A stretch of 64,000 nt of DNA from Nitrososphaeria archaeon (GCA_963752255.1 CAVVXT010000019.1:160001-224000), one strand, 5' to 3'; counted from the first letter of the stretch, positions 1-64,000 are shown. Notes: generated from the sequence alone by a model not told the origin. Made by a program: numbers and translations.

Positions 1-172
1 CGTGTAAAATCGCTCTTTTTATAGCCAAAGGGTCTGTTCCAATAACTTTAGGGTCTATTGTTAAACCTCCAACAGACTCGACTATAACATTTCCTTTAAC
101 AGCCTGGTTCAATAGCTCTTTAACACCTTCAGCAAGCCTTTTACTATGAGAAACAATGACTATGCCTACCAT
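1..172 (-). CDS. dhaM: PTS-dependent dihydroxyacetone kinase phosphotransferase subunit DhaM (EIIA-mannose fold), runs off the window edge
   Basis: Not in the ORF track. Manual translation from ATG at 172 gives MVGIVIVSHSKRLAEGVKELLNQAVKGNV...VIGTDPLAIKRAI, with the DhaM IVIVSHS phospho-His motif and GTD motif. Starts 3 bp after the dhaL stop. Confidence 0.88.
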   Translation of the reverse strand, partial: MVGIVIVSHSKRLAEGVKELLNQAVKGNVIVESVGGLTIDPKVIGTDPLAIKRAILH

Positions 173-175
173 GAA

Positions 176-832
176 TTATTCACCCTTCTCCCTTACGAAA
201 TCGTACATCACCTTAATTATCAGATAGGCACTTGTTGCTCCGGGATCTTGATGGCCAGCAGCTCTTTCACCCAGATAACTCGCTCTACCCTTCTTTGCTA
301 TCAATGGAATCGTAGACTTCAATCCCCGATCAGCTGCCATTAGAACTCTTTCGAGAACATTTACTAGACCGGCACAACTTATATCACGTGACTTGTTCAA
401 CTCCTGCACCGCAGGGTAGAGGGTATCTACCATAGTCTTGTCCCCTGGCATAGTGCCGCCTCCTATATCTTGGACAGCTTTCAGACCTTCTACGAAAATT
501 GCTGCAAGATCTGCATTATTTGCCTCTTTTTTATCTGATGCTGCTGATGCCATACCTGTAAACATCATGCCATACAATGGTCCTGCAGCACCACCCACCG
601 TTTCCATTAAAACGGTACCTGTTGTCATAAGAACATCTCCAATATCTGAATTCGGATCTGCCTTCTTAAGCTGTTCAACTACACTCTTAAACCCTCTATT
701 CATGTTAATACCGTGATCCGCGTCTCCGATAGCTGCATCCAAGTCTGTTAAATACTCCTCATTTTCGTTCATAACAAGGCTGACCCTACATATTATTTCA
801 ATAAAATCTGACGTTTTAAGAGTTCTCGTCAA
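176..832 (-). CDS. dhaL: Dihydroxyacetone kinase ADP-binding subunit DhaL
   Basis: Motifs LTDLDAAIGDADHGINMNRGF, GGAAGPLYG, GDKTMVD, GRASYLGER..GHQDPGA. Start placed at TTG 832 to avoid overlap with dhaK. Confidence 0.93.
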   Translation of the reverse strand: MTRTLKTSDFIEIICRVSLVMNENEEYLTDLDAAIGDADHGINMNRGFKSVVEQLKKADPNSDIGDVLMTTGTVLMETVGGAAGPLYGMMFTGMASAASDKKEANNADLAAIFVEGLKAVQDIGGGTMPGDKTMVDTLYPAVQELNKSRDISCAGLVNVLERVLMAADRGLKSTIPLIAKKGRASYLGERAAGHQDPGATSAYLIIKVMYDFVREKGE

Positions 833-863
833 ATCCACAGCACTTTTCAGAATGTGTCCTATT

Positions 864-1871
864 CTAGCAGATGACTGGACCCGGCGTGTTGATTGCAACC
901 GTTGCTGCGCGATCTCCAAGAAGGCTCTTCAATTCCTCGTCCAGTTTAAGCACTCCCACCCTTGCTCCCTGCATTTCAAGAGAGGACATGAATTCACCTA
1001 TCCAGCTAGCGTAAACAATCAATCCTAAGGAGTCAACATATTTCCTTACATCCCTGTAAAAGAGTAGTTTTTCCATATAAGGAGTGCCACCTGTTCCTTG
1101 AACCATCAAAGCTATCTTATCACCTCTAACTGTGCTCAGGTCTTCAACTACCTTGTCAACCATCATTTTTGCGAGCTCTTCAGAAGGAACCCATTTTGCT
1201 TTCTCTACACCCTTCTCACCATGTATTCCTATTCCGATTTCTATCTCATCTTCACCAAGTTCAAAGGTGTGCCTGCCTACAGCGGGAACACTACATGGGG
1301 TCAGAGCAACACCAAATTCGCGACCATTTTCTATTACTTTCTGTGATACCCGTTTCACATCTTCTAGATTTCCACCCTTCTCAGCTAAAGCGCCAGCTAT
1401 CTTGTGTACAAAAACGGTTACACCAGTGCCTCTCCTTTTCGATTTGTCTCGGATTGCAACATCATCGTTAACTATAACCCAGTCAACCATAATGCCTTGA
1501 GCCCTTGCCGACTTTGCTGCTGACTGGAAGTTCATAACGTCCCCCGAATAATTCTTTATGACTATCAGGATGCCGGCTTTAGTAGATACCTCCTTTATTC
1601 CAAAAATAATTTGTGGAATCGTCGGAGAAGTGAAGGTAGCGCCAGAACAGGCACAGTCAAGCATGCCGAATCCCACATAACCCGCGTGAGCTGGTTCATG
1701 TCCGCTGCCGCCTCCTGAAAGAAGAGCGACCTTATTGTCCGCTTTCTTATAGACCCTGTAGACGTTGTTCCATTTGGAATCTAATTTCACTACGTCAGGA
1801 AAGGCTAGCGCCAACCCCTCTAGCATTTCCCGGACTTCCTCCCCTGGTCTATTAATGAGCTTCTTTATCAC
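864..1871 (-). CDS. dhaK: Dihydroxyacetone kinase DHA-binding subunit DhaK
   Basis: Motifs KKLIN, SGGGSGHEPAHAGYVG, KNYSGDVMNF, GIGIHGEKG (catalytic His). Confidence 0.95.
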   Translation of the reverse strand: MIKKLINRPGEEVREMLEGLALAFPDVVKLDSKWNNVYRVYKKADNKVALLSGGGSGHEPAHAGYVGFGMLDCACSGATFTSPTIPQIIFGIKEVSTKAGILIVIKNYSGDVMNFQSAAKSARAQGIMVDWVIVNDDVAIRDKSKRRGTGVTVFVHKIAGALAEKGGNLEDVKRVSQKVIENGREFGVALTPCSVPAVGRHTFELGEDEIEIGIGIHGEKGVEKAKWVPSEELAKMMVDKVVEDLSTVRGDKIALMVQGTGGTPYMEKLLFYRDVRKYVDSLGLIVYASWIGEFMSSLEMQGARVGVLKLDEELKSLLGDRAATVAINTPGPVIC

Positions 1872-1969
1872 ATGTACAAGGTTTCATCATCTGACATATA
1901 TCCATTGTTTATGCGAAATTCTATCTAAATGGAAAGAATTCGATCTGTAACCTTCTAAAAAGGACCGTG

Positions 1970-3550
1970 TTATTGGAAGGATAAGAGCTTTTTAACTTCA
2001 ACCGTTGGCTCAGGCTGCACAATCGGCACTTCTCCTAGATAGACATTACCTGTACTTCCATCGACGGTGATCAGGTCGCCTTCCTTAACCTTGATTCCGT
2101 TGACTTCGAAGAAGCCTCTTTCCATATCGATTCTTATTTTATCACATCCTACGACACATGGCTTTCCAAACCCTCTTGCTATAACGGCTGCGTGACTTGT
2201 TAGCCCACCGACGACGGTCAGGAGCCCTTCAGAAGCAGCTACACCGGCTATGTCGTCCGGCCTTGTTTCCTGTCTCACTAGAACAACCTTAATGTCGGCT
2301 TCTTTCATTCTTATGGCATCGTTTAAGCCAAAGACTACTTTGCCGGATGCGACGCTAGGCGAAGCCGGAAGACCTTTGACCAAAGGCGTACCTTTAAAGC
2401 GTTGATCGATTTTCTTATAGAAAAGCTGCCTAACCTGTGAAATATCTATTCTTTCCAGCGCTTCCTTTTTAGTGATCAACCCCTCTTCAACCATATCTAC
2501 TAGAATCTTTATTGCAGCCATACTTGTTCTTTTACCTGTTCTACTTTGTAAGACAAAGAGCTTATCACTTTCAACAGTAAATTCTATTTCTTGCATATCT
2601 TTGAAGAATTTTTCTATCTTATAGGCGACTTGTATAATGTGCTCATACAACTTGGGCTTAGAATGCCTAAGTTCGTTTATTGGTTTCGGAGTTCTTAGCC
2701 CCGACACTATTTCTTCGCCTTGAGCTTCCGAAAGATATTCACCGTATATTTCTTTCAGCCCTGTTGACGGATTCCTTGAGAAAGCGACGCCTGTCAATGA
2801 TGACTCGTCAAAGTTTCCGTACACCATACTCATTACGATAACAGCTGTTCCTAAATCATCGTTAATCTTGTACATTCTTCTGTATGTTGAAGCACGCGGG
2901 TTCCACCATGAATCAAAAACTGCAGATATGGCTTGATAAAGCTGTTCATATGGATCTTCAGGCAGCTTTTTTCCGGTTACCTTTTCTACGAGCAATTTGT
3001 AAGATTCAGCGACATTGCTATAAAAACTTGGAGAAGAAACAGATATGTTCTTGACACCAAATGTTTCTTTAATGTCATTAAATGTGTGTGTGAAGTTCTC
3101 GTCTGGAACCTTCAAAACAGTTTTGCCGAAGCTTCTTATAAACGAGCCATAAATTTCATACGCAAACCTCTCATTTGAAGAATATTCTGCAAGCGCTTTA
3201 ACCACCATCTCGTTAACCCCTAAATTTAGAACGGTGTCCATCATTCCCGGCATAGAAAATGGAGCACCAGATCTCGCGGACACAAGTAACGGATTCTTGG
3301 AGCCTCCAAAACTTCGTCCACACTTCAGCTCTAGTTCCTTCATCTTCAAGAAAATCTTTTCCTTTAGCTCTATTGTAAGCTTCCTTTCATTAGCACAATA
3401 TCTTTTAAATGATTCCGTTGATACAATAAAACCGAGTGGAACAGGTAACCCCAACTTTGAAATTTCAACTAACATAAAACCCTTTCCCCCGATTTCAAAC
3501 TCCGTTAGGCCGTGAGCAGCTGCTTCGTCAAAAGAATAAACTAAGACCAT
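1970..3550 (-). CDS. Pyruvate,phosphate dikinase-like protein with ATP-grasp and phospho-His swivel domains only; the C-terminal PEP/pyruvate-binding barrel is absent
   Basis: PPDK motifs GGKG, PLLVSARSGA..SMPGMMDTVLNLG, GEYL..AQGE..VSG.RTP, EFTVE..KLFVLQSR.GKRT and GGLTSHAAVIARG. Stops at ...VKKLLSFQ* about 100 bp before dhaK. Likely start is ATG 3550. Confidence 0.9.
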   Translation of the reverse strand: MVLVYSFDEAAAHGLTEFEIGGKGFMLVEISKLGLPVPLGFIVSTESFKRYCANERKLTIELKEKIFLKMKELELKCGRSFGGSKNPLLVSARSGAPFSMPGMMDTVLNLGVNEMVVKALAEYSSNERFAYEIYGSFIRSFGKTVLKVPDENFTHTFNDIKETFGVKNISVSSPSFYSNVAESYKLLVEKVTGKKLPEDPYEQLYQAISAVFDSWWNPRASTYRRMYKINDDLGTAVIVMSMVYGNFDESSLTGVAFSRNPSTGLKEIYGEYLSEAQGEEIVSGLRTPKPINELRHSKPKLYEHIIQVAYKIEKFFKDMQEIEFTVESDKLFVLQSRTGKRTSMAAIKILVDMVEEGLITKKEALERIDISQVRQLFYKKIDQRFKGTPLVKGLPASPSVASGKVVFGLNDAIRMKEADIKVVLVRQETRPDDIAGVAASEGLLTVVGGLTSHAAVIARGFGKPCVVGCDKIRIDMERGFFEVNGIKVKEGDLITVDGSTGNVYLGEVPIVQPEPTVEVKKLLSFQ

Positions 3551-3629
3551 GAATACATACAAATAGTCTGAAATATTAAATCTTATTGGAAAAACATTTA
3601 ATAGACAAAGCTGCTTTTCCAAAACTTAT
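3551..3629. promoter_or_regulatory. Probable divergent promoter between the PPDK-like/dhaKLM unit and HPr
   Basis: Intergenic gap of about 80 bp. TATA-like TTTAAATA about 25 bp before the HPr ATG, and TTTAATAT on the minus strand about 25 bp before the PPDK-like ATG. Confidence 0.5.
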
Positions 3630-3896
3630 ATGATCAAAGGTGAAGTAACACTGTTGAACAGGACTGGGTTGCATGCCCGACCCGCTGCAAAGTTAGTTCA
3701 AATGACAAAGAAGTTCAGATCCAAAATAAGCATAATTAAGGGAGATCAAGAGGCTGACGCTAAGAGTGTAATCAGAATCCTCTCCCTTGGCGCAGAGCAA
3801 TGGGATAAGATCGTTATCAAAGCAGACGGAGAAGATGAAAAAGAAGCTTTTGAAGCGTTAATGACACTTATCAGCAATAAATTTTGGGAGGAGTAA
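3630..3896 (+). CDS. ptsH: PTS phosphocarrier protein HPr
   Basis: GLHARPAA (His15) and DAKS (Ser46) motifs; 88 aa. Confidence 0.95.
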   Translation: MIKGEVTLLNRTGLHARPAAKLVQMTKKFRSKISIIKGDQEADAKSVIRILSLGAEQWDKIVIKADGEDEKEAFEALMTLISNKFWEE

Positions 3897-4071
3897 CCGC
3901 ATCCTCTCTTTTAAAACCATGATATCAATAGGGTTTTTCAAAATGGGAATTAAAACATAAATCGAGAGAGAATTAACACCAAAAGCAGTGTAGATCCTAT
4001 TATATTGCTCATTAGATGATTTGTTGTTAAGGAGCCTTACTTAAGCTTAAGGATAAATAAGGACCTTTGAC

Positions 4072-4713
4072 ATGATACGATTGATGCACAAAGACGACCC
4101 CAGACCCTACATAGAAGAAAAGGGATTACATATAAAGCTGTACAAAAACCTTGTTAAAAAGAGACCTAAACTATGGAATGCACTACAAAAGAATCTGGGG
4201 GAACTGCTAGAGTATTATCAGGAAGACCCAGACAAGCTTATTTTACTTTACGAAAAAACCATATCAGACGACTTTCTAGACAGCCGCGAAAGCCCAGAAA
4301 AGTTTTGGATTTTTCTTGTTCTAAAATTTTCTATAAGTTACCTTAATGAGACAAAAAATGTCTTTAACTTCCATTATGATTCCGTCAAGAAATTTTATGA
4401 TAACGAAATTCCGGCTCTAATGAAAACTGACATCGAAATTGCTCAACTTTTAGATAATGAGCCGTACAGAAACCTTTTTCTTAACAGACTTTACTCTACG
4501 AGAAGGGATTTATATCTAAAACTGGATAGGCTCTTGAAAACATATGATAATTTCAAGGAAGTGTCTAAGAAAGATGAAGAATTAGAAGGTAAACTGAATA
4601 AGAAACTTTCAATTTTTAGATTTATCCACCCACTTAGATTTAACAGATTTATAAAAGAAATTGAAAATAACCAGCCAAGTTTAGAAAAATACATTCCTCT
4701 AGTTTATTCTTAA
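4072..4713 (+). CDS. Hypothetical protein
   Basis: 213 aa ORF in an AT-rich stretch; no recognised motif. Confidence 0.6.
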   Translation: MIRLMHKDDPRPYIEEKGLHIKLYKNLVKKRPKLWNALQKNLGELLEYYQEDPDKLILLYEKTISDDFLDSRESPEKFWIFLVLKFSISYLNETKNVFNFHYDSVKKFYDNEIPALMKTDIEIAQLLDNEPYRNLFLNRLYSTRRDLYLKLDRLLKTYDNFKEVSKKDEELEGKLNKKLSIFRFIHPLRFNRFIKEIENNQPSLEKYIPLVYS

Positions 4714-5185
4714 GCTTTCAGATTACATAAACATATTTCATTAAGTCAGCAGGAATTGTAATGACTGTATGGGAGTATTTATTGATTATAAGAAGCCATA
4801 AATAAGACTTTGTTCTCCAAAAAGTCCTTTAGAATTTTAATTCAGCTAAAGTTACAAGGTTCTAGTCTGATGATGAACCCTATAATTCGGTAACAGTCCC
4901 GAATTGACCCATGCTTGCGACCATTCTTTTCTTAAAAGCTTAAGCTTTACCGTCTGTATCTTAACACTTCACGTTCACTTTGAAGATTGGCCATCATGCC
5001 ACCGTTTTGGCACAATTGATATCAAGACCGAAGCTAAGATCACTAACAGTACTATGATTATCGAGATTAAAGTCGGGATCAAGAAGCCAAACTGTCCAGC
5101 TATAAGCTTCACACCGAAGAATATCAGTACCACTGAATTATGGAAATCCTTAATTCTGAATACATTTGCCCTTAGTAAATGAAAA

Positions 5186-7874
5186 ATGGAGAATTTCAGT
5201 AAACCACAGTGGCACACTCTTGAACCTGATGCCGTATTGCAGAATATTGGTAGCAATAGAGATGGTCTTAGCGAACAAGAAGTTAAAGGGAGAAGGGAAA
5301 AGTATGGAATAAACGAAATAAGAAGAGAGAAGAAGATTTCTCCATTGAAGCTCTTTATCGAACAATTCGAGAATATTCTGATCATCCTATTATTGGCAGC
5401 TACAGCATTTTCTCTTTTGGTCGGAGAAGTGCTGGATGCTGTAGTAATTTTCGCTATAGTTATAGCCTCAGCTGGCCTAGGATTCATAGAAGAATTTCGT
5501 TCTGAGAATGCAGTACAGCTTTTGAAACAACTTGCAGCGCCCACTGTTACACTGATAAGAGAAGGAAAAGAGCAAGTAGTCCCTTCCTCAGATATCGTTC
5601 CTGGAGACATAGTTGTACTGCGAGTGGGAGATAAGGTTCCTGCTGACATTAGGTTAATTGAAGTTTTCAATTTAAAGATAGATGAAGCACCTTTAACTGG
5701 AGAGTCTCTTCCGGTAGAAAAGAACGTAACGGTCCTACCAGAAAATACAGTTATCCCGGATATGACAAACATGTCTTTTAGTGGTACTGTTGTAACCTAT
5801 GGCAGAGGCTTAGGTGTTGTAGTTTCTACTGGGAATGAAAACAGAATTTGGAAAAATCGCTAAAACTGTGCAAGAAGAGCAAAAAACCGAGACTCCACTG
5901 GAGCGAAGAATGAATACAATCAGTAAGACGTTGATTTCTTTTATGTTGTGTGTTTGTGCTCTTGTTGCTTTCTTTGGAATAATAAGAGGCTATGCTATTT
6001 TAGATATGATTCTTTGGGGAATCAGTTTAGCTGTGGCAGCCGTACCTGAAGCGTTGCCCGCTGTTGTTACTGGTTCATTAGCGGTAGGTATGTACGAAAT
6101 GGCTAGGAGAAAAGCGATAATAAGAAGACTTCCTGCAGTTGAAACTTTGGGAGGAACCTCTATAATATGCTCAGATAAAACAGGTACAATGACAAAGGGT
6201 GAAATGACGGTCAGAAGGATGTATGTTGAAGATAAAGTTATTGAGGTTAGTGGCGCAGGTTACGAGCCCAAAGGAGCTTTTTATATCGATGGCCAGGAAA
6301 TCGATTCTAAAAAATCTGAGGGACTACTAAGACTTCTAAAAGCATCGGCATTATGCAATGACGCAAAACTCGCCAATGAAAAAGGCAAGTGGATGGTTAT
6401 TGGGGATACTACGGAAGGCGCACTACTAGTTGTTGCAGCCAAAGCTGGAATTTATGTGGAAAAGTTGAATCAAGGAAGAGTAAACGAGATACCTTTCACT
6501 TCGGAACGAAAGAGAATGACTACCATCCATGTTGTCCCAGAGTTCGATAAGAAACTTGTTTTGATGAAAGGGGCCCCTGAAGTTGTCCTTGAGAAATGTA
6601 GCCGTGTCTTTATGAACGGAAAATCCACTTTGCTGTCACAAGAGAAAAAGAAAGGAATTTTAGAAGTAAATGAGAAGATGGCTTCTGATGCACTACGAAA
6701 TCTTGCATTAGCATACAGAGAGGAGATAGACGTTCCTGATGATCTCGACGAAGAATTTGAGAGAAATTTCATATTCTTGGGTCTTGTCGGAATGATAGAC
6801 CCTCCACGCCCAGAAGTAAAAGAAGCACTCAAGCTTTGCGATAACGCTGGAATAAAGGTCGTGATGATAACAGGAGATCACAAGTTAACTGCAGTTGCAG
6901 TCGCTAAAGAACTGGGCATAGTCAAAGATGACAACAGTTTGATCCTAACAGGTGCTGAACTTGAGAGAATGCCAGAGGAAGATTTTGACAAGATTGTAGA
7001 AAATGTAAAGGTATACGCAAGAGTCTCTCCCGAACACAAAATGAGAATAGTCAAAGCTCTAAAGGAAAAAGGACACATCGTAGCCATGACAGGTGACGGG
7101 ATAAACGACGCGGCAGCTCTCAAGATGGCGGACATTGGTATTTCAATGGGAATTACTGGAACTGAAGTAACTAAAGAAACATCTGATATGATTCTAGCAG
7201 ACGACAACTTTGCAACTATCGTCAATGCCGTAAAAGAGGGAAGAAGAATATTCGACAACATCAAAAAGTATCTTGTATATCTCTTGCAATGCAACCTAGC
7301 AGAAATCGCTACAATGCTAGTCGCAACCCTCGCAGGCCTTCCAATACCTCTGACAGCGATACAATTACTCTGGGTGAATCTAACCACAGATGGCCTACCT
7401 GCTTTAGCATTAGGAATCGATCCAGCAGAATCCGATTTAATGGAAAGGAAGCCAAGGCCACTAAAAGAAAGTATAACAACTAAAAGGGAAAATTGGATAT
7501 ACTTCGTTATAGTTCCTGCAGTCCTAACATCGATACTCCTCATTAACTTTACTTGGTCGTTGGCCAACGAATCCATGGTGGAAGCTAGGACGCAGACATT
7601 CACAGTCATGATAGCATGCGAACTTGTAATAGCTCTATCTTGTCATTCAGCAAAGCATTTATTCTACAAATCTAAGCCATTTTCCAACAAATTCCTATGG
7701 ATTGCTGTAATAAGCTCTTTCCTAATGCAATTCTTTGTCCTTTATGTTCCCTTCATGCATGTACCTTTTGACATTACCTTCCCAAGCCTTCAGGATTGGA
7801 CACTTGCCGCAGTCTCAGCTACCATAATATTCTCTACTGTAGAAACACTAAAGTTCCAAATAAGGAAGAAATAG
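5186..7874 (+). CDS. P-type ATPase, type II (Ca2+-transporting-like), split by a 1-nt frameshift near 5831
   Basis: LTGES, AAVPEALP, CSDKTGT, KGAPE, MITGD and MTGDGINDA motifs. ORFs 5186-5863 and 5835-7874 join as ..STGMKTEFG.. if one G is removed. Confidence 0.92.
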
Positions 7875-7961
7875 AATACAATCACTTCCTTTTTAGAAAA
7901 TATTTAAAAAGATTCAGTGGAGTTGGAGACCTAATGCGCGGAGAAAGAAAACGGCAGTACT

Positions 7962-8324
7962 TTGTGTCATACTTATACTATTCATGATCGTTTTATTATT
8001 TCAGAATGTACTTTGTTACACCAACTCTTCACTTTGGAGCAAGAGTTTAGCCACTTATACACCTCAGAAGTACAGAATCTCCTCATATACTACTACTTTG
8101 ATGGATGGTCTGGCGATGCTGATTCACCTGATCAATCTTTAGTTGATAGGATGGTCAAACCGATAAATGTTCATTCAATCTGGAAAGAAATCGTCTATGG
8201 CAACGTTTTTCTTGCTGTTATACCAGTAATCGTTGCAGTTGGAATTCTATCTTGGTTTATTTTGAGAAAGAAGTTCAAGGGCCGTAATTCAAGAAAACTT
8301 GAAGGATCAGGTAGATTACAATAA
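7962..8324 (+). CDS. Hypothetical protein with a C-terminal transmembrane segment (possibly a fragment)
   Basis: Hydrophobic VFLAVIPVIVAVGILSWFIL followed by a basic tail; start uncertain. Confidence 0.35.
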   Translation: MCHTYTIHDRFIISECTLLHQLFTLEQEFSHLYTSEVQNLLIYYYFDGWSGDADSPDQSLVDRMVKPINVHSIWKEIVYGNVFLAVIPVIVAVGILSWFILRKKFKGRNSRKLEGSGRLQ

Positions 8325-8390
8325 ATTAGATTATATTACTAGGTTAGAAGCGTATGCGTTCAATATGTATAAGTCTGTGCCTAAAGCTTA

Positions 8391-8468
8391 TGGTGCTCCG
8401 GCCGGGATTTGAACCCGGGTCCATGACTCGAGAGGCCATTATACTTGACCGGTCTGTACTACCGGAGC
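8391..8468 (-). tRNA. tRNA-Glu(CTC), CCA encoded
   Basis: Reverse complement GCTCCGG...ATGGC-CTCTCGA-GTCAT...CCGGGTTCAAATCCCGG-CCGGAGC-ACCA folds as a cloverleaf; anticodon CTC. Confidence 0.95.
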
Positions 8469-8503
8469 ACATACTTAGCTTTCGCACTTTTATTTATGAG
8501 CTT

Positions 8504-8731
8504 TTAGATTTTAATAACATACTTTGATGCGAGCCTGATATCTTCTGCTTTTATCGTCTTTCTTCCCGCATGGTTTGAAAGCTCGACAGCGTGCTTTCCG
8601 ATTTCAATTCCAGCTTGGTTCAATACCTTTGCTAATTCTATTAAAGCGTCTTCGCCAGCTCTGTCAGCACCCGCCTTTTTTAGTATCCTATAGATAGGCG
8701 CTAACCCGAACTCAAATTCATCTGAAGTCAT
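8504..8731 (-). CDS. Archaeal histone
   Basis: FGLAPIYRILKKAGADR...AVELSNHAGRKTIKAEDIRLA, an HMf-type histone fold with the HAGRKT motif. Confidence 0.93.
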   Translation of the reverse strand: MTSDEFEFGLAPIYRILKKAGADRAGEDALIELAKVLNQAGIEIGKHAVELSNHAGRKTIKAEDIRLASKYVIKI

Positions 8732-8795
8732 GTAGTCTTCTTTCTTAAGCATGTATATAAAAATTTTAGTAGACCACCTTGATAGTTAAAGGCGC

Positions 8796-9563
8796 TTGCT
8801 AATTGATTCGCACGCGCATATTGTTGACGATGAATTAAAGCCTTTTTTAGACTGGATCCTTGGCACATGTCAGAGGAATCGCATCAAGATCTTTGCCAAC
8901 GGTACAGATATAAAATCCAGTATTGAGAATGTTAAACTTACTGAGAAATATCCTGATACTATTAGTGCTTTCGTTGGCATCCATCCATGGGAATCTCATA
9001 CCTTTGATGGAGCAGCGTTTAAGGAATTCGTGTCCGAGAACCTTGCAAAAGTGAGCGGAATAGGGGAAATCGGATTAGATGGAAAGTACATTGACAGCAT
9101 TCCTTTTGAACTACAAAAAAAAGTGTTCGAATACCAGTTGTCGATAGCTGAAGAATTTAAATTGCCTGTGTGCGTACATTCACGTAGGGCTCACGAAGAC
9201 GTACTAAATGAGCTGGAAACTTTTACATTAGATGGAGTTCTACTTCACTGGTTTAGTGGTAGTGATGAACAGATGCAAAGGGGTATTGATAAAGGGTACT
9301 TCTTTAGTTTTGGTCCCACCATTGTTTACAGCAAAGGTTCTCGAAAATTAATGAGTTCATGTTCGATAGACCGTATACTGTTTGAGACAGATTCGCCTGT
9401 CCACTATGATGCATGCTTTGAAAATCGCATCTCAACGCCCCTACTATTGGGAACAATATATTATACAGCATGCAAAATTTTAAACAAAAATTTAGAAGAA
9501 ACTTTAAATATTATCTCGGAGAACTCGCAGAACTACATAGGGAGAAGAATAATTTGGAGATGA
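8796..9563 (+). CDS. tatD: TatD family DNase
   Basis: IDSHAH, GIHPW, IGEIGLD, VHSR, LHWFSG and FETDSP motifs. Confidence 0.92.
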   Translation: MLIDSHAHIVDDELKPFLDWILGTCQRNRIKIFANGTDIKSSIENVKLTEKYPDTISAFVGIHPWESHTFDGAAFKEFVSENLAKVSGIGEIGLDGKYIDSIPFELQKKVFEYQLSIAEEFKLPVCVHSRRAHEDVLNELETFTLDGVLLHWFSGSDEQMQRGIDKGYFFSFGPTIVYSKGSRKLMSSCSIDRILFETDSPVHYDACFENRISTPLLLGTIYYTACKILNKNLEETLNIISENSQNYIGRRIIWR

Positions 9564-9569
9564 AACATT

Positions 9570-9785
9570 TTGGGACTTGTTAGAAACCTCTCACTGGATT
9601 TAATCCAGAAGCACAAAGAAGAGTTCACGTCAGATTTCGAACAAAATAAGAAGGTTATTGAGAAGTACATTAGCTTCAGGTCAAAGAGTTTAAGAAATAT
9701 GATAGCAGGATACATCACAGGTTACATCAACAAAAACGCTGAAGTCGCTGAGAGCGAAGAGAAAGAAGATCAGACAGCAGAATAA
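9570..9785 (+). CDS. rps17e: 30S ribosomal protein S17e
   Basis: FTSDFEQNKK...SKSLRNMIAGYIT motif. Confidence 0.92.
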   Translation: MGLVRNLSLDLIQKHKEEFTSDFEQNKKVIEKYISFRSKSLRNMIAGYITGYINKNAEVAESEEKEDQTAE

Positions 9786-9817
9786 TATCTGTGTCAAATT
9801 TTGGTGGTCTTTGAATC

Positions 9818-10072
9818 ATGAAAGTTGTTTTCGTAGGCCATCTGAAGAATCTTTTTGGCAGGGAAGATGTTAAATTAGATAAAAACTTTGGAGATATTTC
9901 CGAGCTTTTAGTTCATTTGAGCAATATAAGAGAAGACGAGAAGGTTTCGATAAACAGGCAAAACACATTATTTTTTGTTAACGGTACAGAGATATCTGCT
10001 CTTGAAAATCTTGGAACAAAGCTCAAGGGTAACGATATTATAACCCTAGTTCCAATAACACATGGCGGCTAG
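9818..10072 (+). CDS. MoaD/ThiS/SAMP ubiquitin-like protein
   Basis: 84 aa beta-grasp pattern (FVNG.EI...L..ND.ITLVP) ending in a C-terminal di-Gly (HGG*). Confidence 0.88.
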   Translation: MKVVFVGHLKNLFGREDVKLDKNFGDISELLVHLSNIREDEKVSINRQNTLFFVNGTEISALENLGTKLKGNDIITLVPITHGG

Positions 10073-10655
10073 ATTGGAGTTTATCTCACCAAGTTGGGAT
10101 GATATTTTTGACATGTGTGTTGAAGGTGCCGAAAGAATCGACAAGTTGGGCCTCAAATTTGACATCATAATTGCCCTTTCAAGAGGAGGACTTGTTCCGG
10201 GCAGACTTATTTCTGACCTACTAGAGATAAGGGATGTCATCGTGCTCGATGTAAAATATTATTTCGGTATAGGAATCAAGATAGATAAACCGAGAATTAC
10301 AGAATTGGTTAGAACTTCAATCATATCTAAGAATGTCCTACTTGTAGATGATGTTGTCGATTCAGGGGAAAGCATTAAGGCGTCAGCAGAATATCTCTCA
10401 TCATTCAAGCCAAATACTATGAAAATATTTACATTAAACGTCAAGCCTAAGAGAATTATTAACCCAGACGTTTTCATAAAGGAAACAAACGCTTGGATCA
10501 TCTACCCATGGGAACTACTGGAGTGTTTCAAAGAATTGGAGGAGAAAGGTTACAACGTAAACAAAATTGCTGAGGAAACGGGACTGAAGAAGGAAGCTTT
10601 GACAAAGGTGAAGAGACTCTATGAAAAAAGGAGAAGGGAAACACAGACTAAATGA
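10062..10655 (+). CDS. Type I phosphoribosyltransferase (hypoxanthine/xanthine-guanine PRTase-like)
   Basis: ALSRGGLVP, PRPP loop VLLVDDVVDSGES and WIIYPWE. Confidence 0.88.
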   Translation: MAARLEFISPSWDDIFDMCVEGAERIDKLGLKFDIIIALSRGGLVPGRLISDLLEIRDVIVLDVKYYFGIGIKIDKPRITELVRTSIISKNVLLVDDVVDSGESIKASAEYLSSFKPNTMKIFTLNVKPKRIINPDVFIKETNAWIIYPWELLECFKELEEKGYNVNKIAEETGLKKEALTKVKRLYEKRRRETQTK

Positions 10656-11172
10656 TCAGATCTTGTTCTGCTATGGCTTAAGATTCAGGCATCCTACAGA
10701 CATAATAGAACTCGAAGATGAGGTTGAAAAGAACACTGGAGCCATAATCCAAGCTGTCAATAAGAATTTTGTCTTAAGCAGGGAACATGCTATGTTTATC
10801 TTAACCCAATGCCTTGAGGCATACGATCGTGGGATATTTATCGCGAGAAAGCCAAAATATGACATCATACTGAATCTACTTTGCACGCAAAAGATCGAAA
10901 AAGCTTTAGCAGATGGAGGAGTAAAGAAAGACTGCAAAGACTGCGTAATACTTGGTTATTGTAGTAAAAGAGAGTTACAGATTTTAGAAGAATGCATCAT
11001 GACCTATGGTACATTTGATGAACGCATCATGGAACCTTCGGAGGATAAGAAAAAGTTCCTCATGGGATACCATAAAATAAGCTCAGAAGAACAGAAAAAT
11101 TACGACCTGTTGCAACTGCTCTGTGAGAGATCTGCGACAAGCATTATAAGGTACTATAAAAGTAAAGCTTAA
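10621..11172 (+). CDS. cgi121: KEOPS complex subunit Cgi121-like
   Basis: IQAVN...SREHA...IARK..DIILNL.CTQKIEKAL..GG pattern; adjacent to Sua5. Exact start uncertain. Confidence 0.7.
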   Translation: MKKGEGKHRLNDQILFCYGLRFRHPTDIIELEDEVEKNTGAIIQAVNKNFVLSREHAMFILTQCLEAYDRGIFIARKPKYDIILNLLCTQKIEKALADGGVKKDCKDCVILGYCSKRELQILEECIMTYGTFDERIMEPSEDKKKFLMGYHKISSEEQKNYDLLQLLCERSATSIIRYYKSKA

Positions 11173-11792
11173 GGAAAAAGATCCTTTACAGGAAGAGCGC
11201 CCTCTCTTAACACGACAATCTTTCCCTCAGAAACGTCCACAACTGTAGAATCACCGCCGTAGATTGTTTCACCACCGTCTACGTAAAGATCGGCATCACG
11301 ACCTAGTCTTGTTAACGTCTGAGCCAAGGTTACCGGCGACCCGTAACCTGATCTGTTCGCACTAGTCCCAACAAGTGAACCACCAACTTCTTTGAGGAGA
11401 GCAAGCGTCCAGTCAAGTGATTGTACGCGAACTCCAAGCTTACCCGTACCATAAGTAATTTTAGTAGGTAGTTTTACATTATCCTTTACTTTTCCGACTA
11501 TAGTCAAAGGTCCTGGCCAAAACAGTTCTGCAAGCCTATCTATCATCGGATTCCATTTTATTAGTTTGAATGATGTCTCAGCGTCTAAGCATAAAATAGG
11601 AAGAGGTTTTTCGCCTCGCCCTTTCATAGCTGCAACTCTTATAACAGCCTTCTCATCCGACGGAAGACACCCAACACCATATACGGTGTCTGTCGGGAAG
11701 ACAATTACACCACCGCTCATAATAATCTTTTTAGCCATAGGCAGGCTTTGGTCGGATTTTATGTGTATGAACATACACTCAACCTTTGACAT
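11169..11792 (-). CDS. sua5: L-threonylcarbamoyladenylate synthase (Sua5/YrdC domain)
   Basis: FPTDTVYGVG, KGR..KPL, FWPGPLT, TSANRSG, STVVD and LREGA motifs. Confidence 0.93.
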   Translation of the reverse strand: MSKVECMFIHIKSDQSLPMAKKIIMSGGVIVFPTDTVYGVGCLPSDEKAVIRVAAMKGRGEKPLPILCLDAETSFKLIKWNPMIDRLAELFWPGPLTIVGKVKDNVKLPTKITYGTGKLGVRVQSLDWTLALLKEVGGSLVGTSANRSGYGSPVTLAQTLTRLGRDADLYVDGGETIYGGDSTVVDVSEGKIVVLREGALPVKDLFP

Positions 11793-11841
11793 AAAAGTTT
11801 ATAAACAATATATTTGACTTGATTAGAATCGGTGTTATCAA

Positions 11842-11955
11842 TTGGTATATTCGGACGAGGAAGGGGAGGAAGAACTCGAAGAAGATTTTGACGAAGACTG
11901 GGAAGATGATTGGGAGGAAGGAGAAAGTGAGGGTGAGGAGGAGGATGAGTTCTAG
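11842..11955 (+). CDS. Small ultra-acidic peptide (37 aa)
   Basis: TTG start preceded by a GGTG SD-like element; MVYSDEEGEEELEEDFDEDWEDDWEEGESEGEEEDEF*. Below the ORF-track length cutoff. Confidence 0.6.
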   Translation: MVYSDEEGEEELEEDFDEDWEDDWEEGESEGEEEDEF

Positions 11956-12034
11956 CTCCTCTCACAAAATTTTTCTCTAACCATAAGAGAGAACGAAGCT
12001 AAGCTTATTATCATAAAAACCTATACCATTGCGT

Positions 12035-12727
12035 ATGACTATCCTTAGTACACCAGTTCTAATCATAAATGCCAAGAATTATTTAGAATCCTCAGGTGAG
12101 AGAGGGATAAAGCTTGCAAAGTCTGCTGAAAAGGTTGCTAGGGAACTTGGAGTAAATATTATAATAGCACCTCCCACTCCACTCATTTACACGGTTGCAA
12201 ATATCGTAGATATTCCGGTCTATGCGGAGCATGTCGACATCTCTAAAGTTGGTAGTACGACAGGATTCATAGTCCCTGAACTTGTAAAGGATATGGGTGC
12301 CGTTGGCTCAATAATTAATCACAGTGAACACCAACTTCCAGTAAATATCGTAGCACAGACAGTAGAGAGGCTGAAACAGCTCGGTATGGGGACAGTCGTA
12401 TGTGCAGTCGACCAAAATAAGACCAAGATCTTTGCTGGAATGAACCCGGATGCCGTAGCTGTTGAGCCACCTGAACTGATAGGAAGCGGAATAGCGGTTT
12501 CAAAAGCTAGACCTGAGGTCGTAACAGATTCTCTGAAAGCTGTCACGGCTGCAAGATCCGCATCGAAGCTGATATGTGGTGCTGGAATAGTGACAGGAGA
12601 GGATGTCAAAAAGGCCTTGGAGCTAGGGGCTGAAGGAGTTCTAGTTGCAAGCGGTATAGTAAAAGCAGTCGATCCTGAAGCAAAGATACTGGAGCTCGCA
12701 GAACAACTAAGAAAAGTGGATAAGTGA
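12035..12727 (+). CDS. tpiA: Triosephosphate isomerase (archaeal type)
   Basis: INAKNY, IINHSEH, AVEPPELIGSG, CGAGI and GVLVASG motifs. Confidence 0.95.
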   Translation: MTILSTPVLIINAKNYLESSGERGIKLAKSAEKVARELGVNIIIAPPTPLIYTVANIVDIPVYAEHVDISKVGSTTGFIVPELVKDMGAVGSIINHSEHQLPVNIVAQTVERLKQLGMGTVVCAVDQNKTKIFAGMNPDAVAVEPPELIGSGIAVSKARPEVVTDSLKAVTAARSASKLICGAGIVTGEDVKKALELGAEGVLVASGIVKAVDPEAKILELAEQLRKVDK

Positions 12728-12729
12728 AC

Positions 12730-12964
12730 CTACTGAACATAAACTTTTTGTGATGTCCATCAAGGAGATGCGGTATAAACCAAAAATTAGTCCTGAAATG
12801 GTAAGCCCTTTGTTGTAAACATAACTGTAAGGGTGCTCAACTGAACCCAACTGGCTCAGGTTTCCGGTCCAGATATTCTACCGAGGACCTAAAATTATCG
12901 ATACAATTATTGCTATCCAAGCAATCGCCCAACCTATAATTCCAAGGTGATAGGTATATCTCAT
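12730..12964 (-). pseudogene. Degraded membrane-protein fragment (DUF998-like)
   Basis: Manual translation MRYTYHLGIIGWAIAWIAIIVSIILGPR*NIWTGNLSQLGSVEHPYSYVYNKGLTISGLIFGLY resembles the DUF998 N-terminus (W....LS.LG......F/YN.GL..SG). It has an in-frame TAG and is truncated. Confidence 0.35.
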
Positions 12965-13298
12965 GGTCACGTTGACATCAACCTTAGCTACTAATTTTTT
13001 TTGCGTCATCTAATTTTGTTTCTTGAGTTAATTAGTAAAACGAAATAATTGAATGAAGGAAAAATATTAATTTTAAATACATGGATAACCCTTAATTTAT
13101 ACGATAAATTATAGTCGACACACTATAGAATCATTATAATTGTTGTTGCAGTCATCGTTATATTGGTGGCTGAGAGTGCATAGCAAATAGGCTCACCGCA
13201 CCAATCTGGTTCATCACCTACGAGTATAAGTGAGAACTTTTCAAGATATACGTGGAAGGAGCTAGGGAAGAAGTTATTGTCAGAGAGTTCCCTGAAGC

Positions 13299-14264
13299 CT
13301 AGCTTATAGGCGACTCCATAAGTTTTGCTTTTGATGTGAACTCCTTTTCCCCTCTAATAATCCTCAGGGACACCTCATCACCTGTCTTCCTCTTCCAAAG
13401 CTGCGCTAATAGGTTACCTAGATTGTTAACCCTGTCTTTATCAACCTGTACTATAATATCACCTTGACGCAGGCTCGCGTAATACGCTGGACTACCAGTG
13501 ACAACTGAGACGACAAGAACTCCGAAGTCGACTGCAAGATTATAATATTCCGCGATACCGGCGTTAAGGTCTATGCCGTTTATGCCGAGCCATGGTCTTA
13601 CGACCCTGCCGTATCTTATGATTTCTTCAGCCACCCTCTTAACCGAATTGCTGGTTATGGCGAAGCCTATACCCTGAGCGAAAGGAATTATCGCGGTACT
13701 CATCGCGACAACTTGACCGTTTAGGTTGATTAAAGGGCCACCACTGTTTCCGGGGTTAATCGCCGCATCGGTCTGAATCAAATCCTCAATGACCGGTCCG
13801 ACCTGCGTTTGGATTTTCCTCTTAAGAGCGCTGATGACTCCGGCTGTAACTGTTGGACCACCAGCTAAACCAAACGGGTTTCCAAGGGCAAGAACAAACT
13901 GTCCTACCTTCAGATTATTGGAATCGAAAAATTCTGCGGAGGTCAGCCCAGTCTTATGAATCCTCACAACTGCTACATCTGTCAGCGAATCACTACCGAC
14001 AACCGTCCCTTCGTATAGCTTGTTATCAAATAAAGTTACGGAAATCTTCCCAGCGTTAGATACAACATGGTTATTAGTAACTATAAAACCATCAGCCCCA
14101 TATATAATACCTGATCCTAGACCTTCAACAGGCATGCTATGGAACAGGAAGTCTGAAATAAGGGTTACCGTGTTGACACTAACTACGAATTCGCTTGCCT
14201 TTTCAACTGCTTTTATAACCTTATCTTCGTCTACGGGGATCATTAAAATCACTCTTTTGAGCAT
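13299..14264 (-). CDS. HtrA/DegP-family serine protease with PDZ domain
   Basis: GSG, TNNHVV, DVAV and IQTDAAINPGNSGGPL motifs plus a C-terminal PDZ domain. No N-terminal TM segment. Confidence 0.95.
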   Translation of the reverse strand: MLKRVILMIPVDEDKVIKAVEKASEFVVSVNTVTLISDFLFHSMPVEGLGSGIIYGADGFIVTNNHVVSNAGKISVTLFDNKLYEGTVVGSDSLTDVAVVRIHKTGLTSAEFFDSNNLKVGQFVLALGNPFGLAGGPTVTAGVISALKRKIQTQVGPVIEDLIQTDAAINPGNSGGPLINLNGQVVAMSTAIIPFAQGIGFAITSNSVKRVAEEIIRYGRVVRPWLGINGIDLNAGIAEYYNLAVDFGVLVVSVVTGSPAYYASLRQGDIIVQVDKDRVNNLGNLLAQLWKRKTGDEVSLRIIRGEKEFTSKAKLMESPIS

Positions 14265-14365
14265 ATTAGTGTTTAAAAAACTTTTTGAAAATCGTGTCTA
14301 TTACAAACATTAAAGTGTAAAAAATTTAATATATACGACCCCTGCCAAGATGACTGGTGGAATAA

Positions 14366-14539
14366 ATGAGTATGAAATGTCCAGCTTGTGGTTCAACAGA
14401 TATAACGTTAAACCAGCAGCTTAATCTAAAAGACGCAAAGGTCAGGAAAATCTATCTAAGCGGTAATTGTACCAAGTGTAAGAGTCAAGTTACAATAGAG
14501 TATACACCCACTACCATCCGCCAACAGCTTGCGGAATAA
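14366..14539 (+). CDS. Small CPxCG-type zinc-finger protein (57 aa)
   Basis: Manual translation MSMKCPACGSTDITLNQQLNLKDAKVRKIYLSGNCTKCKSQVTIEYTPTTIRQQLAE*; two CxxC pairs; GGTGG SD-like element upstream; precedes AK6. Confidence 0.7.
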   Translation: MSMKCPACGSTDITLNQQLNLKDAKVRKIYLSGNCTKCKSQVTIEYTPTTIRQQLAE

Positions 14540-14556
14540 AGTGGGACCAAGGGATT

Positions 14557-15135
14557 TTGTTCAAACGCATAGGATTAACAGGTTCACCTGGTACGGGCAA
14601 GAAAACCCTTGCAAGAGGGTTTGCCTTGAATGCGGGATACAGGATTTTGAACATCAACTCGCTCTGTATTTCAAAAGGCGGATCAATCGGCAGAGACAAA
14701 TATGGAATAGTTGTTGACACAGAAAAACTTTCCAAGATCATAGCTGAAGAGATTAAAAATGATAATTTCATTTTAGTGGGCCATCTTCTCCCATACGTTA
14801 TAGTCTCTAAAGATATAGAATTAGCAATCGTTCTAAGATGTAACCCATATGTGCTAGAAAAGAGACTTGAAAAAAGAGGATACCCTCATAAGAAGGTTCT
14901 AATGAATATTGGAGCTGAGACTCTTGGAACATGCTATTTTGATGCGTTAAAGGAATTCGGCTGTGGTAAGATACATGTGATAGACACTTCATCAAAGAAG
15001 CCTGGAGAAGTTGTCAGGGAATCCTTGAAAATTCTAGAAGGAAATGCACGATATGATGGCTCAGATATTGACTGGTTAAGCCTTGTTAGGAAAAAAGGCG
15101 ACCTGCGAAGGATCTTTCCTGATTCCTACTATTGA
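14557..15135 (+). CDS. Adenylate kinase AK6/Fap7 family
   Basis: GLTGSPGTGKKT P-loop, VGH, LRCNP..LEKRL.KRGY...K...N, and C-terminal IDWL. Confidence 0.9.
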   Translation: MFKRIGLTGSPGTGKKTLARGFALNAGYRILNINSLCISKGGSIGRDKYGIVVDTEKLSKIIAEEIKNDNFILVGHLLPYVIVSKDIELAIVLRCNPYVLEKRLEKRGYPHKKVLMNIGAETLGTCYFDALKEFGCGKIHVIDTSSKKPGEVVRESLKILEGNARYDGSDIDWLSLVRKKGDLRRIFPDSYY

Positions 15136-15206
15136 TTTCTACTATGAATAATAAATGGATAGAACCTAAACCCGAATATATTGGAGTCCCTATATTAAAA
15201 TTCTAA

Positions 15207-15247
15207 GTGCGGCGTCCGGGATTAAAAACCCTCCGGTAATAATCTTC
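15207..15247 (-). repeat. att-like site 1: tRNA-Gly-like 3' end plus imperfect inverted arm
   Basis: GTGCGGCGTCCGGGATT is the reverse complement of AATCCCGGACGCCGCAC (T-stem plus acceptor 3' strand of an archaeal tRNA-Gly). It is followed by the imperfect IR GGGATTAAAAACC..GGTAATAATCTT. Confidence 0.6.
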
Positions 15248-15386
15248 ACATAAAAAATAGGGGGAAATACCTCTCCAAAAAAAGAAATTAAAGATTTAAA
15301 TGTCGTTATAACTGCTGATGCTTTTGTTATTTTAATTATTTTAGGTTTTTCACATTTCCTTAAAAAAGGGTGTAAAAGAGTTTGTA

Positions 15387-15734
15387 TCAGCTATTAAAAG
15401 TATATTTTATTCTCTTTTTATTTTGTCTCATATCATATATTATATAAAAAAGTATCAATAATGCCAAAAATATAAAAATGTAGGAAAAAACCAAATAGTA
15501 CGCAGAAGAGGCAGGATTAAAACGATAGGTGAGACTATCGGCTAACACAAGCAATGTTATAGCTAATGTAAAATAATAGTTCCATTGTGATGATTTTCTG
15601 ATTTTTTCAAGTTCACTCATGACCTTACTTGTGTTCTCTCGAAAAGAAGATTGCATCGTATTCATTTCGTTTTCTATGTTATCAAATCTTTTTTCTAAAC
15701 TCTCCAATTTTTCGTTTATCTGTTTATCTTCCAT
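15387..15734 (-). CDS. Hypothetical membrane protein (N-terminal coiled coil plus 2 TM)
   Basis: Heptad-rich N-terminus and two hydrophobic segments. Confidence 0.6.
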   Translation of the reverse strand: MEDKQINEKLESLEKRFDNIENEMNTMQSSFRENTSKVMSELEKIRKSSQWNYYFTLAITLLVLADSLTYRFNPASSAYYLVFSYIFIFLALLILFYIIYDMRQNKKRIKYTFNS

Positions 15735-16118
15735 AAAGAAAATATTAGAGTACTTTTATAAAATCTTTGGAGAAAGAAATGCTTGACGCTACGATCAAAC
15801 CGTAGAAGTAGGTTGGTAAACGTGTGGATTAATTATTAAAAAAGTGAATATACTTCCTTAGATCTTATTGGATCTCTTTTCAATCTCAAGATCCTTATGA
15901 ACATAAGGATGATTGCTGTAATTGTGACTGTAAAACTTGCATTGTAATACAAAAATATGAACAATGACGAAGCAAATAAAGATCCCTGCAACTAACGACA
16001 TAAGTCATACACAAATTATTTATCTTTCTTTTAGCGATTCTTCAAGTCTTATACCTATGAATAAATGTAATAGAATAGATTACTTCATCAAATAATATTA
16101 ATAAACATCTAAATTAGT

Positions 16119-16538
16119 ATGATTAACTACGTGAGTAATGAAAGATTAGAGACGATTAGATTAGTGATGCAAATAAGAGTTAGGTTATCCCAAAGAGCAA
16201 AAGATTTGTTATCAGCAATTCAAGAAAAACACCCAAAAATTGAGATAAACAAGAAGATAATAGATTTTTGTGCAGAGTTAGGAGACATAAGTGGTTTTTG
16301 CGATAAGAATACTAACAGGTGGATAGACGATGTAACAAGATACATGTCTGGCTGTATAATTATAGAAGAAGGAGTCGACTTTGACCTCATGTCCGACTTA
16401 TTAATGGCATTACTACCTCGAATAGTCGGCATGCAAATTGACTTCACAAAAGGTCCTCCCTTCAAAGCGATAGGTTTCAACATTGAGGCATCTTTAAAAG
16501 ACTTAAAAGCAAAAATAGGAGCCCATCTCAATCGATGA
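16119..16538 (+). CDS. Hypothetical protein
   Basis: 139 aa ORF; no recognised motif. Confidence 0.5.
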   Translation: MINYVSNERLETIRLVMQIRVRLSQRAKDLLSAIQEKHPKIEINKKIIDFCAELGDISGFCDKNTNRWIDDVTRYMSGCIIIEEGVDFDLMSDLLMALLPRIVGMQIDFTKGPPFKAIGFNIEASLKDLKAKIGAHLNR

Positions 16539-16694
16539 GATTATAAAATGTCAATTAACCAAATATCGTAGATTATTATCACGTTATTCTTTTTTAAACC
16601 CATTTCACATTCTCTCTGAATAGTAATTCCAATTGATTTTGGGTAAATTAATACAATTTTATCGAGAGTATTTTGCAATGTGACGACTAAAGTT

Positions 16695-17471
16695 TTATGA
16701 AGAAAAAAGTAAAGCATCCCTGTTTGTAAATGGCTCAATTTTAAGGAGAAGAAATAATGAAGAAAGTAATCCTATAAAGAAACAGGAAACATGAACAATC
16801 CAAACAACGTTACTCGAGACATTAAAAAATGTTTGATAAGAAGAAATAAGGTAAAGATAAACAACAATTATGATAACGTTAAAGATAGGGCTGAATATGT
16901 TTTTAAAGAGAATTATTTCATTCTTAACTTTCTCTCCTATGGTAAGATGAACTGATTTCTTTTTTAGTGACGATAATATCCCTTTATAGCCAAACGTAAA
17001 TCGTATTATGAGGTATAAGTTATAAAATGCTGTCGATAATATAACTCCTTCGGTCCCATATGCTACACCTGACGCACCTCGGAAGTTGGGATTTGAAAAA
17101 ATGAAAAGAAAGCCTGTAAGCACAGAAGAGACAAATGGTATTATACAGTATATGCGAACAACCTTTTTTGGATTCCGATAATTGTTAAACAATAACAGTG
17201 CCAAAAATAGGGTTGTTGACTGAATTAAAGACTGCATGTTATTCAAAAGGTGGGAATAAGATTCATGAACAAACATATAGGTAAAGAAACCCCAAAGAAG
17301 ATTTTCCTTTGTTTCCGATAATGCAGGAAGTAATTTAGGATTGGAAACTTCTGCCTTATAAACCGCATTACATATAAGATAGAAAGTAAAGTAGACAAAG
17401 ACGATAATCGCATATGGTTTGAAGAATTCTATTATCTTTCCCAATTTAGGTTCAGATGTTTTAGTCATCAT
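16695..17471 (-). CDS. Rhomboid-family intramembrane serine protease
   Basis: FVHESYSHLLNNM (H..HL..N), GASG catalytic Ser, downstream HVSCFFIG catalytic His; multi-TM. Confidence 0.8.
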   Translation of the reverse strand: MMTKTSEPKLGKIIEFFKPYAIIVFVYFTFYLICNAVYKAEVSNPKLLPALSETKENLLWGFFTYMFVHESYSHLLNNMQSLIQSTTLFLALLLFNNYRNPKKVVRIYCIIPFVSSVLTGFLFIFSNPNFRGASGVAYGTEGVILSTAFYNLYLIIRFTFGYKGILSSLKKKSVHLTIGEKVKNEIILFKNIFSPIFNVIIIVVYLYLISSYQTFFNVSSNVVWIVHVSCFFIGLLSSLFLLLKIEPFTNRDALLFSS

Positions 17472-17480
17472 TATTATTTA

Positions 17481-18125
17481 TTAATAACTTGATAATACTG
17501 AAGATAAAATTCCATAACAAGCACTTAAAAATGAAGTAAAAACGATAATTAAGAGTGTCCAATCCTTTGGCGTTTTAATTGAGTCTATCCAGATATTGCC
17601 TTTAATACTTTTTAAAACATCATTTTTTGAGACGTTAGAAGGTAATGTCTGAAGAGAAAATGAGATTTGACCGCAAACTGTTATTCTTGGTTGGTTCAAA
17701 TCAATATAGCCTAAATATTCATATTTACTTGAATCACCAATTGTAGGGGCATCAGTAATAAGATGTATTTGTGACCAATTAATATTATCTAACGACATTT
17801 CTAATTTAGATATATTGAATAAATTGGCATATTGTGACCATAAAGATACATATAACTTTCCTCTTGAATTAAAATAATTAGGAGATATATTATTTGTAAT
17901 TGTAAATTCATTTTTGTTGGTAGGTAATTTTGTTATTTTTTGATAATATTCTAACTCTGGCTTCCATTGTGAGAGATAATAAGTTACAACGAATGCTATT
18001 GTGATAGATATTATTAGAGAACATCCTGATTGAATTAAAGTAACCATATTATATTCCTCCCTTTCATTGCTATACCTCAAAGTGTTTAAGTCCTTTTCTA
18101 TTAGTAAAAAGTAGAACAAGTGCAA
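17481..18125 (-). CDS. Hypothetical membrane-anchored protein
   Basis: N- and C-terminal hydrophobic segments flanking a soluble domain; true start probably later (MVTLIQ). Confidence 0.55.
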   Translation of the reverse strand: MHLFYFLLIEKDLNTLRYSNEREEYNMVTLIQSGCSLIISITIAFVVTYYLSQWKPELEYYQKITKLPTNKNEFTITNNISPNYFNSRGKLYVSLWSQYANLFNISKLEMSLDNINWSQIHLITDAPTIGDSSKYEYLGYIDLNQPRITVCGQISFSLQTLPSNVSKNDVLKSIKGNIWIDSIKTPKDWTLLIIVFTSFLSACYGILSSVLSSY

Positions 18126-18159
18126 TAAAGAAAGTGATTATTCCCATTATATCGAGAAA

Positions 18160-18951
18160 CTATTTTACGCTTTTCATTGCACTTATAACTTTTTCATTTA
18201 TAATTTGTCGCGATTCTTCGATAGTGCTTACCTTTACTTCCCCCCACTCTGGATCAGCTTTCCAATCTATCAAAAAGTAATTTCTTCTTGGATAAAGTTC
18301 TGCAAACTTGAGACCTTTTGATTTATGAATAAAGTTAATCCGATAAGGAAGTAAGGTGTGCCTAATATTTCCTTGATCCAATTCTTCAATAATTTTCACA
18401 GTTTCATCCCAAACCTTTCTTACATCGTCATTTGTGATATAGTTAGCCAAATCATGGAGTTGTGTTAGAGGTCGTTCTATTTCCGTTCTACGTCTGGTTT
18501 CAACATCAATTAGTTTGACATATTTTTTCCCATTTAATTCATAAGAGAAACAAATTTGTTTAAGCGTAACCTGTATATCCTCTGATATGTACTTAACAGC
18601 TATTTTAGTCCTCTCATCAAAACTTGGGGCAATAAGAATCATTCTTGGCATTTTGTCTTCTATTTTTTCTTGAGAATAATTCTTGAAGAAACTCATCCCT
18701 CTCTCAAGAAGATAATCAAAGTAACCCAAGGCTTGCATCAACTGCCCAGCATCTTCCTTAATTTTTAATTCCACCACAGTCAAGGTTCCTTGTGCGTCAA
18801 CACCATCCAAGTCCATTCTGGTGCCATAAGGTACAGTCCTCCTTTGTTTTTGGAGTAGTCTGAAACCCTCCTCTATCTGTGACGGATCATTGAAAAGAAT
18901 TTCTTCAAGTTCTGTTTCAGATTCTATTTTACATTCCTTTATTGCCATCAA
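18160..18951 (-). CDS. NucS-like PD-(D/E)XK endonuclease domain protein with a C-terminal DUF5655-like domain
   Basis: E.ELE, RMDLDGVD..G.L.VVELK, QALGY and R.ILIAP pattern. The C-terminal segment YRINF...FAELYPRR.Y is reminiscent of the DUF5655/DUF1801 fold. Confidence 0.65.
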   Translation of the reverse strand: MMAIKECKIESETELEEILFNDPSQIEEGFRLLQKQRRTVPYGTRMDLDGVDAQGTLTVVELKIKEDAGQLMQALGYFDYLLERGMSFFKNYSQEKIEDKMPRMILIAPSFDERTKIAVKYISEDIQVTLKQICFSYELNGKKYVKLIDVETRRRTEIERPLTQLHDLANYITNDDVRKVWDETVKIIEELDQGNIRHTLLPYRINFIHKSKGLKFAELYPRRNYFLIDWKADPEWGEVKVSTIEESRQIINEKVISAMKSVK

Positions 18952-19060
18952 ACAAAATTATGGATTATTACTTATATCCTTTCTGCTTTTGTTATTGGTA
19001 ACACAGATATAAAGCAAATAATTAGGACTTCATAACGTTACATATTTAGCTCTATTTTAA

Positions 19061-19115
19061 TGGAGCCAGTGGGATTCGAATCCAAATAGGTTCAAAGCCA
19101 ATAAATAAACGAATT
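19061..19115 (-). repeat. att-like site 2: tRNA-like 3' end plus 12-6-12 imperfect inverted repeat
   Basis: TGGAGCCAGT-GGGATTCGAATC-CAAATA-GGTTCAAAGCCA-ATAAATAAA; aligns with site 3 over about 50 bp. Confidence 0.6.
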
Positions 19116-19127
19116 AAATAATGTTTC

Positions 19128-19583
19128 CTATACATCAAGTTTATTGTCTTTTAAAAAATCTTTCCATTTTTCTATACATTGGGATGCTAATTCAAAGGCA
19201 TCCATTTGCCCATTTTTGGTTTCAATTGTATATTTGATACTTATCGTTGCGCCAAGTTTATAATACCTTCCGGCAAATTTAGGATCTAAAAGACTACGAT
19301 TTTCATTTTCGAGATGCTTTATGCTATTGCAAATGTCTGCACAAAGACTCAGACATGTCTCATGATTAATGAATTTTTCAACATGCGGTTTAGGAATTGG
19401 AAGCGTATTATCATTTTTAATCCACTCCTTTAGATGATAGCAATTCATAAAAAATGCATAAACTTCGTCTTGATAAAAATCTGAATTTCGATCATGAACT
19501 CTTCCAAAATTAGTAGTTTTGAAAACTTCATACCATCTCATCATTCTATTATACTGTTCTTTGTACTTTGGTTCTTGTGACAT
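19128..19583 (-). CDS. Hypothetical protein, HEPN-like helical family
   Basis: FFMNCYHLKEWI and C.DICNSIKH motifs, a pattern typical of mobile or cassette-borne HEPN-like proteins; family call tentative. Confidence 0.6.
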   Translation of the reverse strand: MSQEPKYKEQYNRMMRWYEVFKTTNFGRVHDRNSDFYQDEVYAFFMNCYHLKEWIKNDNTLPIPKPHVEKFINHETCLSLCADICNSIKHLENENRSLLDPKFAGRYYKLGATISIKYTIETKNGQMDAFELASQCIEKWKDFLKDNKLDV

Positions 19584-19732
19584 TAATATTTAATGTATTG
19601 TCAATAACATATATTTAGGTTTTTAAAATGGTGGATCCTTGGTGGAGACTTTCTCTCAAAATCGGAAATATGGCAAAATACATGAATGTGTTTTGAAGCA
19701 ATGATGGGTAAGATGCAATACTTAAATAGAAT

Positions 19733-20554
19733 TTGCAGAATTTACGGTATATGAAGACCTTCAAGATCATTGCTTTTTCAGATGTCACATTATGGAGTAA
19801 ATTACCTGAGGGATTAACTAACATTAAGAAATGGCTAAGCATAAAGTCCACAAATTCTCCTTTATCAACATACAGCTATGAAGAAATAGTTGACATCTTA
19901 AAACCAGATGTAACAATTTTAGCAGGAGATTATGACGAAGACTTTTATGATAGATTTTATGTTGGCTTCTACAAGTTCCTAAAATACGCTGGAGAAAGAT
20001 CAAAAGTGCTTGTAATCACAGGTAATCATGAAGACCCGAAATTCGGGGGCAGCGTAATCTTATATTCAGCAGAAAAAGTAAACAATATCAAAGGTTGCAG
20101 AGAGATATCAGGAAAAAGAATTAAAGTGAACGGTTTTTCCTTTCTCGGATTAGGATACTATAATACATATCATAAAATAAAACCTTTAATTGAAAAATAT
20201 TCTGAAAAGGTCGACATAATTGTATCCCATTGTGATCTCCAAAGATTACCTGCACTTTCTAACATTAAACCTAAACTAATTATTAACGGTCATTCTCGCT
20301 CGGGAAAGGTTTTAGTCAGAGACGTGCCAGTTATTCTTACTAACAGATTGAAATTTGTCTTGATTGAATTTAAAAATAAAAGACTTTCAAACATTCAAGA
20401 ATATAAATATCCATTCATAAAAGATGGAAAAAACTGGAGCATGATTGTAGAAAATAGTCGTAATCCATATCGTTATAGAATTATACATTCAGATTATGAT
20501 CCTGAGCCGAATTACGATTGGGTTAGTAAATATAAGTGGTTTAGAACTTTGTAG
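19733..20554 (+). CDS. Calcineurin-like metallophosphoesterase
   Basis: IIAFSD, ILAGD, ITGNHE, IVSH and INGHS motifs; the first DxH motif is degenerate (FSDVT). Confidence 0.8.
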   Translation: MQNLRYMKTFKIIAFSDVTLWSKLPEGLTNIKKWLSIKSTNSPLSTYSYEEIVDILKPDVTILAGDYDEDFYDRFYVGFYKFLKYAGERSKVLVITGNHEDPKFGGSVILYSAEKVNNIKGCREISGKRIKVNGFSFLGLGYYNTYHKIKPLIEKYSEKVDIIVSHCDLQRLPALSNIKPKLIINGHSRSGKVLVRDVPVILTNRLKFVLIEFKNKRLSNIQEYKYPFIKDGKNWSMIVENSRNPYRYRIIHSDYDPEPNYDWVSKYKWFRTL

Positions 20555-20637
20555 AAATATATAAACATCCTTTTACTCTCATCCGGATAGCAAATTTAAA
20601 AAACATTATTAATCTATGATCCGATAATTTATCTGCT

Positions 20638-21582
20638 TTGAGCAACCTAAACCCTTCAATAATATCACGTTTGGCAAATATAAAAGCCACATATGAACAT
20701 GCTTTACTAATACTGACTAATCCAACGCCTTTGGATGGAGGGATTGCACTACTCCTTATGGATAATACGTTAGAAGCCGCTTTCAAGTTGGTTTTGGACA
20801 AGAAAGACGAATGGAAAAATATACAAAAAGGAGATGAAGATTTTCCGATGATATTGAATAAAGTGATTCAAACCGAGGAATTAAATGGGTTAAGAGAATA
20901 TCATATGCAACTAATAACATTACGTAAGGTCAGAAATTCCTTTCAACATCAAGGGATTATTCCAGATTTAAACACAATCCTAAACGATTATAGACTGCTA
21001 ACTGAACTTGCACTTAAGTTAATCTCGATGAATTATTTCCTAATCAAGTGGGAAGACGTATCTCTGTCGTTACTAATTAAAAGCGAATGGATAAGAAAAA
21101 TATATGGGAAAGCGGAGGCTGCCTTCACAGAAGGAGATTATGCCGCAGCTGCTGCTTATCTAATCTACACTTTTGAGCTTGTTAAGAGTATTGCAAGACT
21201 TCAGATATTTGGTTCAGGTCTTACTTCTCATAGAGTAGCAGTCAAAGAGAAATTCAAAGATAATCCTCTTGCAGACTATCTCTTTACCTTGGATGAGGAG
21301 GTGGAGGTCTTCAAGCTGGGGCTAAATTATCTGGACTTACGTAATTACTTTGATTTAGCTCAAGAAGTTGGAATAGACAGTATTTTGTATGAATTTAAAA
21401 ACAAGGAAGAAAATGTGGTTATCAATGAATTCAAGTTAAAATTGGCAGAGGCTAAAGACGACAATATTCTGAAACAATGGTATATTCACGCACGAGATCC
21501 TATCTTGAGATTTGTGATCAGAATGGAAGCAAGTTGGCGGTTATATAACATCTGGAAAGTCATGGAACGTGAGGGACCATAG
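20638..21582 (+). CDS. HEPN-like domain protein
   Basis: ALLLMDNTLEAAFK N-terminal helix and an Rx4H motif in RNSFQH. Confidence 0.6.
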   Translation: MSNLNPSIISRLANIKATYEHALLILTNPTPLDGGIALLLMDNTLEAAFKLVLDKKDEWKNIQKGDEDFPMILNKVIQTEELNGLREYHMQLITLRKVRNSFQHQGIIPDLNTILNDYRLLTELALKLISMNYFLIKWEDVSLSLLIKSEWIRKIYGKAEAAFTEGDYAAAAAYLIYTFELVKSIARLQIFGSGLTSHRVAVKEKFKDNPLADYLFTLDEEVEVFKLGLNYLDLRNYFDLAQEVGIDSILYEFKNKEENVVINEFKLKLAEAKDDNILKQWYIHARDPILRFVIRMEASWRLYNIWKVMEREGP

Positions 21583-21744
21583 GCATGATTATTGTATTTA
21601 AAATCCTTGTAGATACCGATTACGCTGCATACAGCACGAGTTGCAATATTTCATAGAACAAATTAAAACGTAGTGTATAAATACGAATCTGCATTAAATT
21701 TTATAGAAAAAAGTCCAACATACGAATTACTGTCTCATGAGCAA

Positions 21745-21800
21745 GTGGACCGAGCGGGATTTGAACCGAATTGGGTTTAAGTCTCTAAATAAAATGAGTT
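21745..21800 (-). repeat. att-like site 3: tRNA-like (Ala-like) 3' end plus 12-6-12 imperfect inverted repeat
   Basis: GTGGACCGAGC-GGGATTTGAACC-GAATTG-GGTTTAAGTCTC-TAAATAAAA. The reverse complement contains GGTTCAAATCCCGCTCGGTCCAC (T-loop plus acceptor 3' strand). Confidence 0.65.
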
Positions 21801-21920
21801 GTTCAACTGTTTTGGTATTAATATTTCTGATGGGTTCTGTTAAGTTGACAGGGGGGTTAATTGCCCTGTTAAGTGGCGGGTGCCGGTTTGCGTTCTGAAT
21901 CACGGTCAGCCACTAATGCT

Positions 21921-22879
21921 TCATGGAACTGCCGTTATCGAGATTGTCACGGTGCCATAGGGGGCAACAGTGCTCTTTACCTGACCATTTCCAATAGCTG
22001 TAAGGTTACCGCTGCTGGTGTCCATTTTCTGGACAGTCAAGCTGAGTATAGCTTCCCCAGAGGGATTCCAATCCGATATTAGAATCCAGCCGTTTCCATT
22101 ACCGTAGTAGCATTTTAGAAACGCTTGATTGGCGGTGGTGTTCGAGTAGCCGATTGCGGTTGCATTCCACGGACCATTGTACTCAACATCTATTCTGAAG
22201 GTCACGAGTGGATTTTCCTGAGTGGCTGCAGGAGAACATGTGACCATTGATATAACTGTGGTCTTTGCTGTAACTGTGACCGTTGTCTTTATCGTAAGGT
22301 TTTCGCCTGTGACTCCGATTAACAGCGTGTACGTTCCTTGTGTTATGTTTACTTTAAGATATGAACTTGTCACCGCCCACCAGTAAAGAGTGCCTAACTG
22401 TCCCTGAGGACCAGGCTGAGACGTTTGAGTCGAATGCCCAAGCTGGTACGCTAACCCCCAGACCTGCTGGTTTTGAGAATTAAAAATGTCCAATTCTACT
22501 TGCCCAACGTTCGGTTCCTGTGGCCCTGTCAGATTGAAGCGTACCCAGATGTAGCCACCAAGATTCACAGACGTACCTGAAAGTGTAACCTCCAGTTCCA
22601 GCCCTGAGGTTTCATTGGTCAGCGTAGGACCGCTGAACTCTGCGGGTGGCGTAGCCGTATTGGTACCGTTAAACTCTGTTGACGTCGAAGTTGTAGTGGT
22701 GGTCGTCGAAGTTGTAAATGTAATGTTTGGCGAGCTTGTGGAAATAGTTAAAGTGCCCGCTGAACTTCTGAATAATGCTGGGTTAAAGTAGCTTATACTA
22801 CCAACAACTACAGCCGTAACTATAAGGGCGACAAAAGCTATCTTATAGGAGGATTTATCAAACGATTGTTTGATCGCAT
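21921..22879 (-). CDS. Thr-rich secreted/surface protein, frameshift near the start (about 22868)
   Basis: The frame of ORF 21921-22568 stays open to about 22890, encoding a signal/TM segment (IAFVALIVTAVVVG) and a poly-Thr linker. The ATG at 22879 after AAGGAG is one base out of frame at a T-run. Confidence 0.65.
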
Positions 22880-22898
22880 CACTACTCCTTTAATGTGG

Positions 22899-23429
22899 TT
22901 ACGGTATACTGGTTACGGTTACGGTAGAGGTACTCGTCACCGTTACGGGTGCCACAGTAACAGTTACAGTAGGTCCGGATGATACAGCAGTTGCAGTAGT
23001 TGTTATAGTCACAGGACCACTTGTAGTATTCGTACCAGTAATAGATGTGGTGCCAACTGTTCCGGTTACGATAGCGGTCGTCGTCACCACTACGGTTGCG
23101 GTGCCAACTGTTTCAGTAACAGTTGTAATAGATGTAATAGGTGGAGTCGTACTAACAATAGTTGTATTAAATGTTTCAGTGGGAACGAGAATAGTCGTTG
23201 TACCAGACGAAGCTGCCTGTGAATTAGTTGGACCAGTAACTGAACCAGTGAACGTAGGTGAAGTGGTAGAACTGGTAAGTGTAGTTGTGGAACTGGCTGT
23301 TGTGGAAGACGTCTGCGCGGGCTGTAGTGGAAGAAGGTAGATTACTCCACCTGCCAGAGCCAACGCTACTACAGCAGCTACGAAAACTCCAATAACTATT
23401 TGTTTTTTATATTTTGACATTATGCTCAT
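22899..23429 (-). CDS. Thr/Val-rich membrane-anchored (mucin-like) surface protein
   Basis: N-terminal signal-anchor followed by about 135 aa of T/V/S low-complexity sequence. Confidence 0.75.
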   Translation of the reverse strand: MSIMSKYKKQIVIGVFVAAVVALALAGGVIYLLPLQPAQTSSTTASSTTTLTSSTTSPTFTGSVTGPTNSQAASSGTTTILVPTETFNTTIVSTTPPITSITTVTETVGTATVVVTTTAIVTGTVGTTSITGTNTTSGPVTITTTATAVSSGPTVTVTVAPVTVTSTSTVTVTSIP

Positions 23430-23487
23430 CAGAGCAATATACTTTGACGTGGATATAGCGCTATTAATAGAAAGACAGGAAAGTGCA

Positions 23488-23525
23488 GTTTTCTAATTTT
23501 AGAAAACGTTCTTCTAATTTTAGAA
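23488..23525. promoter_or_regulatory. Tandem palindromic operator-like sites
   Basis: TTCTAA-TT-TTAGAA at 23491-23504 and 23512-23525 (21 bp apart), between divergent genes. Confidence 0.5.
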
Positions 23526-23620
23526 ATTGTGGTTCTGTTATCTCTGTGGTTGACTGATGTCTGTTGTTACCTTTCGGTTCATAAGCAGGTTTTAAAAGTG
23601 GTTCTGTTAACAAATACAAT

Positions 23621-23812
23621 ATGATCAGTGACGACGAATATAGAACAAAGATTAGGGGGATAGCTGATGATATACGTGCACGGACTAAAGGGACTGCGAC
23701 GGAAAAACAGCTGGCTGTAATCGAAGGTTTGCTTGAGTTGAGTCTCAGCGGTTTGAACGAAATAAACAAGAGAGTAACAAAATTAGAGGAGAAAAGCAAA
23801 CATAATGTTTAG
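23621..23812 (+). CDS. Small hypothetical coiled-coil protein
   Basis: 63 aa ORF with a heptad C-terminus. Confidence 0.45.
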   Translation: MISDDEYRTKIRGIADDIRARTKGTATEKQLAVIEGLLELSLSGLNEINKRVTKLEEKSKHNV

Positions 23813-23978
23813 TTAGAACAGTTCGACTTAAGTAAGCGTTTTGAATTAGCGTTAGCCATTTGTTTTTCCCTTCGATTTTGTAACAATAACTCTTGGATTT
23901 TTAATCAATCGATGGCTCTTTAAAATTAAATGTTCTAAGACTTATATAATTCTAAACTCATAAACATTTGATTTTTGG

Positions 23979-24170
23979 ATGGAATCTGTAACAGTAATAG
24001 GGATTAGTTTTATCATAATTGGATTTATTGCTATACTTTTAGGAATATTTTTTGAAACATTTATTCCTCATGAACTTCAAGGAATCTCAATATCAGTATG
24101 GTTAGGAATAATTTTAATTATTTTAGGAGCCATAGCTATTTATTCAGAACGAAATAGTAATTCTTTGTAG
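23979..24170 (+). CDS. Small 2-TM membrane protein
   Basis: Two hydrophobic helices in 63 aa. Confidence 0.55.
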   Translation: MESVTVIGISFIIIGFIAILLGIFFETFIPHELQGISISVWLGIILIILGAIAIYSERNSNSL

Positions 24171-24420
24171 AAACAATATTACCTTATTTTATTATAAATT
24201 CCCCTCATTTCGGTTAATATGAAAATTATTCCTTAGCGTAAAATTAACTTGTTAGATGTTGAGTAATCGAACCATATCGCCAACTTTCACATTAAGTGTT
24301 ACAAGGTCAGGGTTGTCATCAAATCTTAAGATGAGTGAACAAACACAGCATGTCCAATTTCTGAGACCATAGGCTGACTGAATCGAGCTTTCGTGCATTC
24401 TCTTCTTTTTTTCTCTTACT

Positions 24421-25092
24421 TCATTTTATTTGAATTCTACCCTTTTCTTGGCCATATCGAGTTTCAAAGTACGGATTCCCTATGATTATAGAAACTTCTA
24501 TTATTGTAGCTACTATAATAAATATGATAAACAACGTAGATGGATAGACATATGAAGGTAGTATTATCTTAAGAAGTTGGCTTATTTGATTGATAACAAG
24601 CAAAAAAAAGTCCAATAATGCTAATGGAAAAACTATAAACATAGACCAATATCTCCATTTGCTATTGTTGGATATCTTAGCCTTTCCGCGTAAAAGATAA
24701 AACGTAACAGTTGTTAGGAAGATTAAAAAAGAAATCTGTCTTAAATATTCTTGATCTGATTGAAGGAATCTCGTTACGATAAGAAAGTATGTTGATTGAA
24801 GGAAACCTATTCCGAAAAGTAAAACGTCATCTTCTCTTTTCAATTCTTCCTCATCTGCCTTTTTAAGTTTGGCTTTGTACTTGCCCCATTTGAATATCAA
24901 TGAGGTAATGACGTTTGTTAATAGAATAGGTGAAAGACAAATCAATCCAAGTACGATGAGTATCCCTGCGAGAATGTTTCCAATTAGCAATGCTATTACT
25001 AATAGGCCGAATAATGAGAGATAAAGATAGAAAAGAATATTAAATATTGTTGTTCTTTTAGCCCTTATAGGTTTCTTTTCTTCCTTTAGCAA
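24421..25092 (-). CDS. Hypothetical multi-TM membrane protein
   Basis: About 6 hydrophobic segments. Confidence 0.6.
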   Translation of the reverse strand: MLKEEKKPIRAKRTTIFNILFYLYLSLFGLLVIALLIGNILAGILIVLGLICLSPILLTNVITSLIFKWGKYKAKLKKADEEELKREDDVLLFGIGFLQSTYFLIVTRFLQSDQEYLRQISFLIFLTTVTFYLLRGKAKISNNSKWRYWSMFIVFPLALLDFFLLVINQISQLLKIILPSYVYPSTLFIIFIIVATIIEVSIIIGNPYFETRYGQEKGRIQIK

Positions 25093-25289
25093 TGAGCATT
25101 CTTCGTTTGAGACTTTCTTAAAGTTTTGTTACACTAAGAGTGATTTAGGAGTTGACACCTTTCAATTAACTTTAATTTTTAGGCTCAATCAGCCTTAAAA
25201 TTTCACTGCATTGAGAATAGGTTATCATTTATATGCAATAAAACGAAAAGCTTTAGACTCACAATATCATAATATTGTATGTTTGGACT

Positions 25290-25778
25290 TCATGAAAATG
25301 AGAGATGGAAAAAGAGAATAGCAATATAATAAATCAGCATCAAGCCTACAAACAAAGCGCCAGCAACCAACGCTGAGATTCTTCGGCTGTATTTTCGTCT
25401 GAGCAAAACGAATCCTCCAACAAGCACTAAACCATCTAAACTTGGAATAACCAAGATTAAGTATTTTGGGTATTGCTGAACAATATATGCAAAAATAGCA
25501 CTCACGAAAGCCTGAAAAACCCCTTGGAAAACTACCAAAGACACTGATGAGTTCTTTATTTTTGGAATTAGAAGGATTAGTTGATAATCGAGTATGAGCA
25601 GTAGTAAGAAGGACAAGAAAGCAAGGTATTCGCCATTTTTAATTGTTGTAAAAAGTGCCGCTAAAGCACCCATAACACCAATGGCAGTAAACAATTTGTC
25701 ATTCTCATCTATGAATGCTTTCAGAGTCTTTCTGTTCGCGGGCTGTACTGGACTTGGAGTTTTTCCCGTTTCTGGCAT
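25290..25778 (-). CDS. Hypothetical multi-TM membrane protein
   Basis: About 5 hydrophobic segments; AGGA SD-like element upstream. Confidence 0.6.
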   Translation of the reverse strand: MPETGKTPSPVQPANRKTLKAFIDENDKLFTAIGVMGALAALFTTIKNGEYLAFLSFLLLLILDYQLILLIPKIKNSSVSLVVFQGVFQAFVSAIFAYIVQQYPKYLILVIPSLDGLVLVGGFVLLRRKYSRRISALVAGALFVGLMLIYYIAILFFHLSFS

Positions 25779-25866
25779 TTCCTTCCTACTGAACTGTTAC
25801 ACCATTTAATCAATTAAAAGGTTTTGTAAAGTCATTATCATTTCTTGGTTGATCGACTATCTCTTC

Positions 25867-26091
25867 CTACTTGCTCTCCCTACTTATTATCCACTGGTTC
25901 TGCCTCCCAACCCTTCTACCCTTCACCTTCCCTTCTGCCATAAGCTTGTACAGGTGTATTTGTGCCGTGTTCCAGGAGACGCTGACTTGTCTTGCAACCA
26001 TTTCTGTTGTAACAGGCCAGTCTTGTTCAGCCAAATATTCGACGACTCCCTTGTCTATGGCTTCACAGCTCCTTCCACTATGAGGTTCCAT
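25867..26091 (-). CDS. Small winged-helix DNA-binding protein
   Basis: PVTTEMVARQVSVSWNTAQIHLYKLMAEGKV...VGRQNQW wHTH pattern. Confidence 0.75.
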   Translation of the reverse strand: MEPHSGRSCEAIDKGVVEYLAEQDWPVTTEMVARQVSVSWNTAQIHLYKLMAEGKVKGRRVGRQNQWIISRESK

Positions 26092-26135
26092 ATGACATCT
26101 CGTTATAGTATGTTTGTGAAAAGCTATATAAGTTT

Positions 26136-26366
26136 ATGCATGAACATATGATTGAACATATGTCCGATTATATGTTAGGCTTGGACGCCCCCAACGTTTC
26201 GTTCGAATACCTTAAAAGTGTAGCAGAAGCTCTTAACAGGTTAACAAAAATCTTTCTCTCCCAAGAAGAACTTACCCTGAAAGCTACACCTGCACTCGCA
26301 AGACTTGAAGGAGCTAACCATCGGGGACGTGCTGTCCGCTTGGCGGCAGGCGTAAGAAATCTATGA
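26136..26366 (+). CDS. Hypothetical protein
   Basis: 76 aa ORF whose stop overlaps the start of the next gene (ATGA). Confidence 0.45.
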   Translation: MHEHMIEHMSDYMLGLDAPNVSFEYLKSVAEALNRLTKIFLSQEELTLKATPALARLEGANHRGRAVRLAAGVRNL

Positions 26367-27244
26367 AAATCCAAGTGCTTGGTTTAGGTGTTGTAGGTTT
26401 GGCTCAAGCCTACCTTTTGAACAGGTTAGGCCATAGCGTGTACGGCTTCGATATCGTAAAAAGGGAGTTACCTGAGTACATTAAAGCCGTAGATCCACCA
26501 GTTCGAGATGTTCACTTTACTTTCGTCTGCGTTCCAACACAGAACGTAGAAGAATCCATCAGCATGCTGGTAGATCATAAAGTAGGCGGTCTGTATGTGA
26601 TAAAAAGCACAGTTCCTCCTGAAACTGCAGAAGACTTGATGGAGAAGTATGATGTCCATATATGCTCCAATCCTGAGTTTCTAAGAGAAGCTTTCTCTTA
26701 CGAAGATGCGTTGAACCCCGTCCGTCTTATAATAGGTGCCTGCTGTAGGGAGCATGGAGATATGTTAAGGTCACTCTATCTTCCTCTACGTAAGCCAATT
26801 TTCATGACGACAACAGTTGAAGCTGAAACAGTAAAATTAATCGCTGATGCCTATTCGGAAACTATGACCGGCTTTTGGAGTGAAATGTACGAGCTCACCA
26901 AAAAGGGGAACTTAGATATCAATTTGGCAAAAATGGTTACGGAAGATAAAAGGTACCGCAAATTAGGAACTAAAATGTTTGGGAAAACATTCAGGAAGGC
27001 GGGCGTTGGATCGAGCTTTCCAAACTGGGTGTACGTCGAAAAAGAGGACACCGTCTACAGCAAAAAATACGTGAACAGGTGGACGGAGCCAAGCCTCATC
27101 AAAGAATGGTTTGCAGCAGACACGAGAGAGGAAGGATACAGGCTTTTAGGAGAAGTCAAGCCGACATCAGGAGGAACAGCAGGAGTTATCTATTCCCAAA
27201 CGAGGAAGAAATGGATTGTCGGAGAATACAGCGAAGGCAAATAA
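26363..27244 (+). CDS. UDP-glucose/GDP-mannose dehydrogenase-like N-terminal part fused to an unrelated C-terminus
   Basis: GLGVVG, CVPT, KSTVPP, NPEFLRE and AE.VKL motifs present. The GG.CLPKD catalytic-Cys motif is absent, replaced by about 85 aa of unrelated sequence. Confidence 0.7.
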   Translation: MKIQVLGLGVVGLAQAYLLNRLGHSVYGFDIVKRELPEYIKAVDPPVRDVHFTFVCVPTQNVEESISMLVDHKVGGLYVIKSTVPPETAEDLMEKYDVHICSNPEFLREAFSYEDALNPVRLIIGACCREHGDMLRSLYLPLRKPIFMTTTVEAETVKLIADAYSETMTGFWSEMYELTKKGNLDINLAKMVTEDKRYRKLGTKMFGKTFRKAGVGSSFPNWVYVEKEDTVYSKKYVNRWTEPSLIKEWFAADTREEGYRLLGEVKPTSGGTAGVIYSQTRKKWIVGEYSEGK

Positions 27245-27342
27245 TCAAATAGATAATCAACCTTTCAGCCTATTGAAAGCGTGAGGTTCAATCAGTTAAC
27301 GAATAAAAACTTACTAAGAGATTTTGTTTAACTTAGTTAGAG

Positions 27343-27480
27343 ATTAACTTTTACTCGTAGTGTAATAATTAAATTAACTTTTACTTGTACGGTAATAATT
27401 AAGTTCAAATGTTCAAATGTCTGTTCACCAAACAGCAAAAAGTTTTTCCTCTATATATAGGAAAACACGCTTGTTTTCCT
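27343..27480. repeat. Tandem 30-bp repeats, 8-bp repeats and overlapping inverted repeats (ori-like)
   Basis: ATTAACTTTTACTCGTAGTGTAATAATTAA / ATTAACTTTTACTTGTACGGTAATAATTAA (27343-27402), GTTCAAAT x2 (27403-27418), then TTTTCCT..AGGAAAAC..GTTTTCCT. Confidence 0.7.
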
Positions 27481-27685
27481 AAGGTGTACTGGGCTTTATT
27501 GGGGGAACTGCTATAATAGGGATGGACGTTTTTTCTATTTGGCGATCGCCTTAGCGATTATAAAGACGCTTAGGTAATTAATTTATACGCTGAGTGTAAA
27601 AGTGGCTCAACCATGTACATGATCTCGTGGCAGCGTTCAGCATGCTTCTTTATCGCTTCAAAGCTGTCTAAAAGTTCAACCAAGT

Positions 27686-28582
27686 TTAATCACCCTTCTT
27701 TTGGAAGTTTTTGAATCCAGGGGCATTCGGGTTCCAGTAGTTTAAGAAAGCGTCGATCAAGGACTGTAAGACTTCACAGTCCTTGCCGTAGAGCAGCCTT
27801 ACTGGAACGTGGATGACTTTAATTCCATGGTTCTTCAAGAGCCCTTTCTCCTTCATAGGGTTAAGGACGACCTTCTTGTCAAGCTGGATGGCGACGTTTC
27901 CTATCAGAAAGTCTACAACGTAAGGCCTTTTCTTTTTCCTTGGCAACAGCACTTCTTCAGGGCCCGGCTGGAATGTAACCGCAGTCTCAGGGTAGACCTT
28001 GATCTCGGAAAGCAGCGCAGTGAAATCGGCTATAGGATTCTTTTCAGTTTTAGGAGTTTTTGATCCTACTTTTGTGGGCTTTGCGGTTATGCTATCTATG
28101 TCCTCGGCTGTGCCCTCTGCTGCGACCTGTGCAGCACCTTCTCCTTTCGTAGTCACCGTTTGTAAAGAATGATTTTGTCCTTTTGCCGCTGTTGATTCAC
28201 CACCTTTTTTACCCCGGCCTTGCATCACCTCGTTTTTGTAATCGTCGGATAACAGTTCCTCTATCCTTCTAAGGGAGACTTCAAGAAGCACCGCCAGCCT
28301 TTTAGCAACCTTACCCCTCTCGATATGTTCTTTAGCAACAAGCGCTTTGGCAGTGTCGTTTATCTGAGCCTTCCACCAGGCTTCATCTTTCGTTCCATGT
28401 ATGTTGTCGGATATCTTCTTGAGATGGAAGTCAACGTCGTCCTCAACAATAACAACCTTCTCAGGCCAGTTTGGATTAGCCTTCTTTCTCGTCTCACCCG
28501 CGATAATACGCCCTGACTGATCCTTGATAACACTGTGAAGGGAATCCACGTTTCCTGTAACTTTCCCTAAGCTGCAGGACAA
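27686..28582 (-). CDS. ParB/Srx-like N-terminal domain plus HTH plus DUF559/Vsr-like C-terminal domain protein
   Basis: VIKDQSGRIIAGETRKKA (ParB-like, G..R), VAKRLAVLLEVSLRRIEELL (HTH-like) and PYVVDFLI..VAIQLD (DUF559-like). Confidence 0.55.
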   Translation of the reverse strand: MSCSLGKVTGNVDSLHSVIKDQSGRIIAGETRKKANPNWPEKVVIVEDDVDFHLKKISDNIHGTKDEAWWKAQINDTAKALVAKEHIERGKVAKRLAVLLEVSLRRIEELLSDDYKNEVMQGRGKKGGESTAAKGQNHSLQTVTTKGEGAAQVAAEGTAEDIDSITAKPTKVGSKTPKTEKNPIADFTALLSEIKVYPETAVTFQPGPEEVLLPRKKKRPYVVDFLIGNVAIQLDKKVVLNPMKEKGLLKNHGIKVIHVPVRLLYGKDCEVLQSLIDAFLNYWNPNAPGFKNFQKKGD

Positions 28583-28618
28583 TATTATCCTCAGGTTTAA
28601 CTTCTTTACTTTCTTCAG

Positions 28619-29035
28619 TCAATCAAAAGCACTTTTTCCTTTTGTTTCTTCCTTCTTCTCAAAGCCCGCGCCAGCCGGTAAGTAACTCGAAGAGCTCTGC
28701 ATATCCTGCTTTAATGATGTAGCAGATACATCTTCAGGAGTCAGTGAAAGAGGCATATCTATTCGCTCTATCTTCCAGGCCCTGTTGTCGAGCGTGTCCA
28801 GAAGGACAATTAACACTTCTCCCTCAGAGAGAGGAGGGTTAGAGTCTATCCAGGCCTGAGAGACTGAGATAGGTTTTTCGAGGCCCTCAATCTGGACCTG
28901 ATACCATCCACTTTCAAGGTCACCTACAAAGTTAAGAAATCGTCCCTGCACGAGCCTGCACCTCGACTCGAGAACGCCGCAGATTCCGACTTTGATATAA
29001 CTTTTGTTCCCGACCTTATAAGTTTCTAAATTCAA
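28619..29035 (-). CDS. Hypothetical protein
   Basis: 138 aa ORF with GGAGG upstream, co-oriented with the ParB-like gene. Confidence 0.5.
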   Translation of the reverse strand: MNLETYKVGNKSYIKVGICGVLESRCRLVQGRFLNFVGDLESGWYQVQIEGLEKPISVSQAWIDSNPPLSEGEVLIVLLDTLDNRAWKIERIDMPLSLTPEDVSATSLKQDMQSSSSYLPAGAGFEKKEETKGKSAFD

Positions 29036-29207
29036 GATCCATTACCTCCTCCGTTCTTATTATAGAAGTCAACTCTATCCTCCCTAACCCTGAGCATACC
29101 AAGTTGTGACGGCGTCTTATCTTCAATAGGTCTACAGGCCTCTTTGACTTTGCAGTGTATTCTCCGATGATTTTGTTCACGGCTTCAACGATCTCCTGGT
29201 ACTTCAA
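29016..29207 (-). CDS. Small hypothetical protein or gene fragment
   Basis: 63 aa ORF (MKYQEIVEAVNKIIGEY...), possibly an N-terminal remnant. Confidence 0.3.
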   Translation of the reverse strand: MKYQEIVEAVNKIIGEYTAKSKRPVDLLKIRRRHNLVCSGLGRIELTSIIRTEEVMDLEFRNL

Positions 29208-29380
29208 TCGATTATCATCTCATTTTGCATTTTAACAGTCTACACCACAATATCCTTGATACCTGAAAGGAAAATGATTAGGGACAGAAAATCTAATAAA
29301 AAATGTCCTTAGATTATAATTCGAGATAAATATTCAAAACATACAGGGAATATAGAAAAAAAGCTTCTTTAGTCACGATT

Positions 29381-30159
29381 TTAGTTCAAGACGTTTGATG
29401 CGAGATTCTTTAGTTGTGGATATCTGATCTCCAATTCTTTATTAAATGGTTCCAACTCCTTTAGGTATTCTTCGTCTATTTTATTTTCTATTGTTTTCAG
29501 GTTCACTTTCCCCTCTTCGTATGATTTTCTCAGACTTAAACAGAATTCTTGAATCTGTTCTTCAGTATATGGTTCCACTTTTTTTTCTGAACGCTTCCTG
29601 AGAAATTCAGCCATGATTTCCACTAAGGTCTCTGCGAAACTTGGCGGAATTCTGAATGAAAACTCTATTAGTTGTTTGTTTAAGTAGTGCTGGGAACCGG
29701 ATAGCAAGCAAATTAAATTAGTAAGTTCTTCCGTCTTTTGATCAAGTTGAGCATCGGGTAGTTTAAAGTTATATTTTGTCTCTGGTCTTCCTGCCTCACC
29801 CTTGCTGCCTGGTACCCCCACAAGCCTTTCTTATCGACCTTTTCATGTAGTACATAGTAGGGAGCTATTTTCTTGAATTTCTTTTCGGTATTTCTAATGA
29901 ACTTTTTACGATAACTTTCTTTATAATACCCTTTCAACATAGCGTCCATATCTTCATCTGAAACGACCTTAGTCAAGTGAGCCCATACTATTGCTGTGGT
30001 CTTCAACCTTTTACCTTTGACTTTATCTAACTCTGAAAGCATTTTTTCGAAGGCACATCCGACCTGTCTACATGCTTCATTAATGGAAAGAGCTACATAG
30101 AGTTCCACCGGCGTAATCTTCAATTCTTGATCAGGTGCAACAGACATTTTGTCTATCAA
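29381..30159 (-). CDS. Hypothetical (wHTH-like) protein, probably one gene split by a frameshift at a G-run near 29818
   Basis: ORFs 29713-30159 and 29381-29821 overlap at TGTGGGGGTA; the joined product reads into a GRPETKYNF wing-like motif. Confidence 0.45.
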
Positions 30160-30327
30160 ATTTTGTCTAAAATCGTTTTCCTTTTAAACGTTAATACTCT
30201 TATAGCGATAAAAATTGACCAGGTACAAAGTTGCGTCTGTCGCATTGGACGAGCAATGTTATGATAGGTTAAGAAGTATTGCCCAGAAAGAGGAGAGATC
30301 AATATCGTATGTGCTGAGAAAGATCGT

Positions 30328-31221
30328 GTGGGAACATTTCGAAAAAGTGACAACATCATGACAACGTTTAATGACAGACTACTACACAATTGCAGACATA
30401 TTCTAACACCGACTTGCCAGCATATTCTAACCAAAGGCAAAGACCTCTGCGAAAAGGAAAGACGGCCTTTCACTCACGTCGATTTCCCCGAGGTCAATTA
30501 TGGCACATTCAGAAACAGCGTCTCATATCTTCTCAAACGCGAGCTACTGGAGGATTACACAAGTTTTCTGGCCTTCTACTGGGTAATAGGAGTAAGGAAA
30601 CCTCACGATGGATTGGGTAACAGAAAGTCCTATGGTATGGGGGTAAGAGGACGAATGAACGACTTACTTGAATTAATAGGAAGCATTCCTCTGGGTAATA
30701 GGGGCATACACGATATTCGGATATACTTCAAAAAAGAGGGAATCTACCACATTATTGAAGGTGCGGAAGTAGTTGAAAGAACTTTACCACACAGCAAGGA
30801 TCTCATCCTTACGGAAGTTAATATAGGTCCCTTCAGGAACGCCAAGATTTCTGTTCACGCTAATGATTCCGTAAGCATTTGCTTAGGTTGTAGCACAAAC
30901 CAATTTTACTTAACAGATGAGGGTATGAATGACTTCGCTTTCACTTTGGGCAATTTAGGAGGACGGATCGAGACTTGGTGCAATTCGAAGATCAAAGTCC
31001 CTTATGTGGGCTCTTGGAGAATCAAAGGCTTGCATTATGGCAGGGACAGCCTATTAGAATTATCAGGAGAAAAATTCAATATAACGGTATCAGAGTTGAA
31101 AAGGACCGTTAGAGTTTACAATAAAAACATCAATGGCAAGAACAAGATAAGAATGGAGAGGATTGATGAACCAGACCTCGATGTTGCGTCATTCATTGAA
31201 AGCCGGATTAACGGTGATTGA
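30328..31221 (+). CDS. Thaumarchaeal-type mobile-element protein (N-terminal wHTH-like; possible replication protein)
   Basis: RPF...DF....GTFRN..S.L, IHDIR..F, GCS, H.GRD....SGEKF.IT and RVYNK......RMER pattern, recalled from thaumarchaeal hypothetical proteins; function inferred only. Confidence 0.55.
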   Translation: MGTFRKSDNIMTTFNDRLLHNCRHILTPTCQHILTKGKDLCEKERRPFTHVDFPEVNYGTFRNSVSYLLKRELLEDYTSFLAFYWVIGVRKPHDGLGNRKSYGMGVRGRMNDLLELIGSIPLGNRGIHDIRIYFKKEGIYHIIEGAEVVERTLPHSKDLILTEVNIGPFRNAKISVHANDSVSICLGCSTNQFYLTDEGMNDFAFTLGNLGGRIETWCNSKIKVPYVGSWRIKGLHYGRDSLLELSGEKFNITVSELKRTVRVYNKNINGKNKIRMERIDEPDLDVASFIESRINGD

Positions 31222-31432
31222 TGTGAAGTTCAAGATTCGCTTGAGCCAAAAAGTCTGGGATCCGCTTAAGAAAAACTATCAAGAACACTATATCTTGGTC
31301 AAGGATATTTCTCAAGAGCAGGCCCAAGCAATTTTACATCATTTTAGGTTACCGGATATCATCCCCGAAATATCTCAAAGTAGCCTTTCCAGCGGGGTAC
31401 CCAAGACAAAGGAAGTCAAAGGTGAATTATAG
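31163..31432 (+). CDS. Hypothetical protein
   Basis: Short ORF coupled between its neighbours; true start probably near 31214. Confidence 0.4.
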   Translation: MMNQTSMLRHSLKAGLTVIDVKFKIRLSQKVWDPLKKNYQEHYILVKDISQEQAQAILHHFRLPDIIPEISQSSLSSGVPKTKEVKGEL

Positions 31433-31676
31433 AATGGAAAGTGTGCCATCAGAATCCTCTGACAGAAGATCTTCAAACAATTATCTACCTATAACTGGAA
31501 AGGATGAAGTTTGTCTGACAGAACTGAAAGGTTTGGCTGAGAGAATGTTACCAAGAGGTAGTGATCTTCGGGAACTTATCCTATCCGAACCAGATTATTT
31601 GCCCAAGCAAGAGGCGTTGGCCAAGATAGATATTTTTGTAAAACTGCTTTATAGGGAGGCCAAGGATCATAATTAA
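31422..31676 (+). CDS. Hypothetical protein
   Basis: 84 aa ORF ending head-to-head with the integrase-like remnant. Confidence 0.5.
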   Translation: MNYRMESVPSESSDRRSSNNYLPITGKDEVCLTELKGLAERMLPRGSDLRELILSEPDYLPKQEALAKIDIFVKLLYREAKDHN

Positions 31677-31960
31677 TGATTTGGTAATCTGATAATAGCC
31701 TCGTCCGTTGGCAGTTCTCTCACGTATTCCCACCCCTGCAGTATCCAGTTCCTAACCTCATCAGTAGGAACAATTTTTTGACGAGAATTGCCATTTAGTC
31801 CAAGTGACTGCATTGATTTCTTGTTAAATAGTTCCTGTAACTGCTTTGGTGAAAACTTCGACAAGTCCCCCAGCACCTTAATTTCTTCTTCAGTATAGCC
31901 AGCTATCTTCAAAAATTGGCGATTAAATGTTGCAATAACTTCGTCTTGGCTCAATGCTAG
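31673..31960 (-). pseudogene. C-terminal remnant of an archaeal site-specific integrase-like protein
   Basis: SQDEVIATFNRQFLKIAGYTEEEI..LGDLS...GNSRQKIVP.DEV..WI.QGWEYV.ELP..EAIIRLP resembles the C-terminal tail of archaeal tyrosine integrases (recalled). No catalytic domain lies upstream. Confidence 0.55.
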
Positions 31961-32081
31961 GATACTAATTTGAGTTCTTTTGGGCAAGTATCTCACGATG
32001 TCGCAAGAGGTTACAAAATTTTCAACTGAGCGCATAAGTTTAATACGCGCGGAAAATAGCCAATGTAGAGTAGTATATCGA

Positions 32082-32498
32082 ATGTCTGCTATAGCGACAA
32101 AAAAATTTGCTGAAGAATTGGCAGGTTTGGTTGGCAAAAAAGTTATAATCGAAACCATGGACGGAACAAAGTACAATGGTGATCTTTCAGGAATAAGCGA
32201 AAATCTTAACGTGATACTAAGCAATATTGTAGGCGGAAATAATGTTAACAAACTGGTTATTAACGGTAATTTTGTTAAGAGGATAGAATTAACTGAAAAG
32301 CTATTTGACTTGAGGGCATTGGCGGTAAAGCTTGAGAAGATCTTTCCTAACAATGTCAGGTTAATGGAAGAACTGGGAGCAATCATGGTAATGGATAAGA
32401 TAAAGGTGACGGAAAAGGGCGTGGAAGGAACAGGCCTTGCAACGATTAGGGTAAGAGAAATCTACGAAGACTATTTAAGAGAAACCGCGAAAAGATAA
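32082..32498 (+). CDS. Lsm/Sm-like protein with C-terminal extension (SmAP3-type)
   Basis: Sm1/Sm2 pattern (GKKVII...G.KYNG.L.G..ENLNVIL; LVING..V) plus the FD...LA..LE..FP..V C-domain; directly upstream of tgtA. Confidence 0.85.
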   Translation: MSAIATKKFAEELAGLVGKKVIIETMDGTKYNGDLSGISENLNVILSNIVGGNNVNKLVINGNFVKRIELTEKLFDLRALAVKLEKIFPNNVRLMEELGAIMVMDKIKVTEKGVEGTGLATIRVREIYEDYLRETAKR

Positions 32499-32505
32499 TG
32501 ACGTT

Positions 32506-34073
32506 ATGCCGACCTTTGAGGTAAAGAAGACTGACCTAGCGGGTAGAATAGCTATTCTGAAAACGAGAAATGGCACATTAGAAACGCCTGCCGTACTACC
32601 TGTGATCCACCCTTTCAATCAGATTATAAAACCAAAGGATATGAAGGAAATGGGATTCAACGCGTTAATGACAAATTCATACCTTATGCTAAAGAAGAAT
32701 AAGGCAACGGGACAATCTTTCGAAGTTCACACGCTCCTAAACTTTGAGAAAACTATTATGACCGACTCGGGCGCATACCAGCTTCTGGAATACGGGGAAA
32801 TTGAGGCTACGCCTGAAGAGATAGTAAATTTTGAGAAATCAATAGGAAGCGACATCGGTGTTATACTGGACACACCAACCGGCATTACAAGGGATAAAAT
32901 AAAAGCTGAGGACACGGTTAATCGGACAATTGAAGCAGCCAGAAGGTCAGTCCCCCTCTTTGAGAGAGATAAGACTCTTTGGACAGGACCAATTCAAGGA
33001 GGGATCTTTTATGATCTTATAGAACGGAGTGCGAAGGAAATGTCTAAATTTGATTTTGACATCTATGCCCTTGGTAGTCCAACTCAGATAATGGAGCAGT
33101 ACGATTTTGAAGACCTGGTTCGGATGATAATAGCCGCTAAAAATAACATATTTATCGATAAACCATTGCATCTGTTTGGCGCGGGTCATCCTTTAACCCT
33201 ACCAATTGCAGTGGCACTTGGATGCGATCTATTCGATTCCGCTTCGTATATACTTTATGCAAAAGAGGGGCCTATATTACTGAATATGGTACAAGGTATC
33301 TAGAAGACATGGAATATTTGCCATGTGAATGCCGGGTCTGCAGCGGGCACAGCTGTAAAGAAATTTTAGAAAGCGATGAGAAAGTCAGACTTTTAGCCTT
33401 GCACAACCTCTACGCCTTATCAAAAGAAGTTAGGAGCATAAAACAGGCTATTTCAGATGGAAGGCTATGGGAATATGTCGCGGTGAAGAGTAGATCGCAT
33501 CCGAGGACGTGGACCGCATTCAATCTCTTCAAAGATCTCGGCGATTACTTTAAACATGGCACACCGCTTTTCAAGAACCGTGGATTGTACCTCTGCGGAA
33601 CACCGGACCAGTTTAGACCGGAGTCTACTCAGAGTTTTGAACGAATCATTAAACATGTCAAGATTAACAAGAAATTCCTAGTTCTATATCTATCGACATC
33701 AAACGATCACTCTTTCCTTTACAGTTTAAGAAATATGGTTGAACGCAAGATTGGTTCAGGAGTAGACGATATACAGTTCTGTGCCGGAGTATTCCCGATC
33801 GGCATTGTGCCCATAGAATTATGTGATATATACCCCTTCTCTCAATATGAGATATCCCTTCCATTAGATGCTGAAATGAGAAATGAAGCAATCAGAAAGT
33901 TTAAGAGATTCCTTTCAAATTACAAGTTCAAAAAGGCAATTCTCGTGGACCATTCAAATGGAAAATATGACGACATCGTAGAATGGTTCTGTAGGGAAAA
34001 AAGCATCGTAAAAAAGAAGGTGGTAAGTGAAAGGAGAACGGATGATATTATCAGGGAGATGGAAGGCCTATGA
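32506..34073 (+). CDS. tgtA: Archaeosine tRNA-guanine(15) transglycosylase, frameshift at a G-run near 33267
   Basis: ETPAVLPVI, MTDSGAYQ, HLFGAGHP, DLFDSASY, Zn site CECRVC..HN. The two ORFs join at KEG-YITEYGT. Confidence 0.92.
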
Positions 34074-34778
34074 GTAGAACGAACCTAAAGCTTTGCCAGC
34101 TCCTTCTTCGCCTACAGACGGCTTAGCTAGCTCTTCCTCTATAGCTTCTGCGCCCTCTATCAGAGGCTTTAAGTCAACCTTTATACCAGAAATTTTTTCT
34201 AGAACGATCAGAGCTTCAGCGCATGCCCTTGGATCTAGGCGATTCTGCGCGGCGAAAGATAAGACTGAGAGTGCAGGAAACCCGACTGCTTCAAAATGGT
34301 TCAACAATATCGCGATTGGTCCAACTATCAGACGGTCATCTTCGAGAGGAAGCGAGTCTTTCAGAGACTTCGGTACAGTTAAATTGCTGGTATGAACGAT
34401 TCTGTGAGTCGTATCATCGGTTTTTAAGGTCGAATCGAGTCCTCCTATCAAAAAAGCTTCTTTGAACTTCGAGGAAACAATCCAGTCAGCCAATTGCATG
34501 AAAAACGTATATTCCCTTTCTCTGGGAGGGGAAACCTCTGCTTTGAAAAAAACAAAATTGTCCTTGCGATAAAGCTCGAATGGGGTTACAATTTTGTCCC
34601 CGTGCGATGTACATATAGGGGGAGAAAAGGCGCTCTCAACAAAGCCTACCCGTTCTGCCTTGAGCTGCTGTATGAGGAACTTTACACTCCAATAGCCGGC
34701 AAAACCTATGCCATGGAAACCAGTTATAAGTGAGCATCCCCGAAATTTTTCTTTACCTGAATAGACTTTGATTACCAT
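34068..34778 (-). CDS. PAC2-family proteasome assembly chaperone
   Basis: ITGFHGIGFAG, IGGLD, IVGPIA.LL, DPRA.A and L.EGAE.IE motifs. Confidence 0.85.
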   Translation of the reverse strand: MVIKVYSGKEKFRGCSLITGFHGIGFAGYWSVKFLIQQLKAERVGFVESAFSPPICTSHGDKIVTPFELYRKDNFVFFKAEVSPPREREYTFFMQLADWIVSSKFKEAFLIGGLDSTLKTDDTTHRIVHTSNLTVPKSLKDSLPLEDDRLIVGPIAILLNHFEAVGFPALSVLSFAAQNRLDPRACAEALIVLEKISGIKVDLKPLIEGAEAIEEELAKPSVGEEGAGKALGSFYS

Positions 34779-34841
34779 CGCAAGGGAAATGGTTAAAGAT
34801 GTATAAAATGATGTCTATGTCGATAAAGGTATAATAAATAA

Positions 34842-36101
34842 ATGCGGTTAAAGTTCTTAGGGGGTACTCGACAGGTTGGCAGATCGGGTGTCCTGTTAAA
34901 TGGGGAAAAAACAAGTTTTTTACTAGACTATGGAGTTATGCTCTCTAGAGAAGAGCCGGGCTTTCCGATACATGTTAAGCCAAAGGAATTAAGTGGGGTT
35001 ATTCTTACACACGCTCATTTGGACCACTCTGGTGCAATACCACTACTTTATGTCGATGAAGGTATTCCGTTAATTACTTCAAATATGACTTATGAGCTTT
35101 CGGAGCTTCTTATAGAAGATTTTATAGGCCTTTCTGGTTTCTATTTACCATACGAGTACATAGACCTGTTAAGCATGCGGAAACACTTGAATAAAATACC
35201 ATTCAATAAAGCCATAACCATAAAAGACGCCACAATCGAATTCAAAGAAGCTGGCCATCTGCCAGGAGCTGGAATGGCTCTTGTTAGGATGGACGGAAAA
35301 AAGGTACTCTATACAGGGGACATAAATGCCAGAAAAACAAGCTTACTTAGAGGGGCTGACATAGAACTCGGAGAACTTGATGTGTTGATCACGGAATCCA
35401 CTTACGCCCTTCAGGAGCATCCAAACAGGGAAAAGGTTGAAAAGAGCTTCGTTGAATACGCCCGTTCAATCATAGAAGGGGATGGGACACTTCTGATACC
35501 TGCTTTCGCAGTTGGCAGAGCGCAGGAAATTGCGATGGTATTATATAAAGAGAAGTTCGGTTATGATGTGTATATGGACGGTATGGCTCTGAAAACAAAT
35601 GAAATTCTGTTGAGAAATGGCGAATACGTCAGGGACATACATGAGCTTTCAAAGACACTAAATTGGGTAAAAAGGGTTGAGGGATGGAGGGAGAGGAAAA
35701 GGATAGCCAGAGAAAGATGTGCTATAATATCCCCAGCCGGCATGCTTGTTGGTGGAGCGGCGGCTTTCTACAGTGAAAGAGTTAGCGAAAATCCGAAGAA
35801 CGGCATATCATTTGTATCATATCAGGTTAGAGGAACACCTGGAAGACAGATCCTCGAAAGTAAGGTAGCACTGATCAACGGCAAGCCGCAGAAGATCAAA
35901 GCGGATATCAAGAACTTTAACTTCTCATCGCACAGTGGTAGAAGTGAACTGTTTGATATGCTTAAGAGAGTAAAAGGAAACCCCAAAGTGTTCACAATGC
36001 ACGGTGAAGAAGAGAACTGTATCGGCTTTGCAAAAGATATAAAAGAGAAGTTTGGGCTAGATGCCATCGCACCAAAAACAGGTGGAGAATATGAACTCTA
36101 G
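34842..36101 (+). CDS. Metallo-beta-lactamase beta-CASP ribonuclease (aCPSF2-like)
   Basis: FLGG..QVGRS, THAHLDHSG, AGHLPG, YTGD, ESTY, PAFAVGRAQE, FSSHS and HGE motifs. Confidence 0.92.
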   Translation: MRLKFLGGTRQVGRSGVLLNGEKTSFLLDYGVMLSREEPGFPIHVKPKELSGVILTHAHLDHSGAIPLLYVDEGIPLITSNMTYELSELLIEDFIGLSGFYLPYEYIDLLSMRKHLNKIPFNKAITIKDATIEFKEAGHLPGAGMALVRMDGKKVLYTGDINARKTSLLRGADIELGELDVLITESTYALQEHPNREKVEKSFVEYARSIIEGDGTLLIPAFAVGRAQEIAMVLYKEKFGYDVYMDGMALKTNEILLRNGEYVRDIHELSKTLNWVKRVEGWRERKRIARERCAIISPAGMLVGGAAAFYSERVSENPKNGISFVSYQVRGTPGRQILESKVALINGKPQKIKADIKNFNFSSHSGRSELFDMLKRVKGNPKVFTMHGEEENCIGFAKDIKEKFGLDAIAPKTGGEYEL

Positions 36102-36636
36102 AGAAAAAATAGCCCTCTATCCGGTTTATAACATGGACTCCTACAAGTATATTACACAGGTCGAAACAGCTGTTAGACTCTACGATAAGGAACCGGATGT
36201 TTCACTTGAAGCCATACCTCTTTCAGCCCAAGAATATGATAGTGCAAGGAGACAGTATAAAGCAGACTTGATCATTGAAAGGATCGCAACCAAACGCGAT
36301 TTGGATAGAAAGGGAAAGGTGCTTGGTTTGACGAACGTAGATATTTCAATGCCCAAAATGAACTTTGTGTACGGTGTAACCAACACCGTTAAGAAAGCTG
36401 CTGTTCTGTCGTTTGCAAGACTAGCAGTTCTGCCAGGAGGAGTACACCTAGGTTTGAAAACAGTCGAAGAAAGGGTCTTTAAAGAAAGCGCCCACGAGGT
36501 CGGACACCTCCTCGGTCTTACACACTGCTTTGAGCCGACATGTATAATGTCGTTTGCGAATTCGATCAAAGAAGTCGACGATAAGCTTCCAACCCTCTGT
36601 AACGCATGCAATGAAAAACTAAAAAACCGAAGGTGA
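36091..36636 (+). CDS. amzA: Archaemetzincin Zn-metalloprotease
   Basis: RRQY.A, NFVYG, HEVGHLLGL.HC...CIM.F, and LC..C motifs. Confidence 0.9.
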   Translation: MNSREKIALYPVYNMDSYKYITQVETAVRLYDKEPDVSLEAIPLSAQEYDSARRQYKADLIIERIATKRDLDRKGKVLGLTNVDISMPKMNFVYGVTNTVKKAAVLSFARLAVLPGGVHLGLKTVEERVFKESAHEVGHLLGLTHCFEPTCIMSFANSIKEVDDKLPTLCNACNEKLKNRR

Positions 36637-37458
36637 ATTCTTTTAAAGACTTACTACCAACTCGTACTCCTAGTTCTAATATCAGAATTCTTAACCATAT
36701 TCCTGCTATCATTAAGCAGTAGAATCTTAATAGAACCCTTGATCCCCGAAAGCTCAAACCTTTTTGTTGCCGCAGGCAATACCCTCTACCTGGTCCTAGT
36801 TTCATTAGTGTTTTCATTCCTGTTTGTCTGGATCATTAGAAAGAAAGCCATAAAATTATATTACTTTATTTCGGGCCTAAAAGGTGTACTATGTGGAGCT
36901 CTTTTTTGGGTAACTACTATATTGGTCGCCAATGAAATAACCGACGTTCAGGAATACGTAATTATATTTCTTAGCTTCACGATAATGATAATAGTTGGTG
37001 TATCATCAATAAAAAACTTGACAGTGGTTTCAACACCCTTTTCTATCTGGATGACTGGAGCCAGCGCATTCCTCATCAAAATAATGTTCTCCGATATAGC
37101 TGTGGGAATACTTTTAGTCGGGTTCTCCCTCTTTGACGTCTACGACGTTTTCAAAGGACCCCTTAAGCATCTCGCGCAAACTTCTCAGGATAGAGCTGTA
37201 TCTCCACTTCTTGTCAAAGTTGGAACTATTGAAATCGGCCTCGGGGACCTCCTTTTTTATTCGCTTTCGGTAGGATTAGCTTACAGCGTTGGAGGTACTT
37301 TAGTCGCAATCCTCTCCATTATTACAATAAAAGCCGGAATGTGGATCACTTTGAAGCTTCTTGAGAAGAAGCCGATGCTGCCTGGGCTTCCGGTGCCGGT
37401 TTTACTTTCCGTCTTCGTGACTTTTTTGTCTTCGTTTCTAATTCAGGTCTTTCATTAA
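36633..37458 (+). CDS. Presenilin/SPP-family GxGD intramembrane aspartyl protease, frameshift near 36660
   Basis: FDVYDV, IGLGDLLFY and PGLP motifs. GTG at 36633 overlaps the amzA stop and reads MNSFKDLLP-LVLLVLISE after removal of one A. Confidence 0.8.
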
Positions 37459-37648
37459 TCTCTTCAACCTTACCCTTGAAATTTGAAAGAAACTTTTCAA
37501 TGGCGTCGAATGGTATCTTGCAAGTATATAGTACCGGCCCTACTCTAGCCTTAACCTTTGCAGACTCATCGCTCCAAACAACAGTGATCTGCCTCACATT
37601 AGAAACAAGTCTACTGAAATCTTTAACATCCTGCATTTCTTTTGGCAT
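37346..37648 (-). CDS. rpl38e: 50S ribosomal protein L38e with C-terminal extension
   Basis: MPKE..DVKDF...........AKVKARVG..LYT.K matches the L38e pattern (MPKEI.D.K.F; K.K.R....LYT). Confidence 0.75.
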   Translation of the reverse strand: MPKEMQDVKDFSRLVSNVRQITVVWSDESAKVKARVGPVLYTCKIPFDAIEKFLSNFKGKVEEINERPELETKTKKSRRRKVKPAPEAQAASASSQEASK

Positions 37649-37695
37649 ATCTTATCCACCTAAACCTTGCTTGCATGTTTATAAAACATTTAGGG

Positions 37696-38248
37696 TTACG
37701 GAAGAAGGACTGCGGCAGAAATTACGGTCGTCCAATAACCATCTTTGTTGCCTTCAGCCGATTGTGTGACGTTCGATGTCTTAACTATCTTACCTGATAT
37801 AAGCCACTGTTCTTTTTGCACATCGTAGCTCTTGTCGGGGTTGAATTCGAGACCCAATGTCGATGCAAGCATATATGCAGCGAGGTCTTCTGCGTATTCA
37901 CCGCTTTTTTCACCTGTCATGCCAAATGAATGGAATTCAGAAAGATAGCCGTACATCTTCTTATCATTTGGGATAGCAGAGCCCACAGACGCTGAAATAA
38001 GGCGGTTAGGTTCGTTAGTCTCGTTTCTACTGATTACGACGAAGATTATTTGACCGGGCGATATGTACTTTAATACTTCCTTTTTAGAAATCCTCCTAGC
38101 CTTAGGAGGTATTATACTGGACACCGAAACCAAGTTACACTGCTGAATGCCTGCATCACGTAAAGCAAGCTCAAAACTTGCCTAGTCTATCCCTGTGTAC
38201 ACCAACCCCATTTGTCAAAAAATACTTTGTTGGAATAAATGTTGACAT
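37696..38248 (-). CDS. pdaD: Pyruvoyl-dependent arginine decarboxylase, frameshift near 38181
   Basis: N-terminus [18 protein letters not shown]...[23 protein letters not shown] (Ser-Ser cleavage site) and YGYLSEFH. Confidence 0.88.
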
Positions 38249-38344
38249 TTCCTTGTTTTGAGATAAAAAATTGGCGTATTTAAATATAATGTGTAAAAAA
38301 ACAATCTAACTTGAAAATAGAAAAAAAAGGGAAATTACGCCATA

Positions 38345-38686
38345 TTACGGGCTTCCTTGCATCAGCCAAAAAACGTTTCCATCGAGATCGTCTATCTTAG
38401 CATAGGTGCCCCAGTCTTCCTTAGTTACATCTTTACTGAATTTCACATTCTTACTCTTGAGCATTTTGGATTCCTTTGAGATGTCATCGCAGTAGAAAGC
38501 TATCCCTGTGTTACCTGGCTCGAGTTCACCTTGGCAAAGATGCAATTTTGTAGTACAACCCCTTGGCCATACTGTAATCCAATGTTCTTCGATGGAAGAA
38601 CTGAAGCCGAATTTCTCCTTGAACCATTGAGCGGATTTCTTTGCATCCGAAACCATTACCGCAACACTAAGATTTTTCTTTATCAC
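38345..38686 (-). CDS. VOC/glyoxalase family protein
   Basis: V.VSD...S..WF....GF, IAFYCDD and WG.YA...D.DGN motifs. Confidence 0.88.
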   Translation of the reverse strand: MIKKNLSVAVMVSDAKKSAQWFKEKFGFSSSIEEHWITVWPRGCTTKLHLCQGELEPGNTGIAFYCDDISKESKMLKSKNVKFSKDVTKEDWGTYAKIDDLDGNVFWLMQGSP

Positions 38687-38880
38687 GATTTACCACCATA
38701 AGTAATAATCTTAAGGTATCTTAATAACTTTTATCTTATTACTTTTTAAAATGTTAAAAGGTTGGAATTAAATATTTTGGAAATGAATCAAATGGGAAGA
38801 TAAATTAAGGAGACAGTATCGACAATCTAACAAAAAAATAGATTTAAAGGGTTTTAGGAGCCCAAATCACTAAAAAAGCT

Positions 38881-39858
38881 TTAATCAATACAGGTTTTGA
38901 ATAGATCATTAGGATTGTATGGCAGAAAAAAACCCGAGTTAATTGAAGGATAATGTATCCTGAATGAGCTGCCACAATAGGAGAGAGACAAAGGAGCATC
39001 TATCATTTCATACTTTAATCCGTTAACCAGCATTATCGTCGTAGTCGAACTAGGTAGGTAATCCACAGTAAAACCCGAATTATTAGACGCCAGAGGCGAA
39101 ACAGTCACCAGAGTAGTGTTCACACGGTTATTCATAACTATCATATAGTAAGGAAAGCTACCAATTGTTCCAAACCTATTTTCAATAGTAGCATACGAGT
39201 TAGTAAAGGTCAATCTTCCGAAATCCGCCAAAGTTGAGATTCTATTATTTAAAGTAGGTCTTTCCACTACCCATTCTGCAGAGAGCATAGAAGAATTATA
39301 GAAAAGGTTCTTTTCAAACGTTTCCCCTGTGGTGATATCCTTTAATTGAATTAACCAGCCGTTTGTATTAGGATCAAGCAGTCTTATTGAGGCGGAAATT
39401 TTGTCTCCATCTGATATATTCATTGCAGTAATTGTTCTTGAATAATCGGGTAATACTTCAAACCATGACGAGTAGACTTCACTTCCATCTACGGAATCTT
39501 GTTCAGTGCCCACCTGAATAAGCGTTTCATCTAAAAGTCCACCTATTCCTATCCAAGCAGCACTAAAAGTATTTCCTCGCGAAATTTTAACTTTTGGAAC
39601 CATCCAAGATCCATTTACCCCTGACACTATAGGTTTAGGATTCTTGTAATCCGAAACAACAGCATAGCCACCCCAGTCTAAGCTGGGCAGCTGTCTATTT
39701 GGTATGTTTACAGATGAATTTAGGAAAAGCAAGCTTGAAGATATAATAATGATAATTATCAAAACTATTGATAATCCAACCTTAATAGTTCTGTAACTTC
39801 TTTGACCCTCCTGAAAAACACCTTGTCCTATCATACAAGTCGCAAACATTATTTTCAA
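38881..39858 (-). CDS. Family G1 glutamic endopeptidase (eqolisin-like), secreted or anchored
   Basis: N-terminal TM, WGGYAV, SAAWIGIGG, LIQVGTEQ (catalytic Gln) and SAEWVVERP (catalytic Glu). Confidence 0.85.
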   Translation of the reverse strand: MKIMFATCMIGQGVFQEGQRSYRTIKVGLSIVLIIIIIISSSLLFLNSSVNIPNRQLPSLDWGGYAVVSDYKNPKPIVSGVNGSWMVPKVKISRGNTFSAAWIGIGGLLDETLIQVGTEQDSVDGSEVYSSWFEVLPDYSRTITAMNISDGDKISASIRLLDPNTNGWLIQLKDITTGETFEKNLFYNSSMLSAEWVVERPTLNNRISTLADFGRLTFTNSYATIENRFGTIGSFPYYMIVMNNRVNTTLVTVSPLASNNSGFTVDYLPSSTTTIMLVNGLKYEMIDAPLSLSYCGSSFRIHYPSINSGFFLPYNPNDLFKTCID

Positions 39859-40026
39859 TTTATAATCTTTTATATATATTAGATTCCTTCCACATCCATT
39901 CGCCTTTTATTTTTTTTAATTATATTTCTTTTTTTCGTTGTCTTCTGGATTAAGACATCTTTTAAGATTGCAAATATATCGGTCCAAACGATAGACCTAT
40001 ATACATCCGCATTAAATGGCTCTAAC

Positions 40027-40311
40027 ATGGCATTGGATCCTTTAGAGATTGCTGTAATTGTAGGTGCTTTAGCTGTTTTCCTAATCTGGGGGCCGAATAA
40101 AATACCTCAACTCGCACGCTCACTTGGCATGGCTCAGAGGGAGTTTAAGAAAGCCCAATCCGGTGTGGAAGAAGTGGCCAAGAATGTCATGGAAACGAGT
40201 AATTATACCGACGACAAGCTTTTAGAGGTTGCTCACAGTCTAGGAATAAATACCGAGGGAAAAACTAAGGATCAAGTAGCGAATGAAATCGTCGCCAAAA
40301 AGCTGGCCTAG
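40027..40311 (+). CDS. tatA: Twin-arginine translocase TatA
   Basis: TM segment plus WGPNKIPQLARSLG...REFKKA. Confidence 0.92.
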   Translation: MALDPLEIAVIVGALAVFLIWGPNKIPQLARSLGMAQREFKKAQSGVEEVAKNVMETSNYTDDKLLEVAHSLGINTEGKTKDQVANEIVAKKLA

Positions 40312-40360
40312 ATTTCAGGGTTTATAAAGACTCACCGGCGAGGATAATGTAGGGACCACA

Positions 40361-41266
40361 TTGGAGAATAAGGATAAGAAGCTTACTATTTGGCAACATA
40401 TTGAAGAGTTAAAGCAAAGACTTAAGGTAGTAGCTATTGTACTTGCTGTGAGCACAGCTTTTTTTCTGCTGTTTCCAGCGAATCCTATGGATCTATTAGA
40501 TCTTAAGCTTTTGATGGGTGGATTCTATAGGCCAATGGTATCCTTTATACTAGTTTGGGTACAGGGCTACGTTGCGCCACATGGTCTTCAAATAATAAGC
40601 TTGGAGATTGGAGCCCCCCTTGAGATATATGCGTTTGCATCAGTCCTGCTCGGCCTGCTTGTGAGCTCCCCTGTAATAGGTTATGAAATTTACAAGTTTG
40701 TAGATCCTGCACTGTACCCCAATGAGCGTCAGGCCGTGTACCCCTTTGTGATAGGTTTTACATTACTCTTTACATTAGGCTCCGCCTTTGGGTTGTTTAT
40801 ACTCGCACCATTCGTTGCTTACACTTTGATCTTATTCTCATCATTCGTTGGTTCCCAACCTGTTATCTCTGTATTCGATTTCTATTCTATGATCTTCACC
40901 ACAGTTGGCTTCAGCGGATTCGGCTTTACATTCTCGCTCGTCTTTATACTGTTGGTTAGATTAGGAATACTCAAAACATCAATAGTGACCAAAAACAGGC
41001 GGTACTTCTACCTAGCTGTTTACATAATCACGGCAGTTATTACCCCTGACGGTGGGCCTTTAGCTGATCTTGCTCTCTTCGTCCCGATACTGTTTCTTTG
41101 GGAGATTTCAATAGTAATCGCAAAGAGGTACGAGAAGCAGCGAGAAGCAACGCAGACGGCTGGTGAGACCCCAGCAACTGCGACGACCAACAAGTGTAAA
41201 TTCTGTGGACATGGCCTCGAACCATCCGAGACGTTCTGCCCTAAATGTGGCAAGTCACAACTATAG
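40361..41266 (+). CDS. tatC: Twin-arginine translocase TatC with C-terminal zinc ribbon
   Basis: HIEELKQRL, FVDPALYPNER and AVITPDG motifs; C-terminal CKFCG...FCPKCG. Confidence 0.92.
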   Translation: MENKDKKLTIWQHIEELKQRLKVVAIVLAVSTAFFLLFPANPMDLLDLKLLMGGFYRPMVSFILVWVQGYVAPHGLQIISLEIGAPLEIYAFASVLLGLLVSSPVIGYEIYKFVDPALYPNERQAVYPFVIGFTLLFTLGSAFGLFILAPFVAYTLILFSSFVGSQPVISVFDFYSMIFTTVGFSGFGFTFSLVFILLVRLGILKTSIVTKNRRYFYLAVYIITAVITPDGGPLADLALFVPILFLWEISIVIAKRYEKQREATQTAGETPATATTNKCKFCGHGLEPSETFCPKCGKSQL

Positions 41267-41528
41267 TGGTAGCTAGCTTGCGCCCTATTCCCAGAGAAAA
41301 CACTTTACCCGCTGGAATGGCCTCCATTTTTGAACATTCCTTGTACAATCCTGTCCTTCTGTTATATTTCGAACTAAAATGCACCTTTCCCCATAATCTT
41401 TCCTATTTACATCCGTACAAATTTTATGATAAGCCATTGGTAGCAGACGGCTTTCACACGTCTAATCGAAATTAGAGCTAACAATGCTCTATTCAGTGGC
41501 AGCCTAGGTTCGAAAAATCAAAATTTAG

Positions 41529-41602
41529 CGGGCCAGGTCGGACTTGAACCGACGACCTAATCCGTGTGAAGGATTCGTCCTACCAGTCTAGACCACTGGC
41601 CC
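41529..41602 (-). tRNA. tRNA-Val(CAC)
   Basis: Reverse complement GGGCCAG-TG-GTCTAGACTGGTAGGAC-G-AATCC-TTCACAC-GGATT-AGGTC-GTCGG-TTCAAGT-CCGAC-CTGGCCC-G. Confidence 0.92.
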
Positions 41603-41615
41603 AAAACTTCTTATT

Positions 41616-41783
41616 CTACTTCTTTGGCCCAACATGTCTATTCTTTAGTCTAAGGTCTTTTGAACCACACTTTCTGCATCTTTCAGCGCGTATATTGTTC
41701 TTAGACCCGCACTTAAGACATATTCTGAAGAAAAGACGCCTCTTCTGAGCTATCTGTTTTTTGGTAGCATCTGTAATTGGCAT
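41616..41783 (-). CDS. rpl40e: 50S ribosomal protein L40e
   Basis: Manual translation MPITDATKKQIAQKRRLFFRICLKCGSKNNIRAERCRKCGSKDLRLKNRHVGPKK*. Confidence 0.92.
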   Translation of the reverse strand: MPITDATKKQIAQKRRLFFRICLKCGSKNNIRAERCRKCGSKDLRLKNRHVGPKK

Positions 41784-42058
41784 ACAGCACCGTCCACTAG
41801 AGGAATAACTTAATACTTTTTATCTTTTCTTATCGGACCCTTATCATATCCGATGAGCTAGAAATACATATGATCGCAGACATCATGTCTAAAGCGCTTA
41901 AATAATAAGCGATGGATTCTCGTTTTGTGCTGCTATATATATTTAATAAAAGACCTTAAAATGCTTTTTCTTGCACATTTTAGTGAAGATAATTTTAAAA
42001 GCATAATGTATATAAGTAAATGATTTACTTTCCTTGCGTTGAACTACGGCGATTCAAA

Positions 42059-42334
42059 ATGTCAGACACTGGTACGGTATTAATAGGCAAAAAGCCAGTA
42101 ATGAACTATGTTTTAGCCTGCTTGACATTGCTCCAAAATGGTTCTTCATCGATAACATTAAAGGCAAGAGGTCGCGCTATCTCCAAAGCGGTCGATACAG
42201 CTCAGATTCTTATGAAGAGATTTGCAACAGAAGTTAAAGTAAAAACCATAGCCATTGATACAGAGCAGGTTAAGAACATCGAAACTGGTACAATGAGCAA
42301 CGTAAGCTCAATACTTATCGAAGTTGGTAAGTAA
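42059..42334 (+). CDS. albA: DNA/RNA-binding protein Alba
   Basis: IGKKPVMNYVLA, KARGRAISKAVD and VSSI.I motifs. Confidence 0.95.
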   Translation: MSDTGTVLIGKKPVMNYVLACLTLLQNGSSSITLKARGRAISKAVDTAQILMKRFATEVKVKTIAIDTEQVKNIETGTMSNVSSILIEVGK

Positions 42335-42395
42335 ATTGGGTGGCCAACCCACTTTTTCTTTTTGAATCAAAAATTTTATTACCATAACAAAAGTA

Positions 42396-42932
42396 GTGTT
42401 AATGGCTATATGTTTGAAAGCGCCGATCTGTAATTTTTGTGCGAAAACAGGAGTTTTATGCCCGGAGGACAGTAGGAGGTTAAAGAATGGGCAGATTACT
42501 GAATTAGATGTAGAATCATCGGTTAAACTTACCAAGTTAGTTGAAAAAGATAAGGTTATGGATAAATTGACTTTTGTTAAGGCACTCGAATCCGATGGTG
42601 ATATTATACTTCTATTTGGCAGCGGTAATCTAAAACTGTTAAGGGCAAACCCACAGACTATAAACAACATAAACAAACTTTTTAACAAAAAGGTCTGGCT
42701 TTTTGAAGCGGACGCAACTGACAGGACGCTGATGGAAGAAGCATTTTTTCCTGTCCGCATTCTAACGGTCAATGTTGTTTGGCTACCCGACGGCAGCAAG
42801 CTCACCAAGGTCATAATACCAGAAAGTAGGGGAACAGAAGGGGGAGTCGACGAAAAGGCGATCAAAAGGATATTAAAAACGCTGAAAGGATTGGACGTAA
42901 TGATCGAATATGAGCGCAGATTTCCACAATAG
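42396..42932 (+). CDS. NusA-like KH-domain protein with N-terminal Cys cluster
   Basis: PICNFCAKTGVLCP, G.IT..DV, and P.RILTVN.VWLPDGS pattern. Confidence 0.7.
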   Translation: MLMAICLKAPICNFCAKTGVLCPEDSRRLKNGQITELDVESSVKLTKLVEKDKVMDKLTFVKALESDGDIILLFGSGNLKLLRANPQTINNINKLFNKKVWLFEADATDRTLMEEAFFPVRILTVNVVWLPDGSKLTKVIIPESRGTEGGVDEKAIKRILKTLKGLDVMIEYERRFPQ

Positions 42933-44209
42933 GTACTTTGCGAAAGAAATCTTAAGCATGGAGGAGGATAAATCTTGTCTTCTGAGAGGATGGGTAGAGG
43001 ACATACGTCCCCTTGGGAAGATAGCCTTCTTCACTATACGAGACACGACAGGACTCGCTCAGGTCGTGATAAACAAGAATGTTGTAGGGGAGGAAACATT
43101 TAATCTGGCAATGAGTGTAAGTAGGCAGAGTATTATAGAAGTTGATGGCAAAGTAAAAAAGAGTAGGTCAGAAAACATACCGAAGGAAGTCTTAGCTGAG
43201 AAATTCAGAGTCCTTTCTTAGATCAAATCCGCCTTTCCCGATCGACCCAACGGGAAGAGTCTTTTCAAGTTTAGATAAGAGACTTGATGCAAGAGCTTTA
43301 GATCTAAGGAACCCAAGAACCGCGGCGATATTTAAGATAAGAGATACACTTCTAAAATCTATAAGAAAAACATTCGCTGATCTTAAGTTTATTGAGGTCA
43401 ACACTCCGAAGCTTATTGGACAAGCAGCCGAAGGTGGGGCTGACCTTTTCACTTTACCATACTTTGGTAGAAAAGCTTACCTAGCACAAAGTCCTCAACT
43501 GTATAAGGAACAGTTGACCATGTCTCTCGAGAGGGTCTTCGAAATGGGACAATATTTTAGAGCTGAAAAATCCCACACCTTAAGGCATGTCTGCGAATTC
43601 ACGAGCTTAGACATGGAGTCCGCCTACATCGACGAGTTCGATGCTATGTTTATCGCAGAAGAAGTCGTGTGCAACACAATAGAAGATGTACGTAAAGAAG
43701 ATGCTGATAGGCTTAAGATTTTGGGAATAAAGTTACCTGATATCTCTAGACCGTTTAAAAGGCTAACGTATTCAGAGGCAATAGATATGCTTAAGGAGAA
43801 GAGTAGACTAGAATTTGGTGACGATCTTGAAACAAGGGACCTAAGAAAGCTTGGTAGAATCTATAAAGGATTCTATTTCATATATGACTGGCCTGTTTCA
43901 ATAAAGCCTTTCTATATAGAGAAGAGAGATGACAGAATTTCTAAATCATTCGATTTGATGCATGGCTATCTAGAATTAGCGTCAGGAGGAAAGCGGGTCA
44001 GTGATAAAGATGAGCTGCAGAGGAGACTGCAAGAACAGGGGTTAAATCTTAAGGAGTTCGAGTCACATATCAACTCATTTGATTTTGGAATGCCTCCTCA
44101 CTCTGGATGGGGCCTTGGAGTCGATAGACTTCTCATGGTTATTACTGGGCAAAAGAACATCAGAGAAACAATACTCTATCCGCGTGACACTAATAGGCTA
44201 ACACCTTAG
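42910..44209 (+). CDS. aspS: Aspartyl-tRNA synthetase (archaeal type), frameshift near 43218
   Basis: OB-fold GWV..IR.LG, AEGGA, YLAQSPQLYK, FRAEKSHT.RH..EF and GMPPHSGWGLG.DR motifs. Confidence 0.93.
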
Positions 44210-44237
44210 GAAGCTGTTAAGTAAATTAAAGCTCAGT

Positions 44238-45429
44238 TTAAAGGGCTTTAAAGTTCTCGGTCCAAGTAATGTATGCGCGGAGCATATCAGGTGAGACGCT
44301 GGGCCTCCGAAACCTCAGGACTTCCTTGAAATCTATCATCCTGATTTCCCTCGTCTGAGAGCCTTTATCGACAGCTGCCCCCGAATCGAAAAGTTCTGAT
44401 ACAACCCTAAGTTGCACCGACTGGCACATGTCCCTGATATCGCTGCCGGAGTAACCTTCAGTCAGCTTTGCAAGCTGGTTAAGATCGACAGACTGGTCAA
44501 GTTTCAACGGAGCAGTATAAAGTTTGAACATTTCAAGCCTAGCTTTAAGGTCTGGCAGCGGAACGTAGATTCTTTTCTGAAAACGTCTAAGGAAAGGAGA
44601 GTCAAGCGACCAAGGTTTATTTGTCGCCCCTATAACGTAAAGTTGTAAAGATGTACCCTTATCCATGATTCCATCCATTTCCTTAAGGAACTGGTTTCTA
44701 ACTCTTATTTCACCGCCCACCTCTTGGCTCCTTGCACCGAGAAGAGAATCAAGCTCGTCTATAAATATCATTACTGGACCGTTGTCTTCAAGAAGTTTCC
44801 TAGAGTAGTTAAAGAGCTTTGAGACATTCTTTTCCGCTTCACCGAGCCATTTTGACATTATCGATGCGGCATCGACTGTAATGAAGTATCCATCTATCTC
44901 ACTTGCTGCAGCTGCAGCGAGCATTGTCTTACCGCAGCCTGGAGGCCCGTAAAAGAGCATGCCACGAGGCCACCCAAGAGGAAACAGGTCGGGTCTCTTT
45001 ACCGGGAAGATTATCGACTCCCTTATAGCCCTCTTAGCATCCTCTAACCCTATCACTTCTTCCCATTTTACGTCCGGTTTCTCCTTCATTACAAGCTCGT
45101 CAAAGGTCGCCTTCAGGGTCTCAACAGATCTTGTAGACCGAACGGGTGAACCTACAGACGCTTCTCCGGTCGCGGATTCTTCGGCTGGAGTAACACCCCT
45201 CGTAGTCTGCAAAGCCTTTACACGCTCCTGATACGCCGCAGCACGTTCAAGGTACATTCTATTCAACTTATAGTCGGGATACAGCTGCGCAGAGTTTAAT
45301 CAGAGTAGCGATAGCCTTTTGATAATAGCTTATGGCAGCACCATACGAGCCCTGAGAATCCATTCTTATGGCTTGAGATGCATAATTATATGCAGAAGAC
45401 TCCAGCTCCTTTGCTGCTACGTTGCTCAA
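44238..45429 (-). CDS. cdvC: Cell-division AAA+ ATPase CdvC/Vps4, frameshift near 45291
   Basis: MIT domain (MSNVAAKELE..A..YASQAIRMD.QG..) from TTG 45429 joins the ORF carrying GPPGCGKT, IFIDELD, ATNKPW and RRFQKR. Confidence 0.9.
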
Positions 45430-45431
45430 AA

Positions 45432-46277
45432 CTATTCGACCACCTCAGCATGAATCTTTCCATACGACGCAAGGCGGAATATGGACTGCTCTATCTTATC
45501 CACTGGAACACCTAGACTTGTAGCAATCTCTATAACATTATAAGTGTTTTTCACGTTGATGTAGTCAAGAACCTTGTCATCAAGGTTAGCCTGCTCCAGT
45601 GTCGGCCTTGGGGCCTTTAAAAGAGTAGCCTTAAAAGGCTCTTCTTCATCCTCTCCAGACGCTAACAGGGCTATATTCTGGATTTTGTCCAGAGAATACT
45701 CGCCTGCGCTTGCCTGTATCGTCTCAGGAGCAGGTTCATCGAGTGCGCTTATCTTTTCTTCCACATACTTCTTAGCGGATTCTAATATCTCCTCCCCTTG
45801 ACTCACATCCAAGACAATAGAGCTTTCAGGACTCAGTTGACCAAGGCTCGACAGGGTGTCAGTAAGTACGTTGTTAACATCCTGCATAGTGTTTTCGAGC
45901 TGCGGCATAATTGTCTTTATTTCCTCTCCAATCTTCTTCACAACATCGAACGCAGATGAGACCTGAGCCACGACATCTCCTGTATCACAGATGCTTTCCA
46001 ACCTGATTACGATCTGGGTGAGAGCGAGTTCGCTCATTGTAACCACCTTTATAACGCGCTTCAGTTCGTTGTGTTCTGTAGCATAAACTTTAGCACGGAG
46101 CTTATCCTTTGCTTCCAGCGCATTAACCGTTAAGCCAAAAAGCTTTTCACGTCTGATTTCAAGACGCCTTTTTATCCCTTCAAGATCTTTGCGATAAATT
46201 TCAATAGACCTCATAGATTCTATAATACGTCCACGAACGGACTTATCCTCTTTTGTCCTCCAAATTCTCCAGTTCAA
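45432..46277 (-). CDS. cdvB: ESCRT-III/CdvB homolog with C-terminal winged helix
   Basis: Snf7 core (A.VYATE..EL......SELAL.QI..RLE...GD) plus a C-terminal wH (VLDYI....YNV.EIA..LGV). Confidence 0.8.
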   Translation of the reverse strand: MNWRIWRTKEDKSVRGRIIESMRSIEIYRKDLEGIKRRLEIRREKLFGLTVNALEAKDKLRAKVYATEHNELKRVIKVVTMSELALTQIVIRLESICDTGDVVAQVSSAFDVVKKIGEEIKTIMPQLENTMQDVNNVLTDTLSSLGQLSPESSIVLDVSQGEEILESAKKYVEEKISALDEPAPETIQASAGEYSLDKIQNIALLASGEDEEEPFKATLLKAPRPTLEQANLDDKVLDYINVKNTYNVIEIATSLGVPVDKIEQSIFRLASYGKIHAEVVE

Positions 46278-46367
46278 CTTCTTTTCACCAAAAAAATAAG
46301 ACGGGGGGGAAGACGGCTGCCCAAACCCTGTGATCGGGCTTAAGCAACTGTCTTCGACCTAAGGAAT

Positions 46368-47006
46368 CTAGGTGAAGGCTGACTCTGCTGTTGGAACACC
46401 AGTCGGTAGCTCTGGGAACCTTTCTTTCATTCTCTGTTCCGCTACAGCTGATGCTTCTGCAAGTATCTTCTCTGCGTCTTCGTTAGCTGCCTCAAAGTTC
46501 AATGATGCTCCACTTGTCTGACCTGCGTCAACCAGGATGCTGCTCAGTAAGCCACTGATTTCGTTGATTTCTCTTTCTGCTTCAGGTAGAACACTTATTA
46601 TTCCTGATTTGACGCTTCTAATCACCGACATAGCAGGAGCCAACGTCACTACAATGTCTCCGAGTTCCGTTACAGTGTTCAACCTTAGCACTATCTGCTC
46701 TAATGCAAGCCTTGAGGATGTGACCATCTTGTTCATTTTGCGAACTTCCGCAAGCTCGTTAGCGTATACGCTAGCATGCTGAGTGTCATGCTTCTGAATT
46801 GCCGTCACGACCTTGTTAAAAATAGCAGCGTCCCTTTCTTTTAGTTTAGTACAAGTAGCATCAAGCCTCGCAACCTGAGTCTGTATCGCACGAACCGCAT
46901 CTTCCAGCCTTGGCTTAAGAGGGCCAGAAGGCCTTATAGCTTCCTTTACCTTGTCCCCCATACCGGGTTTTTGTTCTCTTACCCATTTTTCTCCAAAGTT
47001 AGACAT
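46368..47006 (-). CDS. ESCRT-III/CdvB paralog (Snf7 family)
   Basis: YANELAEVRK, ALEQIVLRL.TV.ELGD.VV.L.PA and EA...L.EA......FPELP motifs. Confidence 0.88.
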   Translation of the reverse strand: MSNFGEKWVREQKPGMGDKVKEAIRPSGPLKPRLEDAVRAIQTQVARLDATCTKLKERDAAIFNKVVTAIQKHDTQHASVYANELAEVRKMNKMVTSSRLALEQIVLRLNTVTELGDIVVTLAPAMSVIRSVKSGIISVLPEAEREINEISGLLSSILVDAGQTSGASLNFEAANEDAEKILAEASAVAEQRMKERFPELPTGVPTAESAFT

Positions 47007-47079
47007 TTTTTACCACTGAGTCTTAAATCCATAACATTCCTCTATTATTCTATATGTTACCGAAGTAGCTGTAACAAAG

Positions 47080-48306
47080 GTGACAGCTGTGGCGGTGACA
47101 ATGATCGGAATAGGCGACGAAAACATATCCTTAGAGGAGTATGGGCTTAGTGAATACGAATCAAGGGTGTACGTTGCCCTGTTGAAAGTTGGACGAATGA
47201 AAATCAAAGACATCGCCATGAATTCTGGTGTGCCGAGGACAAAGGTCTACGGCGTCGCCAAAGCATTAGCGGGAAAAGGTGCCGTAGAGCTGGTAGGCAA
47301 AGATCCGGTGTACTGTGTGCCGGTAACTCCGGAAGAGGTCTTCATAAAAAGTTTGAATCATGAGAAGAGAAGGTTCAAGAAGATGGTTTTGACGTTCAAA
47401 AAGATACAGGAACTTCATAGGGAAACCCCACTCTTTGCTGACTTCGAAGAGAGAAAGTTCAAGGTCTATAACAGCCAAGCGTTTGAGAAAAGACTTAACG
47501 AAATCTTCCTAGACACTTCCAAAAGCATTTTCGCGTGCTTAAACTGGTGGGGCTTCAACATCATAGCGGCAAATGCTGAGGCGCTAAACAGCCTTTCTAA
47601 GGAAGTAGACATCAAGATAGTTATAGGGACATATAATGACGAGAAGACCCTGGAGAAATTTGATTCAAAAGTTGATATTAGGGTGACAGGAAAGAACATC
47701 GGCGTCAACGTCATCGTCTTCGATGACAAAACAACGGTTCTCCTTGACGAATCAGGTAAGATAACGGAGATAGAAGACAGGGAAGTGTGTAAACTCACAA
47801 AGGAGGTCGTTATCGATAGGTTCTTCAAGAGGTCCCTTGACTGGAAGAAGGCGTTCCAAATAACTCAGCTTGGTGGAGAGGACCTAATCAGCCTCTATTC
47901 AGGAGAAGAAAAGGTATACGACGCTTTCACCCAGGCCGTTGCGGAAACTGTCCTAGATGAGGAGAAACTCTACCAGATCGGCGAAAGATTTGTTGACAAC
48001 CTGACCACGATGCTACAGGTTGACCTGTTCGGTAAAGGCTTTGAAGTGCAACAGCCCATTCTATCGGCGCTCATGTCAGAGAACCTCGGACGAGACTCCA
48101 GTACAAGATATGATCCTCTCACAAGACTATATACTTTAGAAGCTCCGATGACTTCGAAGGGGCTACCTGCAACAATATGGCTCTTTGCTTTGGCAGGTGC
48201 GGCGAAGAGGAATGAGCTGACCTTCAAGATACTTCAGAGCACGAGCATTTCGGCTGAAGGAAAACATATTATTCAGGCGAAAATAGAAAAGAAACCCTTG
48301 TCGTAG
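47080..48306 (+). CDS. TrmB-family transcriptional regulator
   Basis: YGLSEYESRVYVALL...IA..SGVPRTKVY...L..KG HTH plus extended C-terminal domains. Confidence 0.85.
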   Translation: MTAVAVTMIGIGDENISLEEYGLSEYESRVYVALLKVGRMKIKDIAMNSGVPRTKVYGVAKALAGKGAVELVGKDPVYCVPVTPEEVFIKSLNHEKRRFKKMVLTFKKIQELHRETPLFADFEERKFKVYNSQAFEKRLNEIFLDTSKSIFACLNWWGFNIIAANAEALNSLSKEVDIKIVIGTYNDEKTLEKFDSKVDIRVTGKNIGVNVIVFDDKTTVLLDESGKITEIEDREVCKLTKEVVIDRFFKRSLDWKKAFQITQLGGEDLISLYSGEEKVYDAFTQAVAETVLDEEKLYQIGERFVDNLTTMLQVDLFGKGFEVQQPILSALMSENLGRDSSTRYDPLTRLYTLEAPMTSKGLPATIWLFALAGAAKRNELTFKILQSTSISAEGKHIIQAKIEKKPLS

Positions 48307-48311
48307 TATGC

Positions 48312-48527
48312 CTACTTAGATAGATAGGACCACAGAACTATTGTAATATCCATTATTATCGCCCCTGCAAGGCCTGCTAGAAAGGCACCGGCCACCTCCT
48401 GCGAGACGAAGATCGAAGGTAAAATAGACATCAAAAATGAAACAATACTGGGGGCCACAAGGAAGGCGATAAATCCTACCGCGAACCCTAGAAGAGAGAA
48501 TCCGGTTATTATTGTAATTCTTCCCAT
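48312..48527 (-). CDS. Small 2-TM membrane protein
   Basis: 71 aa with two hydrophobic helices; GGTG SD-like element upstream. Confidence 0.65.
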   Translation of the reverse strand: MGRITIITGFSLLGFAVGFIAFLVAPSIVSFLMSILPSIFVSQEVAGAFLAGLAGAIIMDITIVLWSYLSK

Positions 48528-48604
48528 TCATTACACCTGAGAGTGTAGCACAAAGTCCCGTATATAAAAGTTTATTAAAAAAAGAGAATGTGAAGGCTCC
48601 TATT

Positions 48605-50781
48605 TTAGGATAACCTTCTTATCAGTATAGCTATTTCGATTACTAATACTATTGCTGCGAGTATGCCGATTATGATCAAGTATGTCGATAGGCTGTCCAC
48701 TTCTGTTTTAATGCTGCTAGTTGTCGACGCTGGCTCGATATTGCAGATGTAATGCTGTTCGCGCTGCTTGTCACCTGCGTGCTCAAACTGTCTATCTTGC
48801 TTCCTATGCCTGTTATCTGAGTACCAAGCGTTGATCCCAAGCTGTCTATCTTGGATGAAATACCTGAAAGGCCTGAAACACCTGAATTAAGTGTTCCAAT
48901 GGCGTTGTTTACGCTGCTGAACCCGCTTGTTGTAGTGCTAGAAAGTGATGAGACACTACTCGATACGCCTGCGATATCAGATCTGATGTTGGACACACCA
49001 GTTGTCAGAGCAGTGTTAAGGCTAGTTATTGAAGTGGTTATAGAAGACATAGAGGTCTGAAGTTGATTAAGTGAAGTGGTTATTGCATTGTTGTTAGTAG
49101 TCATTTGGTTTAGAATCGCCTGAGTGTCGGCTGAATTACCTGTGACAGTGAAGAGGAGATAGGTAGGAGTTAAGCTACCGCCCGCGTACATCGAGAAGAC
49201 ATGTAGGCCAGAGGTGAATCCTGCGGCTACAAACTGAAGCTTACCATCACCTGTGCCATTTCCTATGACGCCGGATGGTACGTTAGTAGTAATGTTCATA
49301 CCGTTTTGACCGAGGTATTGGTTGTCTATGTCGGGTATGTAGCCTACAACTGGGTTGAAACCAGTACCGGTTACCGTCACCAGAGAGCCGTCATTTGAGA
49401 ACGAAGACGAGGAAATCGCTATTTTCGGCGTCACCGTGAATACAGCATTCGTAATATTGTATCCATTCACACTGGAATTTGTAGTCCCCAAGTAGTTAGT
49501 AAGGGCTTCTACGGCATGTCCACCGCCGTACGTGTGTGGAACCGTGAACTTGACGCTTACGTTAAATTGGCCGTCTGATCCCGTAGTCGCGTTGTTCGTC
49601 CAATAGTATGTGTCGTCGCCATACGTCTTTTCGAACCAGTATAGGTATACATGTATCTTTGTTGGGAAACCGTAAGCTTGCGCGCTCACTTGGGTGCCGA
49701 TGGGTCCGCTGCTTGGAGTCAGTACCAGTGTAGGCAGCACTGTAATGTTGAACTGTAAGTTTACATTCTTATCCTTGATTATGACGTAGTGATTGCCGAC
49801 TGATGTGATCGGAATTGTTACGCTCGTATTGTAGAATCCTGATGAATTTGTATTAACTGTCCCGATGTTTTTTGAGCCATCCCACCAGAAGGTTAATCCT
49901 CCTACGTAGAAGTAGTTACCCGAAACTATCATGGAGTCGAAGACGTGGGCGTTTACCACATTGATGAAGCTTGTCATGTTACCATACATGTCACCTGAGA
50001 CTGGGTACTTGCTATCGACTTGGAGAAGACCTCTAACGCCTTCTGTATAGTTGGCATTAGCTATATAACCTGTTTTGTTGTCTATGCCGTAAAAGTGTAT
50101 TGTATTGAACGTTATCAGATGTTGTCCAGAGGATAGTGCTTGCTTCAAATCAGGAGCTTTCATTATGTACGAGAATTGCCCTATACTACCTGTTGATATG
50201 AGGTTTGCGATGGTAGTGCTCGTAAGGTTGACTGTGCTAGTGTAGGTTAGATTCGCTTTTGCGCTTGGACTAAAGGCATGGCCTTTTAGCGTAATTGAAG
50301 TGCCGGGACCTCCAGTGCTTGGAACGACTTCTAAGCTTGGAAGTACTTGGATATAGTTGTTTGTAACTGCAACAGAGGTTGCGCTACCGTCATAACATTT
50401 GATATAGTAGTGTCCTCCACCTATGTCCTTTGGTATTGGACCGAAGATCTTGTCGTTACCTACTGTATAATTGCCTAACGTCGATGTATAAATCGTTGGC
50501 GTAGTTGAAACCAAGTCCGCAATGGCGAAGGTTGGAGAGTATTTGAAGTCACCTGCAGATATCTGTGAAAAGCCGTCCGCGCTCCATACAAGGTAGAATT
50601 GGCCACCGGAGAAACCTACTCCGGTAAAGCTAAGTGAAACATTGCCTCCTGCTGGAATATATTGTGAGGGCCCGAAGATTATAAATCCCGTCGATGCCCT
50701 TGCTGCTAAGAATGGTAAGGATGGTGTTAGTGCCGTAGCGAGTAATAGTGCTAGTACTATAGTTGACTTTATTTTATTCAT
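48605..50781 (-). CDS. Large cell-surface (SlaB-like) glycoprotein: signal peptide, Ig/IPT-like repeats, coiled-coil stalk and C-terminal TM anchor; frameshift near 48731
   Basis: Repeated P..G..GT..T..G.GF units, many NxS/T sequons and a Ser/Thr heptad stalk. The alternative frame ends STYLIIIGILAAIVLVIEIAILIRRLS* at 48605. Confidence 0.75.
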
Positions 50782-51517
50782 TTATTTCTTACACCTTATT
50801 CGTGATGTTTGAGGCTAATTTAGCCTTATTAAAGGATTACGGATGATTCGTCTACTTGACAACTAAGCTTCAAAGTCGCGAGTTAAAACCTCTATATACC
50901 GCAGACAAACCTTTTGGACCCTTTACAAGCCAAAGCGCTAACAGAAAGCGTGCTCTTAGAAAACTGAGCGTAGCGCCAAAGAATTTTATCGCATGGAAAT
51001 ATTGTTTTGGATTCTTGGGTGCTAGGATCCATGAACTTTAATTCTTTCAACAATGCTAATCCAGACGGAGCCGGAGCTTCAGCAAAGAGTTTGTCCTATT
51101 TCAAGTGTAGAACATCATCTTAGATGGTACGGAGTTAATTCTATAGGGCATCAGAATCTGGAACCTGATGCCACCTGGCTTCTTTATACATTATTGGTGG
51201 AGATTAGCGGGTAACCCCAACCTTTTTTTATTATATTGTATTATATTTCTCATACGGTTTATATTATATTGCTGAGAGCCATCCCCTATTCCGACAAGAG
51301 TCCTTTCAGAATTTCTTACCACCCAAGATTATACTTGTGAGGCACGATATCTAACGAATAGGCTTACATGGACTTAGTCTTCAAGTTGAGCTGAGCACAA
51401 TGAGATATATTTCAAACGAATTCGACGGCAGCATGGAAGAGCTGGTTAGATTTCTTTTTTGGTTTTTTTAAACCGTTTTGTTTATATTTTACCCTTTATT
51501 ATAGTAAAGCGGTTAAT

Positions 51518-51976
51518 ATGAAAAGGTTAGATGAGCTTGATTTAAAAATTTTAGATGAACTTAATGAAAATGCCGGATCCTCTATCCCCAAGCTTTCCAA
51601 GAAACTTGGAGTAAAGCAGTCTAAGGTGTACAGCAGGGTGAAGAGGCTTATGAGGAAAGGTGTCATACAGCGGATGACGATAGAAGTGAACGATGAGAGC
51701 CTAGGTTTCAACGTAAAAGCCTTTGTCGGAATTAACGTCGAGTCGTTGGAAAGAGATAAGGCCGCTGAGGAAATCGCAAAGATATCAGAGGTCATTCTCG
51801 TCTCGGAGGTGACAGGTAGGTTTGATATGCTAATAGAGGTGCACGTTAGGAGCCTAGAAGACCTGTACAGCGTTGTGTCAAAGAAGATAGCCATTTTGCC
51901 AGGTGTCAGTCACACCGAGACCTTTATCCAGCTTAAAAAAAGGAGCACTCTAAGGAAATTCACCATGATCAAATAG
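51518..51976 (+). CDS. Lrp/AsnC-family transcriptional regulator
   Basis: LDELDLKIL..L..NA HTH, RVKRL..KGVI and VTGRFD RAM domain. Confidence 0.92.
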   Translation: MKRLDELDLKILDELNENAGSSIPKLSKKLGVKQSKVYSRVKRLMRKGVIQRMTIEVNDESLGFNVKAFVGINVESLERDKAAEEIAKISEVILVSEVTGRFDMLIEVHVRSLEDLYSVVSKKIAILPGVSHTETFIQLKKRSTLRKFTMIK

Positions 51977-52088
51977 TAAGATTAAAGATCATTGAGGGTT
52001 CGATGAGATAGTAAAGGAGATTAGGAACTCACGACACCTTTTATATAATTTTATAGACGTGTCCCCTTATAGTGCTTGATGGAAGCAG

Positions 52089-52772
52089 ATGAATAGGCTG
52101 TTCAGGTTCGAGGACCCTAAGATAAGGGAATTGTTTGACGGCAGATTTCTTAAATCCATTTACAAAAGGGTTGAGGTCCTTGACTCCTGCGTCAAAGAAG
52201 TCGAAGCAAGTGCCAACCTGAAGTATCCAGATTACTATGTCGAGCCTATTCTTCCAATATATACGGGAAGCTCTAACGGAATAGCTGTTTACTATGCTAG
52301 AACCCTTCCCTATTCGACCCCTTCAGGCTTAGATATTGTCATCCAGTTGACCGCAGCGTTAATAAGCTATGGCTCAAAGAGTTCTCTTAAAACGGTTCTA
52401 GCCCACGAATTCCTCCATTACCTCGACTTGGTCAGAAGAATGTCGAAATTCGAAATCTTATCAGATGAAATCAGGACTAGCACATTCGAAGCGATGTATT
52501 CTGACCTCGAGAGAACTATTAAACCAGAGTACGTTTACTCTGATAAAAATCTTATTAGAAGTATTAAGAAAAAATTTGTCGAAGGTTTCGAAGACAAAAG
52601 TTTGAAGGAGAAGACCTTAGACCGCTGGATAAATAAACGAAAACCGGTTGTAGAACTTCCTCCAGAGGAGAACATAGTTAGAATACCGGTTAATATGGTA
52701 CTAACCATCAAGTTTGATCCGATACTACTTTTAAGAATCCGTGATTTAGAGAAGAAATCCGGTTTAGTGTGA
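52089..52772 (+). CDS. Conserved hypothetical protein with HExxH motif
   Basis: LAHEFLHYL zincin-like motif; its stop overlaps the start of the next gene. Confidence 0.7.
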   Translation: MNRLFRFEDPKIRELFDGRFLKSIYKRVEVLDSCVKEVEASANLKYPDYYVEPILPIYTGSSNGIAVYYARTLPYSTPSGLDIVIQLTAALISYGSKSSLKTVLAHEFLHYLDLVRRMSKFEILSDEIRTSTFEAMYSDLERTIKPEYVYSDKNLIRSIKKKFVEGFEDKSLKEKTLDRWINKRKPVVELPPEENIVRIPVNMVLTIKFDPILLLRIRDLEKKSGLV

Positions 52773-54418
52773 ATTACATGAGCACTTTGAGCACGGTTAA
52801 AAAAGAAATTTTGGGAACCCTTTATAGAGAGTATGGAGAGGAGAATGTGCTTGCTTCATGTATCTATGGATCATTTGCAGCGGGATACGCAAGAGCGGAC
52901 AGTGACTATGATGTAATAGTTGTGCTCAAAAATTACCTGCCTAAGATAGGATACAAGTATGTTAAGGAACCATTAGTATGCTCGATCCTCGCAATAGAGG
53001 AGCAGATGATTCTTGAAGACGCCAAAAAGTCCGGCCTAGGGGAATTTGTAGCAGGAAGGTTCCTTAACATATACGAGCCCCTTGCAGGAGAAGACCTTTT
53101 AAGAGAAATAGATGTAGAATACAAGAAAAGGACATTAATAGAAATCTTGATGGAATTCAACGGCAAATATCAACCTATAGTTGGAACAATCAGATTCCCT
53201 ATCGAATATTTTCTCTTTGAGAAGTTAAGAAGAAGAGCTCTCTTCTATCCCCCGGCTCTTTACAGTTACTCCAGAACATACAGCGAACCTAATCGGAAAA
53301 GAAACCTTGAATTCACTTTATCCGGGTTCAGAGAAGCCGCCGTAGAAATTGCCAGCGAAAATAAGAGCGTGTGCTTTAACGAAGACAGACTTTGGATAGC
53401 TGATGTTAAAACATTTAGCAAGATTGGTAAGCTAGAAGCCGTCGTCGAAGAAACAAGACGGGACATCACATCATACGCTACACACCTCTATGCGGGAAGG
53501 GTGGGGCTAAACATAATACTTGATGAGCTCAAATCCAAGATAAAAAGACAGATGAAGCTTGAGCCCTTAGAAGATCTTAAACATACGTCAAAATACTTGG
53601 AGCTTCCAGAAGGAAGCCTTATAGTCAATGAAAAACACTGGAGGGCTAAGATAGCAGAATATTTATGTATTTCAGGAGGTTACACCTGCAAATCACAAAA
53701 TTTAGGTAGTGACGAGCTGCACAAAATAGTTAACGTAGCAAGAAAGTTGGTGTTCGAGAAGGATGGGGTGAGATATGAAGTAATCGTTAAAAAGTTTAAG
53801 GACCCACGGAACATAAAATGGGCGATTCTGGCGCTGGTTACGCTAATGGATAGACGCTTTGAATTTGTACCTTTAAAGAGACTAGCTAACGAGTATCTTA
53901 TGAATTTAGCTTTCCAGGAAGCAGGCTTTAATACACCCAAAGTTTACCTCTTAGATCTTGACAGATTACAGCTTATCACAGAATACATCGAAGGAGAAAA
54001 TTTGGGCAGTGTTCTCCAAAAAGAAGAAAGGGTGAAGGTTATGGAACAGGTTGGGGAAGAAATCGGTAAAATACACGAGAAAGGATTTACTCTCGGTGAC
54101 GCTAAACCGGATAACATAATATGTACAAAGCGGGGTCTTTTTATAACAGACCTTGAGCAGGCCAAAATTGGTGGGGACAGGACATGGGATATAGCAGAAT
54201 TCCTAAACTACGCCCTATCGTTCTCATTTGATAGAGAAAAAGCGAAGGTCATGGCATGCTCCTTCGCTAGAGGCTACATCAAATTTGGCGATGTTAAAAT
54301 TCTTGAAAAGATTAAGGAACCAAAATATAACCTAATCTTTAGGCCTATAGTTGCACCGAACGTTTCCAAAATGATAGATTCAGGCATTGAAGAAGTAATA
54401 GGGGAATTTAAGCTTTAA
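52769..54418 (+). CDS. Fusion of a Pol-beta-type nucleotidyltransferase domain and a RIO/Bud32-like kinase domain
   Basis: N-terminal [14 protein letters not shown]; C-terminal VKKF, NEY, TPK, EYIEG, IH....LGDAKPDN and TDLEQ. Confidence 0.75.
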
Positions 54419-54587
54419 ACTTTGTGTAACCACATCTTCCACATGTGAACCTATCTTTGTGCTCGGCCAAGAAAACACCGTGTCCACATTTTGGACAATC
54501 TGTTCTTTTAGATGTAATCTTACCTTCCTCAACCTTGTATAGCTTCCAGACACCATTTGAACGCTTGTCTGGACTCTTTTTGCTCAC
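54408..54587 (-). CDS. rps27ae: 30S ribosomal protein S27ae
   Basis: Manual translation ...[46 protein letters not shown]. Confidence 0.93.
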
Positions 54588-54589
54588 GG

Positions 54590-54949
54590 TTACTTACCTC
54601 CTTTCGCGGCAGCCTGTTTCTTCTCAGACTTCTTGCTAGCACGTCCTTTGTTGATCTTGTCACGTTCCTCTTTGCTTAGCATTCGAACAAAAAAATGTTT
54701 TGGAAGCTGTTTCTTCGCATCATCCAGATTCTTATAGATAAAAGCGTGAACGACTGCGTCGCGATTACCAGATGAAGTCTGAATATTAACAGGAAATACG
54801 AACTTTTCTTCGACACCAAACTCTTTTGCTAGCATTTCAGAAGCTTTTTTCCTGCTCAGCGTTGAAGCTGCATCCTTAACTACTGCTGATACTTCAGTGC
54901 GTCCCAGAAGAGGGTTTTCAATTTTGCTGATTAGTCCTAGTTCAGACAT
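54590..54949 (-). CDS. rps24e: 30S ribosomal protein S24e
   Basis: [13 protein letters not shown] and IY motifs; conserved position before rps27ae. Confidence 0.85.
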
Positions 54950-54994
54950 AATCGTCTGACAGGAGGGTTGCAACAGGAGGTAAATTAAGCTTTT

Positions 54995-55513
54995 TTACGG
55001 CGTGTCAAGCTTGATCATTAAGTCAAAGATTTCCTGGCAATATGATTTAATGTTGTTTTCGACTTTGACCAAGACCAAGCCTTCCTGAGGCTGCCCATAG
55101 AATACGCAAGAATTCGCAGGAGACGCTATTATGGCTACAAGAGCTAACAAGTCTTCCTCGCCATCAATAATTAAACGAACAGGCTTCGTTGAAGAAAGAG
55201 CTTTAGTAAAGGCGCTGATACTTTCCTGAGAGATTGTACCACGGGGATTCTTCACATTTAACGTAGTCAAGTGGGCTGCTTTAGGCAGTGCGCGTGCGAC
55301 CCTTCTTTCCCTTGAGTCGACGATCTGAATATCAGGAGTTACGTTTATTGATAAAAGAAAGTCTAAAGTAGCGTCTCCGACAGAAACGATAAGCCCACAC
55401 TCTGGAAGATTTAACGCAACCGCTGAAGCCTTATTGTCATCGTTTTGGATAAGTCTACCTAAGGGTGCCTTCAGTTTCTTAGAAATTTCTTCTGTTAGGA
55501 GCCAAATGAGCAC
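54995..55513 (-). CDS. GTP-dependent dephospho-CoA kinase (DUF359)
   Basis: LK.PLG, VGD.T, NP.G.I, IDGEEDLLAL and YGQP.EG motifs. Confidence 0.88.
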   Translation of the reverse strand: MLIWLLTEEISKKLKAPLGRLIQNDDNKASAVALNLPECGLIVSVGDATLDFLLSINVTPDIQIVDSRERRVARALPKAAHLTTLNVKNPRGTISQESISAFTKALSSTKPVRLIIDGEEDLLALVAIIASPANSCVFYGQPQEGLVLVKVENNIKSYCQEIFDLMIKLDTP

Positions 55514-55515
55514 AA

Positions 55516-55704
55516 TTAACTCACTTCTATAGCGTACCTGCCTTTAGCCTTAAGATTCAGCATTTGTGCGACTTTAGATTTTTCGGGATCCAGTACTATA
55601 ATCAGCCCTGACCACCTAGAAGAAAGATCGGTGGAATTGCACACGGGACAAATTTTACCTGATGTTAACGCCTTACATTTTCTACAAGCAAATTCTTTTG
55701 GCAT
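55516..55704 (-). CDS. spt4: Transcription elongation factor Spt4 (RpoE'')
   Basis: ACRKC...CPVC...S..WSG......PEKS..A.......G.YA. Confidence 0.93.
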   Translation of the reverse strand: MPKEFACRKCKALTSGKICPVCNSTDLSSRWSGLIIVLDPEKSKVAQMLNLKAKGRYAIEVS

Positions 55705-55708
55705 CTGT

Positions 55709-56272
55709 TCACACTTCTGTCTTTGCCGCCTTCTTTACGTCATCTTCAATCCATTCTAGAGCACCAAGATACTGCTGTCTACAGGTAATGCCTATCTTAC
55801 CTATTGACTCTCCGCGCGCCAAACTTATTGCGGTAATTCTTGCGCGGATTTTTGAGCCAACCTTCAGAACGCGCTTAGTTTGGGAAGCTGTTATTACACC
55901 TCTTTTGGTGTCGCTTGTCACGTAATCGTCTATTATCTGAGATATGTGTAAAAGAGAATCCGTAGGACCGATCCTGACAAAGGCGCCAAAGTCTGTAACT
56001 TCAACAACTTCACCTTCTACAACTTCTTGAATCTTAGGGTAGAATGTTAAAACATTGAACATAACGTGATGGAAAGATGCGCCATCACCTGGGACGACCT
56101 TCCCAACTAGGTCAGGTTTAACATCGCTGAGCCAGATTATGTATCCAAGCTCAGGGATAATCATACTTTCATACTTCTTCTTTAGGATATCTTGCGTAAT
56201 CTCCTTTAGCTCCCTGCCGAACTGGTCAGGTGGTATCCTCACAACATCTTGGAGCTCAACTTTCATGAACAA
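55709..56272 (-). CDS. rpoE1: DNA-directed RNA polymerase subunit E' (Rpo7)
   Basis: VRIPP..FG, GDGA, EVVEGEV..V..FGAFV.IGP, HISQI.DD and LG.LEWI. Confidence 0.95.
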   Translation of the reverse strand: MFMKVELQDVVRIPPDQFGRELKEITQDILKKKYESMIIPELGYIIWLSDVKPDLVGKVVPGDGASFHHVMFNVLTFYPKIQEVVEGEVVEVTDFGAFVRIGPTDSLLHISQIIDDYVTSDTKRGVITASQTKRVLKVGSKIRARITAISLARGESIGKIGITCRQQYLGALEWIEDDVKKAAKTEV

Positions 56273-56359
56273 TTCTTGATCACCTAAATCTGACGCCCAC
56301 GCACCACATCATAGAATATGTTATTAATTTTTCCAAATTTTCACTCAAAAAGCTATACT

Positions 56360-56740
56360 TTAGCATAAGATTAACTTATCATTAGAGAGGGTTACGCATT
56401 TAAGGTTTTCCCTCATAAGCCTTTTTTTTAGACCATAGTCCAAGGTCGCTATAAACGTGCTTTCTTTACCTCTCGCGTAAGAAATTATTTTATCATCTAC
56501 CGAGCCTTCTTTAGAGACTTCGATAACCTTCATATGAGATTTGACGATCTCAAGTGATAAGGCTGCGATCTTAGATTTCTTAACATGTTTAGAGTGTGAA
56601 ATACGAATAAGTTCGTCTATAACGCAAGAAGGGACTTCTAAGACGGCAGGGCTCAAGACCTTGTAAACACTCTCTATAATATTGGATGGTTTTTCTACCA
56701 GCATCATAAGAAAGTTGGTATCTAAAACAACTTCATTCAA
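56360..56740 (-). CDS. PIN-domain protein (Fcf1/Utp24-like)
   Basis: VLDTNFL, V.DEL, VDD.I and ATLD..L motifs; conserved position after aIF2-gamma. Confidence 0.85.
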   Translation of the reverse strand: MNEVVLDTNFLMMLVEKPSNIIESVYKVLSPAVLEVPSCVIDELIRISHSKHVKKSKIAALSLEIVKSHMKVIEVSKEGSVDDKIISYARGKESTFIATLDYGLKKRLMRENLKCVTLSNDKLILC

Positions 56741-56750
56741 TCCATCCAGC

Positions 56751-57980
56751 CTACTGAATTATGCCTGAACCTATAAGCCGCCACCTATCACCGATTTTTC
56801 TGGCGATGGCTACACGAACTCCGGGTTGAGCTGCTACAGGGCGGCGAAGCTTAATTTCAACCCTGTCGGATAACGAAGACGACACCACACCCACTGTAAC
56901 AGCCGTCCAGACATTAAGCCTAAGAACCTCATTATTTGAGACCTTTTCCACTGGAACATCTTCGGTAAGACCAACAACCTTCTTGAAGAGATTTAACTTG
57001 AGAGAAAAAGAATCGTACACTGGAGGAATGCTATCAACAGAGCTAACAACTGACCCTACAAGAGAATCGCTCTTTGTCAAAGACGGATCAAGATGCGTTC
57101 CTAGTGCGACTAGACCACCACTCGTAACATAGTCCACAATCCCCGCGCTTGTGCTCAATGACGATATTGTAGTGTTCAATTGAATATACTTGTTCTTCTC
57201 CTTATCTAGGATTCCTGGAAGTATGGCAATTTCATCGCTGGTTTTGAACCTTCCTTGAATAAGTGAGCCGCCTAAGACGCCGCCTTTAAGATCCATGAAA
57301 TCAACGCCGGGCCTGTTTACATCGAAGGAGCGAAGAACCTGCATAAGGGAGGAGGCGTTGACATCCTTCTTTGGCGTGGGAATATTCTTTTCCATGGCTT
57401 CAATTAAGGCGTCAATATTCAGCTTGTACGCTGCGGATACAGGAATTATCGGAGCATTCTCAGCAATAGTTCCTTTCACGAAATTCCTTATCGCTTTATA
57501 ATTGTCCTTGGCTTCAGAGTCAGTTAAAAGATCCACCTTATTTTGTACGATCACAATATTCTTCTTTCCTAACATGTCTAGAGCTGCCAAATGTTCTGCT
57601 GTCTGAGGCTGTGGAACCTTTTCGTTAGCAGCTATCACAAGAAGAGAACCATCCATTAACGCAGCACCGGAAAGCATGTTAGCCATAAGGCTTTCGTGGC
57701 CAGGGCAGTCAACAAAACTTATTACTCTAGCAAGCTCTGCTTCAGAATTACATACCGGACAGACCGGGGCAATGTTATAGTTTGCTGGAGGTTTACATTT
57801 AGGACAACGATAGATCGCCGCATCAGCATACCCTACTCGTATTGTGATCCCGCGCTTTAACTCTTCACTATGAGTACTGGCCCACTTGCCGGTTAAAGCT
57901 TGCACCAAGGTTGTTTTACCGTGGTCGACATGCCCAGCGGTACCAATATTAACTTCAGGTTGCCGTGGGATCTTGTACAA
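56751..57980 (-). CDS. eif2g: Translation initiation factor aIF2 gamma
   Basis: QPEVNIG.AGHVDHGKTT, RGITI, DCPGHE, QNKVD, RSFDVN.PG and WRLIG. Confidence 0.96.
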   Translation of the reverse strand: MYKIPRQPEVNIGTAGHVDHGKTTLVQALTGKWASTHSEELKRGITIRVGYADAAIYRCPKCKPPANYNIAPVCPVCNSEAELARVISFVDCPGHESLMANMLSGAALMDGSLLVIAANEKVPQPQTAEHLAALDMLGKKNIVIVQNKVDLLTDSEAKDNYKAIRNFVKGTIAENAPIIPVSAAYKLNIDALIEAMEKNIPTPKKDVNASSLMQVLRSFDVNRPGVDFMDLKGGVLGGSLIQGRFKTSDEIAILPGILDKEKNKYIQLNTTISSLSTSAGIVDYVTSGGLVALGTHLDPSLTKSDSLVGSVVSSVDSIPPVYDSFSLKLNLFKKVVGLTEDVPVEKVSNNEVLRLNVWTAVTVGVVSSSLSDRVEIKLRRPVAAQPGVRVAIARKIGDRWRLIGSGIIQ

Positions 57981-58012
57981 TGAATTCCACCCTAACTCTC
58001 TACTGCAGTGTC

Positions 58013-58417
58013 CTATGTTTTAGGTTCTTCCTTTTTAGGTTCTTCCTTTTTAGGTTCTTCCTTTTTAGGTTCTTCCTTTGATATGAGTAAGGCGTTTATC
58101 TGATAAATATCTTCGGTAATCGTGTTCCCTCTAACTAGCTTTCTTCTCCTTTCACCTTTCCTAGCATTCCTTAACCCTACACTCTTTGTAAGGAGTGCGT
58201 ATTTCTTTATACCCCCTGGTATATCATATCGCATGGGGAAGCCAGCTTTGTCAGAGCCGCCTGTTATCTTTATTTCTCCTTCCACACCCAATATCGAGCC
58301 ACTAACTACATCATTTATTTTTAAGCCGATGAAGGCTGCGGCTTGTCTATCCTTAACTTCGTAGACAGTAGACTTTCCTAATTTAACATCAGAAAGCACT
58401 ATCTTGTAATTGGCCAA
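58013..58417 (-). CDS. rps6e: 30S ribosomal protein S6e
   Basis: ITGGSDKAGFPM and GERRRKLVRGN motifs. Confidence 0.95.
   Translation of the reverse strand: MANYKIVLSDVKLGKSTVYEVKDRQAAAFIGLKINDVVSGSILGVEGEIKITGGSDKAGFPMRYDIPGGIKKYALLTKSVGLRNARKGERRRKLVRGNTITEDIYQINALLISKEEPKKEEPKKEEPKKEEPKT
58018..58079. repeat. 15-bp tandem repeat x4 encoding KEEPK repeats at the S6e C-terminus
   Basis: Unit TTTTAGGTTCTTCCT repeated four times. Confidence 0.9.
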
Positions 58418-58476
58418 TTTTGTCGCTCACTGCACAAAGCAGAACAGAGCTATGTTATAAATTTAAGAAAACGAAG

Positions 58477-60261
58477 TTACAGGAATATGAATGAAGGATC
58501 CTTAGGCTTTTTTATCTTTAAAATCTCATCAAAGATCTTCTTTTCATCGTCATCTAGTCTTTCAAAATATTTTTCCTTCAAAATCTTAAAATCGTTATAT
58601 GAAGGAGAAGAGTATATAACATCTCCTTCGTCAAAGCTTCTTCCGACGACCGCTTCCTTAATCGATACAGCAACCTGATTGCCCCTGTAAGCCATAGTAA
58701 TACTCTTTCCCTTATCCTCTATGCTGCTGATGGTTCCAACGACTTCGCCATCATTCTTCATCATTCTATACTTCTGCTTTAGCCTGCCCCCAAGAACTTC
58801 GACACCGAATATAGCCGGATTACTTCGTCTAAAGATGAAGCCCTTCATTACCTGAAGCTTACATGGCAATATCAGTGAACCGAACTCCATTGATTCAATT
58901 CTCTGGCGCTCACTTTCAACCCAGTACAGGTATCCCCCAATGATGTTAAATATTACTGGATCATTAAATAATTTAACCTTCTTAGCCTCTAAAAGCTCTT
59001 CAGCATCAGGATAAATCTTAACATGAAAGGAGAGTATGACGCCCAAGAAAGGGTCTTTCTCCGCGACCGTTATCGCTTCTATCACATCTCTTCTTGAGAT
59101 AGGCCCTATGTCAGCCAGACGTATTGGAACATTATTCTTCTTAAGAGAATTAACTATAGCTTCTAAAGAACCTAGAGCGTCAGCCTTAACGATTAATCCC
59201 AGTTCGTCCTTGGAGAACAGAAGACCTTTAACTTCGCCCTCAATCTGGGACCTCACTACTTCAAATTTTGAAACATCATCGAATCCGAGGAACCTCGAAC
59301 CAGGAAGAACGCCATCAAGTTCAGGTGAAACAAGTTTGACACCAGCTGCCGCGTAGACTTCTTCAACGTGTGAGAATTTGTCTGTCGGATCCCTCATTTC
59401 GTCAAGAGGCTTGGGCATAAGAATAGCTCGAACCTTCACAGTAGAGGCGCCTTCCTTCTTCATCATTGCAAGCATGTCGCCAACTCTTAATACACCGTCG
59501 ATAAGTATGACATCTGCCGAGACTCCTAATCCTACCTCTTCTTTGACTTCAAGGATTATGCCAGAAGGTGAACCTAGTTCAAATGTAAGATTAGCCATCA
59601 TAAACTGTTGGGTCAAACCCACAATAATCGATAGAAGCTCCGGAATACCTTCACCAGTTTTGGCACTTGTAGGAACAATTGCAACCTCCTTAGTGAAGCT
59701 TTTAACTCTGGAGTAAAGCTCCGATCTAAAACCTAGTCTTGAGAGACTGCCTACAACTGTATAGAGCTGATGGTCTAAGATTTCTATAACAGACTCAGGC
59801 TGATGTTTAAGAGATTCGGTTACAAACGAATTTAAACCAGGCTTCCATCCGCTGATCGTGTCAACTTTATTTAAAGCTATAACGAAAGGTACACGCCTCT
59901 GTTTTAGAATCTCTAAACTTTCAACTGTCTGAGCTTCAACACCCTTCATGACATCTGTCACTATTATCGAAAAATCTGCGGCAGAGCCACCACGAATCCT
60001 AAGGTTGGAAAACACTTCATGACCTGGGGTGTCGATGACTAGCACGCCGGGGACCTTGATGTCTCCACCAACCTTAGATAGGAGAGGGCCACAGATTTCC
60101 ATGAGAGTCTCCTTTGGAAAGATACTGGCGCCGATGTGCTGAGTTATTCCCCCACTTTCCCTAGCCTGGACTGCCGTTTTCCTGATCTTATCCAGTAGAG
60201 ATGTCTTACCTGAGTCAACATGCCCCAAGACAACAACTATAGGCTGTCTATATCTTATCAC
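58477..60261 (-). CDS. infB: Translation initiation factor aIF5B (IF-2)
   Basis: RQPIV.VLGHVDSGKT, GGITQHIGA, DTPGHE, NKVD and KAD.LGSLEA. Confidence 0.96.
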   Translation of the reverse strand: MIRYRQPIVVVLGHVDSGKTSLLDKIRKTAVQARESGGITQHIGASIFPKETLMEICGPLLSKVGGDIKVPGVLVIDTPGHEVFSNLRIRGGSAADFSIIVTDVMKGVEAQTVESLEILKQRRVPFVIALNKVDTISGWKPGLNSFVTESLKHQPESVIEILDHQLYTVVGSLSRLGFRSELYSRVKSFTKEVAIVPTSAKTGEGIPELLSIIVGLTQQFMMANLTFELGSPSGIILEVKEEVGLGVSADVILIDGVLRVGDMLAMMKKEGASTVKVRAILMPKPLDEMRDPTDKFSHVEEVYAAAGVKLVSPELDGVLPGSRFLGFDDVSKFEVVRSQIEGEVKGLLFSKDELGLIVKADALGSLEAIVNSLKKNNVPIRLADIGPISRRDVIEAITVAEKDPFLGVILSFHVKIYPDAEELLEAKKVKLFNDPVIFNIIGGYLYWVESERQRIESMEFGSLILPCKLQVMKGFIFRRSNPAIFGVEVLGGRLKQKYRMMKNDGEVVGTISSIEDKGKSITMAYRGNQVAVSIKEAVVGRSFDEGDVIYSSPSYNDFKILKEKYFERLDDDEKKIFDEILKIKKPKDPSFIFL

Positions 60262-60439
60262 TTTTAACTCACCTCAGCACATATTTAAGAGAAGTCTAAC
60301 CGGTGCCCCCTAATCAGACTATCAGAAAGGGGGGAATAAATCCGTTTACTGAAAAATGTCCTTTTATTTGCCTTCTACGGCCGTATCTGCAGACATTAAA
60401 TGTTAACGATGACTGCCTAAATCACGCCTGAGAAGAGTT

Positions 60440-60637
60440 CTATTTCTTCTGAGTAAGACGTTTAGGATGCTTTTCAGTCCATTTCAGCTTTCTAGGATCT
60501 CTTTTTAATTTGAGCATGCTCTTTCTGCATTTAGATGAGCAGAACCATAACATTGAACCATCGTTTCTAACATATGCAGTGCCTAAACCAGGAAGTATTT
60601 CTCCACCGCAAAAAGAGCATCTTTTCTGAGACGACAT
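60440..60637 (-). CDS. rpl24e: 50S ribosomal protein L24e
   Basis: CSFCG..I.PG.G..YV..DG....FCSSKC.....R.PRKLKWT. Confidence 0.96.
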
Positions 60638-60642
60638 AATTA

Positions 60643-60861
60643 TTACCTTATCTTCTTAGCTTCAAGCTCAGTGTCTCTCAATGTTATAATATCCCCAAGC
60701 CTAACGGGGCCTTTAACGTTGCGTGTAAGTATCCTGTTCTTGTCTCTTCCTTCTAGAACCTTAGCTCTGACCTGTGTAACTTCTCCGGCAACACCAGTCC
60801 GCCCAATAACCTGCACTATTTCGGCTGGTGTCGGCTTTTCTTCACCCTTCGACGATGACAT
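60643..60861 (-). CDS. rps28e: 30S ribosomal protein S28e
   Basis: GRTG..GEVTQV and [11 protein letters not shown] motifs. Confidence 0.96.
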
Positions 60862-60871
60862 CTATAACACC

Positions 60872-61282
60872 CTACTTTGGAGACTGTATTTTAGCTATAG
60901 ATTTTATAAGATCTTCGAATACCGATGCCGCATCACCGGGTTCAACGATACATGCGGAGGCGGAAGCAACGTCTATACCTATGGATGCGCCGAGTTGATT
61001 TTTACTTGTTACAAACACGTACGGAATCTTCTTTTCTTCGCACAGTATTGGAAGATGCGCAACAATTTCTGGGGGATCAACATCTTCAGCTATTACTACA
61101 AGCTTTGCGATACCGCGTTCAATTACCTTTGTAACTTCGTTAGTGCCCTTCTTTATCTTGCCAGACTCCGAAGCTCTCTTCATAACTTCATATACAGAGT
61201 CCACAGTCTCCTTAGGAGTTTCAAATTTAACGTAATACGCCTTCTTACCGGACTCATCCCTTTTTTCCGACATAGTCATCAA
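60872..61282 (-). CDS. rpl7ae: 50S ribosomal protein L7Ae
   Basis: [37 protein letters not shown]. Confidence 0.96.
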
Positions 61283-61390
61283 GTCCGTAGAACCTCAATT
61301 TTGGTATGATATAAATCTAACCTTAAACTATTTCATTTTATCATCTGGTGAAAAGGAACATTAGCACCTTAATGCCCGAATATTGGTTAA

Positions 61391-63140
61391 CTACTTAGAA
61401 GAGAAGTAAAGTGTAACGATACTTTTTTCTTTAGAGTCGATTCTAGCAAATCCCTCACGTTCCAGTTGAACAATAGTGTTTACAGGTTCGTCGAACAGAC
61501 CTTTCTCTCCAAAACCTTCGAGAACTTGTCCATTCTGGTCTATTAACCTGACTCTAACGTTATTGTCTACAGGGACCCAATGTATGAGGGGAGCGCTGAC
61601 ACTCCTTGCAGCATCCATTCCATAGCTATGTATAACGCCCTCAAGATGACCTTCTAGTGTTTTGAGGTCGGAGACGTTTGCGAAACCCATAAGCCTGAAG
61701 AAGGGGTGAGCTTGGATCTTCTCTAAGTCATCCTTCCTGATGTAAACCTTTAGAATGCCATCTTCTACAGGATTTAAAACTATCTTCCTGTAACCCATAG
61801 ATTCAACCTCAGGATGTTTTTTCAGAGAGATTTCCTTAATACCTGCGAGACCTTTAACTGAAAGAACAATAGGATTTATCACAACAAAGTATCTTGGAGA
61901 GGAATTATCAATTATCTTCTTGTTTATAGAATAGAGCGTCGCCCAACTTATGGTAGCATCAATAGGTCTTATGCCCACCTCATAGATTATTGTTCTTATG
62001 GTTTTAGGTAGAACACCACGTTTTCTAAGGGCTTGGAACGTTGCAAGGCGGGGATCGTCAAAGCCGGTGTAAAGCCCGTTCGCAATACCCTGCATTATCT
62101 TTGACTTACTAAGAACGCCTCCTTCGATCTTCAGTCGGCCATAGTGTATGGCTGTAGGATAAACCCACCCCAGGTGTTCGTACATGTACCTTTGTCGAAC
62201 CATATTAGTATAGTGCTCCTTACCTCGTATTATGTGAGTTATTCCCATAAGGTGGTCGTCGAGGCCTGAAGCCAGGTTATAAAGAGGCCAGACACGGAAC
62301 TTTGCACCTATACGGGGGTGAGGATACTTCTTTGTGTCAATGATTCGTAGGGCAGGCCAATCTCTTACAGCAGGGTTTGGATGATCCATGTCTGTTTTGA
62401 TTCTGAGTACGGCTTTACCCTCTTTGTAGGTGCCATCTAGGCATTTTATTGAAACGTTCGATATGCTCTTTGGGTGATAAGCTTCTACATGGACAAGGCT
62501 TCTTCTTTATAAGTTTCCTCCTGAAACTGTCAACTTCACATGTACATACATAGGCGCCTCCAATTTCTATAAGCCTGCGTGCGTAATCATAGTATATGGG
62601 TAGACGATCACTTTGAATGTACTCTTCGTCCCACATACATTCTAACCACTTCAGGTCATCCTTTATCAAGTTGTAAAACTGCAGAGCAGCCTTCTTCAGG
62701 CGAGGATCTGTGTCCTCAAACCTCAGGATGAATTTTCCGGCGTACAATCTTGCATAATCGTGCGATAGGATGATTGCACGGGCTGACCCCAAGTGTAGGA
62801 CGGAATCAGGATTTGGGGCGAACCTTGTTACAATCTGTTTATACCTGTCCGCTTCAGGTAAAGGAGGTAACCCCTTCTCTTTATGCTGAGGGCGAACGGC
62901 CTCCTTTACAATATTGTACTTTAAGACAACTTCTTTCTGTTCCTCTAAGCTCATCTGGTTCACCTGCTTTGATACATCATTTACAAGTCGAATAACTACC
63001 TTAACATTTTCCTTTAGCGAAGGCCTTTCAGCGAGAACCTTTCCGAGAACAGCTTGTGGGTTACATTTCCCCTCGTGTGCAACTGCGTTCACAAGAGAAT
63101 TTCTTTTAATCAGCTCTTCTAACTCTTCCCCCGAGGACAA
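61391..63140 (-). CDS. gltX: Glutamyl-tRNA synthetase, frameshift near 62441
   Basis: RFAPNP...HLGS, RFEDTDP, THIIRGKEH, LSKS and Q.ER.GFARID. The ORFs join as KML-DGTYKEGKAVLRIKTDM. Confidence 0.93.
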
Positions 63141-63142
63141 AG

Positions 63143-64000
63143 TTACTTACTCCGCAAAGACGCTTCAGATGCCAAGTTTATCAGCATATCTCTTGCGTGA
63201 GATCTTCGGAAAATCTCTAGAATATTGATTGCTTTATCGGATAGTACTTTTGCTTCAGCCCTTATCATATCGGGAGCCTTAGATTTAGAAACAACAGAAA
63301 GAGCGTACTGTATCTCCTCCGCCGGTGCTGATCTATTGCCCAAGATAGAAAGCAGCTTACGTCTATCACTTTCAGGAGCGTTGTCAAGCACATAACGCAT
63401 GACAAGAGTCTTTTTTCCTTCGCGTATGTCGTTACCAACAGGTTTTCCGGTCAGAGACCTATCTCCCGTCACGCCCAGTACATCGTCTACCAGCTGAAAG
63501 CATAGGCCGTAGAGATAGCCAAATTCTTTCATTTTGCTCACTGAGCTATCATCAGCTCCTCCCAGAGTTGAACCGATGATAGAGCAAGCTTTAAACAAAG
63601 AAGACGTTTTAAGCGAAATTAAACGATAATATTCTTCTTTGGAGGGGAATTCATTAGAGTTGGCAAAATTTAGATCTAAAGCTTGACCTTCACAGACCTC
63701 CACAGACGCGTTTACAAGAGCATCGGAAACCTTTAAGATCTGTTGGGGTGAAAAATCGTTTGCCGCAAGTTTTAGCGCAGAATAAAAGGCTGTGGCAAAC
63801 AACAGGTCACCGGCAAGAATTGCCATTGGAACCCCATATTTTACGTGAACAGTTGGGGCACCTCTCCTTTCTTCATCATTATCCATTATGTCATCGTGAA
63901 CCAAGGTAAAATTGTGTAAGAATTCTATTGCAGAAGCAGCCGGAAGTATCTTCTCAAATGAACTACCAAACATGAGAGCCGAGTTTATAACAATAAAAGG
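63143..64000 (-). CDS. Polyprenyl (geranylgeranyl) diphosphate synthase, 5'-partial
   Basis: FARM HNFTLVHDDIMD..RRG, GQALD, KT and SARM FQLVDD; frame open to the window edge. Confidence 0.93.
   Translation of the reverse strand, partial: PFIVINSALMFGSSFEKILPAASAIEFLHNFTLVHDDIMDNDEERRGAPTVHVKYGVPMAILAGDLLFATAFYSALKLAANDFSPQQILKVSDALVNASVEVCEGQALDLNFANSNEFPSKEEYYRLISLKTSSLFKACSIIGSTLGGADDSSVSKMKEFGYLYGLCFQLVDDVLGVTGDRSLTGKPVGNDIREGKKTLVMRYVLDNAPESDRRKLLSILGNRSAPAEEIQYALSVVSKSKAPDMIRAEAKVLSDKAINILEIFRRSHARDMLINLASEASLRSK

What the first reader, a model, noticed from the sequence alone, without database searches (positions are those of the whole stretch)
1..3896. Candidate ATP-driven (PEP-independent) phosphorelay: a half-PPDK in place of Enzyme I in a DhaKLM-HPr system
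Seen: dhaK-dhaL-dhaM lie downstream of a co-oriented 526-aa PPDK homolog, with HPr divergent from a shared gap of about 80 bp. The PPDK homolog keeps the ATP-grasp domain and the phospho-His swivel domain (GGLTSHAA) but stops at the linker where the PEP/pyruvate barrel would begin. Only about 100 bp separate it from dhaK, so this is not a frameshift. Known: PTS-type Dha kinases take phosphate via PEP > EI > HPr > DhaM > DhaL-ADP > DHA. The EI and PPDK His domains are homologous, and the PPDK N-terminal half makes His~P from ATP+Pi, releasing AMP+PPi. ATP-grasp plus His modules without the barrel phosphorylate other acceptors in rifampin phosphotransferase and glucan water dikinase. Inference: this protein may act as an ATP-fed Enzyme I that charges HPr, or in reverse may make ATP from HPr~P, AMP and PPi.
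Basis: partly seen in the sequence, partly recalled or inferred. Interest (0 to 1): 0.85.

Follow-up and report, generated by a model that had tools for sequence, protein, structure and literature searches.

The report
Split, possibly ATP-driven archaeal PTS
An archaeal dihydroxyacetone-kinase gene cluster carries a pyruvate-phosphate dikinase and, just outside the window, an Enzyme I that have both lost their PEP-binding halves, which suggests a phosphotransferase relay charged by ATP instead of PEP.

Summary
On the minus strand lie a 526-aa PPDK with an ATP-grasp and a His swivel domain but no PEP/pyruvate barrel, then dhaK, dhaL and dhaM. HPr is divergent across 79 bp.

One is a 229-aa Enzyme I with only the HPr-binding and His domains ("EIN-only"). 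The other is a small helical protein ("orfX"). The genome (94.7% complete) has no Enzyme I barrel; its only barrel belongs to a PEP synthase.

The set barrel-less PPDK + orfX + EIN-only + HPr recurs in other Thermoproteota, with DhaKLM or with a full EIIA/B/C sugar PTS. The orfX C-domain was found in 4 of 4 genomes with EIN-only and in 0 of 13 with full-length Enzyme I.

Barrel-less PPDKs next to orfX are also widespread in bacteria without any PTS. One of them, M. tuberculosis VadK, autophosphorylates on His with ATP (EMBO Rep 2026).

Best reading (about 0.5): ATP > half-PPDK His > EIN His > HPr > DhaM > DhaL-ADP > DHA. All of this is inferred from gene content; nothing was assayed. The main rival is a VadK-like regulatory module.

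This scan had not noted the module on other DNA. I found no paper describing it.

The parts
2..172 (-). dhaM, first 57 codons. The whole gene is G000:C19:159774-160172, 132 aa, a single EIIA-Man domain with His9.
   Evidence: Open-ended ORF. The full ORF and PF03610 at 1.4e-22 come. Two further genes of the module lie left of the window on the + strand. One is EIN-only Enzyme I at C19:158590-159279 (229 aa; PF05524 1e-22, PF00391 1e-21). The other is orfX at C19:159322-159768 (135-148 aa).
176..838 (-). dhaL (ADP-binding subunit). The start is uncertain: GTG 838 or TTG 832.
   Evidence: Dak2 5.6e-53. It passes NCBIfam TIGR02365 at 217.6 bits against a cut-off of 138.3. Start codons were listed.
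864..1871 (-). dhaK (dihydroxyacetone-binding subunit), 335 aa.
   Evidence: Dak1 1.2e-109. TIGR02363 scores 383.1 bits, just under its cut-off of 406.25.
1872..1969 (.). 98-bp spacer between the half-PPDK stop and the dhaK start. It cannot hold a barrel.
   Evidence: Contigs of other runs bridge it without indels.
1970..3550 (-). Barrel-less PPDK ('half-PPDK'), 526 aa: ATP-grasp domain, His swivel domain (T451-S452-H453) and linker.
   Evidence: Pfam and alignments A1 and A4. It passes NCBIfam NF004531 at 490.4 bits against 456. It fails full-length TIGR01828 at 643.9 against 843.45.
3551..3629 (.). 79-bp AT-rich divergent spacer between the half-PPDK and ptsH.
   Evidence: No promoter analysis was done.
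3630..3896 (+). ptsH (HPr), 88 aa, with His15.
   Evidence: PTS-HPr 9.2e-28. It passes TIGR01003 at 93.3 bits against 47.9. It is the only HPr found in the genome by tblastn.

Best explanation
This is a phosphotransferase relay whose PEP-using step has been replaced.

Proposed path:
1. The 526-aa half-PPDK binds ATP in its ATP-grasp domain and phosphorylates its own swivel His453. AMP is released together with PPi or Pi.
2. The phosphoryl group passes to His187 of the separate EIN-only Enzyme I. This protein keeps the HPr-docking subdomain but has no PEP-binding barrel.
3. From there the relay is canonical: HPr His15, then DhaM His9, then ADP held on DhaL, then dihydroxyacetone bound to DhaK.

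Status of each step:
- Shown here: gene content, domain architecture, conserved catalytic residues and recurrence in other genomes.
- Shown for a distant relative only: ATP-dependent His autophosphorylation, in M. tuberculosis VadK.
- Inferred: the transfer from half-PPDK to EIN, the direction of flow, the nucleotide products and any part played by orfX.
For: 1. A donor is needed. The genome (94.67% complete) has an EIN-only protein, one HPr and one DhaKLM, but no Enzyme I barrel. PF02896 matches only a PEP synthase on C12. In E. coli Enzyme I the PEP site lies in the C-terminal domain (EIC), and EIN holds His189 and the HPr site. Isolated EIN from a thermophilic bacterium (tEIN) was phosphorylated only by adding catalytic full-length EI, HPr and PEP (PMC8295985, passages read).

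2. EIN-only is a conserved architecture. Eight further clusters have 47-86% identity and 229-267 aa, and five of them end at the same ...INP as this one.

3. The set recurs.
- G033 (same family): an EIN/HPr/dhaMLK cluster, plus half-PPDK with orfX on another contig.
- G655 and metagenome loci L152 and L153: EIN-only, orfX, half-PPDK and HPr lie side by side with EIIA, EIIB and EIIC-GAT of a sugar PTS.

4. Counts.
- In the class sample, PF05524 was found in 2 of 401 genomes (G000 and G033). Both are EIN-only, and both have a half-PPDK and DhaM/HPr.
- In the phylum sample, 16 of 401 genomes have PF05524. Three have short frames (233-280 aa) and 13 have frames of 562-619 aa.
- The orfX C-domain matched in 4 of 4 EIN-only genomes and in 0 of 13 genomes with full-length EI.

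5. G000 and G033 have orthologous EIN/HPr/DhaKLM (43-67% identity) but half-PPDKs from two different starred clades of the tree. The same PTS has therefore twice kept a barrel-less dikinase.

6. K23, R93, E323, Q335, R337 and H453 are invariant in 40 homologues.

7. M. tuberculosis VadK, a barrel-less PPDK, autophosphorylates on His422 with ATP and Mg (PMC13400623, section 8 read).

8. Complex prediction for half-PPDK with EIN gave weak support. The score was 0.41 and the best of 3 controls 0.00.
- The mark was reached by 58 of 80 solved complexes and 2 of 110 mismatched pairs.
- At 0.60 or under it was reached by only 7 of those 80 solved complexes and by both mismatches that passed.
- The runs agree in at least 85% of contacts, and the partner's pLDDT is at least 75.
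- My own alignments were used, so these counts hold only roughly.
Against: 1. G705 (88% complete) has EIN-only, orfX, HPr, EIIC and EIIA but no half-PPDK. PF00391 and PF01326 match only its PEP synthase and its EIN.

2. Most barrel-less PPDK/orfX pairs have no PTS nearby. HPr was found in 3 of 80 orfX loci. The one studied member, VadK, is described as a regulator of the methylcitrate cycle (PMC13400623, abstract and discussion read). The ancestral job of the module is therefore not PTS charging.

3. Direct transfer between two homologous swivel His domains has no precedent that I know of (from recall).

4. The complex score is of the weak kind, and one of the three runs gave 0.01.

5. A PEP synthase with a barrel exists in the genome and could in principle act in trans.

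6. In G000 the half-PPDK and EIN are separated by dhaKLM and orfX, and EIN is on the other strand.

7. There are no expression data and no biochemistry.
Confidence: 0.5

Rival explanations
1. The half-PPDK, with orfX, is a VadK-like regulatory His kinase. It senses ATP or energy state and controls the dha/PTS genes or proteins. It is not the bulk phosphoryl donor. EIN is charged in some other way, for instance by the PEP synthase barrel in trans or by an unknown donor.
For: - Barrel-less PPDK next to orfX is widespread without any PTS. 40 of 80 orfX loci have one within 2 kb, as do 17 of the 27 loci with more than 2 kb on both sides. HPr is present in only 3 of 80.
- orfX usually carries an N-terminal winged helix like MarR/TrmB regulators.
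- VadK is reported as regulatory (PMC13400623, abstract and discussion read).
- G705 has EIN-only and orfX but no half-PPDK.
Against: - It leaves EIN-only without a donor in genomes where no Enzyme I barrel was found.
- The orfX C-domain was found with EIN-only in 4 of 4 genomes and with full-length EI in 0 of 13. That is not expected of a mere PTS regulator.
- The G000 orfX has lost the DNA-binding domain yet keeps all 10 invariant residues and is predicted to fold well, with pLDDT 92.3.
- The VadK paper found no transcriptional control of its target pathway (section heading and discussion read).
Confidence: 0.22
2. Half-PPDK~P charges HPr His15 directly, and EIN is a side branch such as a buffer or a regulator.
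For: ptsH is the divergent neighbour of the half-PPDK, 79 bp away. The His domains of PPDK and EI are homologous: tblastn gives 40% identity over 65 residues between the half-PPDK and the G655 EIN.
Against: The half-PPDK has no counterpart of the HPr-docking helical subdomain (PF05524), which EIN supplies. EIN-only is conserved together with HPr in every lineage seen. The half-PPDK/HPr pair was not modelled.
Confidence: 0.08
3. The cluster is a decaying remnant of a horizontally acquired PTS, and the truncated genes no longer work together.
For: - The same-genus genome G025 (97% complete) lacks the whole module.
- The G000 assembly shows several split genes: PEP synthase, PGK and a P-type ATPase.
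- The G000 orfX lacks its N-terminal domain.
Against: - Stop positions and lengths are conserved across several sequence clusters, both for the half-PPDK and for EIN-only.
- All catalytic His residues and nucleotide-site residues are kept.
- The same truncated pair is found in at least four lineages.
Confidence: 0.07
4. The relay runs in reverse. HPr~P or EIN~P, with AMP and PPi or Pi, yields ATP on the half-PPDK.
For: The nucleotide partial reaction of PPDK is reversible (established enzymology, from recall).
Against: No upstream source of HPr~P is apparent. No Enzyme I barrel and no EIIC-GAT or EIIA2 homologue (tblastn) were found in G000. DhaKLM is a phosphate sink.
Confidence: 0.03

Closest known systems
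M. tuberculosis VadK (Rv1127c), a barrel-less PPDK acting as a His (di)kinase (PMC13400623)
   Same: Same architecture: an ATP-binding domain plus a catalytic His domain, with no PEP/pyruvate domain. The window protein passes the NCBIfam model NF004531, a 534-position model named 'pyruvate, phosphate dikinase'. I recall, without testing, that this model represents the short mycobacterial type. VadK has an operonic partner, Rv1126c, that co-purifies with it. Bacterial barrel-less PPDKs in my loci likewise sit next to orfX.
   Different: The window protein is in a different clade. It groups with archaeal full-length PPDKs, apart from the bacterial barrel-less clade, which has 100* support. Its context is EIN-only, HPr and DhaKLM rather than methylcitrate genes. 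That Rv1126c belongs to the orfX family is my recollection and was not tested. The paper does not mention a PTS or archaea ('archaea' occurs 0 times in its text).
PEP-dependent DhaKLM dihydroxyacetone kinase (the E. coli, Lactococcus and Haloferax type)
   Same: DhaK, DhaL (which passes TIGR02365), an EIIA-Man-type DhaM and HPr are all present. The downstream half of the relay should be the same.
   Different: There is no PEP-using Enzyme I. DhaM here is a single EIIA domain. In the E. coli-type model NF008478, HPr-like and EI-N-like parts are fused into DhaM; the window HPr matches positions 160-241 and the EIN matches 256-472 of 473.
Enzyme I of the PTS (PtsI)
   Same: The 229-aa protein has the HPr-binding subdomain (PF05524) and the His domain (PF00391), with the conserved S-H (His187).
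   Different: It lacks the linker and the whole PEP-binding, dimerising C-domain. It scores 139.5 bits on TIGR01417 against a cut-off of 341.7.
Pyruvate, phosphate dikinase (PPDK)
   Same: 51-61% identity to archaeal and bacterial PPDKs over the first 525 residues or so. Nucleotide-site residues and the T-S-H motif are conserved.
   Different: There is no barrel, so no pyruvate/PEP chemistry is possible. Its nearest full-length relatives (P0004, P0008; 849-853 aa) already have altered barrel motifs.
Dikinases that use other acceptors, and split dikinases (rifampin phosphotransferase, phenylphosphate synthase, the Hpe two-component kinase)
   Same: The logic is the same: an ATP-grasp domain and a swivel His deliver phosphate to something other than pyruvate. 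For phenylphosphate synthase and the Hpe kinase the parts lie on separate polypeptides; rifampin phosphotransferase is a single three-domain protein.
   Different: In those systems the acceptor is a small molecule bound by a dedicated domain or subunit; here it would be a phosphocarrier protein. Sequence similarity to the rifampin phosphotransferase models is confined to the His domain (69.9 bits against a cut-off of 999). For those systems I saw only search listings and abstract starts; the rest is recalled.

Membership tests
PPDK (EC 2.7.9.1, TIGR01828) | N-terminal ATP-grasp nucleotide domain | tested here: met
   PF01326 2.4e-41. K23, R93, E323, Q335 and R337 are invariant in A4.
PPDK (EC 2.7.9.1, TIGR01828) | Central swivel domain with the catalytic His | tested here: met
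   PF00391 8.7e-23. H453 is invariant.
PPDK (EC 2.7.9.1, TIGR01828) | C-terminal PEP/pyruvate TIM barrel (PF02896), and the equivalog score | tested here: not met
   No PF02896. The protein ends at the linker. TIGR01828 scores 643.9 bits against a cut-off of 843.45.
Barrel-less PPDK of the VadK type (NF004531) | Two-domain architecture and a score over the NCBIfam cut-off | tested here: met
   490.4 bits against 456, matching model positions 25-464 of 534.
Barrel-less PPDK of the VadK type (NF004531) | Common descent with the bacterial barrel-less clade | tested here: not met
   Quick IQ-TREE on 54 rows. The window clade (100*) is sister (100*) to archaeal full-length PPDKs. The bacterial barrel-less clade is separate (100*). 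Starred branches force at least 3 changes of the truncation state. The tree is unrooted and from a short search.
Barrel-less PPDK of the VadK type (NF004531) | An adjacent orfX-type partner gene | tested here: inconclusive
   G000 has an orfX about 2.2 kb away, beyond dhaKLM, on the other strand and without the winged helix. In G033, G655 and L152 it is directly adjacent.
Barrel-less PPDK of the VadK type (NF004531) | ATP- and Mg-dependent autophosphorylation on His | not testable with these tools
   Shown only for Rv1127c (PMC13400623, section 8).
PTS Enzyme I (TIGR01417) | HPr-binding N subdomain plus a phospho-His domain | tested here: met
   For the 229-aa protein at C19:158590-159279: PF05524 1e-22 and PF00391 1e-21.
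PTS Enzyme I (TIGR01417) | PEP-binding, dimerising C-domain (PF02896) | tested here: not met
   Absent from the protein. In the genome it occurs only in the PEP synthase. TIGR01417 scores 139.5 bits against 341.7.
PTS-dependent dihydroxyacetone kinase DhaKLM | DhaK, DhaL and an EIIA-Man-type DhaM with His, together with HPr | tested here: met
   DhaL is over its cut-off. DhaK scores 383.1 bits against 406.25, just under.
PTS-dependent dihydroxyacetone kinase DhaKLM | PEP as the phosphoryl source, through Enzyme I | tested here: not met
   No complete Enzyme I in a genome that is 94.67% complete.

The most novel reading that the evidence does not exclude
orfX is the missing coupling part. It is a helical domain with three invariant His residues, and in fused proteins it sits exactly where the PEP/pyruvate barrel sits in PPDK. 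In this reading it docks swivel His domains and passes phosphate, or lets it pass, from a dikinase (a half-PPDK, or a PEP synthase in lineages without one) to EIN. If so, the thousands of barrel-less PPDK/orfX pairs in bacteria and archaea, VadK included, would be the entry points of a so far unrecognised class of ATP-driven His phosphorelays, and the archaeal loci would be PEP-independent phosphotransferase systems.
Probability: 0.2. Interest if true: 0.9.

Novelty: new variant of a known kind. Interest (0 to 1): 0.78.

Why it matters
The PTS is defined by its use of PEP, and much of its regulatory logic follows from reading the PEP/pyruvate ratio. A natural PTS in which an ATP-grasp dikinase module replaces the PEP-binding barrel of Enzyme I would change several things:
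- Sugar or DHA phosphorylation would be tied to the adenylate pool instead.
- It would show that the His domains of PPDK and Enzyme I can be rewired in trans.
- It would give a concrete, testable acceptor for a large family of barrel-less PPDKs. The one studied member of that family (VadK) has no known phospho-acceptor in the parts of the paper I read.

It also flags orfX as the conserved partner of these dikinases. orfX is a family without a Pfam or NCBIfam model, with 2066 cluster representatives at E <= 0.001.

Tried and rejected
- The genome-contig scan with the half-PPDK returned only full-length PPDK-like hits, almost all bacterial, because a conserved pattern matched everywhere. It gave no useful context.
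- A phylum search with P0004 at E <= 1e-240 found nothing, so the context of the sister group with altered barrels stays unknown.
- No RNA holder was listed among the sequencing runs, so nothing can be said about expression.
- I counted synonymous and non-synonymous differences from the contig variants. Only 40 of 78 were listed, 4 of them in the half-PPDK. This is too few and incomplete, so it is inconclusive.
- The idea that the orfX C-domain is HPt-like or DinB-like found no support. Foldseek against the PDB gave no hit at E <= 0.001 for either model; the best hits were generic helical bundles and, for the full protein, winged-helix regulators. The PDB sequence search found only MarR-type winged helices.
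- orfX has no Pfam or NCBIfam family. The ESM Atlas gave only unnamed or 'transcriptional regulator' clusters, mostly Actinomycetota.
- Look-ups of earlier findings gave one unrelated operon with a truncated PPDK-like protein and otherwise nothing.
- Literature searches found no paper linking a barrel-less PPDK to EIN-only, HPr or a PTS. The 2008 PTS survey knew only one archaeal PTS (PMC2405797, passages read). The appendix and Fig. 5D data of the VadK paper could bear on the family's distribution and on Rv1126c.
- One search was a mistaken two-row alignment and was not used.

Full report
**What is in the window**

On the minus strand lie four genes.
- A 526-aa PPDK homologue at 1970-3550.
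- dhaK at 864-1871.
- dhaL from 176 to about 838.
- The first 57 codons of dhaM at 2-172.

ptsH (HPr) at 3630-3896 is divergent from the PPDK homologue across 79 bp.

Pfam finds PPDK_N (2.4e-41) and the mobile His domain (8.7e-23) in the PPDK homologue, and no PEP-utilizers_C. It also finds Dak1, Dak2 and PTS-HPr in the other genes. Only 98 bp separate the PPDK stop from dhaK.

**The truncation is real**
- Three other protein clusters (P0001 92%, P0002 72%, P0003 73% identity; 526-538 aa) end within 12 residues of the same place, just after the linker that follows the His domain.
- A second group of barrel-less archaeal PPDKs (P0037, P0067, P0080, P0086-88, P0092, P0105; 529-550 aa; 50-52% identity) ends a few residues later.
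- Contigs from other public runs bridge the stop and the spacer without indels. Near-identical DNA was held by soil and peat metagenome runs of two studies. No RNA run was listed.
- K23, R93, E323, Q335, R337 and H453 are invariant in 40 aligned homologues. That these are the nucleotide-site and catalytic residues of Clostridium symbiosum PPDK is recalled, not tested.

The window is G000:C19:160001-224000.
- dhaM is a 132-aa single EIIA-Man domain.
- Beyond it, on the + strand, lie a 148-aa ORF (C19:159322-159768, here called orfX) and a 229-aa protein (C19:158590-159279).
- The 229-aa protein has the Enzyme I N-terminal HPr-binding domain (PF05524, 1e-22) and the mobile His domain (PF00391, 1e-21), but no C-domain. 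I call it EIN-only.
- In the whole genome (19 contigs, 94.67% complete) PF02896 matches only one locus on C12. That is a PEP synthase next to GAPDH and PGK, and in this assembly it is split into three ORFs.
- tblastn finds one HPr, one EIN and one DhaKLM, and no EIIC-GAT or EIIA2.

So both PEP-utilising relatives in this cluster lack the PEP-binding barrel.

**EIN-only is a conserved architecture**

Eight further clusters (P0371-P0378; 47-86% identity; 229-267 aa) share it, and five of them end at the same ...INP. The remaining hits of 35% identity or less looked like fragments of bacterial Enzyme I on short contigs. I did not analyse them.

**Recurrence in other genomes**

Class sample:
- 201 genomes searched with the half-PPDK and 401 with Pfam families. 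The 201-genome tally includes the unpublished genome G131.
- PPDK-like genes are common (161 of 201). Frames of 546-551 aa were seen only in G000 and G033. Three other listed frames under 850 aa (640, 641 and 820) were not inspected.
- Dak1 occurs in 7 of 401 genomes.
- The Enzyme I N-domain occurs in 2 of 401, G000 and G033, and both are EIN-only.
- G033 (same family, other genus, 68% complete) has EIN(-), HPr(+) and dhaM-L-K(-) together on one contig. On another contig it has a half-PPDK (46% identity) directly next to a 210-aa orfX.
- The five other Dak1 genomes showed only DhaK and DhaL in 20-kb loci.
- The same-genus genome G025 (97% complete) lacks the module.

Phylum sample:
- PF05524 occurs in 16 of 401 genomes. 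Frames of 233-280 aa are found in G000, G655 and G705. Frames of 562-619 aa are found in the other 13.
- G655 has, side by side: EIIA2, EIIC-GAT, a ribulose-phosphate epimerase, HPr, EIN-only (250 aa), orfX, a half-PPDK (538 aa) and a second EIIA2-like ORF.
- Metagenome loci L152 and L153 repeat this layout, with an EIIB-like small ORF that I identified by eye only.
- G705 and L151 have orfX, EIN-only, HPr, EIIC, (EIIB) and EIIA but no adjacent half-PPDK. None was found in G705 (88% complete), whose only other PPDK_N/mobile protein is a PEP synthase.
- With the orfX profile, matches over the full model or its C-domain occur in 4 of 4 EIN-only genomes and in 0 of 13 genomes with full-length Enzyme I. 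The latter gave only weak winged-helix matches, E 1.2e-5 or worse.

**The wider family**

orfX has no Pfam or NCBIfam model.
- It is about 200-220 aa. It has a weak MarR/TrmB-like winged helix and a helical C-domain with invariant F, WQ, N-H-D, D and H-W-H positions.
- A profile search found 2066 cluster representatives at E <= 0.001 and 571 at E <= 1e-30.
- I fetched 80 metagenome loci with the profile (559 of 599 candidate stretches were confirmed; the best 80 were kept). Of these, 40 have a barrel-less PPDK-like gene within 2 kb, and in 32 it is directly downstream on the same strand.
- Of the 27 loci with more than 2 kb on both sides, 17 have one and 10 do not.
- HPr occurs in 3 of 80 loci, and a barrel hit in 1 of 80.
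- P0335 (716 aa) is a fusion of PPDK_N, the mobile His domain and orfX (residues 519-712). Two metagenome ORFs (L212, L221) look the same by my ORF rule. orfX can therefore occupy the place of the barrel.
- P0336 fuses a histidine-phosphatase-superfamily domain to orfX.
- Models of orfX are confident (pLDDT 93.5; for the C-domain-only protein of G000, 92.3). Foldseek finds no solved relative of the C-domain.
- The G000 copy lacks the winged helix but keeps all 10 invariant residues.

**Literature**

Pascoe et al. (EMBO Rep 2026, PMC13400623) is the key paper. I read the abstract, sections 8, 17 and 18, and passages.
- M. tuberculosis Rv1127c (VadK) is a PPDK without the pyruvate/PEP domain.
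- It autophosphorylates on His422 with ATP and Mg, and it regulates the methylcitrate cycle.
- The paper reports the family in mycobacteria, other actinomycetes and a Burkholderia. It mentions neither archaea nor a PTS.
- That Rv1126c is an orfX is my recollection and was not tested.

NCBIfam has a 534-position model (NF004531) that the window protein passes at 490.4 bits against a cut-off of 456. Four literature searches found nothing on a barrel-less PPDK with EIN-only or HPr.

**Phylogeny**

I built a quick IQ-TREE of 54 N-terminal regions.
- Barrel-less forms are not one clade. Starred branches force at least 3 changes of state.
- The bacterial barrel-less clade (15 rows, 100*) is separate.
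- The G033/G655/L152 group (98*) and the window group (100*) both sit among archaeal full-length PPDKs.
- The window group is sister (100*) to 849-853-aa proteins. In the two of these that I aligned (P0004, P0008), the barrel motifs differ from canonical ones at the positions where canonical PPDKs read GTNDLTQ and CGE.
- The tree is unrooted and from a short search. Many rows have deviant composition.

If the tree holds, G000 and G033 share orthologous EIN/HPr/DhaKLM but use half-PPDKs of different origin.

**Mechanism**

EIN holds the phospho-His and the HPr site, and the PEP site is in the missing domain. Isolated EIN from a thermophilic bacterium had to be phosphorylated through catalytic full-length EI, HPr and PEP (PMC8295985, passages read). 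An EIN-only protein therefore needs another donor.

The only other phospho-His enzyme kept with it is the half-PPDK, and a relative of that enzyme charges itself from ATP. I therefore favour this route: ATP > half-PPDK His453 > EIN His187 > HPr His15 > DhaM His9 > DhaL-ADP > DHA.

Several points remain open:
- Whether Pi is needed, and whether PPi or Pi is released.
- Whether orfX mediates the His-to-His step.
- Whether the half-PPDK can also charge HPr directly.

Complex prediction of half-PPDK with EIN gave weak support only.
- The score was 0.41 (runs 0.41, 0.01 and 0.45), and the best control was 0.00.
- The mark was reached by 58 of 80 solved complexes and 2 of 110 mismatched pairs.
- At 0.60 or under it was reached by only 7 of the 80 and by both mismatches that passed.
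- Contacts agree in at least 85%, and the partner's pLDDT is at least 75. My own alignments were used.

**Verdict**

The arrangement is a new variant of a known kind of system. It rests on gene content and conservation alone. The strongest counter-evidence is the G705 lineage without a half-PPDK, together with the PTS-free majority of the barrel-less PPDK/orfX family.

Noticed in passing
G000:C19:159322-159768 (left of the window); L150:8942-9547; L149 about 6860-7461; L044:10692-11321; 80 loci L151-L230: orfX is a large uncharacterised family: 2066 representatives at E <= 0.001, with no Pfam or NCBIfam model. It has a winged helix and a novel helical domain with invariant His, Asp and Trp positions. 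It usually lies directly upstream of a barrel-less PPDK, and in P0335, L212 and L221 it is fused to the C-terminus of one.
   Followed up: partly
P0336: A 442-aa protein fuses a histidine-phosphatase-superfamily domain (His_Phos_1, 3.9e-30) to an orfX domain. This is another hint that orfX has to do with phosphoryl chemistry.
   Followed up: no
P0004, P0005, P0007, P0008, P0009: These full-length archaeal PPDK-like proteins of 849-853 aa are sister to the window clade. In the two I aligned (P0004, P0008), the barrel differs from canonical PPDKs at conserved motifs. They may be a stage between PPDK and the barrel-less form. Their gene context could not be fetched.
   Followed up: partly
window 5186-5863 and 5835-7874 (+): A P-type ATPase (DKTGT and GDGINDA motifs are visible) is split into two overlapping ORFs in different frames. 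This is a frameshift or an assembly error.
   Followed up: no
G000:C12:157041-162515: The PEP synthase is split into three ORFs (329, 207 and 241 aa), and the neighbouring PGK into two (142 and 258 aa). Relatives have the PEP synthase as one frame of 789-817 aa. These are either pseudogenes or indel errors of the assembly. If the split is real, the PEP synthase barrel would be a free-standing protein.
   Followed up: partly
window 4072-4713 (+): A 213-aa ORF with no Pfam family has a 69%-identical homologue about 8 kb from the dha cluster of G033 (L045:19447-19998).
   Followed up: no
G033:C11 (L046:9953-11592); also G041, G068, G074, G088 and G385: G033 has a second DhaK/DhaL pair, and five other genomes of the class have a DhaK/DhaL pair. 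None of these pairs has DhaM, HPr or EIN within its 20-kb locus. They may be ATP-dependent two-subunit DHA kinases.
   Followed up: no
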